Part shown: positions 1 through 64,000 of the stretch, piece by piece
How positions within the stretch are numbered: position 1 is the stretch's first letter
Layout of the letters: every line of letters begins with the position of its first letter
Source: Candidatus Atabeyarchaeum deiterrae
GTDB lineage: Archaea > Asgardarchaeota > Atabeyarchaeia > Atabeyarchaeales > Atabeyarchaeaceae
Assembly: GCA_037310415.1 (NCBI GenBank)
Contig: CP147780.1
Span: 2,528,001 to 2,592,000, forward strand
Direction: 5' to 3'
Length of the DNA: 64,000 nt
Position numbers and translations under genes: made by a program
Notes under the pieces: generated by a model
What the model saw: only the letters and a program-made list of their open reading frames with translations
Told to the model about the DNA's origin: nothing
Databases searched by the model: none

Positions 1-242
1 TAGTTTCCTGAGAAGTGCTCTATGTGTTCATGCGTGTTCACTACGAAGGACACGTCTCTTCTGCGTAGTCCTAGTTCGTCAATTCCTTTCGTGAGGAATC
101 GGTCTGACGTAGCGTCTCCCATTCCTGTATCTATGACAATTGAGGATTTTGTGCCCTTAATTATGTAAACGTTCAGGACAGGAGTATCATGAAAAGGTAG
201 TTTCAGTTCAATAATATGTACAGATTCTGAGACTTGTATCAT
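1..242 (-). CDS. MBL-fold metallo-hydrolase (5' part; runs off the window start)
   Basis: Not in the ORF track. Manual translation from ATG 242: MIQVSESVHIIELKLPFHDTPVLNVYIIKGTKSSIVIDTGMG...VVNTHEHIEHFSGN, with the NxY, IDTG and THxHxxH motifs of MBL-fold proteins. Confidence 0.85.
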   Translation of the reverse strand, partial: MIQVSESVHIIELKLPFHDTPVLNVYIIKGTKSSIVIDTGMGDATSDRFLTKGIDELGLRRRDVSFVVNTHEHIEHFSGN

Positions 243-428
243 GGGGAAGCCTTCGCGACATAAGTTTCTAAGACCTTATTTCAAGTTGATATATAATGAT
301 TGCTGACACGGAAGAAGCGCTGAGTGAACAGCAGAATAGTGACTGCAATTCGATAAATCAGATTGTATGTAAGTCTGAGAACATATCCCCAGCAGAGGGA
401 GAAATGAGGAGGTAAACCATTCCTTTCG

Positions 429-962
429 CTAGTAGAGCTTTCGTTTGACGGTTACCTCTTGAGTCGTCTCATTGTAGTTAACCAGGTTAGCGTTCGCAAG
501 ATCATATATGCTTTTCAATACGATGGCAGGTTGAACGCCAGATGTGTTATTTATTTCGCTTCGGGTCAAACTTTGTTTCTTGCCATGAAGCAGCCAAAGT
601 ATCTTTGCGTGAGGCCTGCCTTCAAAAACCTCTTCGAGCAAAGTCACGTAAATTGTCAGAAGCTCTTTGACATCAACTTGCTCCGTTACCCTGCCAGAGA
701 GCTCTTGGTATGTCTTGGAAAGTTTCTGAAGTTGAGTTTCATAACCTCCGAGCTTTGATACAAGATCGACGTTAGACTGTTTTAGCTTCGACAACTCCAC
801 GTCCTTCGTGTCAAGTTCAGCTTTCTTGTCTTCCTCGGCTTTCCTGGCAACTTCTAATGCTTCCTTGATTCTGGTGCGTAAGTCTCCAAATCTACTCTCA
901 AACTCTGATAATCTGCTGTCAATATCCTTTAGAATTGACGACTGTCGGTTCGATGAGCTCAT
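429..962 (-). CDS. Hypothetical protein, N-terminal coiled coil plus C-terminal winged helix
   Basis: Heptad-like charged N-terminal ~95 aa; C-terminal KILWLLHG..LTRSEI..SGV.PAIVLKSIYDLANANLV fits a wHTH pattern. Confidence 0.7.
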   Translation of the reverse strand: MSSSNRQSSILKDIDSRLSEFESRFGDLRTRIKEALEVARKAEEDKKAELDTKDVELSKLKQSNVDLVSKLGGYETQLQKLSKTYQELSGRVTEQVDVKELLTIYVTLLEEVFEGRPHAKILWLLHGKKQSLTRSEINNTSGVQPAIVLKSIYDLANANLVNYNETTQEVTVKRKLY

Positions 963-1576
963 ATTGATAGGCTCCTTTCTCTTTGAGTCCAGAGTGAGAA
1001 TTTCCAGTTGAGAATACTTGAAATGGATAGTTTATAACTCTTTACTCGGTCATGAATCGACGTGATCCGTAGACCCATCTTCTCAGAGTCGTAGCGCGAT
1101 TCTTTTTCTCTTCTTTATGAGATAGCTGTTGGTAAGACGCCATCTTGATATTTGAACTTTAATACGAGTATTCTCTACCCGTTTAGATGGGTGGGCTTCG
1201 AGTATTCCTGACTTGAAGGCTGAGGCCGAGAGCCATTGGTGGCGACAACTGTTGTGCGATTTCACTCTTGCCCAAGTTGCAGGTCACATTGGGAAACTGT
1301 ACCTGTTAATTAGAGACGGATACAATTAAGACAAATAGTTGAAGCTATTGATGAAAGTACTTATACTCGGAAGACGATCTTAGGTGGGAAATTCAACACC
1401 CATCGCCCGAAGCCCAATTATAAACGGTCTGGAATACCGACAGACTCGAAGGTCGATGCAAGCACTTTTCATCGAGGGCAGAGGAAAATGGATTCAGAGA
1501 CCGGGACTAATGAGAGACTGCTTCGCTCGTTGGGATTGCACCACCATCAGCTGCTATTGCAGGAAAGTCTAACTAG

Positions 1577-3928
1577 GTGAGCGGCGGCATGTACACTGAT
1601 TTTCTCATCGGCATCGGCTATCTCCTTGGACAAAAGGATAGAACCAAGTTGCTCAGATTGACTCTAAGCCTGACGAACAGAGAATCAGACGATTTTGCCC
1701 GCGTGTTTTATGAGTTGGCGCCATATCTCAAAGTGGAAGAAAAGCGCAAGTATGGTAGTGAAGCGCTAGAGAGTGACGCTTCTTCGCTTTCTAATCTCGT
1801 AATTTTGTCAAGCTGCTCTAATTACCTGCCAAAGGACAATGTTACCAGAAGAATCAGATTGTGCCTAGAATCAATAAGAAGAGAGCTTCCATCCGTGAAA
1901 CCCGACTTGATCAGTAAATCGCATCACGGTTTCGTTTCATTCATGATTCAGCAAGGACTGTCCACCATCATCGACTATGAGAGTGATTCCATCTCAGTCA
2001 TAGCTAATATTGTGGAGCAAGAAGACCGACTTAACGAAGCAGCCGAGTACTTCAGTAAGTCGCGAATCTGGTTGAGCAGGATCTCGTTGGCACAAGCTTC
2101 ACTGACGTACCTGCGAGCAACAAAAACCACGAGCATAAAAGTGCCAGAAACACTTGATCAAGCGCGGCGAAAAGCTCTTGCATCGACCAGCAACATGAAG
2201 AAGTTCAGCGACTATGGCACGCTATTCACAGGATTCAGGGTCTTGTACCTGATCGATTATAGAATTTATACGATGTCACATACAAGTAACAAAAAGGCAT
2301 TGAAGATTTCGAGCCGGATGAGACACGATGCTCGACTCATGATCGTCGCGGGGGAAAATGTAGCTGATGTCGAAAAGCTTGCAGGTGCCTACACTGATAT
2401 GGGAATAGCTTTGAGGATCCAAGGCGAACTCGAGAAGAAACTTGCCAAGAAGAGGCTACTACTCGAGTCAGCAAGAGAAATGCATCTGAAAGCAGCTTCC
2501 ATGATGAGAGGAATAAATGATGGCTCATTTGCCCTGCATCTCTATAACGCGGGTTCAACTCTGATTGGTCTAGCGTCATTTGAACCAAATGATGTTAAGC
2601 TCAACGACCTTTACGAAAGGGCGTCGAAGGAAATGGATGAAGTGATTAGTCTGTCTAGCGCTTCAGTCGAAGCCAAGACCCGCGTTATGGCAATAATAAC
2701 CAAACTTCTTTGCATGGAGGAGACGAGTGAATCAAAGCCAGTCTCAGTTACAGCGGATGCTCTGGCGGAGTTGGACCGCCTTAGCAAACAGCTCGAAGAA
2801 ATCAGAGCGAGAGCTTACGAGCTCTATGTCCTCCCCTATGCATACATGAATCTATCACGATACTATCTGAAGTTGCTGAGAAACAGCGGAAGGCATCGCA
2901 AGGAATTCATTGAGAAAGCCAATACAAACGCGATAAAGGCATACGAGATTGCCGAGAGCATTTCTAATATTGAGATTCTGTGGGCTATTCTTCTTCTTGA
3001 GGCAGAGATTCTGACGGCAAAAGGAATTATGAACAATGACCTGGAAGCGCTTGACAAGGCCAGCGTCATGATCGAGAAATCCTGTGAACTGGTGGAAGGA
3101 AACGTAGATTCGAGAATCTTCAGGAGCTTATCTTTCGCCCCAGAGATCCATCTCGCCAAGTATGGTTTCACTGGCAATCCGAAAGAGTTGAGCAAAGCCA
3201 TTGCATATTCAAAGCGATGTATCGCGATATGTGTGAAGCTCCGATATCTGCAATTCGCCGGAGAGGAATCATTCAGGTTGGCAACAATGTATGTTCTCGC
3301 AGGTGAGGACAGAAGAGCAGAAGAATCCCTAGATCAGGCAGCAAGACTATTCAAGAAGTCAGGTGAAGCCAATCTTGCATTTAAGCGCGAGCTCGACAAT
3401 TCGTCAAGAATATGCAAAGCGACGAAGAAACTAGTTAAGGCTCAGACGGCACTAAAGGCTGGTCAAAAAGCAAGGGCTAGAGCACTGGCGGAACAAGCTG
3501 AGAACGAGATGGTTAAGGCAAATGCTAGATGGAGAGAAGTTTGGTTAGTCAGAGGATTGAAGGAACTGATCTTGGGCAACCCAGAAGAAGCAAAGAAGAA
3601 TCTTATAAGGATCCTCGAGGAATCGCTTGATGAAAAAAACCCGATTTCAACAGGGTACACTGCCAAGAGACTGATGAGCTTCATTGATGAGGATTCAGAG
3701 ATGGGCAAGAAAATACTTCCGCCAACCGTGATCGACATGCCTCTCAAAAGTGAGACAATACTCGCAGTAATTAGACTGGACAGGATCGGCAAAGAGATTT
3801 CATCAATGGTGGGAGCAGGGCAAGAAGAGCAAAAGGAACTCAACATAGATGAGATTCGTGAGACAATCAGAAGACTAACGGGAACTGGGAATAGGGAAGA
3901 GAAGAACTCGGCGAAGAAAACACCCTAG
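1577..3928 (+). CDS. Large alpha-helical (TPR-like solenoid) hypothetical protein
   Basis: 783-aa ORF rich in A/L/E/K helical repeats such as LAGAYTDMGIAL and AEESLDQAARLF; start uncertain. Confidence 0.7.
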   Translation: MSGGMYTDFLIGIGYLLGQKDRTKLLRLTLSLTNRESDDFARVFYELAPYLKVEEKRKYGSEALESDASSLSNLVILSSCSNYLPKDNVTRRIRLCLESIRRELPSVKPDLISKSHHGFVSFMIQQGLSTIIDYESDSISVIANIVEQEDRLNEAAEYFSKSRIWLSRISLAQASLTYLRATKTTSIKVPETLDQARRKALASTSNMKKFSDYGTLFTGFRVLYLIDYRIYTMSHTSNKKALKISSRMRHDARLMIVAGENVADVEKLAGAYTDMGIALRIQGELEKKLAKKRLLLESAREMHLKAASMMRGINDGSFALHLYNAGSTLIGLASFEPNDVKLNDLYERASKEMDEVISLSSASVEAKTRVMAIITKLLCMEETSESKPVSVTADALAELDRLSKQLEEIRARAYELYVLPYAYMNLSRYYLKLLRNSGRHRKEFIEKANTNAIKAYEIAESISNIEILWAILLLEAEILTAKGIMNNDLEALDKASVMIEKSCELVEGNVDSRIFRSLSFAPEIHLAKYGFTGNPKELSKAIAYSKRCIAICVKLRYLQFAGEESFRLATMYVLAGEDRRAEESLDQAARLFKKSGEANLAFKRELDNSSRICKATKKLVKAQTALKAGQKARARALAEQAENEMVKANARWREVWLVRGLKELILGNPEEAKKNLIRILEESLDEKNPISTGYTAKRLMSFIDEDSEMGKKILPPTVIDMPLKSETILAVIRLDRIGKEISSMVGAGQEEQKELNIDEIRETIRRLTGTGNREEKNSAKKTP

Positions 3929-3931
3929 TGA

Positions 3932-4423
3932 GTGGTTTCAGCAATGAGTATCGAGAAAAACTATCTGGTGCTCAGATGCCCCAACTGTAGTTACTACGCG
4001 ATTGCGCAAGCGGGGCAGAAGACTCATATGTGTGTCAGGTGCGGGAACAGAAACAAGGTAGACAATTCGTTCCCAAGAGTAATTCAAGGTTTTGATGAAG
4101 CACATAGACTAGTCAAGGAGCTAAACTCTAAGGAAGTACTGGACAATACAAGTACTTCAAAAGATCCGTCGAAAGCTGCTCTGGTGAATGAGAGCTTGAA
4201 GGGAAACGTCATTGCCAAGGATCGAGCCAAGGGTTTGCTAAGGACATTCAGGGAAGATGTATTGCCAAAATATCTAGACAAGGAAGTCGAAGAGTCCAGA
4301 CTCATTTCAGAGTGTAGAAATGCGGGCATACCGAATGCCTATGCTGAGAAGATTATTGCAGAGTCTGTAGAGAACGGTTTAGCATACCGTCCGAGAAAAG
4401 ATTGGATAAGATTTCTGTCATGA
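3932..4423 (+). CDS. Zinc-ribbon (DUF1922/DUF5817-like) protein with C-terminal winged helix
   Basis: CPNC-x15-CVRC N-terminus; C-terminal AEKIIAESVENGLAYRPRKDWIR resembles archaeal MCM-type C-terminal wHTH; starts 3 nt after the upstream stop. Confidence 0.7.
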   Translation: MVSAMSIEKNYLVLRCPNCSYYAIAQAGQKTHMCVRCGNRNKVDNSFPRVIQGFDEAHRLVKELNSKEVLDNTSTSKDPSKAALVNESLKGNVIAKDRAKGLLRTFREDVLPKYLDKEVEESRLISECRNAGIPNAYAEKIIAESVENGLAYRPRKDWIRFLS

Positions 4424-6922
4424 CAACGAGGCAAGTTGCCTGTGATTGATGATCCTCGCAACGTATTCTATTATCATCGATGCCGTGCTTTCATGCAACT
4501 TCACGACTTCAGCAAGTTCTTCAACTGAAGCTCTGCCAAGTTCGTCCAAGCCTGTGTATCCTAGATCATAGAGAGCCCTGGCTGATTTTCGCCCTATCGA
4601 TGGTATTGATGGTTCAACTAGGGGCAGAAGCTCTTCTCTAACTCCGAACCGAATCCTTTTGCCAATCGTTGACAAATCCTTTGAGAGGTTTACGAGTCCA
4701 AGAAGTCGTGCCACATTTGCCGTCGCATTCGCTAGTCTAGCAACTTCCACAATCAGCTCGTGGAAGTCCCCTGGGGCCAACGCTTTGGATCCTGTAATCG
4801 TCTCTTCGTTTCTCTCGTCGATCCATTCTACTATCGCCTTCATGACGGCGCGTTGGTTCGTGACTAGTCGTTCTCCACTTTCAATGATCAAGGCTCTCAA
4901 AACGATGTTGATCATTGACTCCACTTCGAGTCTAGTATCGGTATGCAGTTCCGCGAAAGCGTTTTTTATGAAAATCGCTGTAAGTACATGCAAATATGAT
5001 GTCGCGGTGATATGCCCGAGTTCAGTGCACTCATATTTCCTGTCAACGATTGTGACTAGTCCAGAGCTCACTAGCCGGTCCAATGGTAATGAGGTTGAAA
5101 GGGAACGAAAGATGATGTCTTCAGAGTGTAGTCTGGTCGCGGAGGCATGGAGCGCACACCTAGCCAAGCCTAATAGATGTTTGCACAGTTTACCGTTACT
5201 ATTCCATTCTGCTTCTGAGTGTTTCAAATGCATCTCCTGGCAATCACATCTTGCACCTCTGCTTGAATCGAAGGAGCATGAAATCCAAATCCGTCCGCCT
5301 TCATCCATTACCCTTGCTTCAATCCTCTCCCTGGAGATATCCAGAATTCTCACAAAGGATCGCTTGTGATGGTTCTTGTTGTCTTCTTCTCTTCTTGGAG
5401 ATGAGAGTAGTCTCAGTAATCCTTGAATATCAAATGAATCTGCCCTCAGCAGTAGATTAACATCGGAGTCTCTCTTGTTTCTTGTTTTCCACCAAAGTGT
5501 TTTTGAGAGATAGTCAAGTAGATCGCTTTCACCACATTCTCCCAACTCATGAATCCGGATTAGGAGTTGTTCGAGCATCGCGTCCTCTTCGTTCATTCTA
5601 GACTCGATTAAGGGGAGCCTGTACCTCAGTCTGGGTCCTTGTTTTTCTTTGATGTCTTGGTCGAAATACATTCTCTTTACGAACTCCTGCTCAGCTATGC
5701 TATCAACGAGTATCACTCCATGCCCAGACGTGTCATAGCCAAGACGACCGGCTCTGCCAAGCATTTGATCCAGCCTATCAGGTTCGACCCTTCTAAGCAG
5801 GGGCAGAGGAGCAAAGGCACCATGGGATTCTGACTCAACGTATGAGGTGTCTGTGATGATAACCATGCTCGCGGGAGTGTTAATTCCTGTTCCGAGCGTT
5901 GTTGTGCAAACAATTGCCTTGATGATACGTTTTCTGAACCCTTCTTCAACGATATTTCGCTCTTCGGCTTTCAGTCCAGCATGATGGAATGACACTCCAT
6001 CAGCGATTAGTGATGCTAGTTTCCGCGTTACCATCGGGATTTCATCATTGTTTGTCAGCAATGTTGAGGAGAGCCCTTCTGTATCAGTTCTTTCTTCAAC
6101 GGTCAATGTTTCCCGAAGAGCGTTGGAGAGAAGAAATGCGATTTGTTCCGACCGAGATCTACTATTCGTGAATACGATCACGCTTCCTCCTTGCGAGATA
6201 CTTCTCAGTGAAAGCGCGATTGCTGACCTAACCTTGTTGCTTGTTATCGTTACATCTAAGTAGAGTGGTACTGGTCGTTTGTCCAATCTTATCAGCTTGC
6301 AGCCAAGCCAGTTGGCTACTTCGTCAGCATTCCTGATTGGAGGACAAAGAGCGATGAGTTGAACGTCGGGCAGCTTCTCCTTCAATCTGATTATAGTAGA
6401 TTCGAGTCTCGGACCTCTACTCTTGTGAGATAAATAGTTGATCTCGTCAGTCACAACTAGACTGATTCTTTTCAGCCACCAGACCTTCGATCTGATTGAG
6501 GAGTCGAATCGTTCGTATGTAACAACCATGGCCTGACAATTAGCAAGAGAGTCTTCACTCAAGTGAGGGGGAAAATCCCCTGTATTCATAACCACTCTGA
6601 AGCCTTTGTATCCCAATGCTTGCCTGAGTAAGTTGAACAACTGATGAGCAAGTGCCTTCAAGGGAACGAGGAAAACGGCTTTTCTATTAGCATTCGTCTC
6701 AACCAAGAGCTTCAAAGCTGCAATTAGTCCGATGAGTGTTTTTCCACTCCCTGAGGGGGCAACAACAATCAGATTGGCCCCCTCAAGTAGGCCCTCATCT
6801 AGTGCTTGCCTCTGAATTCTGTTCAACTCATGTATATCGAGTCTTCTGAGTGCACCGTCCAATGCCGACTGGAAGTTCTCCCCGTGCGTCCTATTAATAT
6901 CACCAGGTGACTCGGGAGTCAA
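4418..6922 (-). CDS. Hel308/Ski2-like SF2 helicase with inserted SWIM zinc finger
   Basis: APSGSGKT, VPLKALA, DEIN, FHHAGL, CTTTLGTGINTPA and QMLGRAGR motifs; C-terminal HhH (IGRKSARALYDLGY); internal CDC-x18-CKH. Confidence 0.9.
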   Translation of the reverse strand: MTPESPGDINRTHGENFQSALDGALRRLDIHELNRIQRQALDEGLLEGANLIVVAPSGSGKTLIGLIAALKLLVETNANRKAVFLVPLKALAHQLFNLLRQALGYKGFRVVMNTGDFPPHLSEDSLANCQAMVVTYERFDSSIRSKVWWLKRISLVVTDEINYLSHKSRGPRLESTIIRLKEKLPDVQLIALCPPIRNADEVANWLGCKLIRLDKRPVPLYLDVTITSNKVRSAIALSLRSISQGGSVIVFTNSRSRSEQIAFLLSNALRETLTVEERTDTEGLSSTLLTNNDEIPMVTRKLASLIADGVSFHHAGLKAEERNIVEEGFRKRIIKAIVCTTTLGTGINTPASMVIITDTSYVESESHGAFAPLPLLRRVEPDRLDQMLGRAGRLGYDTSGHGVILVDSIAEQEFVKRMYFDQDIKEKQGPRLRYRLPLIESRMNEEDAMLEQLLIRIHELGECGESDLLDYLSKTLWWKTRNKRDSDVNLLLRADSFDIQGLLRLLSSPRREEDNKNHHKRSFVRILDISRERIEARVMDEGGRIWISCSFDSSRGARCDCQEMHLKHSEAEWNSNGKLCKHLLGLARCALHASATRLHSEDIIFRSLSTSLPLDRLVSSGLVTIVDRKYECTELGHITATSYLHVLTAIFIKNAFAELHTDTRLEVESMINIVLRALIIESGERLVTNQRAVMKAIVEWIDERNEETITGSKALAPGDFHELIVEVARLANATANVARLLGLVNLSKDLSTIGKRIRFGVREELLPLVEPSIPSIGRKSARALYDLGYTGLDELGRASVEELAEVVKLHESTASMIIEYVARIINHRQLASLS

Positions 6923-7003
6923 GCAACAGCATCCCTCTCATGGAAAGGCGTTTCGCATTTGACCAAAAAACCGATCGGAGATATTCGCATTGAAGTAGAG
7001 TAA

Positions 7004-10000
7004 CTAGTCACGTCTGTGGAACCGCCTCTTGGAATTCGCTGCCTTATCTCCTCTTTTGGTGCTTTGGTTGTCTCTGTTGTTGAGTGAATCCAATTCTCTC
7101 TGTCTGGCTCTGAGCACGTATGTTGCTGACATCAGACATCCTGAACCTATTAGAAGGCTGAAACCAAGAGGTGAAAAGATGGCGTCTAAGATGGAGGTTT
7201 CCCAGCTCTCACCGGTTCCGTCATTATTGTCACCATTGTTCGAGGTCGAGCGCGGGGTAGCTTCCACCAACAGGACCTCCGACGTTGATCCAGAATAGTA
7301 CTCGGTTGTTTGGAATTCGCAGTAGATGGAATAGTTGCCATTCTCATTCACTGTGAATTGCGCCGAGGCGGAGCCATTGAGCCTCGTTGTTGATAACAGA
7401 GTTGTTTGCTTCTCTGAAGGACCCAGAACGACGAATGTTATGCTCGAATTTGCAACCGCTTTGCTACTAGTTATTTCTGAGAGCTGTGCTCCAAGTTGCA
7501 GAATAGAACCAACGCATATCGGATCCAAGGCAACATGATTTGACGAGATCGCGAGTCTGGTGGCTGTCTTATTGACATAGATTGCTTTTGACGAATTTGC
7601 AGGGCTAAGTGTACGAGAGCCGTCGAAGATGATGCTAATACAGTATGCGGCTGAGCAGTACGGTTTCCAAGCGAAGGCGAGTTGACCTGACGAATTTGAT
7701 GATGCGGTTTCCGACAGCGAGCTATTCACATAGAGACGAAGGCTGGCTCCGATGATAGGTGTCCAACTTGCATTCAGCGCATGAATTGATGCTGAAACGG
7801 AAGTGTTTGAAGTTGTGAGATAGCAGACGTCGACAGGAGTAGTTATGACTAGATCAATCAGGGTCCTGTTATTCGATATTGTCACCGTAAGCTGGGTGAG
7901 ACTGGTCTGATATCTTTCCTTGGAACATCTGAAAGTCACGCATTGCGATCCTAGGAGAGAGTTATCATATGGAACACTGATGTTTGAAGCGTACTTTCCG
8001 CTGCTGACCGGCGTTTCAAAGCATGAATAGGCGTGGGTTCCGAGCTTGATTCTCGCTGTCGCACCAGTCATTGGTGACAGGAATTTGTCATCGGTCATTG
8101 TAAAATTGGCGGCATAGCAGAGTCCTTGTTGCATTTCACTAGGTGCACTGACTGAGTGGATGGCAGTTTTTAGTTGCTTCGCTGCAACCCAGGTGTAGTT
8201 GCAGTCACTGAGGATCTCCACTGACATTCTCGTTGTATCAAGCCGGTAATTGACCTTGTCATTATCCTCGAATGCTCCGTCAGGTTTCTCAAAGCTCTTC
8301 ACAAACTTGACTAGTGATGTCTTGTTGATGATGGAGAGTTCGTTGAGTGCTTGCAGTCCCTTGAAGGAGTAATAGCTGTCAACTAGATTTGAGAATAAGC
8401 TGGACTGGAGGAATGCAGTTGTTTTTCCGTAGTCCACCTGCGACAATGCATTCAGCAGCTTTAGTGAGGCTAAGGACATAAAGGTGGCTTCAGCTGGAGA
8501 GTAGGGCTCCATCATGTAGCTGTCATCATTGAAGGAGCCTGTCGACGGATCGTAAAGACTCATTATTCTCTGTACTGTAAGAGCCGTGTCGGTTAGGTGA
8601 CTTGTGAATTCGTTTGTGAAGTTTAGGAAGGCAGCTAGGTTCCTCATACAGTTGAGGGCGTGATATGTGTAGCGCAGTCCTGCGGTTAGGTTACTTGCAG
8701 GTGCACTGGAGAAGCTCTTGTAGTAGCCACAATAAGACCCTGTGGTGACTTCGCACTGGCAAATTTCGTTCCAAATCTGCAATGCATGGCTATTTATCCA
8801 GCTATTGCGGTCGAGGTTCAGTAGAGAGGTTGTGGCTAGATCTGTTAGTATTACACCGGTTCGACCTCTTTGAATGGACGAGTATTCAAAGGGCTCTTCC
8901 ACGATGAAGCTACTGTAACCGTCCGAGCTTGCAGGGTAGCTGATTCTGAGCCATTCAAAACGGGCCGAAATATCGCTGTATGAATAGATTATTGAGTTGA
9001 ACAAATGGGTCGATTCTGCTGAATCTAGGAGACCGAGGTTGCAGAGAGTTGATATCGCGTTAGTGGTCTGCCAGAGGTTAGACAAAGTTCGTGGGATATT
9101 TGAGAAACCATACATTGGCTCTGGAGAAAGACATCTATTCAGAAACTCGATGAACCCTCCGATGTCCCTAATCATGTTGGTGTAGCCTATCAGTTGTAGC
9201 CCAAGAATCACTGGATAGCAGTCCCTGACTTCATCTACAGCTTCATCTGTGCAATTAGCTTCGGACCATCCTCCGTCTTTGAACTGGACTGCTGTCAGAT
9301 AATTGGCCACAAGCCATTGATCAATGTTCTGCGTTTTGCCAAGTATGTAGAGGCTTGCAATGGAGTAGCCTGTTCCATCATTAACTAGGTTACGTTTGTG
9401 AAAAATGTGCTCATCATAGAATATCCCTTTTGATGGTACGTATCCATTCATCAACCATTGCTCAGCGATTATTCGATTCGCTGAGTCCAACGCGCCAAGC
9501 AATTTGAGACTAGTTAGTGCCATGTAAGTGGAAGTAGCGAAGGATATGCCGGCGGGTGCATTAGAAAACCCACCATAGTTGGCAGTATCCCATTGGTTCT
9601 GGTTCTGGCAGGATAGAAGGTAGTCTACGACTCGAGTTCTGTTGATAGTATTGAGGCTTCCCGCAGCATTCAATCCTTGCAATGCCCAATAGGTATTCGT
9701 AACATCCCTCGAAGTGTCTCCACGGAAGCGGACGAATCCATCCCCAAGCTGGCACGATCGAAGGTATTTTGAAGTCTTCGTTACATTGATCTTGCCCAAT
9801 GCGCCAAAGCTGGAAAGCGTGAGGAGGGCCATCCCGGTCTCGACCACCGTGGGTTCGGACGACTGTGTAGAATATCTTTGAGGGGACCAGAATGCCCCTT
9901 CTGTGAACGAGTAGCAGTAGTCTACGAGCCAGTCAGCCAAGGCTGAGGTGTTGATAACGTCAAGTCTCCCAACAAGTTTCAATGACTCGCAAGCGTAATA

Positions 10001-10960
10001 CGTTGCGGAGATCTCGGGTTCAAAGTAGTCACCGAATCCACCTGTCCAATATTCTGACTCGGATGCGTTTAGACTCTCAGCTTCATTTAAGAAGTCATGA
10101 ACTAGTTCAAGATCTGTATACCCACCCATCCACTCAACAGTATTTGCAAAGAGATGTTTGCCATTTTCATTCAGAGTTGATGGATCCTGGAATGCCCACC
10201 AGAAGACTCGCCCATTACTTCCACGCGAACTGTAGAGGGCTCCGACGACCGATTCAGTAACTCCTACAACAATACCAAAACTGTAGAGATGGTCAATCGT
10301 GTTCGCTGGATATGATTCAACGCTTACGGCTTGACAGAACATCTCAATCGAGTGAGGCGGGCCAAATCCAGATTCGATAACCTGGTAAGGGGAAGTGAAC
10401 AGCGAGTGGCCATATCTATCAGAGGTTTTCTGAATAATCCCTGTGATGGCTACTCGACCCATAGCTTGGGTGAAGTTAGAGATTCTATCTATAATACCGT
10501 GTGACGCGCCGAGAAGTATTAGAGGCTGCGCCGTTTCGCCGAGTGATTCAGCTTCCTGCAGCGTTATCTCTTTCCCATTAGTTCCTCCACAAGAACTATC
10601 CAACAAGACCAGATTGTAATTCCGCATTAGACTAGAATTTCCGATTGCTGCTTGAATCGGGAGAACTGCCATCTCGTATCCGTAGCTTGTGAGAAACAGA
10701 CTCCAATCATTTGCAAATGAATGTGCTCCTGTTGTAGGGTCATATAAAACGAGGAGCCGGATACTGGAAGCAAGATAATAGAAATCGCCCGAAGGTGAAG
10801 GCAATGAGGAGGAATAAGGCTTGGCGAGTTCATGGAGCGATCTCCCCGACATGGTTGGCAGTCCGGCAGCCTGCAGCCCCGCAGTCAAAGCGCTCCATGA
10901 TAAGAGGATCAGTAAAGAGACTGCCATCTTTGAGGTGTGACATGTTGCGTGGCGGTGCAT
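7004..10960 (-). CDS. Large secreted/membrane-anchored protein with prenyltransferase/squalene-cyclase (alpha-alpha toroid) repeats and Ig-like stalk
   Basis: N-terminal signal peptide; repeated GGF...TY(Y/W/M)A..L units; S/T-rich beta region; C-terminal TM followed by a basic tail. Confidence 0.8.
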   Translation of the reverse strand: MHRHATCHTSKMAVSLLILLSWSALTAGLQAAGLPTMSGRSLHELAKPYSSSLPSPSGDFYYLASSIRLLVLYDPTTGAHSFANDWSLFLTSYGYEMAVLPIQAAIGNSSLMRNYNLVLLDSSCGGTNGKEITLQEAESLGETAQPLILLGASHGIIDRISNFTQAMGRVAITGIIQKTSDRYGHSLFTSPYQVIESGFGPPHSIEMFCQAVSVESYPANTIDHLYSFGIVVGVTESVVGALYSSRGSNGRVFWWAFQDPSTLNENGKHLFANTVEWMGGYTDLELVHDFLNEAESLNASESEYWTGGFGDYFEPEISATYYACESLKLVGRLDVINTSALADWLVDYCYSFTEGAFWSPQRYSTQSSEPTVVETGMALLTLSSFGALGKINVTKTSKYLRSCQLGDGFVRFRGDTSRDVTNTYWALQGLNAAGSLNTINRTRVVDYLLSCQNQNQWDTANYGGFSNAPAGISFATSTYMALTSLKLLGALDSANRIIAEQWLMNGYVPSKGIFYDEHIFHKRNLVNDGTGYSIASLYILGKTQNIDQWLVANYLTAVQFKDGGWSEANCTDEAVDEVRDCYPVILGLQLIGYTNMIRDIGGFIEFLNRCLSPEPMYGFSNIPRTLSNLWQTTNAISTLCNLGLLDSAESTHLFNSIIYSYSDISARFEWLRISYPASSDGYSSFIVEEPFEYSSIQRGRTGVILTDLATTSLLNLDRNSWINSHALQIWNEICQCEVTTGSYCGYYKSFSSAPASNLTAGLRYTYHALNCMRNLAAFLNFTNEFTSHLTDTALTVQRIMSLYDPSTGSFNDDSYMMEPYSPAEATFMSLASLKLLNALSQVDYGKTTAFLQSSLFSNLVDSYYSFKGLQALNELSIINKTSLVKFVKSFEKPDGAFEDNDKVNYRLDTTRMSVEILSDCNYTWVAAKQLKTAIHSVSAPSEMQQGLCYAANFTMTDDKFLSPMTGATARIKLGTHAYSCFETPVSSGKYASNISVPYDNSLLGSQCVTFRCSKERYQTSLTQLTVTISNNRTLIDLVITTPVDVCYLTTSNTSVSASIHALNASWTPIIGASLRLYVNSSLSETASSNSSGQLAFAWKPYCSAAYCISIIFDGSRTLSPANSSKAIYVNKTATRLAISSNHVALDPICVGSILQLGAQLSEITSSKAVANSSITFVVLGPSEKQTTLLSTTRLNGSASAQFTVNENGNYSIYCEFQTTEYYSGSTSEVLLVEATPRSTSNNGDNNDGTGESWETSILDAIFSPLGFSLLIGSGCLMSATYVLRARQRELDSLNNRDNQSTKRGDKAANSKRRFHRRD

Positions 10961-11181
10961 TGATCTGACTGCCCTCCTTCATGATTCTACCGAAAGTGCA
11001 TGAAAGACCCATAGTATTTAAGGCTGAGAAAGGCATTCAGATCCGCTCAGCAAGTTCACTACAGAATGGCCTGGTCGTCAAGGGGGACCACGAAACATAT
11101 CTTCCGTGAAAATCGGCATATCCCGTTTTGATCAAGCGAAATACGAATGAAAAAAAGTAAAGTCTGCCCTGGGTATTCGGA

Positions 11182-12243
11182 CTACACTTCATTCAATATT
11201 TCTTTCTCATCCATGTGGTGGTGACAAATTGGGCAGTAGTCCTTCACGTGCAACCATTCCAACAAGTGGGTCTTGTGACTGGCGTTGCCGCAGTAGGGAC
11301 ACCACATGATCTGGTCACTTCTGTTCAATTCCAAGCCACAAACCATGCATCTTCCCATCCTAGCAGTCGTTCTGCGCTGTCTACCCCTAGCGACAGCTGA
11401 GGCAACAAGGGCTCCTCGCCTTTTCGCTCCAGTTCCTATTGATGCGCTTTCGCTAACGCGAGGATTGGCAGTTCCTGAGTGAACCTCCAAGTTTGCCCCG
11501 CAGTTCCAGCAGAAATTTGCAACTGGAAGGCGCGAGTTTTCACCACAGTATGGACAGAAATTCGCGGATGCTCTTGGTGTGATAGGCTCTTCAAACTCAT
11601 TTGAGTGTTCAGCTTCATCTGGTTCTTGAACCCCGAGAGTTGGAACTAACGTGTCAATTTCCTCTTGACTCAGGGAAGTTGTGTGACTTGACCGTCTCCC
11701 CCCCACTCTACCCGATTGAATGTTCCTTACCAGTCTTCTCCTTCTAACACCCAGAAACACGATCATCACAAGTGCCACTAGGAGCACGATGGAAGTTGGC
11801 ACCAGAACGCCGCCAAGAAACGGCGCGGTGTACATTGTGACTACTATAGAGTTATCTTGGTTGACTACAACGGTAACATCTTTGGTTACATCAGCGTACC
11901 CTTCGTACGAGACCTGGATCGTGTAATATCCAGGTAATACGCTCGCAAAATAGGCGCGCCCTTGGTAGTCCGTATAACCGTTCAACGCGGGTTGACCTCC
12001 GGGTGTCGCGATTGATATAACATGGGCTAAAGAGAGACCTTGTCCATTCTTGTTAACAACGACGACATTCAATCCGCCCGTTGTTGCGTTATAATTGGCA
12101 TTGAAAACGGTTTGCTCGCGGAAAGCATAGCTCTCACGAGGCGACTGATTCGCGCTGCCATTAGCAGCCACAAATGGTGTCATAGCCACTGTTAATAGAA
12201 TCAGAAAAATGAACAATGTTTTCCTGCTAACAGTTGCAGTCAT
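11182..12243 (-). CDS. Single-pass membrane protein: carboxypeptidase-regulatory-like ectodomain, TM, double zinc ribbon, C-terminal RING variant
   Basis: Signal peptide from ATG 12243 (ORF open to 12288); TM then RRRR; CPYC..CWNC; CMVC-x12-CPYC-x4-H-x2-H-LLEW-..CPIC. Confidence 0.85.
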   Translation of the reverse strand: MTATVSRKTLFIFLILLTVAMTPFVAANGSANQSPRESYAFREQTVFNANYNATTGGLNVVVVNKNGQGLSLAHVISIATPGGQPALNGYTDYQGRAYFASVLPGYYTIQVSYEGYADVTKDVTVVVNQDNSIVVTMYTAPFLGGVLVPTSIVLLVALVMIVFLGVRRRRLVRNIQSGRVGGRRSSHTTSLSQEEIDTLVPTLGVQEPDEAEHSNEFEEPITPRASANFCPYCGENSRLPVANFCWNCGANLEVHSGTANPRVSESASIGTGAKRRGALVASAVARGRQRRTTARMGRCMVCGLELNRSDQIMWCPYCGNASHKTHLLEWLHVKDYCPICHHHMDEKEILNEV

Positions 12244-12408
12244 TTTTTCCCCCCGGAGTTTTTGAACTCGTTTCCCATGCAAGGACACACTATATCAATC
12301 AATGAAAACGTTCCGCTTTTATATTTTGTCTTTCTGCTAAAAGAGGAGAACTCAAGACTGAAGCAAGGGTCTGCAATCTGATGAAAATGAAGATCTAATT
12401 TCTTGTCA

Positions 12409-14043
12409 CTACTGCGAAACTTTTCCCCTAGGCAGGGTTGCCTCGGTTTCATCTACATGTGCTCCGTTCTCGCATTCCTTGGTTGCGAATGTGTCGCTTC
12501 TCTTAAGCACTAGAGATGCCAACCCTTTGCCGCTAACCTTTCCCAGAGAGGATGCCAGATCTCTTCTGACGATGCGTCGCACATCTGGAAGTCGACCCCT
12601 AACGACTGAGAGTTTATTATCTGAGTCTAAGGACGACAAATTCTCGCTGAGCACTCTTGATATGCTTTCGGCCACAGGCGGCTCACCTAAGATTGTGAGG
12701 CTGACTTCAAAATAACCTGAACTTTCTGCTTCCTTCAGGTGTTTGAACGTATTCTTTGCCTCTTCCGTTCTTCTTGTCGCGTCTGCCACAACATTTTGAC
12801 GTTCTGGTGGCAATATCCTGTTCTTTGATCTCCGAGTGAGTATTCCACTCTTGAATTGCTCGACGACTTGGCTCATGGCATATTGGTAGGTCTCGCCTGT
12901 TTCAACGAGTTCCTTGCAAAGAACACTTTCAGGTAGGGGCTTTACGTGAAGGATAACCGCAAAGTTCTTCAGAGTCCTTTGGTTCGAGGTCAGTTTATCA
13001 AGTTCATCGACGATATTGGCGCTATCAGTTTCACTTGTTTGTTTTGGGCCAATTAGATGAATCAAGCGTAGTCTGGTGGTCCTTCCTGAATTGCCTGAAG
13101 TGAGTACCTTGACATTGTAGCCATCACTCTCGATATACTCAACGTCCTCGAGCTTGGTTGAGAAAGGAGCCATGAGCACCTTCTTAGCGATGGTGTTGTC
13201 ATCTACTGGTCTTACTGAGAGCGATGTAAGACCAGCTGCTTTGATACTATCGGACAGTGTTCGGGAGAAGTCGTCAATAATCGCTCGACACTTTCGATAG
13301 TCCCGTCCCTCGCAAGCTGATGAAACAAAGAAGAGCGGAGCGCCGTCTTGGAAAAACATGTCTAGGCTTGTCTCTATACCTAGTTTTCTCGCCATGATCA
13401 ACGGCCTCATCAACCTCTTAGTCATCTCTTTGCCGTTTCCACAAGGGACAAGAAGTCTTGTTTTGCTGGCATGTTGTTGCCTGACTTCTATGAATTTTAG
13501 CACTTTGAAGCCTCTTCTTCCTGCACCGTATACTATGTGACCTTCCTCTAGGCCCTTAGGTAGCAGGGCGTGTCCTTTCAATCTCCAATGATGCTTGAAA
13601 CCAGTTTGGCTTGACAAGAATCTGCCAATATGCTGCCTTTTCCGATAGATGACATAGACTATAAATGGAAGTGACAAAGCAGACAACTTCATTGGGACGC
13701 TCATCGGGTATGGAATCGGCGCGGATACGACCATATTGAAGATGAATAGTAGTGGAACGACTGTGATGAAAAGAAACTTCGTTAATCCTGATAATGGTCT
13801 TAGGCGATCTAGTCTCGTCGTGAGGACGAGTGAGACCGCTAATACAAGAACAGCGGTCACAATCTGGGATAGCAAGCTCAAACCGCCAAATGTCGCCATT
13901 GACCATCCAAGAACCTGTAGGAATAGGTAGACCGCGACAATGATGAAGAAGAAACTCAATAGCCATCTATTGAAGAAAAGGCGCAACAAGCCCATGATGA
14001 ACACCACCATCCGCCTAAACGCTGTATAAGCAAGCATCCTCAA
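12409..14043 (-). CDS. Membrane protein (about 4 N-terminal TM helices) with large soluble domain, function unknown
   Basis: 544-aa ORF; hydrophobic first ~135 aa; no P-loop detected. Confidence 0.65.
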   Translation of the reverse strand: MRMLAYTAFRRMVVFIMGLLRLFFNRWLLSFFFIIVAVYLFLQVLGWSMATFGGLSLLSQIVTAVLVLAVSLVLTTRLDRLRPLSGLTKFLFITVVPLLFIFNMVVSAPIPYPMSVPMKLSALSLPFIVYVIYRKRQHIGRFLSSQTGFKHHWRLKGHALLPKGLEEGHIVYGAGRRGFKVLKFIEVRQQHASKTRLLVPCGNGKEMTKRLMRPLIMARKLGIETSLDMFFQDGAPLFFVSSACEGRDYRKCRAIIDDFSRTLSDSIKAAGLTSLSVRPVDDNTIAKKVLMAPFSTKLEDVEYIESDGYNVKVLTSGNSGRTTRLRLIHLIGPKQTSETDSANIVDELDKLTSNQRTLKNFAVILHVKPLPESVLCKELVETGETYQYAMSQVVEQFKSGILTRRSKNRILPPERQNVVADATRRTEEAKNTFKHLKEAESSGYFEVSLTILGEPPVAESISRVLSENLSSLDSDNKLSVVRGRLPDVRRIVRRDLASSLGKVSGKGLASLVLKRSDTFATKECENGAHVDETEATLPRGKVSQ

Positions 14044-14148
14044 ACTACGGGAGGCATGTTTGCTACGTAGATTCGTATCATTGAGTGGTTCCTTATAAGA
14101 TCATAATTCGATCGATCTCACGCGGCGCCAGCCTTTCGTCTGAAGTGC

Positions 14149-14853
14149 TCAAACGCTTGCGGTTTGCGTTATACCCAGATGAGTGATTGCATATTCTGCA
14201 CTGCTCCCGATTTGCCTTATCAATGGGCTCTTTGTAATCGTTGCCAACCCAATGTGCTTCATTGTATCCAGTATCTCGAGTTTGAGCTCGTACTTCGCAG
14301 CTCTGGAGACTGCATCTCCTCCAACTGGTTTCGATATCTGCGGATCCGATGGATCCGCTGTCACTTGATTGAGGAGGAGGATCGCGATATCGAACTTTCT
14401 TGCAATTTTGAGGAGGGCAGGAATCTGCTCTTCTGCAAATCTCCTGAATACTTTGGTGAAAGGACTTAGCGCGACTTCGATCCGGTAGTGTTTCGCAATA
14501 GTGTCAACGATTATGAGTCCAAGGTTGGTCATACTCCACGATCTCCCTCCCGAGTTATGCAGGGTTAAGAACTGGTCATGTTGTTCTTCGAAAGACAGTG
14601 GTTGGGCAACAGCGATCCTTTGCATAAAGGCAGGATCCCTACCATCAAGTATTTGACGCAATCTTGAGGCTGGAAACATTTGTTCTGTGTCGAAATATAG
14701 TACATCGTAACCAAGCGAGCATGCTGTGATCGATAATTGAAGTGCGAAAGTAGTCTTGCCACACCCTGCGCACCCGTAAACGTGGGTTAGTAGACCCGTC
14801 TGAACTCCCCCGTCAAGCAAGTTATCTATGGGGCTACCTGAAGAGATTCTCAT
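14149..14853 (-). CDS. radB: RadB-like RecA/Rad51 paralog
   Basis: IDNLLDGG..G.LTHVYG.AGCGKT Walker A, LIIVDTI Walker B, NQV and PVGG motifs; no RadA N-terminal domain; ATG 14853 preferred (ORF open to 14889). Confidence 0.85.
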   Translation of the reverse strand: MRISSGSPIDNLLDGGVQTGLLTHVYGCAGCGKTTFALQLSITACSLGYDVLYFDTEQMFPASRLRQILDGRDPAFMQRIAVAQPLSFEEQHDQFLTLHNSGGRSWSMTNLGLIIVDTIAKHYRIEVALSPFTKVFRRFAEEQIPALLKIARKFDIAILLLNQVTADPSDPQISKPVGGDAVSRAAKYELKLEILDTMKHIGLATITKSPLIRQIGSSAEYAITHLGITQTASV

Positions 14854-15054
14854 GCTCTGATTCCTCTCTGTATGCAGGAAGCGAAGCATTCTGAGGCAAT
14901 GGAAGGGGTCTGCTACAGCCCTCTTCTTTCAAGTCGATTTTGGGAGATGGGAATTGAAGGAGAGAACTGTAGTCGGATCATTGAGGACCCCGTATGTTGC
15001 CTCAGGGAGGCATTGCTTATAAGACTAAAAACCCGAAAGCCAGCCGACTCTAGT

Positions 15055-15864
15055 CTAGAGCAAAACCCTCGAGATTTCCTTGATGGACTGAGTGTAAATG
15101 TGGTCAGGGTTCCGGAGTATGAACAATTGATCCAGTTTGCTCAGCATTACGTCACAAAGGCATGGGATTATCGTCACGACTGGATACTTCAGCCGTTTCT
15201 TCAAGTCTCGCTTCATTTTCTCTTTATCCTCTTCTTTGGATATCGCGCTCGGAAAGGCGAAGTTCACCACGATGTGAGGGTCCAGAGGCTGGAGCTGGCG
15301 GTAGAACCCTTTTATTAGCTTTTCTGTCCCGATGAGGTCCGGCACGTCCATCCTAGTTAGCAGAAGTAGCTTGTCGCTGGAGACCATCGCGTTAACTGAG
15401 GAGTGAGCTACTCCAGGACTTGTGTCAAAAACTATGAAATCATAGTTGAGTTCGCCTAATGCAGCGCCCTTCAGTTTGCTTATTTTCGTTAGAGCGTTAA
15501 TCTGCCATTGCTCAGTCAGAAGCTTCAAGGTGATCAGGTCGATGGACTGAGGATCTGAATCAGCGAGAATAACATCTAGCGGCAGATCTATTTTCTTTGG
15601 GTGGATCACTACTTCATCTGCGTCCGTCTTGTCAAAAAGATAGTCATTTACGTACACTTTCACTTCGTCATCATTGATTCCGAACAGGGCTTGAATGCTT
15701 GGAGCTCTGAAGTCCATGTCAACAAGTAGTACTTTTTTTCCTGTTTGAGCGAGGTATATGGAGAGGTTTGATGCAATTGAGGTTTTGCCAGTTCCTCCCT
15801 TATAGCTGTGAACTGAAACTGCAAGCTTCCTGCTGCTGCTGCTCTTTCTCTTCCGGTCGCTCAC
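15055..15864 (-). CDS. MinD/ParA-family ATPase
   Basis: Deviant Walker A SYKGGTGKTS, LLVDMDFRAPS, YDFIVFDTSPG. Confidence 0.9.
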   Translation of the reverse strand: MSDRKRKSSSSRKLAVSVHSYKGGTGKTSIASNLSIYLAQTGKKVLLVDMDFRAPSIQALFGINDDEVKVYVNDYLFDKTDADEVVIHPKKIDLPLDVILADSDPQSIDLITLKLLTEQWQINALTKISKLKGAALGELNYDFIVFDTSPGVAHSSVNAMVSSDKLLLLTRMDVPDLIGTEKLIKGFYRQLQPLDPHIVVNFAFPSAISKEEDKEKMKRDLKKRLKYPVVTIIPCLCDVMLSKLDQLFILRNPDHIYTQSIKEISRVLL

Positions 15865-16000
15865 TTCGAACCACTCCTCTTGCTTTTCCGTTTCGGTTCT
15901 TGGAAAGTTGTTTGTGTGTCGGACACAATTAACTTATAATAGTTCTATATTAATAAGGTGTGTGCATTCCTTGCCATGAACAAGGGAGGGAAAGAGAATA

Positions 16001-16480
16001 GTGGGGCGCTTGCCAGAATCCTCGCCGCCGTCATCGCCGTCTACAGGTGGTTTGTTGCCAGCAAATGAAAACAGCGTCATCATAACGCGGCTGGACAAGA
16101 TAGCATCGCTACTCGAAAAGTTGCTGAACGTTCTTGCTGAGATATCGGAGCGCCTTGAAAACAAGAACGGAATAGACAAAGTTAGCAGGAACGCTGAAGA
16201 CAAGGACATAACAAAGTATCTCCCAAAGGGGGCGAACCTTTCAACGTTGCTGGAGTTACCTGACCACCTACGCAACCCTCTGATGGCACTATTCAAGTTG
16301 GGGGGCAAAGGCACTGCAAAGCAGGTGAGTCAGAAGCTTGGGATAAGTAGACCTCAAGCCAGCGCAACCTTGAATAGCCTCGTGCATCTGCATCTATTGG
16401 TCAAGAAACGAGAAAGCAAAGAAGGACGGAGGGGAGCTGACGCAATCTTCTCAGTTCCCGATGGAAAACTGCAGAAATGA
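16001..16480 (+). CDS. Winged-helix DNA-binding protein with N-terminal coiled segment
   Basis: LLELPDHLR..LMALFKLG..GTAKQVSQKLGISRPQASATLNSLV HTH; divergent from the ParA/MinD gene. Confidence 0.8.
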   Translation: MGRLPESSPPSSPSTGGLLPANENSVIITRLDKIASLLEKLLNVLAEISERLENKNGIDKVSRNAEDKDITKYLPKGANLSTLLELPDHLRNPLMALFKLGGKGTAKQVSQKLGISRPQASATLNSLVHLHLLVKKRESKEGRRGADAIFSVPDGKLQK

Positions 16481-16555
16481 CGACAGAGACAACGACATTG
16501 TCAGACATCACGTATGCTACCTTTCTGGTCAGAGAATGAAAGAGATAAAAAGAGG

Positions 16556-16981
16556 CTACTGATGTTTCTTCGGGCTCTGTTTTGCCAGACTACTCTGCTT
16601 TTCTTGGCTGCTCTTCTCCATCTTTTCGCCTTTCCAGCTCTTAAGCCAATCAGCGACTTCCCGTGCCACTGTGCTTCTTGACATGTCGATAACAGGGATG
16701 TCAACTGTTCCAATGCTAACCCTCTCTGCGTATTGAGGCATGGGTGCAAAACTGATACTAAGCCAGTAACTGCGACCTTGGATAAGCTCCTTAAACAAAG
16801 GTGTGGATGTAGGAGTAAGAGGCACCCCCGTGAAAACTATCCCATCGGCCCAGTTCAGTAGGCTAGGCTGTCCTATTCGGAAGAGAACTGCTGCGATGTT
16901 TGCCAGTTCTTCCTTTGTTTCGTATTGAACAACTTCCATAATGAAGATTTGTTTAACCGGATTGTAGAGGATTTCGATCAT
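16556..16981 (-). CDS. Hypothetical protein (resembles a conserved archaeal family, LxWADG motif)
   Basis: ATG 16981 preceded by a GGAGGTG SD-like sequence; globular alpha/beta composition. Confidence 0.65.
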   Translation of the reverse strand: MIEILYNPVKQIFIMEVVQYETKEELANIAAVLFRIGQPSLLNWADGIVFTGVPLTPTSTPLFKELIQGRSYWLSISFAPMPQYAERVSIGTVDIPVIDMSRSTVAREVADWLKSWKGEKMEKSSQEKQSSLAKQSPKKHQ

Positions 16982-17068
16982 GGAGTTCAACAACACCTCC
17001 AGACGCGGTTCCCATCAAGTTGCTTTGGACGAATTGCCTTGGTGATTAGAGTGTTAAGTAGTCGCCTT

Positions 17069-18769
17069 TTATTTAAGCTCATCTCTTGCTGCTAACGTCT
17101 CCATAGAACTTAAGATGTGTCTAGCAGGCGACCTGCGCCCAAGTCCCCAGTAATTGGAGAAGCTCAGAGGCTTTACCTCCACTACTTTAACTTCTTCAAG
17201 TCTGGATTTTCTCATTCGTCGCACTATGATGATGCATGCTATCGCTATGACTGTAATTATTGGAGAAGCAATCACCAACGCCAATGTCAGGTCGAAATAG
17301 ATATAGTTCCCTCCACCATTGTTCGCGACTGCAAGATTTCCCGCGTAGTCGTATGCTTCGATATAATACTCGACCGATGAAGAGTGTTGAGGGGGTATTA
17401 CGGCAGAGTATATGTCGTCGTCTCCGATGGGAGTCATTGCAGTTCTTAGCCATGTCTTTCCGCTATCAGATGAATATACTAGAGTGGCATTCTTGACGGC
17501 GCTTGAACTGCTTCCAACATCAGTTATGGAGACTTGGATAGTCGCCGGCATTGATGTCGGCCAAAGAAACTGAATAGCGCTACTTATATCGATCTTGGGT
17601 GGGGTATTGTCCTGACTAATCAAGCTGATTGATACACGGAAGGACTGCGAGTACTGAGCCAAGATCGTTATGTTTATGTTATTTGAATAATCTAGAAGCT
17701 TGTTTGAGCTCGGGCTAACTGTGAAGGGAGCTTGTGAAAGTGTGCGATTAGGATGCTGCACCTGCACTATTCCTTGACCTGATTCACGGGTCTCATCACA
17801 ATAGAGGATCAACGTCCCATTTGAGGGCAGATTTACATCATATGGGAAATCTCTTTGTCTGTCCTCAACCAAATAGTATGTTTTAGTAGTGATTGGAATC
17901 TTTATTGCTGTGAAGTTAGTTCCTTGAATCTCAAGCGGATCAAGAATGCCGATGAGCATTCTCCCGACAAGAGTCGAATTTGCAGAGATCCATCCTAGTG
18001 CGATTCTGCTCCATGATGTCATCTGCGAAGGAAGCCAAGCTCCAGTCGCCATCAGATCCCACGGACCCACATAGGTGTCAGGACTGCTCTTGTACAAGTC
18101 TGGTAATCCCAAGAGGTGCCCGAATTCGTGTGCAAATATCCCCGCTGGGTCCGACTCTGCCACAATGGACGCTTCCTGAATGACAACACCGTCATTTGTC
18201 TGTAACCATATGCCGCTCCAAGTGGCTGACCAAATATCGTTTGGGCTATGTGATGATGCTTGATCGTTGCCTGAGTGTACAACCACTACTTTGTCGTAGT
18301 CGGCAAAGTTGACATAGGTGTCGACATTTTTGACGACATCCCGTACCAGCCACCAACTATAGTCGTCCGATCCGTACTGTATTGTGGTGTTGCTGAGGTG
18401 CACCCAATCAGTCGTGTTTCCAGTTATTGTCATCTTGTCGTATGATACTTCTTCGTAGTATGACCTCATATCCGTAAAAACGGTGGAGTTTATCTGCGAA
18501 CGAGTCTTGGAGTAAGGCACGTCAGAGAGTTCAGCAAGTATCACAATCACGCTATGGTTCTGAATAGGCGGTGCGCCGTCTTGATGAATCTGCTGGTTGG
18601 TCCACACTTCATTCAAGGTCTTTCCTGATTGGGCACTATTCAACATGGCTCCTGCGATAGGAGTATACGCGGCTGCAACATAATATGCAGGAATTATGAG
18701 AACCGCTATCAGTACGCCGATCTTGAGAAAACTCTTCTGTCCGGTCTGAGCTGCGGGATTGTTCTTCAA
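17069..18769 (-). CDS. M6 (immune inhibitor A) family metalloprotease, membrane anchored
   Basis: AHEFGHLLGLPDLY zinc motif, YYEEVSY, VVHSG..Q, WDLMATG; signal peptide and C-terminal TM. Confidence 0.9.
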   Translation of the reverse strand: MKNNPAAQTGQKSFLKIGVLIAVLIIPAYYVAAAYTPIAGAMLNSAQSGKTLNEVWTNQQIHQDGAPPIQNHSVIVILAELSDVPYSKTRSQINSTVFTDMRSYYEEVSYDKMTITGNTTDWVHLSNTTIQYGSDDYSWWLVRDVVKNVDTYVNFADYDKVVVVHSGNDQASSHSPNDIWSATWSGIWLQTNDGVVIQEASIVAESDPAGIFAHEFGHLLGLPDLYKSSPDTYVGPWDLMATGAWLPSQMTSWSRIALGWISANSTLVGRMLIGILDPLEIQGTNFTAIKIPITTKTYYLVEDRQRDFPYDVNLPSNGTLILYCDETRESGQGIVQVQHPNRTLSQAPFTVSPSSNKLLDYSNNINITILAQYSQSFRVSISLISQDNTPPKIDISSAIQFLWPTSMPATIQVSITDVGSSSSAVKNATLVYSSDSGKTWLRTAMTPIGDDDIYSAVIPPQHSSSVEYYIEAYDYAGNLAVANNGGGNYIYFDLTLALVIASPIITVIAIACIIIVRRMRKSRLEEVKVVEVKPLSFSNYWGLGRRSPARHILSSMETLAARDELK

Positions 18770-18779
18770 GGAGTGCTTC

Positions 18780-19040
18780 TCATCCTCCAGCCACCGGCAA
18801 TATCAAGGATACTTCATCTCCTTCTTTCAGAAGAGGCGCGTCGAGCTCAGCTTTCCTCACTATTCTTCCTCCTATGAATGCGCCTGCTTGCTTCAAGTTC
18901 TCTTCTGCCTTCGGATATTCTTCCAAGATGTTGTCTAGGAGTTCTTTGATTGTGCCTTTCTTAAGCTGAAATATATGTCTTTCTTCGCCGATCACTTGTT
19001 TCAAAGGCCCAACGAATCTTGCGCTGACTTTCAACGTCAT
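18780..19040 (-). CDS. MoaD/ThiS/SAMP ubiquitin-like sulfur carrier
   Basis: Beta-grasp pattern ending LKEGDEVSLILPVAGG; ATG 19040 preferred (ORF open to 19070). Confidence 0.9.
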   Translation of the reverse strand: MTLKVSARFVGPLKQVIGEERHIFQLKKGTIKELLDNILEEYPKAEENLKQAGAFIGGRIVRKAELDAPLLKEGDEVSLILPVAGG

Positions 19041-19143
19041 GTCCCTCGGTTGCACCCGTTTTGCTGGCACCTTGTGCGCTTTGATGGAATCTGAAAGTTG
19101 GCCTGGAATTTCCCCTAGTCCGCTATGTCGTACACCTATTGAA

Positions 19144-19782
19144 CTAGGAAATAAGTCTTAGCTCAACAGAGCCAAGAGTTTTCTGCATCATTTCCTCGAC
19201 GTGGAGTTTTCCCTCTTCTCTAATGACTCTCACAGGTTCGGTTGATGTCGCTGGTTTGCTGGGAACCGCCGTACAGCAAAGACCTGGCGAGATCGAGATG
19301 TCGTAAGTTCCTATTTGCTTCGCTATATCCATTATCTCCTGCTTATCCAACCCTATCAAAGGACGCAGGATAGGTATACTCACAGCTGAACTGATCGCCC
19401 TCAGGTTCTTTAGAGTTTGACTTGCCACTTGACCGATTGATTCACCAGTTACGAGGGCTTGGCATCCTTCTTTTGCAGCAATCTGTTCGCCCGTTCTGTA
19501 CATGAATCTCCTGCAAAGCACGCAGGTTAGATGTCGATCACAGTTTCTCATGATCTCAGTCTGGTTTGCGCCGTGTCCAGCTATGTAGAGTTTCAAAGGT
19601 TGATCGTAGAACCCTCTCAGAAGTTTTGCGAGAGTCTCGACCTTGCCTATGTTTTTCTTGTCCGAGTATGGCCAATTACTGAGGTGAAGTAGAACCATAT
19701 CGAATCCTCTTTTGATCATCATGTAGCAGGCAACTGCTGAGTCTATGCCACCCGAAATCAAGCATAACAACTTAGCTTTCAT
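19144..19782 (-). CDS. ThiI-like PP-loop sulfurtransferase, catalytic domain only (no THUMP)
   Basis: SGGIDS PP-loop, CVLC, GESIGQVASQT, RPLIGLDKQEI, distal CC; only 212 aa. Confidence 0.85.
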   Translation of the reverse strand: MKAKLLCLISGGIDSAVACYMMIKRGFDMVLLHLSNWPYSDKKNIGKVETLAKLLRGFYDQPLKLYIAGHGANQTEIMRNCDRHLTCVLCRRFMYRTGEQIAAKEGCQALVTGESIGQVASQTLKNLRAISSAVSIPILRPLIGLDKQEIMDIAKQIGTYDISISPGLCCTAVPSKPATSTEPVRVIREEGKLHVEEMMQKTLGSVELRLIS

Positions 19783-20053
19783 ATAGACCTAGATCCTCGA
19801 GCAACTTTTCAATTAGACTCTTTGCAACATTCATGTCTTCAATGTCCTTGATCAAAACTCTTCCTGAAGGGAATACGGTAAATTCGTAGTCCCTTTTTAC
19901 GACCATAACGTAGTCTGTTACGGCTATTAACTCGTATCCTTTGCTCTCGAGTTCCTTTGAAGACTCGGTGAGGTTAATTCTCACCTGGCGCTTCAATACA
20001 GCTTCAAAAGCTGCTTTCGTTGAACACGGTCTTATTATGAACATGCTAACCAC
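19772..20053 (-). CDS. Small protein resembling the C-terminal domain of long MoeB/ThiF enzymes
   Basis: FTVFPSGRVLIKDIED...AKSL motif; overlaps the ThiI-like start by 11 nt. Confidence 0.6.
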   Translation of the reverse strand: MVSMFIIRPCSTKAAFEAVLKRQVRINLTESSKELESKGYELIAVTDYVMVVKRDYEFTVFPSGRVLIKDIEDMNVAKSLIEKLLEDLGLYES

Positions 20054-20240
20054 ATCATGCCAGCATGAACCCGTCTACTCCTACAAGAGAGAATTCACCG
20101 TTTCTTTAATAAGCGTCTGCATCGTACCGCAGAGTCACGCGGCGTTGCTGGTAACTCGTATTCTGATCCACTATCAGAAAAAGGTGTCTATTGCGAGTAA
20201 CGATGTGTCTCGCTGAACGTTTGAGAAAGCAAGCAAGGGT

Positions 20241-21362
20241 TTGGTGTTGGTGATGGTCGAAAAACGATGGAGGCTCTTAGACCTAGGCGGAATTGAGCCA
20301 GTTGCCACCCAAGCGGTTTACGAGGCGGTAGCTTTGGCAAGGAGCAAGGGGATTGTTCCTGACACTTTGGTCATATGCTGGCCTAGATCCCCTGTTGTCT
20401 GTGTTGGCTATTTTCAGGAAGTGGACAAGGAAGTCGATGTCGAATACTGCAGAGCAAAGAAGATCCCCATAGTCAGAAGAATTCTTGGCGGGGGCGCAGT
20501 CTACTTGGATTCGAATCAGGTGTTCTACCAGGTCATAGGTCAAAGAGGAAGCGACGCGATCCCAGTTGCAGTTGAATCGATTTTTGGCAAAATGCTGGGG
20601 GCGCCAGTCAAGACCCTCAATGAAATCGGAATTCAGGCAACTTACAAACCCGTGAATGATATTGAGGTGGAAGGTAGAAAGATCTCAGGTAATGGCGCAG
20701 GCGAGGTCGATGGAATGGCTATTCTAACAGGGAATATTATTCTCGATTTCAATTACGATGAGATGACCAAGATACTGAAGGTTCCAGATGAGAAATTCAG
20801 AGACAAACTGGTCAAATCTCTTAGGGAAAGAGTCACCACGGTGAAGCGAGAACTTGGGCAGGTGCCTCACCGACAGAAGATAATGGAGCTGCTTGTGAAT
20901 AACTTTGAGAAAACGCTGGGAGTCAGATTCGATCATGGGGTTCTAACAAAAGAAGAGCAAAGACTACTTGACAAGCTCACAAAGGAGAAGTATGCATCAA
21001 AGGAATGGACATATGAGAATAGCAGTAGACACCCTGCCTTGTCACAAACAAGAATAGTAAAGATAAGCGGTCGTTCCACGATCGGACAGGGAGTCTACAA
21101 GTCATCCGGCGGTCTGATCAGAGTCTCCGGCGAGTTCGTAGAGAGCAGCATTAATGACATATTGATTAGTGGTGACTTCACACTGATTCCGTCAAATAAA
21201 ATACCAGAATTGGAGAAAGTACTCATTACCGCGAAACTTGACGATCAGAATCTGACAGGCATCATCAGAAAGTTCTATGAGAGCCACAAAATTGAGGCAC
21301 CTGGTTCTAGTCCCGGTGACTTCGCCAGAGCAATCTTGATTGCCTCAGGAGTAAGCCACTAA
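20241..21362 (+). CDS. lplA: Lipoate-protein ligase A (catalytic plus C-terminal domain)
   Basis: RRILGGGAVYLD, NDIEVEGRKISGNG, C-terminal KSSGGLIRV...ISGDF accessory domain. Confidence 0.9.
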   Translation: MVLVMVEKRWRLLDLGGIEPVATQAVYEAVALARSKGIVPDTLVICWPRSPVVCVGYFQEVDKEVDVEYCRAKKIPIVRRILGGGAVYLDSNQVFYQVIGQRGSDAIPVAVESIFGKMLGAPVKTLNEIGIQATYKPVNDIEVEGRKISGNGAGEVDGMAILTGNIILDFNYDEMTKILKVPDEKFRDKLVKSLRERVTTVKRELGQVPHRQKIMELLVNNFEKTLGVRFDHGVLTKEEQRLLDKLTKEKYASKEWTYENSSRHPALSQTRIVKISGRSTIGQGVYKSSGGLIRVSGEFVESSINDILISGDFTLIPSNKIPELEKVLITAKLDDQNLTGIIRKFYESHKIEAPGSSPGDFARAILIASGVSH

Positions 21363-21475
21363 CATCAGGAAACCATAGCCCAAGTATTGTCGCACGAAGA
21401 CGAAGGCGGTCCCTTCACAGAATTCTGCATCTCACCGTCTTGCTTCCAAGCCTTATCTTGATGAAGTTTTCTTTA

Positions 21476-22723
21476 TCATGTCTGCAGATTTGCACCACAC
21501 TGTGGACAATAGTTCACATGAAAGCCTTTTAAAGCCAAGCCACAATATGGACAGAAGCTGGGAGATGTACGAACCATTACTCCCCTTCCATCCTCGCTTT
21601 CCCCGAGAGTCCGATCTTCCCTGTTCTGAAGCACTGGGCGGATCTCTGCACCCCGAGCGCTGCTTCTTCTTCCCAATGTCTTTACCACTGCGCCGATGAG
21701 AAACAATCCTGCAAGCAGACCTCCGCCGCCGATTATCAGAATGATCACAGGGTCGACAGGAAATGCGATGGGTCCAGTATCAGGCGATGGCACTTTCTCA
21801 ATAATGAATCCATACCAGAATTGACTACCGGAATAAATTGTGAAGGGGTGGACTTGGCTGTAGTATCCATCTTTAGAGCATTCAAATTGATAGAATCCCG
21901 TCAATATATTGTTGAAATAGACGGCCCCCCATGAATCTGTAACATTCGACAGCGCGGGTTGACCGAATGGTTCGAAACTTGAGACAACGACAACACCAGC
22001 GACAGGTGCATTTGTGACCGAGTCTACGACCCAGATAGCCAACGACCCATTTGTCGGGTTCCATAACGATTCTGCCAATCCAAGGACGTCGTATGCAGTA
22101 CAGCAAATGCCTCCTTGTTGGCATGTTATGTCTATGACCTTTCCGCTCAAGTACTGGGATGCGCCCTTCATGACCAAGTCATTTGTCAGGTTGCGATTCC
22201 ATGAATACCAATGGCTGAGTTGTGTTCCAATAAGGAAGTACTTGTCGGCCGCAGTGTCAGTAGGCTGACTGCTCTGCAACCTGTAGTGCAAGTACAAGAT
22301 AGGTTGTCCTGGAGCTGTTATTGTCAGCACTGTTTCATGCCAATCCGAATCGTCAATTGACACAATTGCGAGCATAGCGCCTTGGAATCGGCTGACATTG
22401 GAGATCGAGTACGACAGTGGCTGGAAGAAGTAGTCATAGTAATGATTGTTCAACCCAGAGCATAATCCCTCATATTTCGAAATCCAGTCATCTGAATCAG
22501 CAACCAAGGGATGATTCACTACTGTCCATCCAGTGAAATCATCTGTCTCAAAGTCGCCATTTATTATTGCGTTTGTGCCATTGCTTGGTGAAGAATGATA
22601 TGCTGGATATGCCAACGCACTGCCGATGCTGGTACCTGGCTTAGCGATTGGGACAGGAGTCGCCAAGGCTACCAGCAGGACAGCAATGATTAACCCACTG
22701 GCCAGAATTCTCTGCTTTCTCAG
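21476..22723 (-). CDS. Single-pass membrane protein: CBM-like plus carboxypeptidase-regulatory-like ectodomain, TM, double zinc ribbon (no RING)
   Basis: INGDFETDDFTGWT; GQPAL..TD..G..YF domain shared with 11182..12243; TM; CPYC..CPQC. First canonical start is TTG 22666 but the signal peptide is encoded upstream (CTG 22723 proposed). Confidence 0.8.
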   Translation of the reverse strand: MRKQRILASGLIIAVLLVALATPVPIAKPGTSIGSALAYPAYHSSPSNGTNAIINGDFETDDFTGWTVVNHPLVADSDDWISKYEGLCSGLNNHYYDYFFQPLSYSISNVSRFQGAMLAIVSIDDSDWHETVLTITAPGQPILYLHYRLQSSQPTDTAADKYFLIGTQLSHWYSWNRNLTNDLVMKGASQYLSGKVIDITCQQGGICCTAYDVLGLAESLWNPTNGSLAIWVVDSVTNAPVAGVVVVSSFEPFGQPALSNVTDSWGAVYFNNILTGFYQFECSKDGYYSQVHPFTIYSGSQFWYGFIIEKVPSPDTGPIAFPVDPVIILIIGGGGLLAGLFLIGAVVKTLGRRSSARGAEIRPVLQNREDRTLGESEDGRGVMVRTSPSFCPYCGLALKGFHVNYCPQCGANLQT

Positions 22724-22821
22724 CTTGTCCGTCTCTCTTGTTCCTCCTCAATTGCACTAAACAATGAAATCGATTTCACACTCTTAAGTTCTTCTCTTGT
22801 AGCCACGTTGGTCTCCTTCTC

Positions 22822-24651
22822 TCAGGAATGGCGGATGATTAGTCTGCGCCCAGTATGCTCATCTTTGAGGTCTCCTTCGTTCAAATGGCTACCGCACATC
22901 GGACAGTAGTTCCTCAAATGGATCCACTGAAGCAGATGAGCTCTGTGCCCAGCATTTCCACAGTGTGGACAGTACAGGATCGGCTCACTTGATTCGACAT
23001 TTGAGCCACAGACCATGCATTTTCCTCCAACACGAGGTTCGATCTTTGCTCTCTCAATAGGTTTTATGGTCGACCTAGGAAACGTTCCCAGCCTTACCCC
23101 GCAGTTGAAGCAATACAATGAGTCAGGATGTGAAACCTCGGCGCCACAGTTGTGGCAATATCTCGGAGTGGAAATGGGAGCCGCCTCTCCGCGGACAGAT
23201 TCAGTCTCTTGTCGAAGGTCCCTTCCGATCGGATAGTCACGCATCGACGCTCTTACTTGACGACGTCGTATCGTCGAGACAACACCCATGATTGCGATCA
23301 GAAAGACTGCCCCTCCCGATATCAATAGAAAGTTGAAGTCAAAAGTGCTACCAGGATTCCCATCACCACCCAGATTACCACCGGTAAGCGGGGAAAGAGC
23401 AGTACCTATGCAGTAGACAGAATTTGAACCTACTGCCACTACGATTTCCTGTCTGCCATCTGCATTCAGATCTGCGAAGGATGGAGGCGCGCTTAAGTAA
23501 TCACCCAAATAGAATTTCCACTCAAGGCCATAAACCGTGTCACCGCAGTAGAGATTGTTATCAGAGCCTGCCACCACAACTTCGTTGCGGAGGTTTCCGT
23601 CCATATCGGCAATCCCGGGAGAGAAACTGTAGAGATAGGAGTCCGCCATAAAAAGATATTTCACTCCCTCGATCCCGTCAAGGAACAAGACGCTGGATCC
23701 TCCTGAGGGAATCACAACTTCCTGTTGGGAATCTGTGTCGATATTGCCGACCGCAGCGATTCCTCCAGATGGCGATTTGTAAATAGACTTTACTGAACCA
23801 TTGCCATTGAGACAGTAGATGTTGCCATCGTAAGATCCCACTACTATTACTGGCTTTCCACTTCCATCTCCATTGAAAACGACTGGGGGAAAAGTATAGT
23901 AGTTGTAATAGCTTGGTCCTTGGCTGCGACTCCAGTTCAAAGCGCCTGTTTCATTAAGACAGTAGATTGTGGTGGTTACCTGTCCATACTGGTCATACGC
24001 ACTTGAGAATAACACTATCTCAGGTTTGCCATCCTCGTTTAAGTCGGCGACGACAGGCGGCGAAAGACTGCCTCCTGCATTGAACTTCCACTGTAGTCCC
24101 CCCGTCCCATTTAAGCAGTACAGTGTATAGTTGTCCGATTCTGCAAATATCTTTTGGCCAACGCCTCCGCCAACTTTCGCTATTACCAGAGCCGGAGTGA
24201 TTGGACTTCCCGTCGCAAAGCTCCACTTCAAGCCACCAGTACTGTTCAGGCAGTAGACATACGAATTATAGGACCCAAGCACTATTTCCTTCTGTCCGTC
24301 ACCGTCCACATCTGCAGCCACAACAGAGGAAACGGAGTCTGGCACGCTTTGGGACACCCATTTCAAACTTCCATTATTGCCTAGCCAGTAGAAACCATAG
24401 TAACCGCCCTGACCGAAAAGGATCTCCAGCTTTCCATCATTGTCAATGTCATCGACGCAAGGTCTGCAGTTGAAGTAGCCCCCATATGTCTGATAGCGCC
24501 ATTCTATTGTCGGCACAATATAGCCATATACGAAATTTCGTTGGGTATGATTGTCCACCATCAACTTCGTAATGCCAAGTTGGCTTGTTCTAGCACTAGA
24601 CGGACTGCTTATCAATAGGGAAATAATCACTACCGCTCCGATGGCGAACAA
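22822..24651 (-). CDS. Single-pass membrane protein: FG-GAP/PQQ-like beta-propeller ectodomain, TM, double zinc ribbon, C-terminal RING variant
   Basis: Repeated DxDxDGxxEIV blades with YCLNxTGxLKW; TM then RRR; CHNC..CFNC; CMVC-x12-CPHC-x4-H-x2-H-LLQW-..CPMC. Confidence 0.88.
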   Translation of the reverse strand: MFAIGAVVIISLLISSPSSARTSQLGITKLMVDNHTQRNFVYGYIVPTIEWRYQTYGGYFNCRPCVDDIDNDGKLEILFGQGGYYGFYWLGNNGSLKWVSQSVPDSVSSVVAADVDGDGQKEIVLGSYNSYVYCLNSTGGLKWSFATGSPITPALVIAKVGGGVGQKIFAESDNYTLYCLNGTGGLQWKFNAGGSLSPPVVADLNEDGKPEIVLFSSAYDQYGQVTTTIYCLNETGALNWSRSQGPSYYNYYTFPPVVFNGDGSGKPVIVVGSYDGNIYCLNGNGSVKSIYKSPSGGIAAVGNIDTDSQQEVVIPSGGSSVLFLDGIEGVKYLFMADSYLYSFSPGIADMDGNLRNEVVVAGSDNNLYCGDTVYGLEWKFYLGDYLSAPPSFADLNADGRQEIVVAVGSNSVYCIGTALSPLTGGNLGGDGNPGSTFDFNFLLISGGAVFLIAIMGVVSTIRRRQVRASMRDYPIGRDLRQETESVRGEAAPISTPRYCHNCGAEVSHPDSLYCFNCGVRLGTFPRSTIKPIERAKIEPRVGGKCMVCGSNVESSEPILYCPHCGNAGHRAHLLQWIHLRNYCPMCGSHLNEGDLKDEHTGRRLIIRHS

Positions 24652-24871
24652 TCGATTTCGCGTTTTCAGGTATGACTCATCCCCCGGATACCCTCATCTT
24701 GATCTTTTAACGGGGGGAGATGCTCCTTTATATCTATCGTTTTCAAGGGTCTTGGCTTGTCCAGGTAAATCTTTTGCGTTGGAGGTAGGATAATGTATGG
24801 TCTACCCAGTCACCTTGAAATGAGCATACGTGACTCTAGAGATTCTAATGGAGAAGACCATCATAGGAGGT

Positions 24872-26011
24872 CTACCATGTCTGAGTTCCAGATATGATCT
24901 CTGCGATGTCAAGCACTGGCAGCTTTCTTTCTCCCTGCACACTTCTGTTTTGGACTTCGATCATCTGATCTTTGCAGAATGGGCAAGCAGTGGAGATAGA
25001 ATCCGCGCTGGTTGCGCGCGCCTCTTCTAGTCGCCTAAGACCAACTGACTCGGCAATATTCGGGTACGATGTTCTTAGACCGCCGCCACTCCCGCAGCAG
25101 TTGCTGTTCTTCTTGTTCCAGTCCATCTCAACAAGTTTGAGTTCCTTGACTTGTTGGAGGATGTTCCTCGGTTGGTCGTAGATGTTGCTGTGTCTTCCTA
25201 AGTGGCATGGGTCATGGTATGTGACTTTTCCAGCATGGGTTACTTCGGGGAGTGTTCTGCCTGATGAGTCAAGGTATTCAGTCAGATGCATTACTTTCGC
25301 GTCCAGTTTGAATCCTAGTCGTGGGTAGTCTTCCTTGAGAGTTCTGTGGCAACCTGGACACCCTGTGACTATTGTGTTGCATCCAAGCTTGTTTATTGAC
25401 TCAGCATTGTGTGTCAGAAGTCTCTTTGCTGAGTCCTCTAGCCCTAATCTGATTAGAGGTGAGCCGCAGCATTTTTCTGAGTCGGCCATCACGGTGTAAT
25501 TCTCATTCATCGTTTTGAAGATGGTTGTTATTGCGTTGGCGATCTCTGGATGCCGATAAGCTGTCGTGCAACCTACGAAGTACAAGGTTTCTGCTTTCTT
25601 AGCGCTCTTCTGGGTTCCCAGTTTGATTCTTGAGAATCTTTTGTTGTTTGCTTCCCCGTAGGGGTTGAAGTCTCTCAGCGTGGTCTCGTTCATCCGGGTT
25701 ACGCTTTGTGGTGACAATCCTTGGTGAACTATTTCCTTTCTGGCGGTCTCCATTATGCTGGCGACATCTACCTCCGGTTTACACCAAGTCTTGCATAAAC
25801 CACATGTGGCGCACTGGTAGATTGCCTCAACTGCTTTTGGGGAATATGCCATTTTCTTTATTGATGCAAGATAATAAGCAGAGCTGCGCCCGTAAGGTGT
25901 AATTGACTCATTCTTAGTTACTATGCCAGTCGGGCAAACAAATCTGCACATCTTATAGCATCCAGTACACATCTTAGCGTCGAAAAGCGAATCTCTTTGA
26001 ACTGTCGCCAA
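24872..26011 (-). CDS. (Fe-S)-binding protein, GlpC/HdrD-like with CCG domains
   Basis: CTGCYKMC..CP, CATCGLC..C, KCCG, YHDPCHLGR, CCGSGGG, ACPFC. Confidence 0.9.
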   Translation of the reverse strand: MATVQRDSLFDAKMCTGCYKMCRFVCPTGIVTKNESITPYGRSSAYYLASIKKMAYSPKAVEAIYQCATCGLCKTWCKPEVDVASIMETARKEIVHQGLSPQSVTRMNETTLRDFNPYGEANNKRFSRIKLGTQKSAKKAETLYFVGCTTAYRHPEIANAITTIFKTMNENYTVMADSEKCCGSPLIRLGLEDSAKRLLTHNAESINKLGCNTIVTGCPGCHRTLKEDYPRLGFKLDAKVMHLTEYLDSSGRTLPEVTHAGKVTYHDPCHLGRHSNIYDQPRNILQQVKELKLVEMDWNKKNSNCCGSGGGLRTSYPNIAESVGLRRLEEARATSADSISTACPFCKDQMIEVQNRSVQGERKLPVLDIAEIISGTQTW

Positions 26012-26026
26012 TGTGAGTCCACTTCC

Positions 26027-27463
26027 TCAGGTGATATCTAAACCGAGTTTTCCTGGGTTCATTATATTGTTCGGATCTAATGCCTTCTTCAATTTCACGA
26101 GGACTTCGTACGAGGAACCGAGTTCAGTTTTCAGGAATTTCCCTTTTAGCAGTCCTATGCTGTGGTGGTGACTCATTGTTCCTCCTGTGTCTAATGCGGC
26201 TTTCATTCCTTCTTCCCAGCATTTCTTGTAGATCTCTTCAGCTCGAATGTCATCAGACTCAGTTAAGACGAATATCATGTATATGGATCCGCCTTCAGTG
26301 TAGAAGTGTGAGAAGTGAGCCATGGCTTGAACCCGACCGCTTTTTTCGACGGCTTTCTTGACGTTCTGGTACAAATCCTCAAGCTTGTCATATGTGGCTC
26401 CGACATCAATTGTGTCGGCCAGCATGTGCATTCTTGCGTAGACGGGGTTCGGGTAGTACATGTTGTATCTCTTGCCAAACCATTTTTCCGCTTCTTCTGG
26501 TCCTAGGTCATTTCCTCCTTCTTCTTGGCAGATCTGGGTTGCTGCTTTCTCCTCAGCTCTAACAACGTCTTCGTTTCCTTCGAAGGTGAGTATTAGGAAG
26601 CAGTGTTTCCTTGGGATCTTTACCATCCCGAGGACTAGCATTGCATCCGTCTCGTCGTAGAGTCTAATGAGGCAGGGAATCACGTTCTTCCTGTAGAGTT
26701 TTCTCACTGCCTCGAGCCCACTGTGTAAGCTCGGTAAAATGAAACCTCTGAAGCGCCTCTCTTCAGGAAGCGGCATTATCCTGAACGTCAGCTCCGTTAT
26801 GATCCCCAACGTTCCTTCGGAACCTATGAAAATCTGGTTCAGGTTTGGACCAGTTGATGACTTTGGAGCTTTCCTTGTTCTGATGACTTCCCCCGTGGGT
26901 AGCACAGCTTCTAAACAGACAACCATGTCTTCTACTCTGCCGTATTTCGATGAGAATGTTCCAGCTGAGCGGCAGGCAGCAAATCCGCCTACCGATGAGC
27001 AGTACATGGAGGCTGGTTGATGAGGAAAGGTATAACCTCGCTTGTTGAGTGCATTCTCCAAGTCTTGACCAATGACTCCTGCTTGCACAGTCACCGTTGC
27101 AGACTTCTCATCTATCTCAAGTATCTTATCGAGTTTCTTTAGGTCAACAATCACGCCACCGTGAATGGGAATGGTTCCACCAGTTACTCCCGCACCGCCT
27201 CCATAAGGAATTACTGGTATCGTTTTTTCATTGGCTACTTTGACTATCTCTGCAACTTGCAACGTGTTTTCGGGCCAAACAATCACGTCGGGGAAAGGTT
27301 TGATGATACCTCTCTTGAACTCCATCAGTCTAAGAGACCAAGTATCTTTGCTATACGAGATTTTATCGAACAGAGCATCAGATACATTCTCTTCTCCAAC
27401 GATGTCTGTCAACGCTTGTTTGACATTCCCAACTTCTTCCTGTGGAATCCTACTGCTACTCAA
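26027..27463 (-). CDS. FAD-binding oxidoreductase, alkyl-dihydroxyacetonephosphate synthase (AGPS)-like / VAO family
   Basis: PYGGGAGVTGG, SSVGGFAACRSAG.FSSKYG, GSEGTLGIIT, HFSH, SHHHSIG, LDPNNIMNPGK. Confidence 0.88.
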   Translation of the reverse strand: MSSSRIPQEEVGNVKQALTDIVGEENVSDALFDKISYSKDTWSLRLMEFKRGIIKPFPDVIVWPENTLQVAEIVKVANEKTIPVIPYGGGAGVTGGTIPIHGGVIVDLKKLDKILEIDEKSATVTVQAGVIGQDLENALNKRGYTFPHQPASMYCSSVGGFAACRSAGTFSSKYGRVEDMVVCLEAVLPTGEVIRTRKAPKSSTGPNLNQIFIGSEGTLGIITELTFRIMPLPEERRFRGFILPSLHSGLEAVRKLYRKNVIPCLIRLYDETDAMLVLGMVKIPRKHCFLILTFEGNEDVVRAEEKAATQICQEEGGNDLGPEEAEKWFGKRYNMYYPNPVYARMHMLADTIDVGATYDKLEDLYQNVKKAVEKSGRVQAMAHFSHFYTEGGSIYMIFVLTESDDIRAEEIYKKCWEEGMKAALDTGGTMSHHHSIGLLKGKFLKTELGSSYEVLVKLKKALDPNNIMNPGKLGLDIT

Positions 27464-28089
27464 TTTTCATCCTTCCTCAAGATACACATAGATTTGCATC
27501 TTGCGAAAACCTTGATTACAGATACCAGTCGAAGTTACGAAGTTGTACGACATGCAAGATTACATATTATACTTCGTACTCGGCTCATTTTTCTTAGAAC
27601 TCCATGCCATTGTCTCATACAGCTTTTTCGCTGCCTTAAAAGCTTTGTAGCGATCTTTCAGTAAGAAACTTGCTTCTAACGATCTAAGTCGTCGTTCCTA
27701 TCTTTTTCTCCAAGAAGTATAGTGTGCGTTTGAACATGCAACTCCCCAACGATATCATTTTTGTCAATAAAAACAAACATCACTTTTCTTTATGTACTTC
27801 CCCTTGGTCGCGTTGCTACTGATCATAATTGAGCCGATACCATCTATGGGCAAGCGCATTATCGAGAACTTGACCAGCCTGCTAGATTCCGAATCCTAGT
27901 TATTAGTCGCTTGATTCGAGTCGGCCTCTCGGCAGAGATAATGCTCTGAGATAGAAAGACCTGCGCCATTACATGCCATTCGCAAGCCAAAGCCTTCTCT
28001 CTGCCTCGACATAAATCCGAGGATAGTGTGTGCATATCAAATCCTAAGACACGTGCAACCTTCCCCACGCCAAACCACTTTCCCGTTTA

Positions 28090-29055
28090 CTACATTTTCG
28101 CCTGCTCATCACCGCTCTTTCTCAGCTCAGACTCAAGCCTTCTAAATTCCTCCACCGGGATCAGATGCATGTAGTACTTGGACTTGGGGCTGCCACGAAT
28201 GAGAATGTGCTTAATGTGGCCGCTCCTACACCATCTTATCACAGTTGAAAGCGAGATAAGACCATGCAACCTCTGAGCAACTTCAAAAGGCGAGTAGAAT
28301 CTCAACTTCAACTCTGAAAGCGCACTGCTCAACTTCTCAACCTTCAACAGCCACCGTTGCACCTTCCACGAGTACTCGGTTATTCCCCTGCTCAACAAAG
28401 CTTCCCTCCCACGTTTCAAGATAGAGACAACTCTACCATTACTCTCAGAACCTGCATACCCCACCGAGACACCGTTAGGAGTCAAGCCGTCGACATACGC
28501 TTCAAGGAAATCAATTAGAAACGGGAACAATGTTTGAGCGAAACCCCAATGGGAAACCACCGCACCAAAGACACTATCCCTGTAATCCATCCTTACACTA
28601 GCATGCCCATCTCCGTCAATGAGACCAGCAATGAAAGGAACACCACACCTTATACCAAATAACTTGTTCTCCACCAGAAAACTCTCGACTTCTGCAATAC
28701 CCTTCCCTCTAAGAGCTTGCTTATCGGGAAGAAATCTACAGAGGTCCTTCGAGTTTACAGCCACTGTCACCATCTTCTTCTTCGAATGCTTCCACTTGAA
28801 TGGATTCAAACCAACACGCTTTAACAATTTAACCACCCTACATGCCAACTCCTCCTCCTTGCCCTCAGTGAGAAGAAAGCTAACGGTATACGATGTACTA
28901 CTCCTCCTCGCATAAGTGTAGGACTGTCCATCGGCAAGAAATAACCCGCGAAGGTAGCTCCATTCCTCAACGGAGAGCGCATGAACTTGAAGCACACGCA
29001 GCCCACTGGGGCATGAGGAACCAGATCCCCCGGAACAACTATTATTATTGCACAA
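28090..29055 (-). CDS. Double-motif LAGLIDADG endonuclease-like protein with C-terminal excisionase/MerR-like HTH
   Basis: YLRGLFLADG and FIAGLIDGDG motifs; C-terminal YSPFEVAQRL..ISLSTVIRWCRSGHIK; true start may be slightly downstream of 29055. Confidence 0.85.
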   Translation of the reverse strand: MCNNNSCSGGSGSSCPSGLRVLQVHALSVEEWSYLRGLFLADGQSYTYARRSSTSYTVSFLLTEGKEEELACRVVKLLKRVGLNPFKWKHSKKKMVTVAVNSKDLCRFLPDKQALRGKGIAEVESFLVENKLFGIRCGVPFIAGLIDGDGHASVRMDYRDSVFGAVVSHWGFAQTLFPFLIDFLEAYVDGLTPNGVSVGYAGSESNGRVVSILKRGREALLSRGITEYSWKVQRWLLKVEKLSSALSELKLRFYSPFEVAQRLHGLISLSTVIRWCRSGHIKHILIRGSPKSKYYMHLIPVEEFRRLESELRKSGDEQAKM

Positions 29056-29059
29056 TTTT

Positions 29060-29255
29060 GGAAATCAACTCGAACGCCAGAGAGAGGCGATTTCCCAGGA
29101 TACTGTGAGACGGCCGAAGCATTCGCCCGACTCCGAGCCCACAGGGCGAGGGGAAAAGAACAAAGTAGACGTAGGTGGAACGTCCTCCAAACGTACGCCA
29201 CTTGTCCTTCTAGGACGAAGGCAGGGGAGCAGAGCCACTTTCTCCAAGCGACAAC
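29060..29255 (-). ncRNA. Putative structured RNA (multi-hairpin plus pseudoknot) upstream of the LAGLIDADG gene
   Basis: Minus-strand helices GTCCT/AGGAC, GGACGT/ACGTCT, TCGCCC/GGGCGA, CTGTGGG/CTCACAG, cTTCGg tetraloop, GGAAATC/GATTTCC, CGCC/GGCG; several pairs work only as G-U on this strand. Confidence 0.55.
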
Positions 29256-29277
29256 ACAGCAATCAGTATGAGGAGGA

Positions 29278-29290
29278 GCTATAAGAACCC
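29278..29290 (-). promoter_or_regulatory. Candidate TATA box for the structured RNA/LAGLIDADG transcript
   Basis: Minus strand GGTTCTTATAGC about 25 nt upstream of the start of the structured region. Confidence 0.4.
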
Positions 29291-29726
29291 CTAAAACGCA
29301 AACCAAAACAAAATCTGCACCAAAAACGCCAAGAAGAATCAAGATAAAACGAAAATACTATGCGAGCACCGTACGACGCCGTAAAACGAACCACTGTAAA
29401 ATGTGGAAAAGCCCAGCATGAACTTCAAATACTATGCAAAAAGCAGAGCACTTTCATCAACAGAAAAAGCCCGATAGAGCACGATTTCACGGATTCGAGC
29501 AAGGAAACCACCCAGCCCAACCAAAAAGACATGATCAACTGGAGAAATAAGAAATCTTGCCGAACTCCGAGTCAGAGATATTTCCTTTTCCAACTATGCC
29601 CATTGGAGCTTGTTAAATAGTCTCAAGTTCTTCGACTGGAATTCCACTTTCGCTCAATTCTAGGCGCTCCTTTAGAATAGACTCTGATATGTTTCGCCAA
29701 CGGTCTCAGGTTTTGAGGCTGTAAGC

Positions 29727-31010
29727 TCAGACGATCTTTTTGGCCAGTAGAACAGTCAGATCTTCGACTTTGGTCATTAGAGATGAATTTGAGACTTCTT
29801 CGCTAAGTCGTATTACACATGTGGGGCAGGGGGCCACAATTCGCTGCGGGTTCTTTCCCTGTTGGAGGATTTCTTTCAATCTTGCACTTGTGATCTTTGA
29901 TGCGACATTTGGTTTGTATGTGCTAAGAAGCCCTCCTGCGCCACAGCATTGCTGGCGGATGTTTCGAGTTGTCACCTCAACTCCGGGTAGTGTTTTCGCG
30001 ACTTCAATGATGTAATCTTGAATTCGCCTGCTTAGATGTCTGGTCAAGTGACATGCGGGGTGAATAGCAACTCTTTCGATAGTCTCCTTCTTCTTTCCCT
30101 GTTTTGCCTTCGCTAGCTTCATGACTTTGTCCAAGCCAACGTCCTCAACCAAATACTCCGTGAGATGTTTCACGCGTATCCCCGAATTCGATTCTAACTT
30201 CGTAAACGAATTTTGAAGCGTATTTGCACATCCAGCGCACGTGGCTACAACTGTCTTCGCTCCGACTTGCTTGACTCTCTCAAATGTTGAGGCTGCCAGC
30301 TTGCTGGCTAGCTCGACATCCCCTATTAGGGTTGCCGGGAGACCGCAGCATGCTTCATTCTTCATTAGTGTGTAGTCTGTTCCAAGTTTCTCTAGGGTAA
30401 GTTTTCCTGACTCTCTGATTTCAAGTGATCTGTGAGTTGATATGCAACCCGCAAAGTAAACGACATCTGCTGACTCCTTATAGATGTCCCGCTTGTACGG
30501 TAGACCGAGGTCCTTCACTGCTGATTCCGCCAGATCAATTCGAAGCTGTTCATCTTCGGGAACCAAACTCGTCCCGTATCGGGATAGGTTCTTATGCATC
30601 ACTTTATGGCTCTCGGGGATAATTTCTGGCCTCAATTTGAATATCTTTGCTCTAATTGCACTCACGATTTCTGGAACCGGTACTTTCTCAGGGCATATTT
30701 CTTCGCACGCTCCGCATTCACTACAACTGTAAACCAGGTCCTTAACGTTCCAGAAATCTGGATTCACACGCGAGAGAGTTGTTGCCATACTTCTCGGACC
30801 AAGAAAGACGTCGAATGATGTTGCTTCCAAGACAGGACAAGACGGAAGACATACGCCACAGTTCAAGCATTTGCCGAGCTCCGCAATCAACTTGTCCTCT
30901 CCTGGCTCAGCCTGAAGCAAGTTCAGTGACTTCACTTTTTCCTTTATGAAGTCATATCCTGCAATACTGCTACTTGAAGTCGTTTTGCCTTCTGCGGTCA
31001 TTTCTATCAT
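29727..31010 (-). CDS. glpC: Anaerobic glycerol-3-phosphate dehydrogenase subunit C-like Fe-S protein
   Basis: CLNCGVC..SCP, CSECGAC..ICP, ACCG, HPACH, CCGAGG; directly follows glpB. Confidence 0.8.
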   Translation of the reverse strand: MIEMTAEGKTTSSSSIAGYDFIKEKVKSLNLLQAEPGEDKLIAELGKCLNCGVCLPSCPVLEATSFDVFLGPRSMATTLSRVNPDFWNVKDLVYSCSECGACEEICPEKVPVPEIVSAIRAKIFKLRPEIIPESHKVMHKNLSRYGTSLVPEDEQLRIDLAESAVKDLGLPYKRDIYKESADVVYFAGCISTHRSLEIRESGKLTLEKLGTDYTLMKNEACCGLPATLIGDVELASKLAASTFERVKQVGAKTVVATCAGCANTLQNSFTKLESNSGIRVKHLTEYLVEDVGLDKVMKLAKAKQGKKKETIERVAIHPACHLTRHLSRRIQDYIIEVAKTLPGVEVTTRNIRQQCCGAGGLLSTYKPNVASKITSARLKEILQQGKNPQRIVAPCPTCVIRLSEEVSNSSLMTKVEDLTVLLAKKIV

Positions 31011-31035
31011 TGCACCCCAATGTTGTTCTTCCTTG

Positions 31036-32418
31036 TCAATTCCTTGATGCCTCATCGCCTGCCACGTAGCCTGTGCTTATTGCTACGCCGTACCGACATC
31101 CACCACTTGTATGACTGAAGCCAGAGAGGATGTTTCCGCAGGCGAACAGATTGCCGTATATGACCTCTCCTTGAGTCGTAGTCGGTTGCATGTTTTCGTT
31201 CACTTTGACCCCGATCGAGAACACTGAATGCCCCCCCATTGGAACAGCTTCGCTGGAGAGCATCGTTCTAATGAACACGCCATCTGCTTCCCTGCCGTTT
31301 TCGTCGAAGAGCGGTAAGTTCAGAAGCGGTTCTTTGGCTGTTTCGTCCTTCTCGACGATTCCTCCACCAATGAAGCTGCCAGTTGCTAGGACAAACTTCT
31401 CAGCTTCGACCTGGAATTTTCTTTCACCTGACACTACAGTCATATTTCTCAAGGTTTTTCCTTCAGCTTCGAACGCGCTAGTCTCGTATGGCAGCATAAT
31501 GGGGACTCCTGAGTCACTGGCAGAGTCATCTAACGCCAGCTGCAACCTGTAGCCGAGAACTGAAGGTGGAGTCAGATTCACGCATTCAAATGGTATCAGA
31601 CCAGATTCTTCACCAATGATTTTCATGTTTTCCTCGACGTTTCTTATTCCCATGCATGGCGGCAAACATGCGTGCGTTGCTCCCAGCCCATTCGCAGCAC
31701 CTGCAATCATGCGCCCGACTTTTTTCGCAACTCCTTCCTCGCGTTCGATCTCTCTAGCCACTTCGATGCTGAGCAACGTGTTTCTGCCTTCAAAGTTGGG
31801 CAAGTCGATTACTGTACTGCTGCACCCGTTCACTTCGAGGGGGAGACGTAGAATGCTCTTTATCGACGTGAAATTCTGATAACATCGATTGGGGTCGTAG
31901 TCAGAGTGTCTCTTGAATCCTACAAACACAATTCTCCCCTTCTCCATTCGTGTCAGATCTCCTCTTCCAACGCTTGGAGGAGCGAGACAAGTTGTTCTGA
32001 TTAGCCCAATGGAATTGATAATAAGCATATTATGTTCGAGTGAGCCTTCAACAGGATATTTCTCATTCCGCATATCCTCTTTGAAATCCGAAATTGCCTT
32101 AGTTATGGTTTCACCACAACCATTTTCGCCTTCCCTGAGCGGGCGGCTTGTATTCTGTGACTCACGTTTCAGGATTAGACCGTAAGGGTGATTCGGATTC
32201 GTGCCATACCTCTTTCGGAGGAGTCCGTCAGGGGGCTCCAACGGTATTCTGATTACTGTGGGATTAGCAATATCTGCGACACCTGTGGACATAGCTGTCG
32301 CTCCGTACGCTTTTGAAAAGACAGCTACTTGTTTGCCGCGTCGAGCAACTTGCTTGGCCGCTGTCAGTCCAGCAATCCCGCAACCAATTACTGCAACATC
32401 GGTCTTGAGGCTATTCAA
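31036..32418 (-). CDS. glpB: Anaerobic glycerol-3-phosphate dehydrogenase subunit B
   Basis: VIGCGIAG, GATAMSTG, PPSVLGYRL, VLATGSFIGGG, NLFACGNIL. Confidence 0.88.
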   Translation of the reverse strand: MNSLKTDVAVIGCGIAGLTAAKQVARRGKQVAVFSKAYGATAMSTGVADIANPTVIRIPLEPPDGLLRKRYGTNPNHPYGLILKRESQNTSRPLREGENGCGETITKAISDFKEDMRNEKYPVEGSLEHNMLIINSIGLIRTTCLAPPSVGRGDLTRMEKGRIVFVGFKRHSDYDPNRCYQNFTSIKSILRLPLEVNGCSSTVIDLPNFEGRNTLLSIEVAREIEREEGVAKKVGRMIAGAANGLGATHACLPPCMGIRNVEENMKIIGEESGLIPFECVNLTPPSVLGYRLQLALDDSASDSGVPIMLPYETSAFEAEGKTLRNMTVVSGERKFQVEAEKFVLATGSFIGGGIVEKDETAKEPLLNLPLFDENGREADGVFIRTMLSSEAVPMGGHSVFSIGVKVNENMQPTTTQGEVIYGNLFACGNILSGFSHTSGGCRYGVAISTGYVAGDEASRN

Positions 32419-32442
32419 ATATGAACCTCTCCCTATCCGTCA

Positions 32443-34113
32443 CTAATCCTCACATTTAGTCTCCTTCTCACCAGAGTCTGAACCCTTCTGATTTCTCCGG
32501 TTCCAGGCTTCGCCCAAATGGCTATAGCTTGACTGAAGAACTTCCTCCTGCACTAGTTGCCTTCCCAGAAGCAAGGGGCGTTTACCCTTCCATCTTTCCT
32601 GCAGCAAGTCCTTCATCTCGTTCATCAGGACTTCGGGTGACTGTTTCAACTCATCAGCAGCAATAGCAGCAACTTTCGGTATGCATGTGCAGCCTTGACA
32701 TGGACCCATTGCTATCCTTGTTCGCCTTCTAACATCGTTCAACGTCTTTGCCCACTCGTTCCTTATTGAGTATCTGATTGCAGCCTCTGGAATTGATTCG
32801 CAATTGCAGACTTCCATCTTGTACTGCGGGTTCTCTTGAGTGAGCATTAGAACATCACTCGCCTTTGTTCCATAGAGATATGCTAGCTTTGCCGCCATGT
32901 GAGGATAAATCCCAAATGCTCCTGCAAGGCGTTCGACGTTTACTTCCTGTTCAGCGCCAATTAGCGGATCGGCTTGGGTTCTGCACTCGGTGCTTCTATC
33001 CAGCTTCTTGCAGATGAGGTCAGTCATCTTCTCCGCCATGATGCGGTAGAGGACGAGCTTTCCCCCTCCAAAGGACAGGAACCCTGAAACACCCGCCTTG
33101 CTTTCGAAGTCGATGATTTCGAAGTTTCGGGTGACCTTGTCTTCAGGGATACCGTATTGGTTGATCATTGGCCTCACGCCAGTCATGGTTCTTATGATCC
33201 TAGCTTTGCGTATCGATGGAATTGCTTTCTCCATTCCCATCATAAGGTACTCTACGTCGTCGTACGTTGTCTCGACCTCGTCAGGATCACAGAAAATATC
33301 AACCGCCGTCGTCCCAAGGATCGTGGTGTTCTCGTGTGGGAAGAGATAGGCGCGTCTCCCATCTATGCACTTGGCGTATATTCCAATATCTGATATTCTT
33401 CTGTCGAAGATCACATGGCTTCCCTTGTTGAGGCGGAGGGGATGTTCGAGTCCAGCCATTTTGGCTACTTTCGAGCCCCATGGACCGGACGCGTTCACAA
33501 CTATCTTGCCCTTTATCTCCCTGACCTCGCCCGAGAATCTGTCCTTAACTCTTACACCCGTGATGGTGTTACGTTCCCTCAGAATGTCAACTACTTCTGT
33601 GTACGTGAGGATCTGAGCACCATGCTGTTTCGCGTCGAGGGCATTCATGAGAGTGAGGCGGAATGGATCAATGAAATATTCTCTAATGTAGATCGCGCTC
33701 ATAATATTAGGGCTCAGCTTCGGTTCCAATCTAAGAGCCTCGTCAGTCGTCAGTGTTATGATCGGGTCGCCTTTTCGGAGTTCACTGTAACCATCGTACG
33801 CTGCCGTAAACAGTTTCCCTTGGTTTACCTCAGACTTGTCGAGCCCGACAAGCAATATAGGGGTGCTAAAAATGACATTCCTAGCGATTTTTGCGATTAT
33901 TGCTGATTCCGCCACGCAGAGTTTGACCATAGGCGGCTCCATGAAGTACTTTGGTCCAGCGGAGATCATTCCGGCACAGGTGGCAACAGCGCCTGAAGCG
34001 ATGTCATTCCTCTCTACAAGAACTGTCTTCAATCCTCGTTTAGCACAGTCTCTCGCGGTTCCAACTCCAGCACTTCCGCCGCCAATCACTATGACATCAA
34101 AAACATCGCTCAT
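32443..34113 (-). CDS. glpA: Anaerobic glycerol-3-phosphate dehydrogenase subunit A
   Basis: IGGGSAG.G.ARD, IDPFRL, NKGSH, GVRP, GGKL..YR.MAE, C-terminal CNCE...RRRTRIAMGPCQG [2Fe-2S] domain. Confidence 0.92.
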   Translation of the reverse strand: MSDVFDVIVIGGGSAGVGTARDCAKRGLKTVLVERNDIASGAVATCAGMISAGPKYFMEPPMVKLCVAESAIIAKIARNVIFSTPILLVGLDKSEVNQGKLFTAAYDGYSELRKGDPIITLTTDEALRLEPKLSPNIMSAIYIREYFIDPFRLTLMNALDAKQHGAQILTYTEVVDILRERNTITGVRVKDRFSGEVREIKGKIVVNASGPWGSKVAKMAGLEHPLRLNKGSHVIFDRRISDIGIYAKCIDGRRAYLFPHENTTILGTTAVDIFCDPDEVETTYDDVEYLMMGMEKAIPSIRKARIIRTMTGVRPMINQYGIPEDKVTRNFEIIDFESKAGVSGFLSFGGGKLVLYRIMAEKMTDLICKKLDRSTECRTQADPLIGAEQEVNVERLAGAFGIYPHMAAKLAYLYGTKASDVLMLTQENPQYKMEVCNCESIPEAAIRYSIRNEWAKTLNDVRRRTRIAMGPCQGCTCIPKVAAIAADELKQSPEVLMNEMKDLLQERWKGKRPLLLGRQLVQEEVLQSSYSHLGEAWNRRNQKGSDSGEKETKCED

Positions 34114-34330
34114 GCTAGTACGACTAATAATCAGCCACCTCTTCAATGGGGAACAACATTTAGGGAGATAGGACGCTTGATATAAGGGATACTGTGTACT
34201 GTTTCATTCTCTCATGATAAGTGTGAGATGCTTCTATAAGAAGTGCGGTGGATCAATCCAGTGTCGGATGATGAGAATTGGGACAATAGGATGCTGCGGA
34301 ATTGAAGCCTTGTCGCTTGTCTCGTTCAGT

Positions 34331-34717
34331 TCACTTCAAAGTTATCTTCACATTCGGTTTGTTTTTCAGCGTGTTGTGAACTGTGCATCCTTCAACCATT
34401 CTCAGAAGTCCAGCCCGCTCCTTCTCACCGAGTCTTGCACTCAAATTGATGACGACATCGATCGATCCTATTCTGTGTGGATCCTCAGCCGACTCCCAAT
34501 CTAACTTGACATTCATGCCAGCAGGCGGTATCTTGCGCCGCTGACAGAAAACCACTGCGAAGTAACCAATACACGACCCAAGTGACGCAACGAACAATTC
34601 AACAGGAGTCATTCCGGCATCTGAGCCACCGTCCTCAACTGGTTGATCTAACGTCAGTTTATGCCCTCTGCATTCGGCCTCGAATTTCACATTTTCAATT
34701 AGGGACACGGTCATCAT
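34331..34717 (-). CDS. OsmC family protein
   Basis: DQP...GG.DAGMTPVELFVASLGSC ... CTVHNTL. Confidence 0.9.
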   Translation of the reverse strand: MMTVSLIENVKFEAECRGHKLTLDQPVEDGGSDAGMTPVELFVASLGSCIGYFAVVFCQRRKIPPAGMNVKLDWESAEDPHRIGSIDVVINLSARLGEKERAGLLRMVEGCTVHNTLKNKPNVKITLK

Positions 34718-35001
34718 CTGGGGCAGACACCTCTCAATCCATAAATACTACGCATAGTGAAAAGGGAACATCTATAATAGCTTATGTCAACATTCACCCA
34801 ATCACCTCCGTTTACCAGTTCACATTACCTTCGATCCAGACACTCGGTTAGCCTTAAGAGAATTCAAGTCGTGCTCCCTCAAGCGAATGTTATTCACAAG
34901 CACCGAAGATTGGAGTTACTGAGGCACATGATGCTACTTGCGACGTTGCCCTTCATATATGGGTAATGGTTCTAACCGATTTAGGAGGATGTTCTTTGGT
35001 C

Positions 35002-35619
35002 ATGGAGAAAACAGATGAGTTGATTAAACGATTACGAAAGATTGAACATGGATTCAAGGAAATAGAAAAGGAGGCTATAGATATTGTCGAAAAGAATTCT
35101 GTTGAGAGTTGTCTGATCATCTCGAAGAAGTTCTTTTCTTCAGAAGTCTATCAAGTAAGATCGCTCGCAACATTTGTTCTCGGAGCAATTGCCTCAAGAT
35201 CAGAAGATGCTCTGGGTTTCTTGAAGAAAAATGTGAGTGTAGATGAGAGCTGGCAGGTTCAAGAGATCCTAGCAAAATCATTTGATAGATACTGTTCAGA
35301 TATTGGCTACGAAGAGGCTATGCCAGTTATAGAAGAATGGTTAAGAAACGGAAACCCGAATGTAAGAAGAGCCGTCACTGAGGGGTTAAGAATCTGGACG
35401 AACAGAGAATACTTCAAGGATAATCCCAGAATTGCTGTGAAGCTGCTCAGCCGATTGAAAGATGATGAGAGCGAGTATGTCCGAAAATCTGTTGGAAACG
35501 CACTGCGAGATATCAGCAAGAAACACAAGGATCTGATTAAATCTGAGCTGAACACATGGAATACGTCTGACAAGAGAACAAGACTGACTTACAGACTTGC
35601 AAGCAAATTCCTTGTTTGA
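35002..35619 (+). CDS. DNA alkylation repair protein (AlkD-like HEAT repeat)
   Basis: WQVQEILAK, NVRRAVTEGLR, DESEYVRKSVGNALRDISK; ORF open from 34966. Confidence 0.85.
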   Translation: MEKTDELIKRLRKIEHGFKEIEKEAIDIVEKNSVESCLIISKKFFSSEVYQVRSLATFVLGAIASRSEDALGFLKKNVSVDESWQVQEILAKSFDRYCSDIGYEEAMPVIEEWLRNGNPNVRRAVTEGLRIWTNREYFKDNPRIAVKLLSRLKDDESEYVRKSVGNALRDISKKHKDLIKSELNTWNTSDKRTRLTYRLASKFLV

Positions 35620-35702
35620 GAACTTCCAGACTGAACTGTCTACTTTGAGCTCTCAGAAAAAGATACGTTGGCGATCAAGGTAGGAAATCGGGAAATGGCT
35701 AC

Positions 35703-37199
35703 TTAGATTATTTCTCCAGTGACTCTTTTGGCCAAATATGTCGTCATGACAAGGTTTTGGAATGTCGCATACATCTTGTTATACGCTTTGATGCACTCTG
35801 CATCTGGTTCTTTCTTATCGACGAAGTGAACCATACTCTTGATCGCTTCATCAGCAGACTTGTGTATTGATATGCCCATCGATGCCAGGATCGCAGCGCC
35901 AAGTGCAGATCCTTCGGTTACTTTTGGAATGACAACAGGTTTCCCAGTGACATCACATATTATTTGATTCCAGAGACCAGATTTTGATCCACCGCCATCT
36001 ACCCGAATCTCACCTGCCTTTGCTTTCATTGTCTCCATTAACGTTAGGTAGAACCTGATTGCGAAGGCGTTGCATTCAAGTATTGCTCTTGCAACGTGTT
36101 TTCTTGTGTGCCCGAATGATAGACCGTGAATCGCTCCTTTTGCGAACGTAAACAAAGGTACTACTAGCAGTCCGCTTGAGCACGGGGCAATAGTCTTGGC
36201 TTCCTCAACTATGTAATCATAGGGGTCAACTTTATTCTCTTTGGCTTTGTTCACTTCGAAAGTGCTGAACTGATCTTTGAACCATTTCAAAAGCAATCCT
36301 GTGCCTGGCATGGCGCCTTCAAGAATCCACTTGCCCTTGAGCACATGCGGGTTTGTGAATAGATTTCCTCCAGGATCGAAGACTGGCTTCCCTTCAAGTA
36401 CCGAAACCACAAAGGTGCCTGTGCCCGTTGTGGCTTTCGCTGGTCCAGGACCCGTTATTCCAAGTCCTAGGGCAGAGCATTGCACGTCGCCACCACCCAT
36501 AACCACGGGTAATCCAGCAGTAAGCCCTGTCTCCTCCGCAGCTTTACCTGTCACTTCCCCCAGTACCGTGCCTGAAGGATATATGTCTGGCCACTTTTCC
36601 ATCGGGACACCTGCTGTATCGGCAAGCTCCTGCGACCATGACATGGTGTTCATATCCACGATTCCATAGATTGCATTCGAGTAGTCTGTCACGATTTTTC
36701 CAGTAAGTCGATGGTAGAGATAACCGTCGACTTGGATGAATTTGTATGTCTTATTGAATATCCCAGGGTGGTTGTCTTTTATCCACAGTATCTTTGATAG
36801 AGAAGAATTGGTCCACCACCCTGTTGGCCTAGTAATCTTCTTCTTCAACGGCTCTATTGAGGGCGATGTTCTCGAGTCCATCCAAGTTATCCCTGGTATG
36901 AGGTGATTTCCGTCTTTGTCGACTGCGACTGTCGTCGCCCTTTGCGTGCTTACACACAATGCTGCGATTTCCTTTGGAACAGTGTTTGTCTTCTTCAAGA
37001 CTTCCTTCATCGTGGAAGTCGCGTTGCTCCACCACATTGGTGGGTCTTGCTCGGAAACACCCGGAGGTTGACGTTTCTCTGGGTACTCCTTGTATGACAT
37101 CCCTTTTAGATTGCCCTGTGGATCAAATATCGCCGAGCGAGCTCCTGTTGATCCTACATCAATTACAGCTAAATAGTGTCCTTTCTCTGGCATAGCCAA
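35703..37199 (-). CDS. FGGY-family carbohydrate kinase
   Basis: IDVGSTGAR, STQRAT, WMDSR, GGGDVQC, TGTG, VDGGGSKSGLWNQI. Confidence 0.92.
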   Translation of the reverse strand: MAMPEKGHYLAVIDVGSTGARSAIFDPQGNLKGMSYKEYPEKRQPPGVSEQDPPMWWSNATSTMKEVLKKTNTVPKEIAALCVSTQRATTVAVDKDGNHLIPGITWMDSRTSPSIEPLKKKITRPTGWWTNSSLSKILWIKDNHPGIFNKTYKFIQVDGYLYHRLTGKIVTDYSNAIYGIVDMNTMSWSQELADTAGVPMEKWPDIYPSGTVLGEVTGKAAEETGLTAGLPVVMGGGDVQCSALGLGITGPGPAKATTGTGTFVVSVLEGKPVFDPGGNLFTNPHVLKGKWILEGAMPGTGLLLKWFKDQFSTFEVNKAKENKVDPYDYIVEEAKTIAPCSSGLLVVPLFTFAKGAIHGLSFGHTRKHVARAILECNAFAIRFYLTLMETMKAKAGEIRVDGGGSKSGLWNQIICDVTGKPVVIPKVTEGSALGAAILASMGISIHKSADEAIKSMVHFVDKKEPDAECIKAYNKMYATFQNLVMTTYLAKRVTGEII

Positions 37200-37308
37200 C
37201 CCATCCTCGCCTTATAGGTACCGACAGCTAAGGTTAGAAACTTCCCTGATTCGGCTACTGAGTATACGTCGATGCCCTTTATATATCAGACAGTGGTTTA
37301 AGTGAGTC

Positions 37309-38289
37309 TTGCCTTTTTGGGTAATTGCGCATTTCCCGGAGGAGTTGATCCACACGAAAATTGGGGCAACAATCTACAACGTGTCAACCAAAGGCAAATT
37401 TAAAGAATTCATACAAGAGCTCTATGATTATGGATTCAGGATATTCGAATTGTATCTCCCATTCTACAGCGTTGTGAATTCTGATTCAACGATTAACAAG
37501 ACCAAGGTAAATGAAATAAAGGATGTGTTGAGCACATTCAAGACTGAGGAACTCAGTGCCCATGGATATTATGATGACGAGGTCAACGTGATTAGCAATC
37601 CAGCTTCTGTGGATGAAACCACCCGAAAAATGGCTGAGAAGACGCTACTATCAACTCTGGAAATCTGTTCAGAACTTAATGTTCACGTCTTGAACGAGCA
37701 TCCCGGAACTATCTTGCCTGAATTGAAAAAGAGCAACAGTATTAACGTCTCGTTTATGGTTAACAACTATGAGAGACTCGGTAAGCCCAATGCTGTCAAA
37801 GCGGCAGTTCGAACAATCGAGAACTGTGCAAAAGCGGCTGAGGACAATGACGTTTTGATCTGTGTTGAGAACGAGGTCCCACGCGTGGACACGCTTCCTA
37901 TCGCTGATAATCCTCTGGTTATACCGACGATAGTTGATGCAGTTGGCAGCGAATATGTGAGGGCGACTTGCGATGTGGGACATTTGGCTTTATCAGCTTC
38001 TTTCTTCGGGTTCGATTTGCTGACAAGCATAAGGTTACTGAAGCCTTACATTAGACACCTTCACTTACACGACAACAGGCTGATCCCATTTCCAGTCGGA
38101 GGCACTAAGTTGGAGAAAGACCTTGGAGACCTGCATCTTCCACCTGGCAAAGGATTGATAGATTTCAAAGGAGCCATTAAATGCCTAGATGGTGTCGATG
38201 CAGTGTACAACCTTGAAGTCATTCGGTACAAGACATTGGCAGACTTCAAGCTGTCTGCTGACTTCTTGAGAAAACTGCAATCTAGCTGA
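37309..38289 (+). CDS. Sugar phosphate isomerase/epimerase (AP endonuclease 2-type TIM barrel)
   Basis: HPG, CVEN, CDVGH, HLHLHDN, DLHLPPGKG.IDF, LEV; true start probably slightly downstream. Confidence 0.85.
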   Translation: MPFWVIAHFPEELIHTKIGATIYNVSTKGKFKEFIQELYDYGFRIFELYLPFYSVVNSDSTINKTKVNEIKDVLSTFKTEELSAHGYYDDEVNVISNPASVDETTRKMAEKTLLSTLEICSELNVHVLNEHPGTILPELKKSNSINVSFMVNNYERLGKPNAVKAAVRTIENCAKAAEDNDVLICVENEVPRVDTLPIADNPLVIPTIVDAVGSEYVRATCDVGHLALSASFFGFDLLTSIRLLKPYIRHLHLHDNRLIPFPVGGTKLEKDLGDLHLPPGKGLIDFKGAIKCLDGVDAVYNLEVIRYKTLADFKLSADFLRKLQSS

Positions 38290-38337
38290 ACAAGTCGGGC
38301 AGATTCAACTGTCGGTTTGTATAGACATTCTCGGAGC

Positions 38338-38916
38338 TCAGGGAGTAGCTTTGGCTCCCTTCACAAGTCTGTTAACCAGAGCCTCCGTCACTGCCTTGAA
38401 TACCTCGTCGACACGCTCTCCTGTTCTTGCTGAAGTCTCTATGTAAGTTGCGTTTATCGACTTTGCGAAGCGCTCCCCTTCTTCAGCACTTACCTTTCTC
38501 TGAAGGTCAATCTTATTGCCTATCGCGATGAAAAACATGCTACTTGAGGCAAATCTCTTTATATCATCAACCCATTTTCGAGCACCGTTTACAGTTTCGG
38601 GTCTAGTTACGTCAAAGACTACAAACGCAGCCTTAGCCCCACCATAGTATTTCTCTCTGACCCTGCTAAAGATTTCCTGCCCAGCAATATCCCAGATCAG
38701 AAGGGTTACCGCGTAGGTGTCGACAACATAGTCGTTTGAAGTGATGTTGGCACCCAAGGTTGGAATATAATTCTCCTTGAAAGATGACATTACGTGTTTC
38801 GCCACGATGCTTGTCTTACCGACCGCTGGCTCTCCAAGAAACACAACTTTGAAGACGTGTTTTGCCCTGACGATATCTACCACCCTCCAAGCTCGACATT
38901 TAACATAGGTTCTCAT
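38338..38916 (-). CDS. Rab-like small GTPase (Ras superfamily)
   Basis: G1 GEPAVGKTS, G2 PTLG, G3 WDIAGQE, G4 NKID, G5 ETSAR. Confidence 0.93.
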   Translation of the reverse strand: MRTYVKCRAWRVVDIVRAKHVFKVVFLGEPAVGKTSIVAKHVMSSFKENYIPTLGANITSNDYVVDTYAVTLLIWDIAGQEIFSRVREKYYGGAKAAFVVFDVTRPETVNGARKWVDDIKRFASSSMFFIAIGNKIDLQRKVSAEEGERFAKSINATYIETSARTGERVDEVFKAVTEALVNRLVKGAKATP

Positions 38917-39362
38917 TTGCTCCTAATATAGATTATTGCCTAAGCCTAGCTGGAAATTCATTGTGGGAAAGAAACTACTGAGCTTTCTGCCTCCCGCCAT
39001 TTGCCAAGTGACAATGGATCAGTTTGACTAATATGCTTTGAGCTTCAATTCATTCTTTGCGCTCAGTGAATTGGCATATACGCAACTGTGCACACCTGTC
39101 ACGTGTCAATTCGATTTTCCATGATTCAGAATAGACATCAATGCGATGAGTTTCGACTGAATACGTGAGAAATTTCCATATCCAGTTGGCGTTTCTGGCA
39201 ATGAGTATCACTTGAGAACTCCCAATAATGCCTCTAAATCTTTATATCAAAGCTATGCTCACCGTCACTTGCCTCTGGGGCGGAAGGCAAGAGCCAGCAG
39301 CTATGACTTGTCTTGCTGTTATTGAATCCATACTATTCGATCGAATTCTTGAGGTGTTGGTA

Positions 39363-41009
39363 TTGAGCAACTATAGCGGCGAGGAATTGCGAAACCTTCT
39401 TGACACTATTAGGAAACTCTCGACAAGTGAAAACGCGTTGCATCCTTCAAGTAAGGAGCTAAGGAAGAAAGCTGAACAGTACGGAACACTTACCGAGTTC
39501 GGCAACTATCATTTCTCTTCGACTGTCAGAAACAGAAGTGCTGGTCTTACGGTATACGTTGGTGGAGGCAAGATACCGCAGAAAAACCTGAACAAGCAAC
39601 AACAGGAGATCACCAGGAATATCACAAAGACTCTTAGGCTCGTTGACAGGTACCTTCAGCGTGTCCCTCTGTACTACATAGCTCTGACAATGGGGAAGAA
39701 CGACGTATTCACCCCACACTGTGACTTCATTCTTTCCCGTTACAAGTCCGAGTTCGTGCGTCTAGGGTACATGGTCTACCAGACTCTGTTTCCAAGACAG
39801 AAAACTCCAGGCCCACAACTCTACCTCGTCGACCTACCAGAGTGGCAAGAGCAGGACAAACAGATACTTGTATTCCCAGAGGAAGGGCTAACACTCGTCT
39901 TGGGAAGTGACTACTACGGCGAAGTGAAGAAAGGCTTCCTCAGGATGGCCATGTGGAACTCAAAGAAAAGAGGAGGACTCGGACTGCATGCTGGCGCCAA
40001 ATTCATAAGAGCTCGGGACAAAGCGCAGGCAGATAAGATAAGAAAGATCGGTATGGTGATTTTCGGTCTTACGGCCACGGGTAAGACAACCCATACTGTT
40101 CATAATCATGGATTAACTGAGCCAGATGAAGAAGTTAAGATAATTCAGGATGACGTTGTTCTTCTGAACCCAGACGGTTCCGCACTGGGAACTGAGAGAG
40201 GGTTCTACATCAAAACTGAGGGTCTCAAACCTGAAACTCAGCCGCTTCTTTACAGAGCGGCGACCTCAAAAGACACTATTCTTGAGAACATACTTGTTGA
40301 CTACAAAGGGAAGTTGGATTTTGAGGATGAGACTCTGACGGGAAACGGTCGAGGAATTATACAAAGGGACGACTTAGGGCACTTCATGAGTGAGTCACTG
40401 AACCTTCCACCTGCCTCTGAACTTGATAAACTCATCTTGGCTTTCATTACCCGCAGGAACACTGTTCTTCCAATAGCCGCGAAGCTAAGCCCCGAGCAAG
40501 CTGCTGCTACATTCATGCTTGGCGAATCAATTGAGAGTACTGGCGGGGATCCCAAGCGGGCAGGTGAATCCGTTCGGGTTGTTGGGACTAATCCATTCAT
40601 CATAGGCGACGATGCCGATGAAGGAAACTGGATCTTTGATTTCATAAAACGCCACGCTGGAAAGCTTGAGTGTTATCAGCTAAACACTGGCGGCGTTGGA
40701 GAGATTCTTGAAAAGGCGCCTGACGGGTCAAAGATCACTAAACAGAAGGTAACTAGAGTTCAGATACGAGAGATGGGGACGATAATAAAGGGGATCTGCA
40801 AGGAAACAATCGAGTGGATTGAAGAGCCGTATTTCCATTACCTGGTTCCTGAAAAGGTTGAAGGTGTGGACATGAACAGGTTCAGCTTGACGAACTTTTA
40901 CTCTCAAGAACAAATAGAAGGATACGTTCGAATATTGAAAAACGAGAGACTCGAATATATGAAACAGTTTCAAGGATTGAATCCGGCAATCGTCAAAGCA
41001 TTACAGTGA
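39363..41009 (+). CDS. pckA: Phosphoenolpyruvate carboxykinase (ATP)
   Basis: GSDYYGEVKKGFLR, GLHAG, FGLTATGKTT, QDD, TERGFYIKT, NTG; GAGGTG SD before TTG 39363 (ORF open from 39228). Confidence 0.9.
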   Translation: MSNYSGEELRNLLDTIRKLSTSENALHPSSKELRKKAEQYGTLTEFGNYHFSSTVRNRSAGLTVYVGGGKIPQKNLNKQQQEITRNITKTLRLVDRYLQRVPLYYIALTMGKNDVFTPHCDFILSRYKSEFVRLGYMVYQTLFPRQKTPGPQLYLVDLPEWQEQDKQILVFPEEGLTLVLGSDYYGEVKKGFLRMAMWNSKKRGGLGLHAGAKFIRARDKAQADKIRKIGMVIFGLTATGKTTHTVHNHGLTEPDEEVKIIQDDVVLLNPDGSALGTERGFYIKTEGLKPETQPLLYRAATSKDTILENILVDYKGKLDFEDETLTGNGRGIIQRDDLGHFMSESLNLPPASELDKLILAFITRRNTVLPIAAKLSPEQAAATFMLGESIESTGGDPKRAGESVRVVGTNPFIIGDDADEGNWIFDFIKRHAGKLECYQLNTGGVGEILEKAPDGSKITKQKVTRVQIREMGTIIKGICKETIEWIEEPYFHYLVPEKVEGVDMNRFSLTNFYSQEQIEGYVRILKNERLEYMKQFQGLNPAIVKALQ

Positions 41010-41059
41010 ACAAGGTAAAATATGTGGACATAATATAAAGGTGAAGTGGTGCCTTTGCT

Positions 41060-42097
41060 TTGAAGGGTCTGATGAAGTTCGCCCGCGGAGAGGGAAACCT
41101 TGAACTCAGGGAAGTAGATGACCCGAAGTGTGGCGATTGCGAAGTCCTAGTAGAAGTTGAATCAGCGGGAATTTGTGGAACTGACATTCATATCTCTCAT
41201 GATCAGACATTCTACACGCCTCCTGTCATAATTGGGCACGAATATTGTGGGAAGGTCATCGACGTAGGGGAAGGTGTCGAGGGAATCGTTCCTGGTGAAC
41301 GCGTCACAAGTCCTGCAACTGTTCCGTGTGGAGAATGTTATCTCTGCCGAACAAACCACCAGAACAGGTGCATTGGATCAAATAGGAGAATACTCGGCGT
41401 CTCAGGTGCAAACGGAGCTTTTGCAGAACATATGGTTGTCCCAGCGAAGATAATTCACAGGGTTCCGGAGAATGTTACATCTGAGTCTGCATCATTAGCT
41501 GAGCCAATAGCGTGCGTGGTTCATGCAGTAATTGAGCGGGTTGGCATTAATCCTGGCGAAACAGTCGTCATTCAAGGCCCCGGTCCAATGGGCCTGATCT
41601 CGACGGAGATTGCTGGCATTCAGGGCGCAGGACTCATAATTGTAACTGGTACAAGCGCCGATGAAGAACGGCTCAAGATTGCTAACAGGCTTGGGGCCAA
41701 TATCACAGTCAACGTTGAAAAGGAAAACGCTGTCGAACTGGTCAGTGAAATGACTTCCGGCTTGGGCGCAGACGTTGTGCTTGAAGCGTCGGGGGCTCCT
41801 CCGGCGCGTCGACAAGCATTCGAGCTAGTGAGAAGGTGCGGAAAAATAGGCTACATTGGACTGACAGGAAGACCAAGGGAAGAAGCAAACCTCGATAATG
41901 TAATCGAAAAAGAGATCAATCTGATAGGCTCCTGGGGAACTATATGGACAAGCTGGAGGACAACATTAGCTCTCATGGCTTCGGGAAAGATCAATACAGA
42001 ACAGCTTATTTCTCACAAGCTCTCTCTTGTTGAATGGAAGAAGGGGTTCGACTTGATGGACAAGAAAGAAGGCTTGAAGATCCTGCTCAGACCTTAA
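41060..42097 (+). CDS. Zinc-dependent alcohol/polyol dehydrogenase (MDR family)
   Basis: GICGTD, GHEYCG, CGECYLC..C structural Zn site, GPGPMG. Confidence 0.92.
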   Translation: MKGLMKFARGEGNLELREVDDPKCGDCEVLVEVESAGICGTDIHISHDQTFYTPPVIIGHEYCGKVIDVGEGVEGIVPGERVTSPATVPCGECYLCRTNHQNRCIGSNRRILGVSGANGAFAEHMVVPAKIIHRVPENVTSESASLAEPIACVVHAVIERVGINPGETVVIQGPGPMGLISTEIAGIQGAGLIIVTGTSADEERLKIANRLGANITVNVEKENAVELVSEMTSGLGADVVLEASGAPPARRQAFELVRRCGKIGYIGLTGRPREEANLDNVIEKEINLIGSWGTIWTSWRTTLALMASGKINTEQLISHKLSLVEWKKGFDLMDKKEGLKILLRP

Positions 42098-42126
42098 TAC
42101 GAAGGTGTTCCCCTTTGTCGGAGTGC

Positions 42127-43629
42127 ATGTTTCTTGGTGCCGATATTGGAACAGAAGGCACAAGAGCTTCAATCTATGATTCTGAGGGGAAGTTGTGTGC
42201 AAAGGCGGGCATGCCTCTAGCGACCTATAGACCCAGACACAACTGGATAGAGCATGACGCGAGAGAATGGTGGCAGTCAGTATCCCACGCTATCAAGGAG
42301 TGCGTTGGAAAGGTTCAATCCTCAGGGTTAATTAAAGCAGTCTCTGTGTGTGGAACTTCTGGCACGATTGTGCCCATAGGTGACCACGGAGAGCCTCTTA
42401 GAGCAGCTATACTGTACTCGGATACAAGAGCTACTCAACAAGCGGAAGAACTGTCGCGCGACGAAGAGATAATGAGATTGGGAAGGACCCAGAGTTCAAA
42501 GATGGATGCTTCTGGCGGACTTGCCAAGATCTTGTGGATCTCGAGAAATGAGCCTGAGGTTTTCCGCCGCACTAATAAGTTTGTGGCGACAACCGACTAC
42601 GTTGCGCTTAGACTGAGCGGTCAAGTTTATTGTGACTATTTCAACGCTGCTAAAACCAGTCTCAACCTTCTCACCAAGCAATGGCCGAAGGAAACGCTTG
42701 ACAGATTTGGAATACCTCTTCGAATGCTCCCTGATCTGAAGGAACCTGGGTCAGTGATAGGCGAAGTTACTGAAATGGCAGCAAGGGAAACAGGGTTGAA
42801 GCAAGGAACGACGGTTGTTGCAGGGGCGACTGATGGAATTGCAGGGTTCATAGCATCGGGATCCGTGGATCCAGGGCAAGCGTGTGAGGTCACAGGCACT
42901 ACACAAGTCTTTCACGTCACGACGGATAGACTGACACCTGATCCCATGGGCAGAATTTACTACCATGTTCACCCCAAGCAAGGCTACTGGATAGCAGGCG
43001 GGGCATCATCTGGAGGCGGGATCATTCTCAGATGGTTCCACGATGCCCTGTCACCTCAGACAGCGTTCGAGAAACTTGATGAGGAAGCTGAGAATGTAGA
43101 GCCCCTGTCTGGTGGATTGCTCTGTGAGGCAGCCATGACAGGTGAGCGGACGCCAAGGTGGGACCCTTTCGTCTCAGGCATGTTGATTGGACTTACACCA
43201 AGAACGACCGCGGCACACATCTATAGAGGTATGATGGAGGGAGTGGCTTTCCTGCTAAAGGCAATCATCGATGTGTGCAAGGAATTGGGGATCCCAGTCG
43301 AGGAGATACGATCGGCGGGCGGCGGTGCAAAAAGTAGAGTCTGGAGACAAATAAAGGCGGACGTCCTAGGAAAGGAGATAGTTGTCCCGGAAGACACTTC
43401 CTCAACGCTCGGAGTTGCCATGTTAGCCTCGATCGGCACTAGTACTCACCGGGACATCTCTGAAGCAGCAAGAAATATGGTTCACATAGTCGAGGTCACC
43501 AGACCAGATCTATCGAAAACAAGAGTATACGAAGAAGGATTCAACATATCGCAGTCCTGCTACAATGCCCTGAGAGGAGCTGGGATATACGAAAAACTCG
43601 CGAAGCTAAGAGAGAAAGCACAACAATGA
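42127..43629 (+). CDS. FGGY-family carbohydrate kinase (xylulokinase-like)
   Basis: GADIGTEGTR, GTSGT, YSDTRA, GATDG, GERTP, GGGAKS.VW.QIKAD; ATG 42127 preferred over 42034. Confidence 0.92.
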   Translation: MFLGADIGTEGTRASIYDSEGKLCAKAGMPLATYRPRHNWIEHDAREWWQSVSHAIKECVGKVQSSGLIKAVSVCGTSGTIVPIGDHGEPLRAAILYSDTRATQQAEELSRDEEIMRLGRTQSSKMDASGGLAKILWISRNEPEVFRRTNKFVATTDYVALRLSGQVYCDYFNAAKTSLNLLTKQWPKETLDRFGIPLRMLPDLKEPGSVIGEVTEMAARETGLKQGTTVVAGATDGIAGFIASGSVDPGQACEVTGTTQVFHVTTDRLTPDPMGRIYYHVHPKQGYWIAGGASSGGGIILRWFHDALSPQTAFEKLDEEAENVEPLSGGLLCEAAMTGERTPRWDPFVSGMLIGLTPRTTAAHIYRGMMEGVAFLLKAIIDVCKELGIPVEEIRSAGGGAKSRVWRQIKADVLGKEIVVPEDTSSTLGVAMLASIGTSTHRDISEAARNMVHIVEVTRPDLSKTRVYEEGFNISQSCYNALRGAGIYEKLAKLREKAQQ

Positions 43630-43655
43630 AAAGTGGGGTATTGGCGTGTTTAGGG

Positions 43656-43997
43656 TTATTTTCCCCATTTTTCGATTGCTTTCATAACGATGGGAGCAGC
43701 GGCGGTTGCTGGTCCTCCGCCCATGACTATTGCGGCTGCGCATGCTTCCATGATTTCGGCTTTTGTCGCGCCAGCTTCGAGTGCTTGCCTTGTGTGATGG
43801 ATCATGCATGATTCACAGTGAGCATAAATGGAGATCGCGACGCATATGATTTCTTTCATCTTGGCTGGCAGCGCGCCATCCTTATGGACAGTTCCCAGAA
43901 GGTTATTGAAAGCGTCACGAGTTTCAGGAATTTCTTTCCTCATTTTAGCGTAGTAAGTTTCAAAATCTCTAAGGATTTCCTCAACATGTTCTGGCAT
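43656..43997 (-). CDS. Carboxymuconolactone decarboxylase/AhpD family protein
   Basis: GALPAKMKEII.VAIS...CESC..HH..AL.AGAT.AEI. Confidence 0.9.
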   Translation of the reverse strand: MPEHVEEILRDFETYYAKMRKEIPETRDAFNNLLGTVHKDGALPAKMKEIICVAISIYAHCESCMIHHTRQALEAGATKAEIMEACAAAIVMGGGPATAAAPIVMKAIEKWGK

Positions 43998-44115
43998 ACT
44001 TCTGATACACCTCTTCTTTCATAATGTTGAAACTGGTTAGAGTGCTGACGATGTCATCCCTAAAATTCGAACTAGTATAATAAACTGTTTCCTTTCGCTT
44101 TCTCGGTAGCAAGCT

Positions 44116-44949
44116 CTAGCAAATGATTATCTCACTGCGTTTCTCGCGAGCGATCCTATTTGCCAGTCGCTGTTCGCTTTGGAGGAGTGCGCCTTTCTTA
44201 AGACTTATTCCTAATGATTTGATGAAGCCTTTCTTAAGCGCTTCTTTCACCTCGACTAGAGGAACTTTTCGCCCTAGTTCTAGTTCGATACTTGTTACTT
44301 CCCTTCTGATACTTTTCACAAACTGCTTGAGCTTGCTGTCGGTAGGGTAAGGGGGGACGTCGAGAGCTTCTCTCATCTTCACTAGATCCGAGCTGACGAT
44401 AACAGTTCCGTGCACGAAAGCTACTTTTTTCCTTACAACTGCCGCGGTTCCGGATATCTTCTTTCCATTGACTTGGCAGTAAGCCCCTGCTGACACGAAA
44501 CTCACGTCCAAGCCTAGAGTTCTCAGTCCTTCGACCACGCCTCCACACAAGGTCGGAATAATCTCAGATATCGCACTCGGAACGATAGGGCCGCCGCGTC
44601 TCGCCGATAGGGCGTAGTTCAAGTTGCCACGGTCATGGTAGACGGCTCCTCCGCCCGTGAATCTTCTTACGACACTAATTCCTTGCTTTTCGCAGATTTC
44701 TCGATTTACTTCGAGTTCGGGCATCTGGAACTTTCCTATTACGATTGTCGGTTTCGTGTTTTTCCAGAACCTTATTGTGTCGGAGGCCTCCCCTGTGCTG
44801 ACATTCTCCAAGACTGCCTCTTCTACTGCCAAGTTGTGCAAAGGATCGTCCATGTCTAGTTCGAGTAGTCGCCAAGTCTGACTGTCCCGCGGATTATCTT
44901 GGTCCCACTTGCAATGTGTGTGAATACTTTTTGGACTGTCTGTTAACAT
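44116..44949 (-). CDS. Lipoate-protein ligase catalytic-domain paralog
   Basis: NLAVEEA, RRFTGGGAVYHD.GNLNY, GKKISG, HGT; no C-terminal accessory domain. Confidence 0.9.
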   Translation of the reverse strand: MLTDSPKSIHTHCKWDQDNPRDSQTWRLLELDMDDPLHNLAVEEAVLENVSTGEASDTIRFWKNTKPTIVIGKFQMPELEVNREICEKQGISVVRRFTGGGAVYHDRGNLNYALSARRGGPIVPSAISEIIPTLCGGVVEGLRTLGLDVSFVSAGAYCQVNGKKISGTAAVVRKKVAFVHGTVIVSSDLVKMREALDVPPYPTDSKLKQFVKSIRREVTSIELELGRKVPLVEVKEALKKGFIKSLGISLKKGALLQSEQRLANRIAREKRSEIIIC

Positions 44950-45113
44950 CGTGGTCGCCCTAGTTTTTCTATGTGTCCCTCAGATTGAGTGAGTCAAATG
45001 GATAACCGTCTCTCAAAAAGCTGGTCTCGAAGCACGAGTCTGACTTTCCCCTACGACGGAAGATAGATGAGCGCTCAAGCGCTGTGAGAAGCTTTCGAGG
45101 GCAATAGTAGAAC

Positions 45114-46400
45114 TCAGTATCTTAGTGCAAATGGATCTTCCAATATTCCTTTAATTCTCTGGAGGATCTCTGCTGCAGGCGCTCCATCAATGACTCTGTG
45201 GTCGACCGCCAAGGCCAGAGATGCCATTGGCTTCACCACGATCTGCCCTTTGTCGTCTACTGCGGGTTTCTTTGTAATCTTGCCAACAGCAAGTATTCCA
45301 GTTTCAGGTGGGTTTATGATGGGTATGAAAACGTCCACTCCGAACATTCCCAAGCTGGTTACAGTGAACGTTCCTCCCTGCATCTCTTCTGGGGTGAGTT
45401 TTCCTTTGAGAGCTTTGTCTATTAATTGACTAAGAACAGTACTAATCCCAGCTATGGACAACTTGTTTGCGTTGCGAACAACTGGAACGATGAGTCCTTC
45501 TTTTGTCGCTATTGCGACGCCCACGTTGATTTCATCGAGAATTCTTATTGTGTTTTCGTCATCTAGCTTGGAGTTCAAAATGGGGAACTCTTCGAGGACC
45601 TTCGCCACAGCTTTAACAATTATGTCCGTATATGAAACCTTGTTTCCAGCTCTTTTCTCAATCTCAGGCATTAGCCTTTCTCTAAGCTTCACGATTTCGG
45701 TCATATCTGTCTCCATTATGATCGTGATGTGAGGAGCGGTTCTGGCACTTTGGGACATCCGTCTGGCGATTACTCTTCGCGTCGGAGACATGGAGATTAT
45801 TTGCTTCACTTTCCTCGTGTCCATGACTCCAGCAGGTGCCTCGAGTTCGGGTCTTGCAGCAACTGCAGGGATCCTTGGTTGTGAAGGCATCAACACGTCC
45901 CTTGAGATTATTCTTCCCGCTGGACCAGTTCCAGCTAGCAGCCTTATGTCTATGTTCTTCTCTCTTGCGATTCTCCTTGCTGCGGGTGAAGCCTTCACGC
46001 GTCCATATTGATGGATTGCCCCTTGCATCAATGCTCCTGTGGTCGACTGAGTGGTTATCGTGACTGCCGCGGCAATCTGTTGCCCAATGGGTGCCGATAG
46101 CGATGCAGCTGCGGGGGGTGCAGCCTTCGCAACCTGTGCCAAGTAGCCTGAGACGTCTTCATTGGCTTCTCCAATCAATGCTATGACAGTGGATACTGGA
46201 ACTTCAGCCTTTTCGCCGAAGAGGATTCTGAGCATGATTCCTGAAGCGGGGGAATCTAGGTCTACTTCCATTTTTTCTCCGAAGACCTTGACGACTACTT
46301 CCCCTTTTTCAACACTATCCTTCTCTTTCTTGAACCACTTGAGAATTGTCCCTTCCTTCATTCCAAGGCTGAAAGCAGGCAGGATTAACGGCGTAACCAT
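45114..46400 (-). CDS. Dihydrolipoamide acyltransferase (E2) of a 2-oxoacid/acetoin dehydrogenase complex
   Basis: Lipoyl domain (FGEKMEVDLDSPASG), E3-binding KASPAARR...GTGPAGRI, catalytic DHRVIDG. Confidence 0.95.
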   Translation of the reverse strand: MVTPLILPAFSLGMKEGTILKWFKKEKDSVEKGEVVVKVFGEKMEVDLDSPASGIMLRILFGEKAEVPVSTVIALIGEANEDVSGYLAQVAKAAPPAAASLSAPIGQQIAAAVTITTQSTTGALMQGAIHQYGRVKASPAARRIAREKNIDIRLLAGTGPAGRIISRDVLMPSQPRIPAVAARPELEAPAGVMDTRKVKQIISMSPTRRVIARRMSQSARTAPHITIIMETDMTEIVKLRERLMPEIEKRAGNKVSYTDIIVKAVAKVLEEFPILNSKLDDENTIRILDEINVGVAIATKEGLIVPVVRNANKLSIAGISTVLSQLIDKALKGKLTPEEMQGGTFTVTSLGMFGVDVFIPIINPPETGILAVGKITKKPAVDDKGQIVVKPMASLALAVDHRVIDGAPAAEILQRIKGILEDPFALRY

Positions 46401-46659
46401 AGTCTTCAGATCTCCGTGGAGCTTCTTTCAGCTAAGCAGATAATTGTTAATCTATTAAAAGACTAACTGTACTGTTCTCTTGCACGGAATAATAGTGAGG
46501 TAATGAAGCTCATAGATTTCTCTCTCGGTTATTCTGAAGTCGCGGGACTCTAACCGCGTGTTTAGCCCTAGTGTAATGGCTTAAATTAGCATTTCGCTCA
46601 AATATAAGAGTGGTATTCTCTCACAGATGAGTAATCGCTTTCGAAGGTGTCTTTACCGC

Positions 46660-47583
46660 ATGGGGAACGTAGTTGTTGCGCTGGGTGACATCAACATAGA
46701 TATCTGTATGATTGGCAGCGGCAGACCCGAAGTGGGACGCGAGACTCTCGCCAAGGACATGGTGGTTTCGCCGGCTGGCTCAACAGGATACTTCGCTTTT
46801 GCTATTGCTAGACTGGGAGAAGAGTGCCGATTTGTTGGTCGCCTCGGAGGAGACTACTTCGGCAAAATGATTCTTGACAAGATGAAGTCATTTGGGATTC
46901 AGACTGGCTACATCAAAGTCGACCCAGATGCTGCAACAGGGGTCACGGTCTCGGTAGTCATGGACAATGGTGAGAGAGTTCTGGTATCTTATCTTGGTCC
47001 AACAGAATTGCTGAGTATTGGCGACGTTGATGAAAGGGCGTTGAAGGGAGCTAGACATCTTCACATGGGTGCTTTCCCGCTTCTGAAGTCTCTTCAAAGG
47101 TCAGTTCCAGAGATCTTCATGAAAGTCAAGAAGATGGGCATGTCGACATCGTTGGACACAGGATGGGATCCAACAGGCCGCTGGGATGTGGACGAGACTC
47201 TTCAATGGGTCGACGTTTTCTTGCCCAACGAAGAGGAAACCATTGCCATGACAGGTGGGAAGAGGATTACTGAAGGCGTCGAGGTACTATTGGCCAAGGG
47301 TCCTAGCGTGGTCGTCGTCAAACGTGGTGCCCATGGATGTACAGTCGCCACACGAGAGCGAAGTGTTGACATCCCTGCTTTCAAGGTCAAACCTGTGGAC
47401 ACCACGGGGGCGGGGGATGTGTTTAATGCTGGTTTCGTATATGCCTACCTAAGAGGAAAACCTCTGCCGGAATGCGCAAAGTATGGGAATGCGGCAGGCG
47501 CTCTGAAAACCCTGAGATCAGGTTGTGATGCAATTCCAGATCTCAAGTCAGTGGAATCACTAATTCTCACAGGAAGAGTCTGA
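46660..47583 (+). CDS. PfkB/ribokinase-family carbohydrate kinase
   Basis: GDINID, PNEEE, VKRGAHG, VDTTGAGDVFNAGF; ORF open from 46627. Confidence 0.93.
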   Translation: MGNVVVALGDINIDICMIGSGRPEVGRETLAKDMVVSPAGSTGYFAFAIARLGEECRFVGRLGGDYFGKMILDKMKSFGIQTGYIKVDPDAATGVTVSVVMDNGERVLVSYLGPTELLSIGDVDERALKGARHLHMGAFPLLKSLQRSVPEIFMKVKKMGMSTSLDTGWDPTGRWDVDETLQWVDVFLPNEEETIAMTGGKRITEGVEVLLAKGPSVVVVKRGAHGCTVATRERSVDIPAFKVKPVDTTGAGDVFNAGFVYAYLRGKPLPECAKYGNAAGALKTLRSGCDAIPDLKSVESLILTGRV

Positions 47584-47782
47584 ACGAACAGAAAAGTCAG
47601 GATATCTGCATTTGTAACGCTTCGAAAAACTCTCCCGAAAATCGTAATAGAGGGGAGAGATAATCATTCAAGTAGTGACGACAAAGTATTTCAGTGACTA
47701 GCATAGATCAAGTGTGCAGCATCTGGATGAAAACCAATGATTCAGGACTGTCACTTTTGCCCGGACAACCTCTATTCAGTAA

Positions 47783-48688
47783 TTGGATGCGCCCAAGGGA
47801 TCTACGATGAGCAATAGAAACCTCAGCGATACTGTTAGGAAACGACGGCGAGTTCTTGCCAAGAAGGAAGGGGTTGAAGAGGGAATTCTCAGCCAAGCAA
47901 GAACCGATGGTCACATAGATGAACTCGTAGCAGCTTTGAAAGACGGAAATGTGGACAACGCAAAATTGGCTTTGCAGGCCATTGCGAATGCTGTGCCCGA
48001 AGGCTATGTTGCGGCAGTCTTGGTTCGTGACAGGAAGAATGATAGGGTTCAGCATGGAACTAGTCAATGTGTATGCTCCCTGAAGCCTGCTACGACAGAA
48101 TTGCCTATGCCTGAAAACGGCTCGTATGTGCTTACTGCCGAGGCTTCTCCAATAGCCAATATTGAGTCTTCTTTTCACATCGTTTGGCTTGGCGCGGAGT
48201 CTTCCGGCAAGTCAAGTTTGATTGAGAGAATTAGACAGGAAGAATTCGCATCGGTTCCCACGACTATAGGGCTAAATGTTACATCTTTCTTCTTGGAAGG
48301 AACCAAAATAGTCAACTGTGATGTCTCGGGGCACAAGTCTTTCAGGAGTATATGGGATTCATTGATTGTGGGTAACCCTGATATCATAGTGGATGTCATT
48401 GACGCATCCGACAGTTCCGCGCTTGATGCAGCGAAGGATGTGCTAACGAATTATGTACTTAAAAGCGAAAACCTCAGAAAAACTCCCATTGTGATTGCGG
48501 CAAATAAACAAGATGTTGAAGGAGCTTTGACGGTCGAGCAACTAGCCAATAAGCTGGGGCTGCCTACACTAATACAGGACAGAGACTGGAGAGTTATTGC
48601 GACCAGTGCCAAGACTGGCGCAGGCATCAGAGATATGCTAGGATGGATACTCCAAGAAATCAAGATGATTAAGGGTGTAGAATCCTAA
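47783..48688 (+). CDS. Arf-family small GTPase with ~130-aa N-terminal extension
   Basis: GAESSGKSS, PTTIGLN, CDVSGH, RSIW, VID.SD, ANKQD, TSAKTG.GI. Confidence 0.88.
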   Translation: MDAPKGSTMSNRNLSDTVRKRRRVLAKKEGVEEGILSQARTDGHIDELVAALKDGNVDNAKLALQAIANAVPEGYVAAVLVRDRKNDRVQHGTSQCVCSLKPATTELPMPENGSYVLTAEASPIANIESSFHIVWLGAESSGKSSLIERIRQEEFASVPTTIGLNVTSFFLEGTKIVNCDVSGHKSFRSIWDSLIVGNPDIIVDVIDASDSSALDAAKDVLTNYVLKSENLRKTPIVIAANKQDVEGALTVEQLANKLGLPTLIQDRDWRVIATSAKTGAGIRDMLGWILQEIKMIKGVES

Positions 48689-49122
48689 TGGGAGTAGGAA
48701 CATTCGTAGCCACGCCAGTAGGTTCGACTGGAAAGAACTTCAGGATAATCATGAACACACTTGACGAATCGGCAACCGCAATCAAAGAAATGGCTGCCAG
48801 GGTCCTTGCCCTGACAGGTTCAACGCCGACCGCGTTAATTGCAAATGCTCAAGGAGCAGCGAGTTTTGAGCTACACATTGGGCTTCCTAGGGGTTACCAG
48901 GGATTCGCGGCATCGTGCATTGATGTATCAGGAGAGAACATCATATTGGCGTTGGCAGCAAAACCAACTGGGATGCCCTTACTCTCCTACGCAGTCGAAG
49001 CATGCAGGAACAAGATCAATGTGATAATTGAAGGGATTAAGAGAGATGGCAAAGTTCCACGTGATTTGCTGAGAGATCTCCATCTCAGTCTTGAAAGGGA
49101 ACTTGGGTTGTTCAGACTGTAG
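48688..49122 (+). CDS. Hypothetical protein, possible longin/roadblock-like fold
   Basis: TAATG overlap with the GTPase stop; apparent b-b-a-b-b-b-a-a pattern by eye. Confidence 0.55.
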   Translation: MGVGTFVATPVGSTGKNFRIIMNTLDESATAIKEMAARVLALTGSTPTALIANAQGAASFELHIGLPRGYQGFAASCIDVSGENIILALAAKPTGMPLLSYAVEACRNKINVIIEGIKRDGKVPRDLLRDLHLSLERELGLFRL

Positions 49123-49150
49123 CAATCTCAATGCTAGTAACTGAGGATTT

Positions 49151-50491
49151 CTACCAGATGTCGCCTGGGAAAGTGTGTGTAGGCTTCCTTGGGAAGGCAT
49201 TCTCCAATAGTCCAACAATCTCGTTTCGCTTCGCACCGGTTGTCGGCATCTTGAGCTTCCCCTCATTAATCAGCTCGGCAGAACTCTTGGCTCCGAATAG
49301 TAGCTTTGCAAATGAGTCATCATCTAGGAACATGACGCTGCCTTCCTTCTTTTCTTGGTCTTCCAAAACCGTTACGTTACCCGGTTCTAGTTTCAACGTC
49401 ACACTTCCTCCGCCTAGTATCTTGACTGCGATTGTCTTTAGGTGAGGCAGTGTGCTCTCGCGCTGCTCTCCTCTCTTGGAATAAAAATGTTGAAGGGAAG
49501 ACTGCATTGTCACTTTGAGATCTAGTGTCTTTAGCATGAATACACTTATGCCAGTGAGTGGGCTCGAACCTTTCCTAAACAAATCATCAATTAGGATGTT
49601 CTCGGAAGAGTATGCAATGATTGAGAGAGGACTCTCGTTTCTCAAATGCGACAATATGCTTTCCGCGATAGGTCTGCCCGCTTGCTTCTCATACCCGGGC
49701 GTGGTCAGAACCTCGCATATGTGTCCAAGTTTGTCTCTCTTTGCTAGCCCTGAGATTCCATATCCGACGATGTTCCCATCTTCTCCCTCAGCGACGATCA
49801 TATTGCCTTGCCTGAGATCTTCTTCATAGAAGGGACTTTCATAGACGAACCTGTCCCTGTACTTCGTCTTCCACATTTCCTTGTCTCTTACAGCTAAGCC
49901 ATTGTAAGAGTCATAATTCTTCTCATAAACTCTGAGTAGCGATGTGTCGTCCTTCTCAACGGATTCTCTGGTCTCTATCCTTTTTCCAAGTGACCCTTGC
50001 CTAGTTTGATCATTAGTCCATCCTAGTGGCGTTTTCACGCCTCTCAGCAACATCACTTGGAAACAGACACCAGAGAATCCGAGCCTTAGGTATATTCTGT
50101 GAGCTGGAATCTGCGCGCCAGTGAAAAGGGCCGAAACTAGAAAACCTTTCTCCCTCACAACTCCAAGCGCATGGTTCAATAACCTCGTCGATATGCCACT
50201 CCGTCTGAAGTCTCGTGTGGTTGAGACGTTGGCGATTCCTGCAACACTCAGTGTAGCTCCTGCCGCCACCTTCATCTTTCTCTCAACGATTTGGACATGA
50301 GAGACTATTCTGCCATCTTTTTCCGCGACAAAAGATAAATCTTTGCGGTACCCAGGATCAATCTCGAAGAATCTCCGCCATTTCTCTCCTGTCAGCCCAA
50401 ATGATTTGAAACTGCCAAAGCATTCGCTTAGGAGTTTGGCAATCTCGTCTTCGTCTCCTTCCCTGTAGGTTCTGATGCTCATATCCCTCAT
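49151..50491 (-). CDS. Eis-like GNAT acetyltransferase with C-terminal SCP2-like domain
   Basis: GIANVST..DFRRSGISTRLL acetyl-CoA motif, IY.RLGF, second GNAT-like repeat, FAKLLFG....ELI..G. Confidence 0.85.
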   Translation of the reverse strand: MRDMSIRTYREGDEDEIAKLLSECFGSFKSFGLTGEKWRRFFEIDPGYRKDLSFVAEKDGRIVSHVQIVERKMKVAAGATLSVAGIANVSTTRDFRRSGISTRLLNHALGVVREKGFLVSALFTGAQIPAHRIYLRLGFSGVCFQVMLLRGVKTPLGWTNDQTRQGSLGKRIETRESVEKDDTSLLRVYEKNYDSYNGLAVRDKEMWKTKYRDRFVYESPFYEEDLRQGNMIVAEGEDGNIVGYGISGLAKRDKLGHICEVLTTPGYEKQAGRPIAESILSHLRNESPLSIIAYSSENILIDDLFRKGSSPLTGISVFMLKTLDLKVTMQSSLQHFYSKRGEQRESTLPHLKTIAVKILGGGSVTLKLEPGNVTVLEDQEKKEGSVMFLDDDSFAKLLFGAKSSAELINEGKLKMPTTGAKRNEIVGLLENAFPRKPTHTFPGDIW

Positions 50492-50575
50492 CTATCCTGT
50501 GTGATCAATCGTGATGCCCAGCCATCTAGTCTGTGAGAGACAAGACTAATTATCTGCTTCAACCAATAAACACCT

Positions 50576-51781
50576 TTGGTGTTTTGCGTGTTCAAAGAGT
50601 ACGGTGAGTTACGGCACATAACCAACTTCAGACGAGTGATTTACCCTATTTCAATAGCGTTTTTCATCTACACCGCCGGCTGGGGAATTGCGTCTCCCAT
50701 CTTCTCCATATATGTGCAAAATGTGACAGGAGACCTGTTCATGACTGGCATCGTTCTTTCGCTGACTACAATGATGGGCATATTCCTCAACATACCAGTC
50801 GGTCTCGCAGAAAATAGAATCAATATGAAACGAGTCCTCCAAGTAGTGCTGCTCATTTACTCCGCCCTTGCCATACTGTACACTTTGGCCAATTCCCTCC
50901 TTCCATTACTGCTAGTCAGCGTTACTAGGGGAATTGCGTCGTCTTTCCTATGGTTGACTTCTTGGGCTTACGTTTTCAGCTATGCTGAGAAAGAAGTCAA
51001 AGGAAAGGAGACAGGATTCTTCTCTGACATGAATGACCTGGCCTCAGCCATTTTCCCTATTGTTGGGGGTTTTGCCACCCTGATTCTGATTTTTCTGCCG
51101 TTCTATCTTCTCAGCTTGACAAGCATAATTGCGTTCATCGTAGTTTCGGTCTTCTTGAAGGAGATACCTAGGCGCCAAAGAGCGTCGTTGAGAAGCCAGA
51201 CGGGAGGACTTTGGAGATCAATGCGCAATAAGCGATTCGTAAAGACGATTTTCCTTATAGTCGTTTTCTACGCTTTGATCAATATCTATTACTCCTTTCT
51301 ATCAGTTTTCCTTCATAGCGAAGGAATCTCTGTCCCAGTGATAGGTGTGATACTTACAGTCTCCCTCCTGCCTGCTGTTGCCCTCGAATTGCCAATGGGA
51401 AATATGGTAGATAGATATGGAGTACGCAAGACGTTGGTACCTGCTGTCATATTGACAACTCTTACGGCAATCCTGATAGCATTACCAAGTAGCATAATAC
51501 CATTCGCAACAAACATTTATTATACGATGGCAGTAGTAACGGCTTTCACAATTAGCTACACAATGATCTTCATAGTGCTTTACACGAGAATGTCTGATAC
51601 GCTGCGACAAAACAAAGTAGCCATGACTGGAGCAATTGCTGCATTCAAAGATCTGGGATATACTATTGGTCCGCTAATGGCTGGGGTGTTGATGGAATTC
51701 ATGAGCATTAGGAGCGTGTTCATATTAGCAGGCGCCGCATTCGCCTTCTTAATACCAGTTGCTCTTACGCTGCATGATTAG
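50576..51781 (+). CDS. MFS transporter
   Basis: About 12 TM segments, GNMVDRYGVRK motif A, DLGYTIGP. Confidence 0.88.
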   Translation: MVFCVFKEYGELRHITNFRRVIYPISIAFFIYTAGWGIASPIFSIYVQNVTGDLFMTGIVLSLTTMMGIFLNIPVGLAENRINMKRVLQVVLLIYSALAILYTLANSLLPLLLVSVTRGIASSFLWLTSWAYVFSYAEKEVKGKETGFFSDMNDLASAIFPIVGGFATLILIFLPFYLLSLTSIIAFIVVSVFLKEIPRRQRASLRSQTGGLWRSMRNKRFVKTIFLIVVFYALINIYYSFLSVFLHSEGISVPVIGVILTVSLLPAVALELPMGNMVDRYGVRKTLVPAVILTTLTAILIALPSSIIPFATNIYYTMAVVTAFTISYTMIFIVLYTRMSDTLRQNKVAMTGAIAAFKDLGYTIGPLMAGVLMEFMSIRSVFILAGAAFAFLIPVALTLHD

Positions 51782-51809
51782 AAGTTCAAGCTGTATCGCT
51801 GTGATGCAG

Positions 51810-52802
51810 TCAACCCACTATCTCTTTGACGGCTTTGACGATCTTCTTCTCGTCCGGAATGAAGCAGCTTTCGAGCACAGGACTGAATGGAACTGGCGTA
51901 TCAGGTGCTGTGACTCTCATTATGGGGGCATCTAGGTAGTCGAATGCCTCCTCCATAATAATAGATGCAATCTCTCCGCTGACACCCGCAGTCCTGCAAT
52001 CCTCGCTCACTACCACGGCATGTCCTGTCTTCTTGACTGATTCACCAATAGTTTTCCTATCAAATGGCACAAGTGTCCTCGGGTCAATCACTTCTGCCTT
52101 TATTCCTTGGCTTTCAAGTTCCTTCGCCGCGCCAAGAGCTTTCTGAACCATGTAGAGTACTCCAATGATTGTTACGTCGCTACCCTCTTTCTTAATGTCT
52201 GCTTTGCCGAAGGGTATAGTGTAGTCTTCGTCAGGAACATTGCCTTTCACTCCATACAAGATCTTATGCTCAGCGAACAGCACAGGACTGTTTCCTCTGA
52301 TAGCTGTCTTGAGCAGACCCTTCGCATCATAGGGTGTCGATGCAACTACAAGCTTCAAGCCAGCAGCATGCATGAACCATGATAAGTAAGTTGAAGAATG
52401 ATGAGCGGCAACCTGGGTACCTGCACCATAGGGAGTTCGAATTACGACTGGAACCTTCACCTGTCCCCCGAACATGTAGTGGATCTTCGCCGCCTGATTC
52501 ACGATCTGATCCACAGCCAACGCTATTAGATCTCCGAACATGATCTCGACGACAGGTCTCATGCCTGTCATAGCTGAGCCTATTGCGGCGCCCACGAAAG
52601 TGTTTTCCGAGATTGGAGTATCACGCACCCTTTGATCTCCGAATTCATCAGCCAATCCTTGTGTCACCTTGAATGCGCCTTGCCAGTATTTCCCGATGTC
52701 TTCCCCCATTAGAAACACGGTCTTGTCTCTCTTCATTTCTTCGCGTAGCGCTTCTCGAATGGCATCTCTAACGGTTATCTCTCTCATCTTGATGTTCACC
52801 AC
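51810..52802 (-). CDS. 2-oxoacid/acetoin dehydrogenase E1 beta subunit
   Basis: GEDI, RVRDTPISE, GMRPVVEIMF, EVIDPRTLVP, LDAP. Confidence 0.95.
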   Translation of the reverse strand: MVNIKMREITVRDAIREALREEMKRDKTVFLMGEDIGKYWQGAFKVTQGLADEFGDQRVRDTPISENTFVGAAIGSAMTGMRPVVEIMFGDLIALAVDQIVNQAAKIHYMFGGQVKVPVVIRTPYGAGTQVAAHHSSTYLSWFMHAAGLKLVVASTPYDAKGLLKTAIRGNSPVLFAEHKILYGVKGNVPDEDYTIPFGKADIKKEGSDVTIIGVLYMVQKALGAAKELESQGIKAEVIDPRTLVPFDRKTIGESVKKTGHAVVVSEDCRTAGVSGEIASIIMEEAFDYLDAPIMRVTAPDTPVPFSPVLESCFIPDEKKIVKAVKEIVG

Positions 52803-52810
52803 GCTGTTGT

Positions 52811-53809
52811 CTAGTCTGCATAGACATCGTCACAAACACAGGTTGGCTCAGGTTGCGGACTCTCCTTCGCAAATTTGGATGCTTCCTCAACCTTGAGTTT
52901 TACTTGGTCTTCTATCTTCTTCAGTTCGTCTTCCTTCGCAACCCTCTCGTCAAGCAACCTGTCACGCATTCTCTTCACAGCGTCCCTCTTGATCCACTCT
53001 TCAACTTCTTCCTTCGGCCTGTATGTCGCAGGATCGAATCTGGAGTGTCCTTTCAGTCTGTAGGTCTTGGTTTCAATCAGGGTCGGTCCTTCACCTTTCC
53101 TAGCTCTTCGAACAGCTTCAGACGCGACTCTGTAGACATCGACTACATCGTTTCCGTCAACGATGACTCCGGGCATGCCATAAGCGGATGCTCTGTCAGC
53201 GACATTCTCCAGAACCATCGCTATGCTTTGGCGTGTCCCCATTGCATACAGATTGTTCTCACAAACAAAGAGGACGGGCAGCTTCCAGACCGAAGCCAAA
53301 TTTAACGACTCGTGAAAAGTACCTTGGTTTGAGGCGCCTTCACCAAAAAACACTGCCACGACCTGATCTGTTCCTTTCATCTTGGCTGATAAGCCGGCGC
53401 CGACAGCTAAGGGAAGACCTGAACCCACAACACCAGTTGCACCCAAAATCCCCTTGTCAAAGTCGGTGACATGCATTGATCCGCCCTTACCTTTGCAGTA
53501 TCCAGTTCCTTTACCCATTATCTCAGCCATCATTTTGCCGAGGTCCGCCCCTTTTGCTATGCAGTGACCGTGTCCTCTGTGCGTGCTTTGAATGTAGTCA
53601 TCTTGTCTGAGAGCAGAGCATATGCCTACAGCTGAGGCTTCTTCGCCCAAGTAGAGGTGGATTGTTCCAGGGATGAGGTTCTGACCGAATAACTCGTAGA
53701 CTTTCTCCTCGAAAAGACGAAGCTCGAGGACCTTTCGATACATGTCTAGCAGGAAATTCTTTTCAAGTTTCAAGTCGGTTCCATGAACCTTTACAGTCAC
53801 AGTACTCAA
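52811..53809 (-). CDS. 2-oxoacid/acetoin dehydrogenase E1 alpha subunit (AcoA/PdhA-like)
   Basis: HLYLGEEA, STHRGHGH, GKGGSMH, TPP motif GEGA...ENN, TYRLKGHS..DP..YR. Confidence 0.95.
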   Translation of the reverse strand: MSTVTVKVHGTDLKLEKNFLLDMYRKVLELRLFEEKVYELFGQNLIPGTIHLYLGEEASAVGICSALRQDDYIQSTHRGHGHCIAKGADLGKMMAEIMGKGTGYCKGKGGSMHVTDFDKGILGATGVVGSGLPLAVGAGLSAKMKGTDQVVAVFFGEGASNQGTFHESLNLASVWKLPVLFVCENNLYAMGTRQSIAMVLENVADRASAYGMPGVIVDGNDVVDVYRVASEAVRRARKGEGPTLIETKTYRLKGHSRFDPATYRPKEEVEEWIKRDAVKRMRDRLLDERVAKEDELKKIEDQVKLKVEEASKFAKESPQPEPTCVCDDVYAD

Positions 53810-54146
53810 AATAATCGCCTCGATCTAGATCAATAGAAATCAAGTCGATACAAATCTTTTCTTGTTTGGAAAGAATGCTTTTCGATGCTTTCATATGCGT
53901 TAAGTTAACAGACTTAAAATATCTTTGCTTCTTTTTCTCTTAGCATTAACTAGAACTCACTCGACTTGCTTCTGACTTCCGTAACTAGGGGTTTCATTAC
54001 TCCGTAATCCTATTGCCAATGCATAAGGACCAAAGTGGAAGATGATGAGTCTGGGAATACCCACTTGTTCGTTAAATCGATTGCCTTATATTCGGTTAAA
54101 GGTAGATCACAGCAGAGAATCTTGAGGCAGATAGGAGGAGTAAAAA

Positions 54147-54275
54147 GTGGAGATCTGCTGTGAGAAATGCGGAGGAAACGAATTCACAATCATGTCTAAA
54201 GTGCTTGGAGGCATAGTCAATTTGAAATGCAAGAAATGCAACAGGGAATATAGGTTATTCCAGGTTTCTCATTGA
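54147..54275 (+). CDS. 42-aa zinc-ribbon microprotein (below the ORF-track cutoff)
   Basis: AGGAGG SD at 54133-54138; GTG start; MEICCEKCGGNEFTIMSKVLGGIVNLKCKKCNREYRLFQVSH (CxxC-x19-CxxC). Confidence 0.75.
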   Translation: MEICCEKCGGNEFTIMSKVLGGIVNLKCKKCNREYRLFQVSH

Positions 54276-54298
54276 CGGCTGCTAGCCACCATCCCATC

Positions 54299-55444
54299 TT
54301 ACTGAAACAATTCCTTCTGATGTTTCAGCGTGTAGTTCGTGTATAGCCCCATCGCTATTAGAGGATTCTTTGTCTGACTCAGAAACTTCACTTGGGTGTC
54401 CAAGTTTTCCCCTATTTCTTTTTTCCATCTCTTCTCATAGTTGGCTAGGAACTTTGCTGAGGCGTCGTTGGATAGTGCTGCTTCAGCTGCAACTTCTCCG
54501 GCAGCGATCCCCGCTCTAATAGCGAAGTAGATACCTTCTCCTGTCACTGCTCCAACCATTCCGACGCTATCTCCAGCCAAGAGGACTCCGTCGCCGTATG
54601 TCGGGGTGAATGTTCCTGAAAACGGAACATAGGCTCCTTTCACTTCCCCAATGATTCTCGCACCCTTCAGCAGTTGCACCGCGATTTCATTGTTCTTGAC
54701 AAAATCATTGAAGTAGGATGTCGACTTTTTCTTCATCTCGGTTGTAGCGCATCCTGTGCCAACTGTGAGGACTCCTATCTTTGGGAAGATCCAGTGATAT
54801 CCCATGAGGTCACGTTCATAGAAGAGGTATAGGGTGTTTCCCATCCGTTTGTCTATCTCCCGGTTGGGTAGCTTGAAGTGAGCTTCCGTGCAGTAAGCAC
54901 ATCTCTCTCGCCACTTGTTCACATCATTGTTGAACCACTTCGCCCAGAATCCTGCGGTTCTTGCAATATTGCTTGAGACGCCGTCACACCCAACAACGAC
55001 CTTGCTGCGCAAGATGCCTCTGTTTGCAGTCTTGACTCCACATATTCTCTTCTGATCATCGAACATTACGGAAAGAATCGGCGTAGATTCGTATAGAGTC
55101 GCTCCTGAGTTGACAGCCATCTTGGTTAGGTGATAGTCGAATTTCTTCCTTGAAACGGTGCGCCAGGCAAGATGATCTGGCCACGGGACACTGGGAAACT
55201 TCCTTGTTCCAGCGACTACCTGCGCCTGTTCCATCACCCGCTCAATCACGCTACTTGAGATATTCAGTTTCTTAATGACCCAAGCGTTGACTCCACCTCC
55301 ACACAATTTGTCTCTTGGAAGTTTCGCCATTTCCACCAGAGCCGTCTTGGCTCCCCCCTTGGCTGCGTGCATTGCAGCCATACTGCCCGCTGGTCCCGCT
55401 CCGACCACAACCACATCAAATATCTCCTGAGTCATATTGATCAC
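54299..55444 (-). CDS. Geranylgeranyl reductase family flavoprotein
   Basis: VVGAGPAG, RDKLCGGG, R.KFD, GYHWIFPK, LAGDS.G.V..VTGEGI. Confidence 0.9.
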   Translation of the reverse strand: MINMTQEIFDVVVVGAGPAGSMAAMHAAKGGAKTALVEMAKLPRDKLCGGGVNAWVIKKLNISSSVIERVMEQAQVVAGTRKFPSVPWPDHLAWRTVSRKKFDYHLTKMAVNSGATLYESTPILSVMFDDQKRICGVKTANRGILRSKVVVGCDGVSSNIARTAGFWAKWFNNDVNKWRERCAYCTEAHFKLPNREIDKRMGNTLYLFYERDLMGYHWIFPKIGVLTVGTGCATTEMKKKSTSYFNDFVKNNEIAVQLLKGARIIGEVKGAYVPFSGTFTPTYGDGVLLAGDSVGMVGAVTGEGIYFAIRAGIAAGEVAAEAALSNDASAKFLANYEKRWKKEIGENLDTQVKFLSQTKNPLIAMGLYTNYTLKHQKELFQ

Positions 55445-56121
55445 TTACCCCGCATTGGTTCTCGCTCAAGTTTCAGTAGAGATGAGAGAGCAGCGTTGAA
55501 AGCGCCTCTTTGAGCTCGTGAAGGAGTGTTACCCATTGCAACGATCAACGTGTCTCCTTCCTCGAATCTGAATTCTAGCACTAATTCTCTAACGGTTTTC
55601 CTGTCAACGACTCTCATAGAGACTGATGGCACCTTGAGTTCCCCTTTTTCAAACACGAGTGTTGTGGCACCGATAGCACCAACAAGCAGAGCTTGATCTC
55701 GTTGTTCTATTCCGCTCTCCACGAAGGAGGCTGATCCTCTGAGTTGAATAGCATAAGCAAACTCGGCAAAGGACACTCCAGGTGCATGAACTTCCTTGAA
55801 ATCTACAATCCTTGCTCTGACTTCTCGGTTCCAAGTCTTCCCTCCATCCGTCAACACATGACCTCGGTTTCCAACGAGTTGTACTAGCTTATTCTGTTCG
55901 AGGCGTCTAAGCAGAGTCTTGACTGGACCCTCCTTGAGGTCCAACTGTTTCATCAAAGTGGACCGACTGATGGGCTGAGTCTCGGTTCCTATGAAAACGA
56001 TTGCTGCTAGTATATCACATCTCTCGAATGAGGGCGGGACGGTTGGCGAAGCCATGATGTTCTCTAATAGACGAGATAGCGATGACATAGAACCAAGTGA
56101 ACCTTCGCCCAACACTAGCAC
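55441..56121 (-). CDS. DUF4443-like winged-helix protein
   Basis: ISRSTL...LDLKEGPVKTLLRRL wHTH; GIEQRDQA...GA.GATT motif. Confidence 0.75.
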   Translation of the reverse strand: MLVLGEGSLGSMSSLSRLLENIMASPTVPPSFERCDILAAIVFIGTETQPISRSTLMKQLDLKEGPVKTLLRRLEQNKLVQLVGNRGHVLTDGGKTWNREVRARIVDFKEVHAPGVSFAEFAYAIQLRGSASFVESGIEQRDQALLVGAIGATTLVFEKGELKVPSVSMRVVDRKTVRELVLEFRFEEGDTLIVAMGNTPSRAQRGAFNAALSSLLKLEREPMRGK

Positions 56122-56312
56122 CAGTATTAGGAGTAGTCCTAGTTCCCTTATTTATTACATTACATTCTAGAGGATCCTTTCTTCCGTTGGTCATGAGATC
56201 GACCGTGCGTTAATGGAAAGGTTTTTATATGTCTGTTGGATAACTTATCCAACGACGCAATACGAGATAAAGAGAACTCCATTGCTGAAAACGCGTTTGG
56301 GCGGAAGACGAC

Positions 56313-56930
56313 TTGAACGAGAATGAACATGCGAACCGGTCTGCCAACAATAATCAAAGGACAGGCGTACGCAAGAGCGTTGAAGTATCAATAGTGGCCA
56401 TGCTTTCAGCAACAGCGATATCAATTGGCATTCTTCGGTTTTGGGCGCCTAACATCGAACTGACGAGCTTGATTGCTTTTCTGTCAGGATTTGTGTTTGG
56501 ATCGCGTATTGGGGGTCTTGTAGGGCTAGTCACGATGTCGGTGTCGAGTATTCTGAACCCGCTTGGGTCGGGAGCCGTATGGCCAGCTATCCTGTTGACT
56601 CAAGTGAGTTGCATGACGCTAATTGGAGCAGTTGGAGGATTAGTTTCAAGATTTTCTGGTAGAGGTGATACAGCTCTCAGTTTGTCACTCAAGATGGGTG
56701 CTGCGGGGTTCTATCTGACCTTGATATACGATCTTGTGACCAACTTTGGATATGCTCTGTCTTTTCCGTTGGCTCCTGATCTTGTCACGCGTTATGAGAT
56801 TGCGTTGATTGCGGGCTTATACTTCATGGTCATTCATGTGATGAGCAATATCCTACTCTTTGGCGTAGTAGGCCCAGTAGCATCGCGATCGATAACAAGA
56901 GTAATCCAAAGAGAAGAGGCGTATAAGTAG
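56313..56930 (+). CDS. ECF transporter S component (CbrT-like, probably cobalamin)
   Basis: PNIEL, G..FG...G..VG, LTLIYDL.TN, HVMSN; hydrophobic; adjacent to DUF4430. Confidence 0.8.
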   Translation: MNENEHANRSANNNQRTGVRKSVEVSIVAMLSATAISIGILRFWAPNIELTSLIAFLSGFVFGSRIGGLVGLVTMSVSSILNPLGSGAVWPAILLTQVSCMTLIGAVGGLVSRFSGRGDTALSLSLKMGAAGFYLTLIYDLVTNFGYALSFPLAPDLVTRYEIALIAGLYFMVIHVMSNILLFGVVGPVASRSITRVIQREEAYK

Positions 56931-57392
56931 ATGAATCGTACGAAATCTGCTATTCTATTGCTCGCTATATTGATTCCCTCAGCTTCCCTGATCGGAGCAT
57001 ATACTTATTTCTGGGGTTCAGGCATCGGAGGATCCCTCGGCGGCCCAGGCATTTTCGGAACCCCTGCTCCATGCTATAACGTGACTATTATCATCAATTA
57101 TGGAAAAGACTATGGGCATGGCGTCACCCAGACTTTCAGCCAGTTGAATTTCACACAAGGTGCCAGTGTTTTTGAAGGATTGGTTGGAGCCATTGGTGAT
57201 GCAAATGTAACGTACCAGTACTATGGTTCACTCGTATTTGTAAGGGGGATTAATGGCGTCATTAATGGCGGATCTGCCAACCTGTACTGGCAGTACTACA
57301 TTAACGGGCAATATGGCCCTTCTGCTTCGAACCTCTACTATCTGGGTAACAACAGTGTGGTAGAGTGGCGGTATGAGTCATCTAGATTCTGA
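56931..57392 (+). CDS. DUF4430 (transcobalamin C-terminal-like) membrane-anchored protein
   Basis: YGSLVFVRGING....YWQYYING..GP....Y.L.NN.VVEWRY; N-terminal TM. Confidence 0.85.
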   Translation: MNRTKSAILLLAILIPSASLIGAYTYFWGSGIGGSLGGPGIFGTPAPCYNVTIIINYGKDYGHGVTQTFSQLNFTQGASVFEGLVGAIGDANVTYQYYGSLVFVRGINGVINGGSANLYWQYYINGQYGPSASNLYYLGNNSVVEWRYESSRF

Positions 57393-57429
57393 TGAATGGA
57401 AAAGTTCTGCAAAGGATGGCGATATTTGG

Positions 57430-58143
57430 ATGCAAACGAAAGTGAAAAAGGAACTAGTTACGATTCTGTTGCTGGTTTCAGTATTGGTAACGGCACAAAG
57501 TACTTCAATGGTTAATGCAGCTGACTCATCTATCTTTGGAGTCACGCCGGGTCAAAGATCTCAGTGGCTCGTCATGGATTCTAGCAACGTGACCCTTGAG
57601 TGGATTCAAGAGGACTTCACGCACGTCGCCTACTATCAGGTTCCTGTGGGATCTATCATTAACTTGACCATAACGAACACAGTTGACAATAGGTGCAACG
57701 GAACTATATCGATCGGGAACCTCACCCGGACCAATGTGCCGATGTCAGAAGTCTCTTTCAACTTGATCCTCGGATGGTGGCCTTTCCAACCAGGACTAGT
57801 ATGCCCTATCAACTGGGATGTGCAGAAGCTAAATGCCACACAACACGGATTCACGGTGACAGAAACAACCATCGGAGGCATTCAAGCAATTACCTTCAAG
57901 TATCTAACAGGTAGTCAAGGAACTATCTTGGTTTATGACAAAACTAGTGGGCTGCTGATCAACGGGTATGGAAAGTTCACATCAGTAATTGAGGTAGCCT
58001 TAGTTTCTACAGACATAGACGTTGGTTCGATTCAGTCTAGCTATCAGAACGTAGGAACAATCTATCTTGTACTTGAGATCATAACAGTGGTCGCGTCAGC
58101 GGCGATCATACTTGTTGTGGGGCGATCAGTTCGCAGAAAATAG
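57430..58143 (+). CDS. Secreted protein with C-terminal TM anchor, unknown function
   Basis: Signal peptide from ATG 57430 (ORF open from 57373), beta-rich body, YDKTSGLL motif, TM plus RRK. Confidence 0.7.
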   Translation: MQTKVKKELVTILLLVSVLVTAQSTSMVNAADSSIFGVTPGQRSQWLVMDSSNVTLEWIQEDFTHVAYYQVPVGSIINLTITNTVDNRCNGTISIGNLTRTNVPMSEVSFNLILGWWPFQPGLVCPINWDVQKLNATQHGFTVTETTIGGIQAITFKYLTGSQGTILVYDKTSGLLINGYGKFTSVIEVALVSTDIDVGSIQSSYQNVGTIYLVLEIITVVASAAIILVVGRSVRRK

Positions 58144-58175
58144 AACCTTGAGCAAGGACGAGGTCAATTTCCTCA

Positions 58176-58195
58176 CTTTTCTGTTTTTCTTTCAT
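58176..58195 (+). terminator. Possible archaeal oligo-T terminator
   Basis: CTTTTCTGTTTTTCTTTC about 30 nt after the stop of the ECF/DUF4430 operon. Confidence 0.35.
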
Positions 58196-58307
58196 CTCCT
58201 CTTTCCAAAATATATAAGATAACCGAAGCTACATGACTTCGTCAACAAGAACTAGATGATAGTTATCCTACAATGTATCGAGTTGAGCGGAGTGTGAGTA
58301 TCTAATC

Positions 58308-58712
58308 ATGGAAGATGAGGAACTGAAGTCACGAATGGCTTCGCTTTATGGTGAAGATGTAGTCGAAGCTGTTGCGGAGAACATGCTGAAGAGGATTGAA
58401 GATGAGTATGGAGAGATACCCTTCATCATCAGCTACTTGAGTCAGAAACCTGAGCTTCTTGTTTCACGAGCCATGAAGAATATGCAAGCCAAGAAGTATA
58501 TGAAGAGTCTGTCTCAGAAGGTTGTTGAGTTGATGTCCGTTTCGGCGGCTGTCGCCCTAGGCTGTGAATACTGCACCGACCTACACGTAAGGGCTGCCAT
58601 ACGTGCTGGGGCCACGGAGAATGAGGTTTTGAGTGCGATACTGGTGGCAAGTCAGATTGCTGAATCGTCAAGACTCTCCATTGGCTTGAGGAAGTTGGAC
58701 AGAAACAGGTAG
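58308..58712 (+). CDS. Carboxymuconolactone decarboxylase/AhpD family protein
   Basis: LSQKVVELM..AAVALGCEYC..LH..AA..AGAT.NEV. Confidence 0.88.
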   Translation: MEDEELKSRMASLYGEDVVEAVAENMLKRIEDEYGEIPFIISYLSQKPELLVSRAMKNMQAKKYMKSLSQKVVELMSVSAAVALGCEYCTDLHVRAAIRAGATENEVLSAILVASQIAESSRLSIGLRKLDRNR

Positions 58713-58780
58713 CAAACGTAGGAAATGAAGAGAGATTCAACCTCGACATTGTTCGTCGTTCCTATTAGAGAGCTCTCTAG

Positions 58781-60079
58781 TTAGTACTTTGTTTTTGGCT
58801 CCTTCACTCCAATGGCTACTAGTGCTACTGCAATGACTGTTACAAGGGCGTTCATCATGAACAGGCTCTGCATACCGCCTAATAGACCTCTCCCGAGAGA
58901 GAAGTTCACGAAGTCCACCAATAGTCCGCCAGCTATGGGACCGACAAACATCCCGAGGTCATTGAACATTCCTAGTATGCCAAACAAGGATCCGCGTCTT
59001 TCAGGTGGCGTTAGGTCCGCTATTAGGGCTGAAGTTGCTGGTCCGGCCATTGTGGCTATGAAAGCGAAGCCACCAATTACAGCTGCGAGCAACATTAGCG
59101 TGTTGGTCCATAGCATGCCAAGCCAGAAGAATGAACCTGACACTGCAGAGATCAAGAGAATCTTTCTCTTTCCATATTTGTCAGCTAGGGTTCCTCCAGT
59201 GACTGCAGCGAGTGCCCCAGTTAAACCGAATAACATGTAGACGAGACCTATATCGAGATATGTGCCACCGTAGATTTTGACTATGAGAATCGCGAGTAAT
59301 GTGTCTATCATCGAGAATGTAATCATTATAATGAAGGTTGAGGCGACTAAGAACGCAATGATTCTGCGTCTAGATCCGGGTTCAGGTTGAGTCTTCTTCT
59401 GAACGGGAGCTTCAGTATTTCCCTTCGCCTTTGGTGAAGGATTGATTCCTTTCTTGTCGCTCAAGAGGACAGGATCTTTTGCCTGCTGTTTTCCAGCTCC
59501 TCTGATTGGTTCTCTTAGGAACAGCAGACTTGATATGGCTCCAGCAATTGCGAGCAAAGCGCAGAAGTAGAATACTTCTTGTAAGCCCCAAATGTATGCG
59601 ATTATGCCTCCTAATGCGGGTGCTATTAATGTACCAACTTGGTAGGTCATAGAGACAGCACCGAGGGCTCTTGCCCTCACTTGCGTTGGTACGGTGTCTG
59701 CGATCAATGCGTCTGATGCTGGCCAAAGTGTTGAAGATGATACTCCTTGGACAGCTCGGTAGCTTATGAACTCAATTGGACTCGTCGCTGTTGAATAGAG
59801 GAGTGCGACGAATGAATAGGAAAACAGAGCTGGGACAATGGTCTTCTTTCTGCCGATTCTATCCGATAGCCGTCCTGTAAAAGGCTGAAGGAGTGCACGT
59901 GGGAGTGCAAACATAGATATGTACAAACCTATTATGAACAAGCTTCCTCCAGCTTGAGGAAGCATGTAGACTGACATCATTGGGGCGAACATTGAGAAGC
60001 CGAACATTACTACCAAGTTGCTGAACGTTAGGATAATGACATTGCGGTAATGCGCCAAGGTTCTAATTGAGCTTGCCAT
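58781..60079 (-). CDS. MFS transporter (DHA1-like)
   Basis: GRLSDRIGRK and GTLADKYGKR motif A copies; about 12 TM. Confidence 0.92.
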   Translation of the reverse strand: MASSIRTLAHYRNVIILTFSNLVVMFGFSMFAPMMSVYMLPQAGGSLFIIGLYISMFALPRALLQPFTGRLSDRIGRKKTIVPALFSYSFVALLYSTATSPIEFISYRAVQGVSSSTLWPASDALIADTVPTQVRARALGAVSMTYQVGTLIAPALGGIIAYIWGLQEVFYFCALLAIAGAISSLLFLREPIRGAGKQQAKDPVLLSDKKGINPSPKAKGNTEAPVQKKTQPEPGSRRRIIAFLVASTFIIMITFSMIDTLLAILIVKIYGGTYLDIGLVYMLFGLTGALAAVTGGTLADKYGKRKILLISAVSGSFFWLGMLWTNTLMLLAAVIGGFAFIATMAGPATSALIADLTPPERRGSLFGILGMFNDLGMFVGPIAGGLLVDFVNFSLGRGLLGGMQSLFMMNALVTVIAVALVAIGVKEPKTKY

Positions 60080-60165
60080 GTGGTACCGACCTGCCCTCTT
60101 TTTTCTGGTTTGCTAGTTGTCTCTTGAAGGCTTGTTTGAACCTATTTGCAATTGTAGCATGGAGT

Positions 60166-62208
60166 TCACGGATCTCTTCTCTCTTCTTTGAATGTCTCGT
60201 CCACCTTTGAGAAGAATTCCGCAAGTTCCTCTAACTCGCGTTTCTCGAGCGCAGCCCTAGTCAAGTCATCGACCATTTCATCGAGTTGATCAATCAGCCG
60301 GATTGCTAGACCACTGTTCCTTTCTCTTATGACTTCGCCTGTTCTACGTCGCAGGCGCACTCTTCCATCCACGTCAGCCTTGAATTTGAGGGATCCGCTT
60401 CTAAGTACTGCCTTGACTCTGGGCTTCACGAGCAGCAGGAGTCTTGGAGTTCGTATTTCCTTCTTCCTTCGCGTGATTCTTACAGTCGTGCCGTTGTCTC
60501 TGAGGCTCATCAAGTTTCCTTTGACATGAAGGTTCGTAGTTCCTTTGTGAAAGAGAATTTCCTCCTTTAGAGTCGCTATGTCAACATCTTTTCCACTTCG
60601 GTCCGAAATGGCGACTATAACTTTGCTGGGTTTGGTTATTGCATCCGGAATTGTTTCATCAACAGCTAAGAACGGACCGAATTTAACCACTGATTTGCCA
60701 GCGCTATCCCACACCTTGATGGGTCCAACTCTAACAAAGTCGCCCTCGGCATCACTGATGACGTCTATGAACGGAAGGTGTACTCTTTCATATCCTGGCC
60801 CTTCATCGACGCTGATACCTGGAACGTGAACGTGACCAAACTTCCCCGTTCTTTTTGCACCTGAGAACTGTGCTCGTTCCGCGAAGGACTTGAACTCGCC
60901 AAGTTCCTTCTCTGCTAGTTTCATGAGATCCTCAGATTCCTGGAAGCCTGCTTGCTTGATGTCTTCAGGGTATGCTTGCAGCCACTTCTGTTTGGCTTTC
61001 ATGCTCTGCCAGACTTTCGGATTAGTGAAAACGGTTGCGTTGCCATCAAATCGGTCAGCGAACTCCTTCACGTTTGCATTGACAGAGTACGCTCCTGAGC
61101 CAACGTAGATAGCACCGACCTCATTGTCCTCCAGCATCAATGGTATTGCAAGGGTTTCAGGCTTGCCGACCACTGAGACTCTCTCAGTATTAACTACCTG
61201 TCCGCCAAGTGGGAGGATGTATACTTTGTCGGATAGCTTCAGCCCTTTCAGCTCTTCCGTGAGGATTCTCGCCGATTCGCGGATAGGTTTCGAGAATCTC
61301 TCCCACCACCAAGTTCTCCTGATTTCATTCTCCTTTGCCTTCAAATCAGCCGATTTGCTTGTCGTAAGTGCTATCCCAGCAACTAGCCAACCTATGAAGA
61401 AAAAGAAGAGTGTTCGCTCTAGATCAGAGAGACTTGAGTACAAAAGGAACCCAATCCAACGGAAAATGAATGTGAGTATTATGGCGCCAAGGCATCCCCA
61501 CGCGATCGAATAAGAAGCTCTTTCGGCAGCAACCCAGCTAATTGGAAAAGAGGCACTTTGAACCACACTGCCAAGGATATAGACTCCAATGCCGAACGGA
61601 AGAAGATAGTCGCTGAAGACGTTCGGAGCCAGGCCTATTGGAGAAAGGAGCCCTTCTGTGCCTGATAACCAAAGCACCACGACTATGAAAGCGATGCCAT
61701 GAAGGAAACCGCCTATCCTATCCGAGAGCCGCGAGTATTTATCGGAAATGCTTCCCCCAAAGAAGATTGCAGCGGTTAGTGTCAGAATGAACGTGATGGA
61801 GAATATGCTCAGGTAAGTGAACCAAGGAGTTGCCACCAACAACCGGGAGGGAAGGAAGATCCACATCGCCAAGATGAGTTCAATTGAAACATTGGCAATC
61901 TTGCCAAAGATTAGTCTGGCTGCCCTAGTATCCAGCACACCATTTACGTACCCAACAATCACGGAAGCCATGAAGATGGGCTGCACGTAATCACCAAGGA
62001 AGTCGAAGGGCCATCTCCAAACGCTGAGAACCCAGAATGACAAGAAGATTACAAACATTACCCCTGACGCTTTCCTAACTCGGAACTTCAAACTATCTTG
62101 CTCACTCTCATGCCACTCGTAACCACCTCGAGCATGTGATCCGAGAGATTGAGCTTCTGAACGAACTCCATATCCATTCTCATCTTCTGCCATTTTCTGT
62201 CTCACCAC
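60166..62208 (-). CDS. Polytopic membrane protein with large beta-rich soluble C-terminal domain
   Basis: About 8 TM in the first ~280 aa; overlaps the upstream ArsR-like stop. Confidence 0.7.
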   Translation of the reverse strand: MVRQKMAEDENGYGVRSEAQSLGSHARGGYEWHESEQDSLKFRVRKASGVMFVIFLSFWVLSVWRWPFDFLGDYVQPIFMASVIVGYVNGVLDTRAARLIFGKIANVSIELILAMWIFLPSRLLVATPWFTYLSIFSITFILTLTAAIFFGGSISDKYSRLSDRIGGFLHGIAFIVVVLWLSGTEGLLSPIGLAPNVFSDYLLPFGIGVYILGSVVQSASFPISWVAAERASYSIAWGCLGAIILTFIFRWIGFLLYSSLSDLERTLFFFFIGWLVAGIALTTSKSADLKAKENEIRRTWWWERFSKPIRESARILTEELKGLKLSDKVYILPLGGQVVNTERVSVVGKPETLAIPLMLEDNEVGAIYVGSGAYSVNANVKEFADRFDGNATVFTNPKVWQSMKAKQKWLQAYPEDIKQAGFQESEDLMKLAEKELGEFKSFAERAQFSGAKRTGKFGHVHVPGISVDEGPGYERVHLPFIDVISDAEGDFVRVGPIKVWDSAGKSVVKFGPFLAVDETIPDAITKPSKVIVAISDRSGKDVDIATLKEEILFHKGTTNLHVKGNLMSLRDNGTTVRITRRKKEIRTPRLLLLVKPRVKAVLRSGSLKFKADVDGRVRLRRRTGEVIRERNSGLAIRLIDQLDEMVDDLTRAALEKRELEELAEFFSKVDETFKEERRDP

Positions 62209-62732
62209 TCTCTGCCCGCAACTTTTCTGAGTAGATAACCTACAAGACTGAGGGTAACACGACCCTTGAGCGTAGAAATGTATCTACCTCTCAACTGCTC
62301 TTGATCGACAAGTCCAGCTTCCTTCAGCTGCGTTAAATGGAAATTCAAAGGACTAGGACCTAGACCTGCGAGTTCCTGAAGCTGTGAGAAGTATTTTCCC
62401 TCAAGAAACAGAAACTTAAGTATTCTTATTCGATCAGCACTAGCTAACACCTTGAGGAGCACCTCTGCCTCCTCAGGCTCTATTACTTCAGCAAGCCTCG
62501 ACATCTCAAATGTCTTAGCACCGATTTCGATGATGCCCTCTTTCACGATGCCCTTGACCTCATCCATTAACACCTTTTCAATGCCGGGGGGACCAGTAGC
62601 ACGTCCTCTCGGTTCGGCTACATTTTGCTCCGGCGGTGTGACCTGCTCACCTTGACTTTGCCCTAACTTGCGTTTGAGTTCCGAGACTTCTTTCCTGAGC
62701 GCTTCGAATTGTTTTGAGAGTTCCTCCAACAC
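62202..62732 (-). CDS. ArsR-family wHTH transcriptional regulator with N-terminal coiled coil
   Basis: LKVLASADRIRILKFL...KYFSQL...GL.PSPLNFHL..LKEAGLV.Q...RGRY..T.KG. Confidence 0.88.
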   Translation of the reverse strand: MLEELSKQFEALRKEVSELKRKLGQSQGEQVTPPEQNVAEPRGRATGPPGIEKVLMDEVKGIVKEGIIEIGAKTFEMSRLAEVIEPEEAEVLLKVLASADRIRILKFLFLEGKYFSQLQELAGLGPSPLNFHLTQLKEAGLVDQEQLRGRYISTLKGRVTLSLVGYLLRKVAGREW

Positions 62733-62783
62733 TTTGGCCTCCCTTTTGGTCTTTCCCCATCATGATGGATTACCTTCTGATTA

Positions 62784-62827
62784 GGGACTTCAACTTCCCA
62801 AGTTACCTTGGGAGTTGCGAAAGTCCC
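62784..62827 (-). promoter_or_regulatory. Long GNRA-capped hairpin in the leader of the ArsR operon
   Basis: Minus strand GGGACTT-tcg-CAACT-CCCAAG-GTAA-CTTGGG-a-AGTTG-AAGTCCC (18 bp in three segments). Confidence 0.6.
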
Positions 62828-62980
62828 GTCCAGCACAGCCAGGTATCTCTTTCATGGATTTTTGATCGGCTGTCGCCCGATTCATCCATTATTTCTTGTT
62901 TGGATACTTTTCCAGACATTTCTTGCATCCTCCATTGTGTTGGTTTTATACTTCACTAAACTGTAGTAGTATGGTTTGTG

Positions 62981-63037
62981 CTTATAAAGATTTCCATTTT
63001 ATTGGATTTGAAACCTACTTCAATGAATATAACTTCA
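62981..63037 (-). promoter_or_regulatory. BRE/TATA plus two tandem TGAA-N6-TTCA palindromes (candidate operator)
   Basis: Minus strand GAAATCTTTATAAG; TGAAacctacTTCA at 63009-63022 and TGAAtataacTTCA at 63024-63037. Confidence 0.55.
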
Positions 63038-63177
63038 CAATAATGCACTTGTATCCATGGTGGAATAGCAAAAACAGTCGTCGGAAAACTGCTGAATCGA
63101 TACGTCCAGAGGAAAGCACTTGAAATCTGGGTCAGAATCGAGCATGATGCTGAAGGTTCGGATGGAGATTTGTTGGT

Positions 63178-64000
63178 TCAGGCGGATTTCAATGCCGCAG
63201 GGTATTTCTCGCGGATGACCTTGAGTGACTGCAGTGCTTGTGGCAAGGTTAGTTCGAATACTATTGGATGAGAGTATTCGTGATGCTTCAGGAAGTCGAG
63301 GAAATCAGTTATAGGTAGCTTTCCTTCGCCAAGTGGTAGGTGGTCTCTCTGAATTCTGACGCCCCTTTCTTTGTCTATCCGGTATCCATCGTGGAAGTGG
63401 ATGTCGATAATCCTGTCGAAGAATTCCTCAAGGAATCCCATGACTGTATAGTTGCCCGGGTAGCCTGCGAGTATGTGTCCAGTATCACAGCAGACTGATA
63501 CATCGTATTTGTCAATGAGCCTTTTCATATAGTTGAAAGGGAATTCAACAGTTTCTACGGCCAACTTCTTTGGTTTGAGGTTTGTTGATGAGATCAATTC
63601 CTTGATGCTCTGCTCCGTTAGCCCAGTCATTTGGCTTGCGATGAAGTCCTTGTAGATTTCACCGATCTCCAGTCGGGAGAATTCTGCTGCCAAGGCCCCT
63701 GTGGCGTGGACGACGTATGCTTCTGGCTGAAGTGGCTCACAAAGTTTCACCGCGTCGGATAGAACCTCGACTGATGCCTTGCGTATGAATTCATTGGGCG
63801 AAGCTGGCTCGACCGACCACAATGGTAAGTGGACTGTGTAGGAGATACCTTCACTCTTCTTGATCTTAACCAGCTCTTCAACTGCTTTCGCATTGATTGA
63901 ACCTGGTATCACGTATCCCAAGTCAAGACCCAACTCGATCACGCGGAATCCTTCCTTGATGCATCGCTTAACTATGGAAGGTGCGCTCAGACGGCTTAGA
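63178..64000 (-). CDS. TIM-barrel metalloenzyme, CbiR (cobamide remodelling phosphodiesterase)-like; 5' end outside the window
   Basis: YTVHLPL, YVVHATG, LAVET..FPF, CCDTGH, IHFHDG, DHLPLG, FEL; frame stays open upstream of 63942 to the window edge. Confidence 0.7.
   Translation of the reverse strand, partial: LSRLSAPSIVKRCIKEGFRVIELGLDLGYVIPGSINAKAVEELVKIKKSEGISYTVHLPLWSVEPASPNEFIRKASVEVLSDAVKLCEPLQPEAYVVHATGALAAEFSRLEIGEIYKDFIASQMTGLTEQSIKELISSTNLKPKKLAVETVEFPFNYMKRLIDKYDVSVCCDTGHILAGYPGNYTVMGFLEEFFDRIIDIHFHDGYRIDKERGVRIQRDHLPLGEGKLPITDFLDFLKHHEYSHPIVFELTLPQALQSLKVIREKYPAALKSA

What the first reader, a model, noticed from the sequence alone, without database searches (positions are those of the whole stretch)
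28090..29290. Free-standing LAGLIDADG-HTH nuclease preceded by a ~190-nt pseudoknotted putative RNA: candidate RNA-associated mobile system
Seen: on the minus strand a TATA-like box (~29280) is followed ~25 nt later by a GC-rich, densely paired tract (29255-29060). It holds a GCC/CTT/GTCCT-AGA-AGGAC/AAG/GGC hairpin, a GGACGT/ACGTCT hairpin, and a TCGCCC/GGGCGA stem whose inner CTGTGGG can pair with downstream CTCACAG (pseudoknot). It also has a cUUCGg tetraloop and a terminal GGAAATC/GATTTCC stem enclosing CGCC/GGCG. G-U pairs favour the ORF strand. The ORF directly follows and keeps the acidic residue in both LAGLIDADG motifs (FLADG, IDGDG). Known: LAGLIDADG genes usually sit in introns or inteins, and other nucleases (IscB, TnpB, HEARO-linked HNH) use an adjacent structured RNA. 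Inference: no host rRNA/tRNA or intein is evident, so the RNA may be a cognate ribozyme, scaffold/guide or regulatory leader of an undescribed element.
Basis: partly seen in the sequence, partly recalled or inferred. Interest (0 to 1): 0.85.

Follow-up and report, generated by a model that had tools for sequence, protein, structure and literature searches.

The report
Conserved folded leader of archaeal homing-endonuclease genes
In front of a selfish DNA-cutting (LAGLIDADG) gene of a wetland Asgard archaeon lies a ~190-base folded RNA leader, absent from the RNA family catalogue and far better conserved than the gene, whose last hairpin hides the ribosome-binding site, so it most likely keeps the nuclease switched down.

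Summary
The ORF 28090..29055(-) is a single-chain LAGLIDADG nuclease with a C-terminal HTH. Both catalytic Asp are kept, and the fold resembles I-DmoI and I-AniI.

The ~190 nt in front of it belong to an RNA family with no Rfam match. I collected 19 full copies from three Atabeyarchaeia (Asgard) genomes and from metagenomes. Every one sits directly 5' of a gene of this nuclease family.

- **Conservation:** leaders are about 80% identical, while the proteins are about 37% identical. The two measures are uncorrelated.
- **Structure:** a conserved TATA-like box is followed by a closing stem, a three-way junction with a 24-bp hairpin, a linker and a terminal hairpin. That last hairpin pairs the Shine-Dalgarno GAGGUGAU with a copy of the 16S rRNA 3' tail. 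A UUG start usually follows.
- **Pairing:** 93.7% of cells pair, G-U far outnumbers A-C, and covariation is sparse.
- **Folding:** better copies fold at z = -8.8 and -5.1. The window copy folds at z = -1.2.

Best reading (about 0.5): a cis-acting leader that represses translation of a mobile homing-endonuclease gene, as in T-even phage endonuclease genes. No test supported a guide, ribozyme or intron role. The scan earlier noted analogous leaders in other archaea (Thermofilum, Caldarchaeum, Iainarchaeota). No RNA data were available.

The parts
29279..29291 (-). Promoter-like BRE/TATA block, GGGGTTCTTATAG.
   Evidence: It is conserved as G(G/T)GTTCTTATAG in at least 9 of 12 homologous copies, 50-70 nt upstream of the conserved core. 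That it acts as a promoter is inferred.
29042..29246 (-). Conserved structured leader: the match to covariance model R1, running into the first codons of the ORF.
   Evidence: The window scores 189 bits, E 4e-42. There are 19 full-length homologs. The consensus structure pairs in 93.7% of cells.
29213..29222 (-). 5' strand of closing stem P1 (GCCUUCGUCC). It pairs with 29119-29128.
   Evidence: RNAalifold consensus. Helix 1 pairs in 89% of cells over 19 copies. In the window it reads as a 10-bp helix with one mismatch.
29154..29211 (-). P2, a long hairpin of about 24 bp. It runs AGAAGGACAAGUGGCGUACGU ... ACGUCUACUUUGUUCUUUU.
   Evidence: Helix 2 pairs in 96.7% of cells. Four pairs carry double changes; pair 55:80 reads UG12, AU5, CG1, UA1.
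29129..29153 (-). P3, the variable hairpin of the three-way junction.
   Evidence: Helices 3 and 4. Length varies, with 30-nt insertions in L015, L029 and L030.
29119..29128 (-). 3' strand of P1 (GGGCGAAUGC).
29096..29118 (-). Linker between the junction domain and the Shine-Dalgarno hairpin. In better copies its GGGCGCC pairs with a 5' GGCGCCC to form an outer stem, P0.
   Evidence: The minimum-free-energy fold of L003 shows P0. Support across copies is partial.
29062..29093 (-). P4, the Shine-Dalgarno-sequestering hairpin. The 5' arm is AAAUCGCCUC (a copy of the 16S 3' tail) and the 3' arm is GAGUUGAUUU (the SD, weakened here).
   Evidence: The 16S 3' end is GGAUCACCUCCU. Helix 5 pairs in 95.7% of cells. 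The SD is paired with probability 0.9-1.0 in most copies and 0.82 in the window. P4 free energy is -11.6 kcal/mol typically and -5.9 in the window.
28090..29055 (-). LAGLIDADG-HTH homing-endonuclease gene: 321 aa, UUG start.
   Evidence: Pfam. Invariant catalytic Asp residues. AlphaFold2 model with pLDDT 88. The top Foldseek matches are I-AniI and I-DmoI.
27859..28089 (-). Decayed C-terminal extension. After the stops TAG TAA the same frame continues into a degenerate second HTH (VARVLGFDMHTL...).
   Evidence: Read from the sequence. The whole-genome profile match runs on through '1 TAG, 1 TAA'. Longer paralogs carry a second HTH at this position.
27464..29726 (-). The whole 2263-nt insert between the glpC-like and AGPS-like genes.
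   Evidence: In the sister genome G001 the two orthologous genes lie about 45 nt apart, an empty site.

Best explanation
The stretch is the promoter, 5' leader and coding region of a free-standing, probably mobile LAGLIDADG-HTH homing-endonuclease gene. The gene belongs to a family that has expanded in Atabeyarchaeia (Asgard archaea).

The mRNA would start about 25 nt after a conserved TATA-like box. It carries a leader of about 190 nt that folds on the sense strand into these parts:
- a closing stem (P0/P1);
- a three-way junction with a 24-bp hairpin (P2) and a variable hairpin (P3);
- a linker;
- a terminal 10-bp hairpin (P4).

In P4 the Shine-Dalgarno GAGGUGAU is paired with AAAUCACCUC, which copies the 3' tail of the host's 16S rRNA. 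A weak UUG start follows 5-9 nt later. The leader therefore most likely acts in cis to keep translation of a potentially harmful nuclease low.

The strongly conserved 5' junction domain presumably stabilises this off state or receives a host signal or factor that relieves it.

Shown here: conservation, pairing, strand, SD identity and sequestration, and association with the gene. Inferred: transcription from the TATA box, translational repression, and any relief mechanism.

The window copy is a decaying member. Its SD and P4 are mutated, its second HTH is cut off by stops, and its fold is no better than shuffles.
For: 1. All 19 full-length leader copies lie directly 5' of a gene of this family.
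2. Leaders have a median identity of 0.80 and proteins 0.37. The two are uncorrelated (Spearman 0.01). Indels of 1, 2, 4 and 13 nt and frame switches exclude coding.
3. The consensus structure pairs in 93.7% of cells, against 39-50% when partners are slid. Eight cells carry double changes, against 2.5+/-1.3 in shuffles.
4. G-U cells number 40 and A-C cells 6, so selection acts on the sense-strand RNA. RNAalifold gives -49.2 kcal/mol on the sense strand and -41.3 on the antisense strand.
5. The leaders of L003 and L010 fold at z = -8.83 and -5.11, in the same architecture.
6. The genome's 16S rRNA ends in GGAUCACCUCCU. The SD is paired with probability 0.9-1.0 in most copies, and P4 has a free energy of -11.6 kcal/mol.
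7. The conserved TATA-like box lies upstream of the whole leader. The start codon is read as UUG in 16 of 19 copies.
8. A precedent exists. RBS-sequestering hairpins control I-TevI, I-TevII, I-TevIII, segB and mobE in T-even phages (PMC2988022).
9. The gene behaves as a mobile element. There is an empty site in G001. Copy number is 4, 6 and about 12 in the three genomes, and several copies carry stops or frameshifts.
Against: - No transcript evidence is available, so the transcription start and the inclusion of the leader in the mRNA are inferred.
- No conserved alternative pairing that would free the SD was found. No TATA-like box was seen in the linker by inspection of the alignment. The 'on' state is therefore unexplained.
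- A 10-bp hairpin would be enough to mask the SD. The roughly 130-nt junction domain is nearly invariant even inside helices, and masking does not account for it.
- Covariation is sparse: 4 of 48 pairs show double changes. The structure therefore rests mainly on compatibility and on the G-U bias.
- About half of the family's genes lack the leader.
Confidence: 0.5

Rival explanations
1. The leader is an RNA partner of the nuclease. It would be a stable RNA, or an RNA domain of the mRNA, bound by the LAGLIDADG protein as intron RNAs are bound by LAGLIDADG maturases. It could serve autoregulation, assembly of a ribonucleoprotein, or target choice.
For: - The association with this gene family is strict.
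- The nearest folds include I-AniI and the bI3 maturase, which are LAGLIDADG proteins that bind RNA.
- The large conserved junction domain is unexplained by SD masking alone.
Against: - Leader divergence does not follow the divergence of its own protein, and no co-evolution is visible.
- Leader presence is scattered over the protein tree, with close relatives lacking it.
- No guide-like variable segment has a match elsewhere in the genome.
- There is no Rfam HEARO or omega-type match.
Confidence: 0.15
2. The leader is a riboswitch-like or factor-sensing switch. The three-way junction would be a ligand- or host-protein-binding domain that couples nuclease expression to host state through the SD hairpin.
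For: - The architecture is a junction domain, then a linker, then an SD hairpin.
- Near-invariance across paralogs suggests a partner common to all copies rather than each copy's own protein.
- RNAalifold finds a competing pairing of the P1 3' strand with the linker.
Against: - No conserved pairing frees the SD in any alternative fold.
- Helices are conserved in sequence rather than covarying, which is unusual for aptamers.
- No known riboswitch family matches.
Confidence: 0.15
3. Conservation reflects a function at the DNA level, or gene conversion. Candidates are an operator or inverted repeat bound by the HTH domain, a recombination or homing substrate, or repeated homogenisation between copies.
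For: - P2 is an almost perfect inverted repeat that is conserved in sequence.
- The antisense strand of L003 folds as well as the sense strand.
- Leader identity is decoupled from protein identity, which recombination could also produce.
Against: - Mismatches are strongly biased to G-U on the sense strand, 40 against 6.
- Leaders within one genome are no more alike than leaders from different genomes. Window and L003 share 76%, while the orthologs L003 and L031 share 88%, so there is no sign of concerted evolution.
- The SD/anti-SD logic is a feature of RNA.
Confidence: 0.1
4. The leader is a ribozyme or the remnant of an intron core. Examples are a processing or capping ribozyme in front of the endonuclease mRNA as in twin-ribozyme introns, or a former bulge-helix-bulge or group I intron that became free-standing.
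For: - The nearest structural relatives of the protein are archaeal intron-encoded enzymes, I-DmoI and I-Tsp061I.
- The size and junction architecture recall small ribozymes.
- The host lineage is unusually rich in tRNA introns (PMC11291895).
Against: - No intron or ribozyme family matches, even at E<=1.
- Copies lie in intergenic DNA, and no tRNA or rRNA gene was found next to any of the 19 copies.
- No conserved 3' element lies beyond the ORF.
- No canonical bulge-helix-bulge motif was seen by inspection of the consensus.
Confidence: 0.07

Closest known systems
RBS-sequestering RNA hairpins of T-even phage homing-endonuclease genes: I-TevI, I-TevII, I-TevIII, segB and mobE (PMC2988022)
   Same: - A consensus Shine-Dalgarno just upstream of a homing-endonuclease start codon is locked in a stable hairpin, so translation is inefficient.
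- The gene is selfish, and its product is potentially harmful.
   Different: - In the phages, a late promoter inside or next to the hairpin makes transcripts that lack the inhibitory arm. Here the only conserved promoter-like box lies upstream of the whole leader, and no internal one is seen.
- Here the hairpin is the tail of a conserved three-way-junction RNA of about 190 nt with no phage counterpart.
- The host is an Asgard archaeon, and the nuclease is LAGLIDADG-HTH.
I-DmoI, I-Tsp061I and I-AniI: monomeric two-motif LAGLIDADG homing endonucleases
   Same: - Two LAGLIDADG motifs carry the catalytic Asp.
- The predicted fold matches at Foldseek E about 1e-8, with a TM-score of 0.73 normalised to I-DmoI.
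   Different: - Those enzymes are encoded inside rRNA or group I introns. This one is free-standing in intergenic DNA.
- This one has one or two C-terminal HTH_17-like domains and its own promoter and leader.
- Sequence identity is only 15-18%.
Structured leaders of free-standing LAGLIDADG genes noted earlier in this scan, in Thermofilum, Caldarchaeum subterraneum and Iainarchaeota (AI notes)
   Same: A long folded RNA lies directly 5' of an archaeal LAGLIDADG gene. In the Iainarchaeota case it masks the ribosome-binding site.
   Different: - I did not test homology to those leaders.
- Those elements are reported to lie next to tRNA genes or CRISPR arrays, or to carry a small ORF. Here I found no tRNA next to any of 19 copies and no conserved small ORF.
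HEARO/omega RNAs of IscB and TnpB (OMEGA systems)
   Same: A structured non-coding RNA lies next to the gene of a mobile-element nuclease.
   Different: - There is no Rfam match.
- There is no guide segment with a target match.
- The nuclease recognises DNA through protein in all known LAGLIDADG enzymes.
- The RNA does not co-diverge with the protein.
WhiA (bacterial LAGLIDADG-HTH transcription factor)
   Same: The domain order is the same: a LAGLIDADG scaffold followed by a C-terminal HTH.
   Different: - From my own knowledge, WhiA has lost the catalytic acidic residues. They are invariant here.
- The Pfam LAGLIDADG_WhiA match scores 15.1 bits, below the 23.2 cut-off.

Membership tests
LAGLIDADG homing endonuclease (protein) | Two LAGLIDADG motifs, each with the catalytic acidic residue | tested here: met
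   The motifs read LFLADG and LIDGDG. D42 and D149 are invariant in 11 paralogs.
LAGLIDADG homing endonuclease (protein) | Family profile match above the curated cut-off | tested here: met
   PF14528 LAGLIDADG_3 scores 33.8 bits against a cut-off of 22.5.
LAGLIDADG homing endonuclease (protein) | A pseudo-dimeric alpha-beta-beta-alpha-beta-beta-alpha fold | tested here: met
   The AlphaFold2 model has pLDDT 87.9. The top Foldseek hits are I-AniI and I-DmoI at E about 1e-8 and probability 1.00.
LAGLIDADG homing endonuclease (protein) | Site-specific DNA cleavage and homing | not testable with these tools
   The support is indirect only. There is an empty site in G001. The family is multi-copy, and copies include decayed ones.
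RBS-sequestering leader of homing-endonuclease genes (T-even phage type) | A Shine-Dalgarno complementary to the host 16S 3' end, 5-9 nt before the start codon | tested here: met
   The 16S rRNA ends in GGAUCACCUCCU. The SD is GAGGUGAU in 15 of 19 copies and GAGUUGAU in the window.
RBS-sequestering leader of homing-endonuclease genes (T-even phage type) | The SD enclosed in a stable hairpin | tested here: met
   P4 is 10 bp with a free energy of -11.6 kcal/mol. The SD is paired with probability 0.9-1.0 in most copies. P4 pairs in 95.7% of cells.
RBS-sequestering leader of homing-endonuclease genes (T-even phage type) | A second promoter that yields transcripts lacking the inhibitory arm | tested here: not met
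   - The linker 25-30 nt upstream of the P4 loop is G+C-rich, and no TATA-like box is seen there in the alignment.
- The only conserved TATA-like box lies upstream of the whole leader.
- This test was by inspection only.
Group I, group II or archaeal bulge-helix-bulge intron | A match to the intron RNA core, and location inside a host RNA or protein gene | tested here: not met
   - No Rfam match at gathering score or at E<=1.
- The copies lie in intergenic DNA, and no tRNA or rRNA gene was found next to any of them.
OMEGA/HEARO-type guide RNA | A conserved scaffold plus a variable guide that matches a target, and RNA that co-diverges with its nuclease | tested here: not met
   - No HEARO match.
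- No significant match to any leader segment elsewhere in the genome.
- Leader identity and protein identity are uncorrelated.
Riboswitch | A conserved aptamer with mutually exclusive pairings that expose or hide the SD | tested here: inconclusive
   - A junction domain and a competing pairing of the P1 3' strand with the linker exist.
- No conserved partner frees the SD.
- No known riboswitch class matches.
WhiA | A degenerate LAGLIDADG domain without catalytic residues, and a WhiA profile match | tested here: not met
   The catalytic Asp residues are kept. PF14527 scores 15.1 bits, below the 23.2 cut-off.

The most novel reading that the evidence does not exclude
The junction domain may be more than a translational mask. 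It could be a functional RNA partner of the element. One form would be a sensor that ties endonuclease expression to a host signal. Another would be an RNA bound by the LAGLIDADG protein, maturase-like, forming a ribonucleoprotein that takes part in the element's regulation or mobility. Analogous leaders were noted by this scan in three other archaeal phyla. Together they would point to a general, undescribed RNA layer of archaeal free-standing homing-endonuclease genes.
Probability: 0.25. Interest if true: 0.8.

Novelty: new variant of a known kind. Interest (0 to 1): 0.58.

Why it matters
This is a strongly conserved structured RNA of about 190 nt, and I found no catalogue entry or report for it. 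It comes from Asgard archaea, a lineage where almost nothing is known about post-transcriptional control.

Over protein divergences of about one substitution per site, the RNA stays about 80% identical. That level of constraint is rare for a 5' leader. It implies a function beyond a simple hairpin.

If the leader represses translation, it extends the logic of T-even phage homing-endonuclease control to archaea. It also offers a tractable model, with a clear SD/anti-SD hairpin, for how Asgard ribosomes use Shine-Dalgarno pairing.

If the junction domain binds a ligand, a host factor or the nuclease itself, it would be a new class of RNA regulator or ribonucleoprotein linked to a mobile element.

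The family also supplies about 100 diverse, probably active, single-chain LAGLIDADG enzymes with an extra HTH. These are of interest as meganuclease scaffolds.

Tried and rejected
- **RNA evidence:** no RNA holder was listed for the stretch. Laying four metatranscriptome runs (contigs) gave zero cover. This is no evidence either way.
- **Rfam:** nothing at gathering score on the window or on 19 loci, apart from one tRNA 7 kb from one copy. At E<=1 on five loci, only two chance-level hits appeared, both outside the leader.
- **Coding hypothesis for the leader:** in L003 the leader is open in frame with the gene, and one frame looks similar in several copies. However, 1-, 2-, 4- and 13-nt indels switch frames, 9 of 11 copies have an in-frame TGA inside the SD, and substitutions are not biased to third positions. 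Rejected.
- **Terminal repeats or target duplications around the 2.2-kb insert:** none convincing. No conserved sequence lies 3' of the ORF between copies.
- **Trans targets of leader segments in the genome:** only chance 12-14-mers.
- **Conserved anti-sequestor for the P4 5' arm:** best partners differ from copy to copy.
- **A second, different leader shared by the leaderless paralogs:** none found, apart from one orthologous pair.
- **tRNA adjacency**, a lead from an earlier scan note: not found.
- **Pattern scans:** two of nine metagenome hits and one of five genome hits to the DNA pattern were chance matches without a covariance-model hit.
- **Sigma-70 promoter and terminator scan:** not informative for an archaeon.
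- **Literature:** the searches and the two Atabeyarchaeia genome papers turned up no description of this RNA or of LAGLIDADG genes.
Full report
**1. What is in the window**

On the minus strand, 28090..29055 encodes a 321-aa protein. It matches Pfam LAGLIDADG_3 above the cut-off (33.8 bits against 22.5) and matches HTH_17 weakly. Both motifs keep the acidic residue (LFLADG, LIDGDG). In an alignment of 11 paralogs these residues are invariant. An AlphaFold2 model (pLDDT 87.9) is closest to the monomeric two-motif enzymes I-AniI and I-DmoI, at Foldseek E about 1e-8.

No tRNA, rRNA, intron or other Rfam family occurs in the window.

The genome is 2,756,679 bp in one contig. It is one of the two complete Atabeyarchaeia genomes from wetland soil (PMC11291895).

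**2. The window's own leader, taken alone, is unimpressive**

The 205 nt upstream fold at -68.8 kcal/mol. The z-score is -1.17 on the sense strand and -1.61 on the antisense strand. The comparative data reverse that verdict.

**3. The leader is a conserved element tied to this gene family**

- A DNA search of the genome found window 29237..29016 to be 77% identical to the region in front of a paralog whose protein is only 37-40% identical.
- A sister genome, G002, has five more copies.
- A covariance model built from six copies found further copies. These include one divergent copy in G001, and one degraded copy in G000 that lacks P2 and P3 and precedes a 76-aa gene remnant.
- A pattern scan of metagenome contigs added six copies.
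- Fetching the contigs of distant family members added six more.

In total there are 19 full-length leaders. Every one lies directly 5' of a LAGLIDADG-HTH gene.

In 151 sampled Asgard genomes, the RNA and the protein family were both found only in this one family of three genomes. Copy numbers there are 4, 6 and about 12. A profile search of 1.8 billion representative proteins gave 99 clusters at E<=1e-30.

About half of the genes lack the leader, and these share no alternative leader. On the protein tree, leader presence is scattered and needs 7 changes. This fits an ancestral leader with repeated loss, or exchange of the leader between copies.

**4. The leader is non-coding and under strong constraint**

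- Indels of 1, 2, 4 and 13 nt switch the reading frame between copies.
- Nine of 11 copies have an in-frame TGA inside the SD.
- Substitutions are not biased to third codon positions.

Median leader identity is 0.80, against 0.37 for the proteins, and the two are uncorrelated (Spearman 0.01). Leaders within one genome are not more alike than orthologous leaders across genomes. Concerted evolution is therefore not the simple explanation.

**5. Structure**

RNAalifold on six copies and the model-based alignment of 19 copies give the same architecture:
- a closing stem P1, extended in good copies by an outer stem P0;
- a three-way junction with a hairpin P2 of about 24 bp and a variable hairpin P3;
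- a linker of about 25 nt;
- a terminal 10-bp hairpin P4.

On 19 copies, 93.7% of cells form standard pairs, against 39-50% when partners are slid by one to three columns. Double changes are few: 4 pairs and 8 cells, against 2.5+/-1.3 cells in shuffles. The best example is pair 55:80, which reads UG12, AU5, CG1 and UA1.

Transition mismatches are strongly biased, with 40 G-U cells and 6 A-C cells. The sense-strand consensus is more stable than the antisense one, -49.2 against -41.3 kcal/mol.

The leaders of L003 and L010 fold into this architecture at z = -8.83 and -5.11.

The terminal stem is right. The GTCCT/AGGAC, GGACGT/ACGTCT and TCGCCC/GGGCGA helices, the pseudoknot and the UUCG loop are features of the window copy alone.

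**6. The 3' hairpin masks the ribosome-binding site**

The genome's 16S rRNA ends in GGAUCACCUCCU. The P4 3' arm is GAGGUGAU(UU), an 8-nt Shine-Dalgarno, and the 5' arm AAAUCACCUC repeats the rRNA tail. The start codon follows 5-9 nt later. I read it as UUG in 16 of 19 copies.

In partition-function folds the SD is paired with probability 0.9-1.0 in most copies. P4 alone is worth -11.6 kcal/mol.

A conserved G(G/T)GTTCTTATAG box lies 50-70 nt upstream of the core. A transcript from it would therefore contain the whole leader.

I found no conserved alternative partner that frees the SD. By inspection I found no internal promoter-like box either. How repression is relieved, if it is, is unknown.

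**7. The element looks mobile, and the window copy is decaying**

In G001 the orthologous glpC-like and AGPS-like genes are about 45 nt apart. In G000 they are 2263 nt apart, with the leader and gene in between. No terminal repeats or conserved 3' end were found.

Several copies carry stops or frameshifts.

In the window copy:
- the SD is GAGUUGAU;
- P4 is worth only -5.9 kcal/mol;
- the SD is paired with probability 0.82;
- after the stops TAG TAA the frame runs on into a degenerate second HTH.

**8. Interpretation**

The best-supported mechanism is a cis-acting 5' leader that holds translation of a selfish nuclease gene down by sequestering its SD. The closest precedent is the RBS-sequestering hairpins of I-TevI, I-TevII, I-TevIII, segB and mobE in T-even phages (PMC2988022). 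The phage device of an internal late promoter is not seen here.

The junction domain of about 130 nt is nearly invariant, and masking does not explain it. Its constancy across proteins that differ by about 60% suggests a partner common to all copies, such as a host factor, a ligand or the ribosome. A co-evolving cognate protein is less likely. This lowers, but does not exclude, the ribonucleoprotein or guide reading.

No test supported an intron or ribozyme reading. The G-U bias disfavours a DNA-level reading.

**9. Relation to earlier notes of this scan**

Other agents reported long folded leaders in front of free-standing LAGLIDADG genes in Thermofilum, Caldarchaeum and Iainarchaeota. These are unchecked AI notes. 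One of them reports RBS masking.

I did not test homology with those leaders. One claim, adjacency to tRNA genes, does not hold here. If the parallel is real, structured leaders may be a general feature of archaeal free-standing homing-endonuclease genes.

**10. Limits**

- There are no transcript data.
- Covariation is sparse because the sequence itself is so conserved.
- All copies come from one archaeal family and a few metagenomes, so they are not independent.
- The promoter, the transcription start and the repression are inferred.

Noticed in passing
window 27859-28089 (-): After the ORF's TAG TAA stops, the same frame continues into a degenerate second HTH (…GKVARVLGFDMHTLSSDLCRGR…). It resembles the second HTH_17-like domain of longer paralogs. 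The window gene is therefore a C-terminally truncated copy.
   Followed up: partly
L023:1501-1623 (-) = G000:C1:40019-40141: This is a degraded third leader copy in the same genome. P0/P1 and the SD hairpin are kept, P2 and P3 are replaced by 5 nt, and a 76-aa LAGLIDADG remnant ORF follows.
   Followed up: partly
window 29271-29432 (-) and L008:1501-1652 (G000:C1:1080080-1080231): A T-rich block upstream of the promoter is 68% identical to a block upstream of the paralog locus. In that locus a 225-aa ORF with a signal-peptide-like N-terminus lies between the block and the leader.
   Followed up: no
L012 (G002:C169) and L029 (Ga0315309_1000427): Both copies have intact leaders but frameshifted nuclease genes. 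This fits the invasion-and-decay cycle of homing-endonuclease genes.
   Followed up: partly
window 26027-27463 and 29727-31055; L040/L044 (G001:C1:2608530-2611310): The glpC-like CCG protein gene and the AGPS-like FAD oxidase gene are adjacent in G001, about 45 nt apart with an SD in the spacer. They probably form one operon, which the 2.2-kb insert splits in this genome.
   Followed up: partly
P0101 (5877 aa) and other long hits: Very large proteins carry 5-16 repeats that match the C-terminal HTH region of this family. The HTH_17-like module is therefore widely reused outside the nuclease family.
   Followed up: no
L050 and L068 upstream regions: Two leaderless orthologs, one in G002 and one in G001, share a different upstream stretch of 273 nt at 74% identity. 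It may be plain synteny or a second kind of leader.
   Followed up: no
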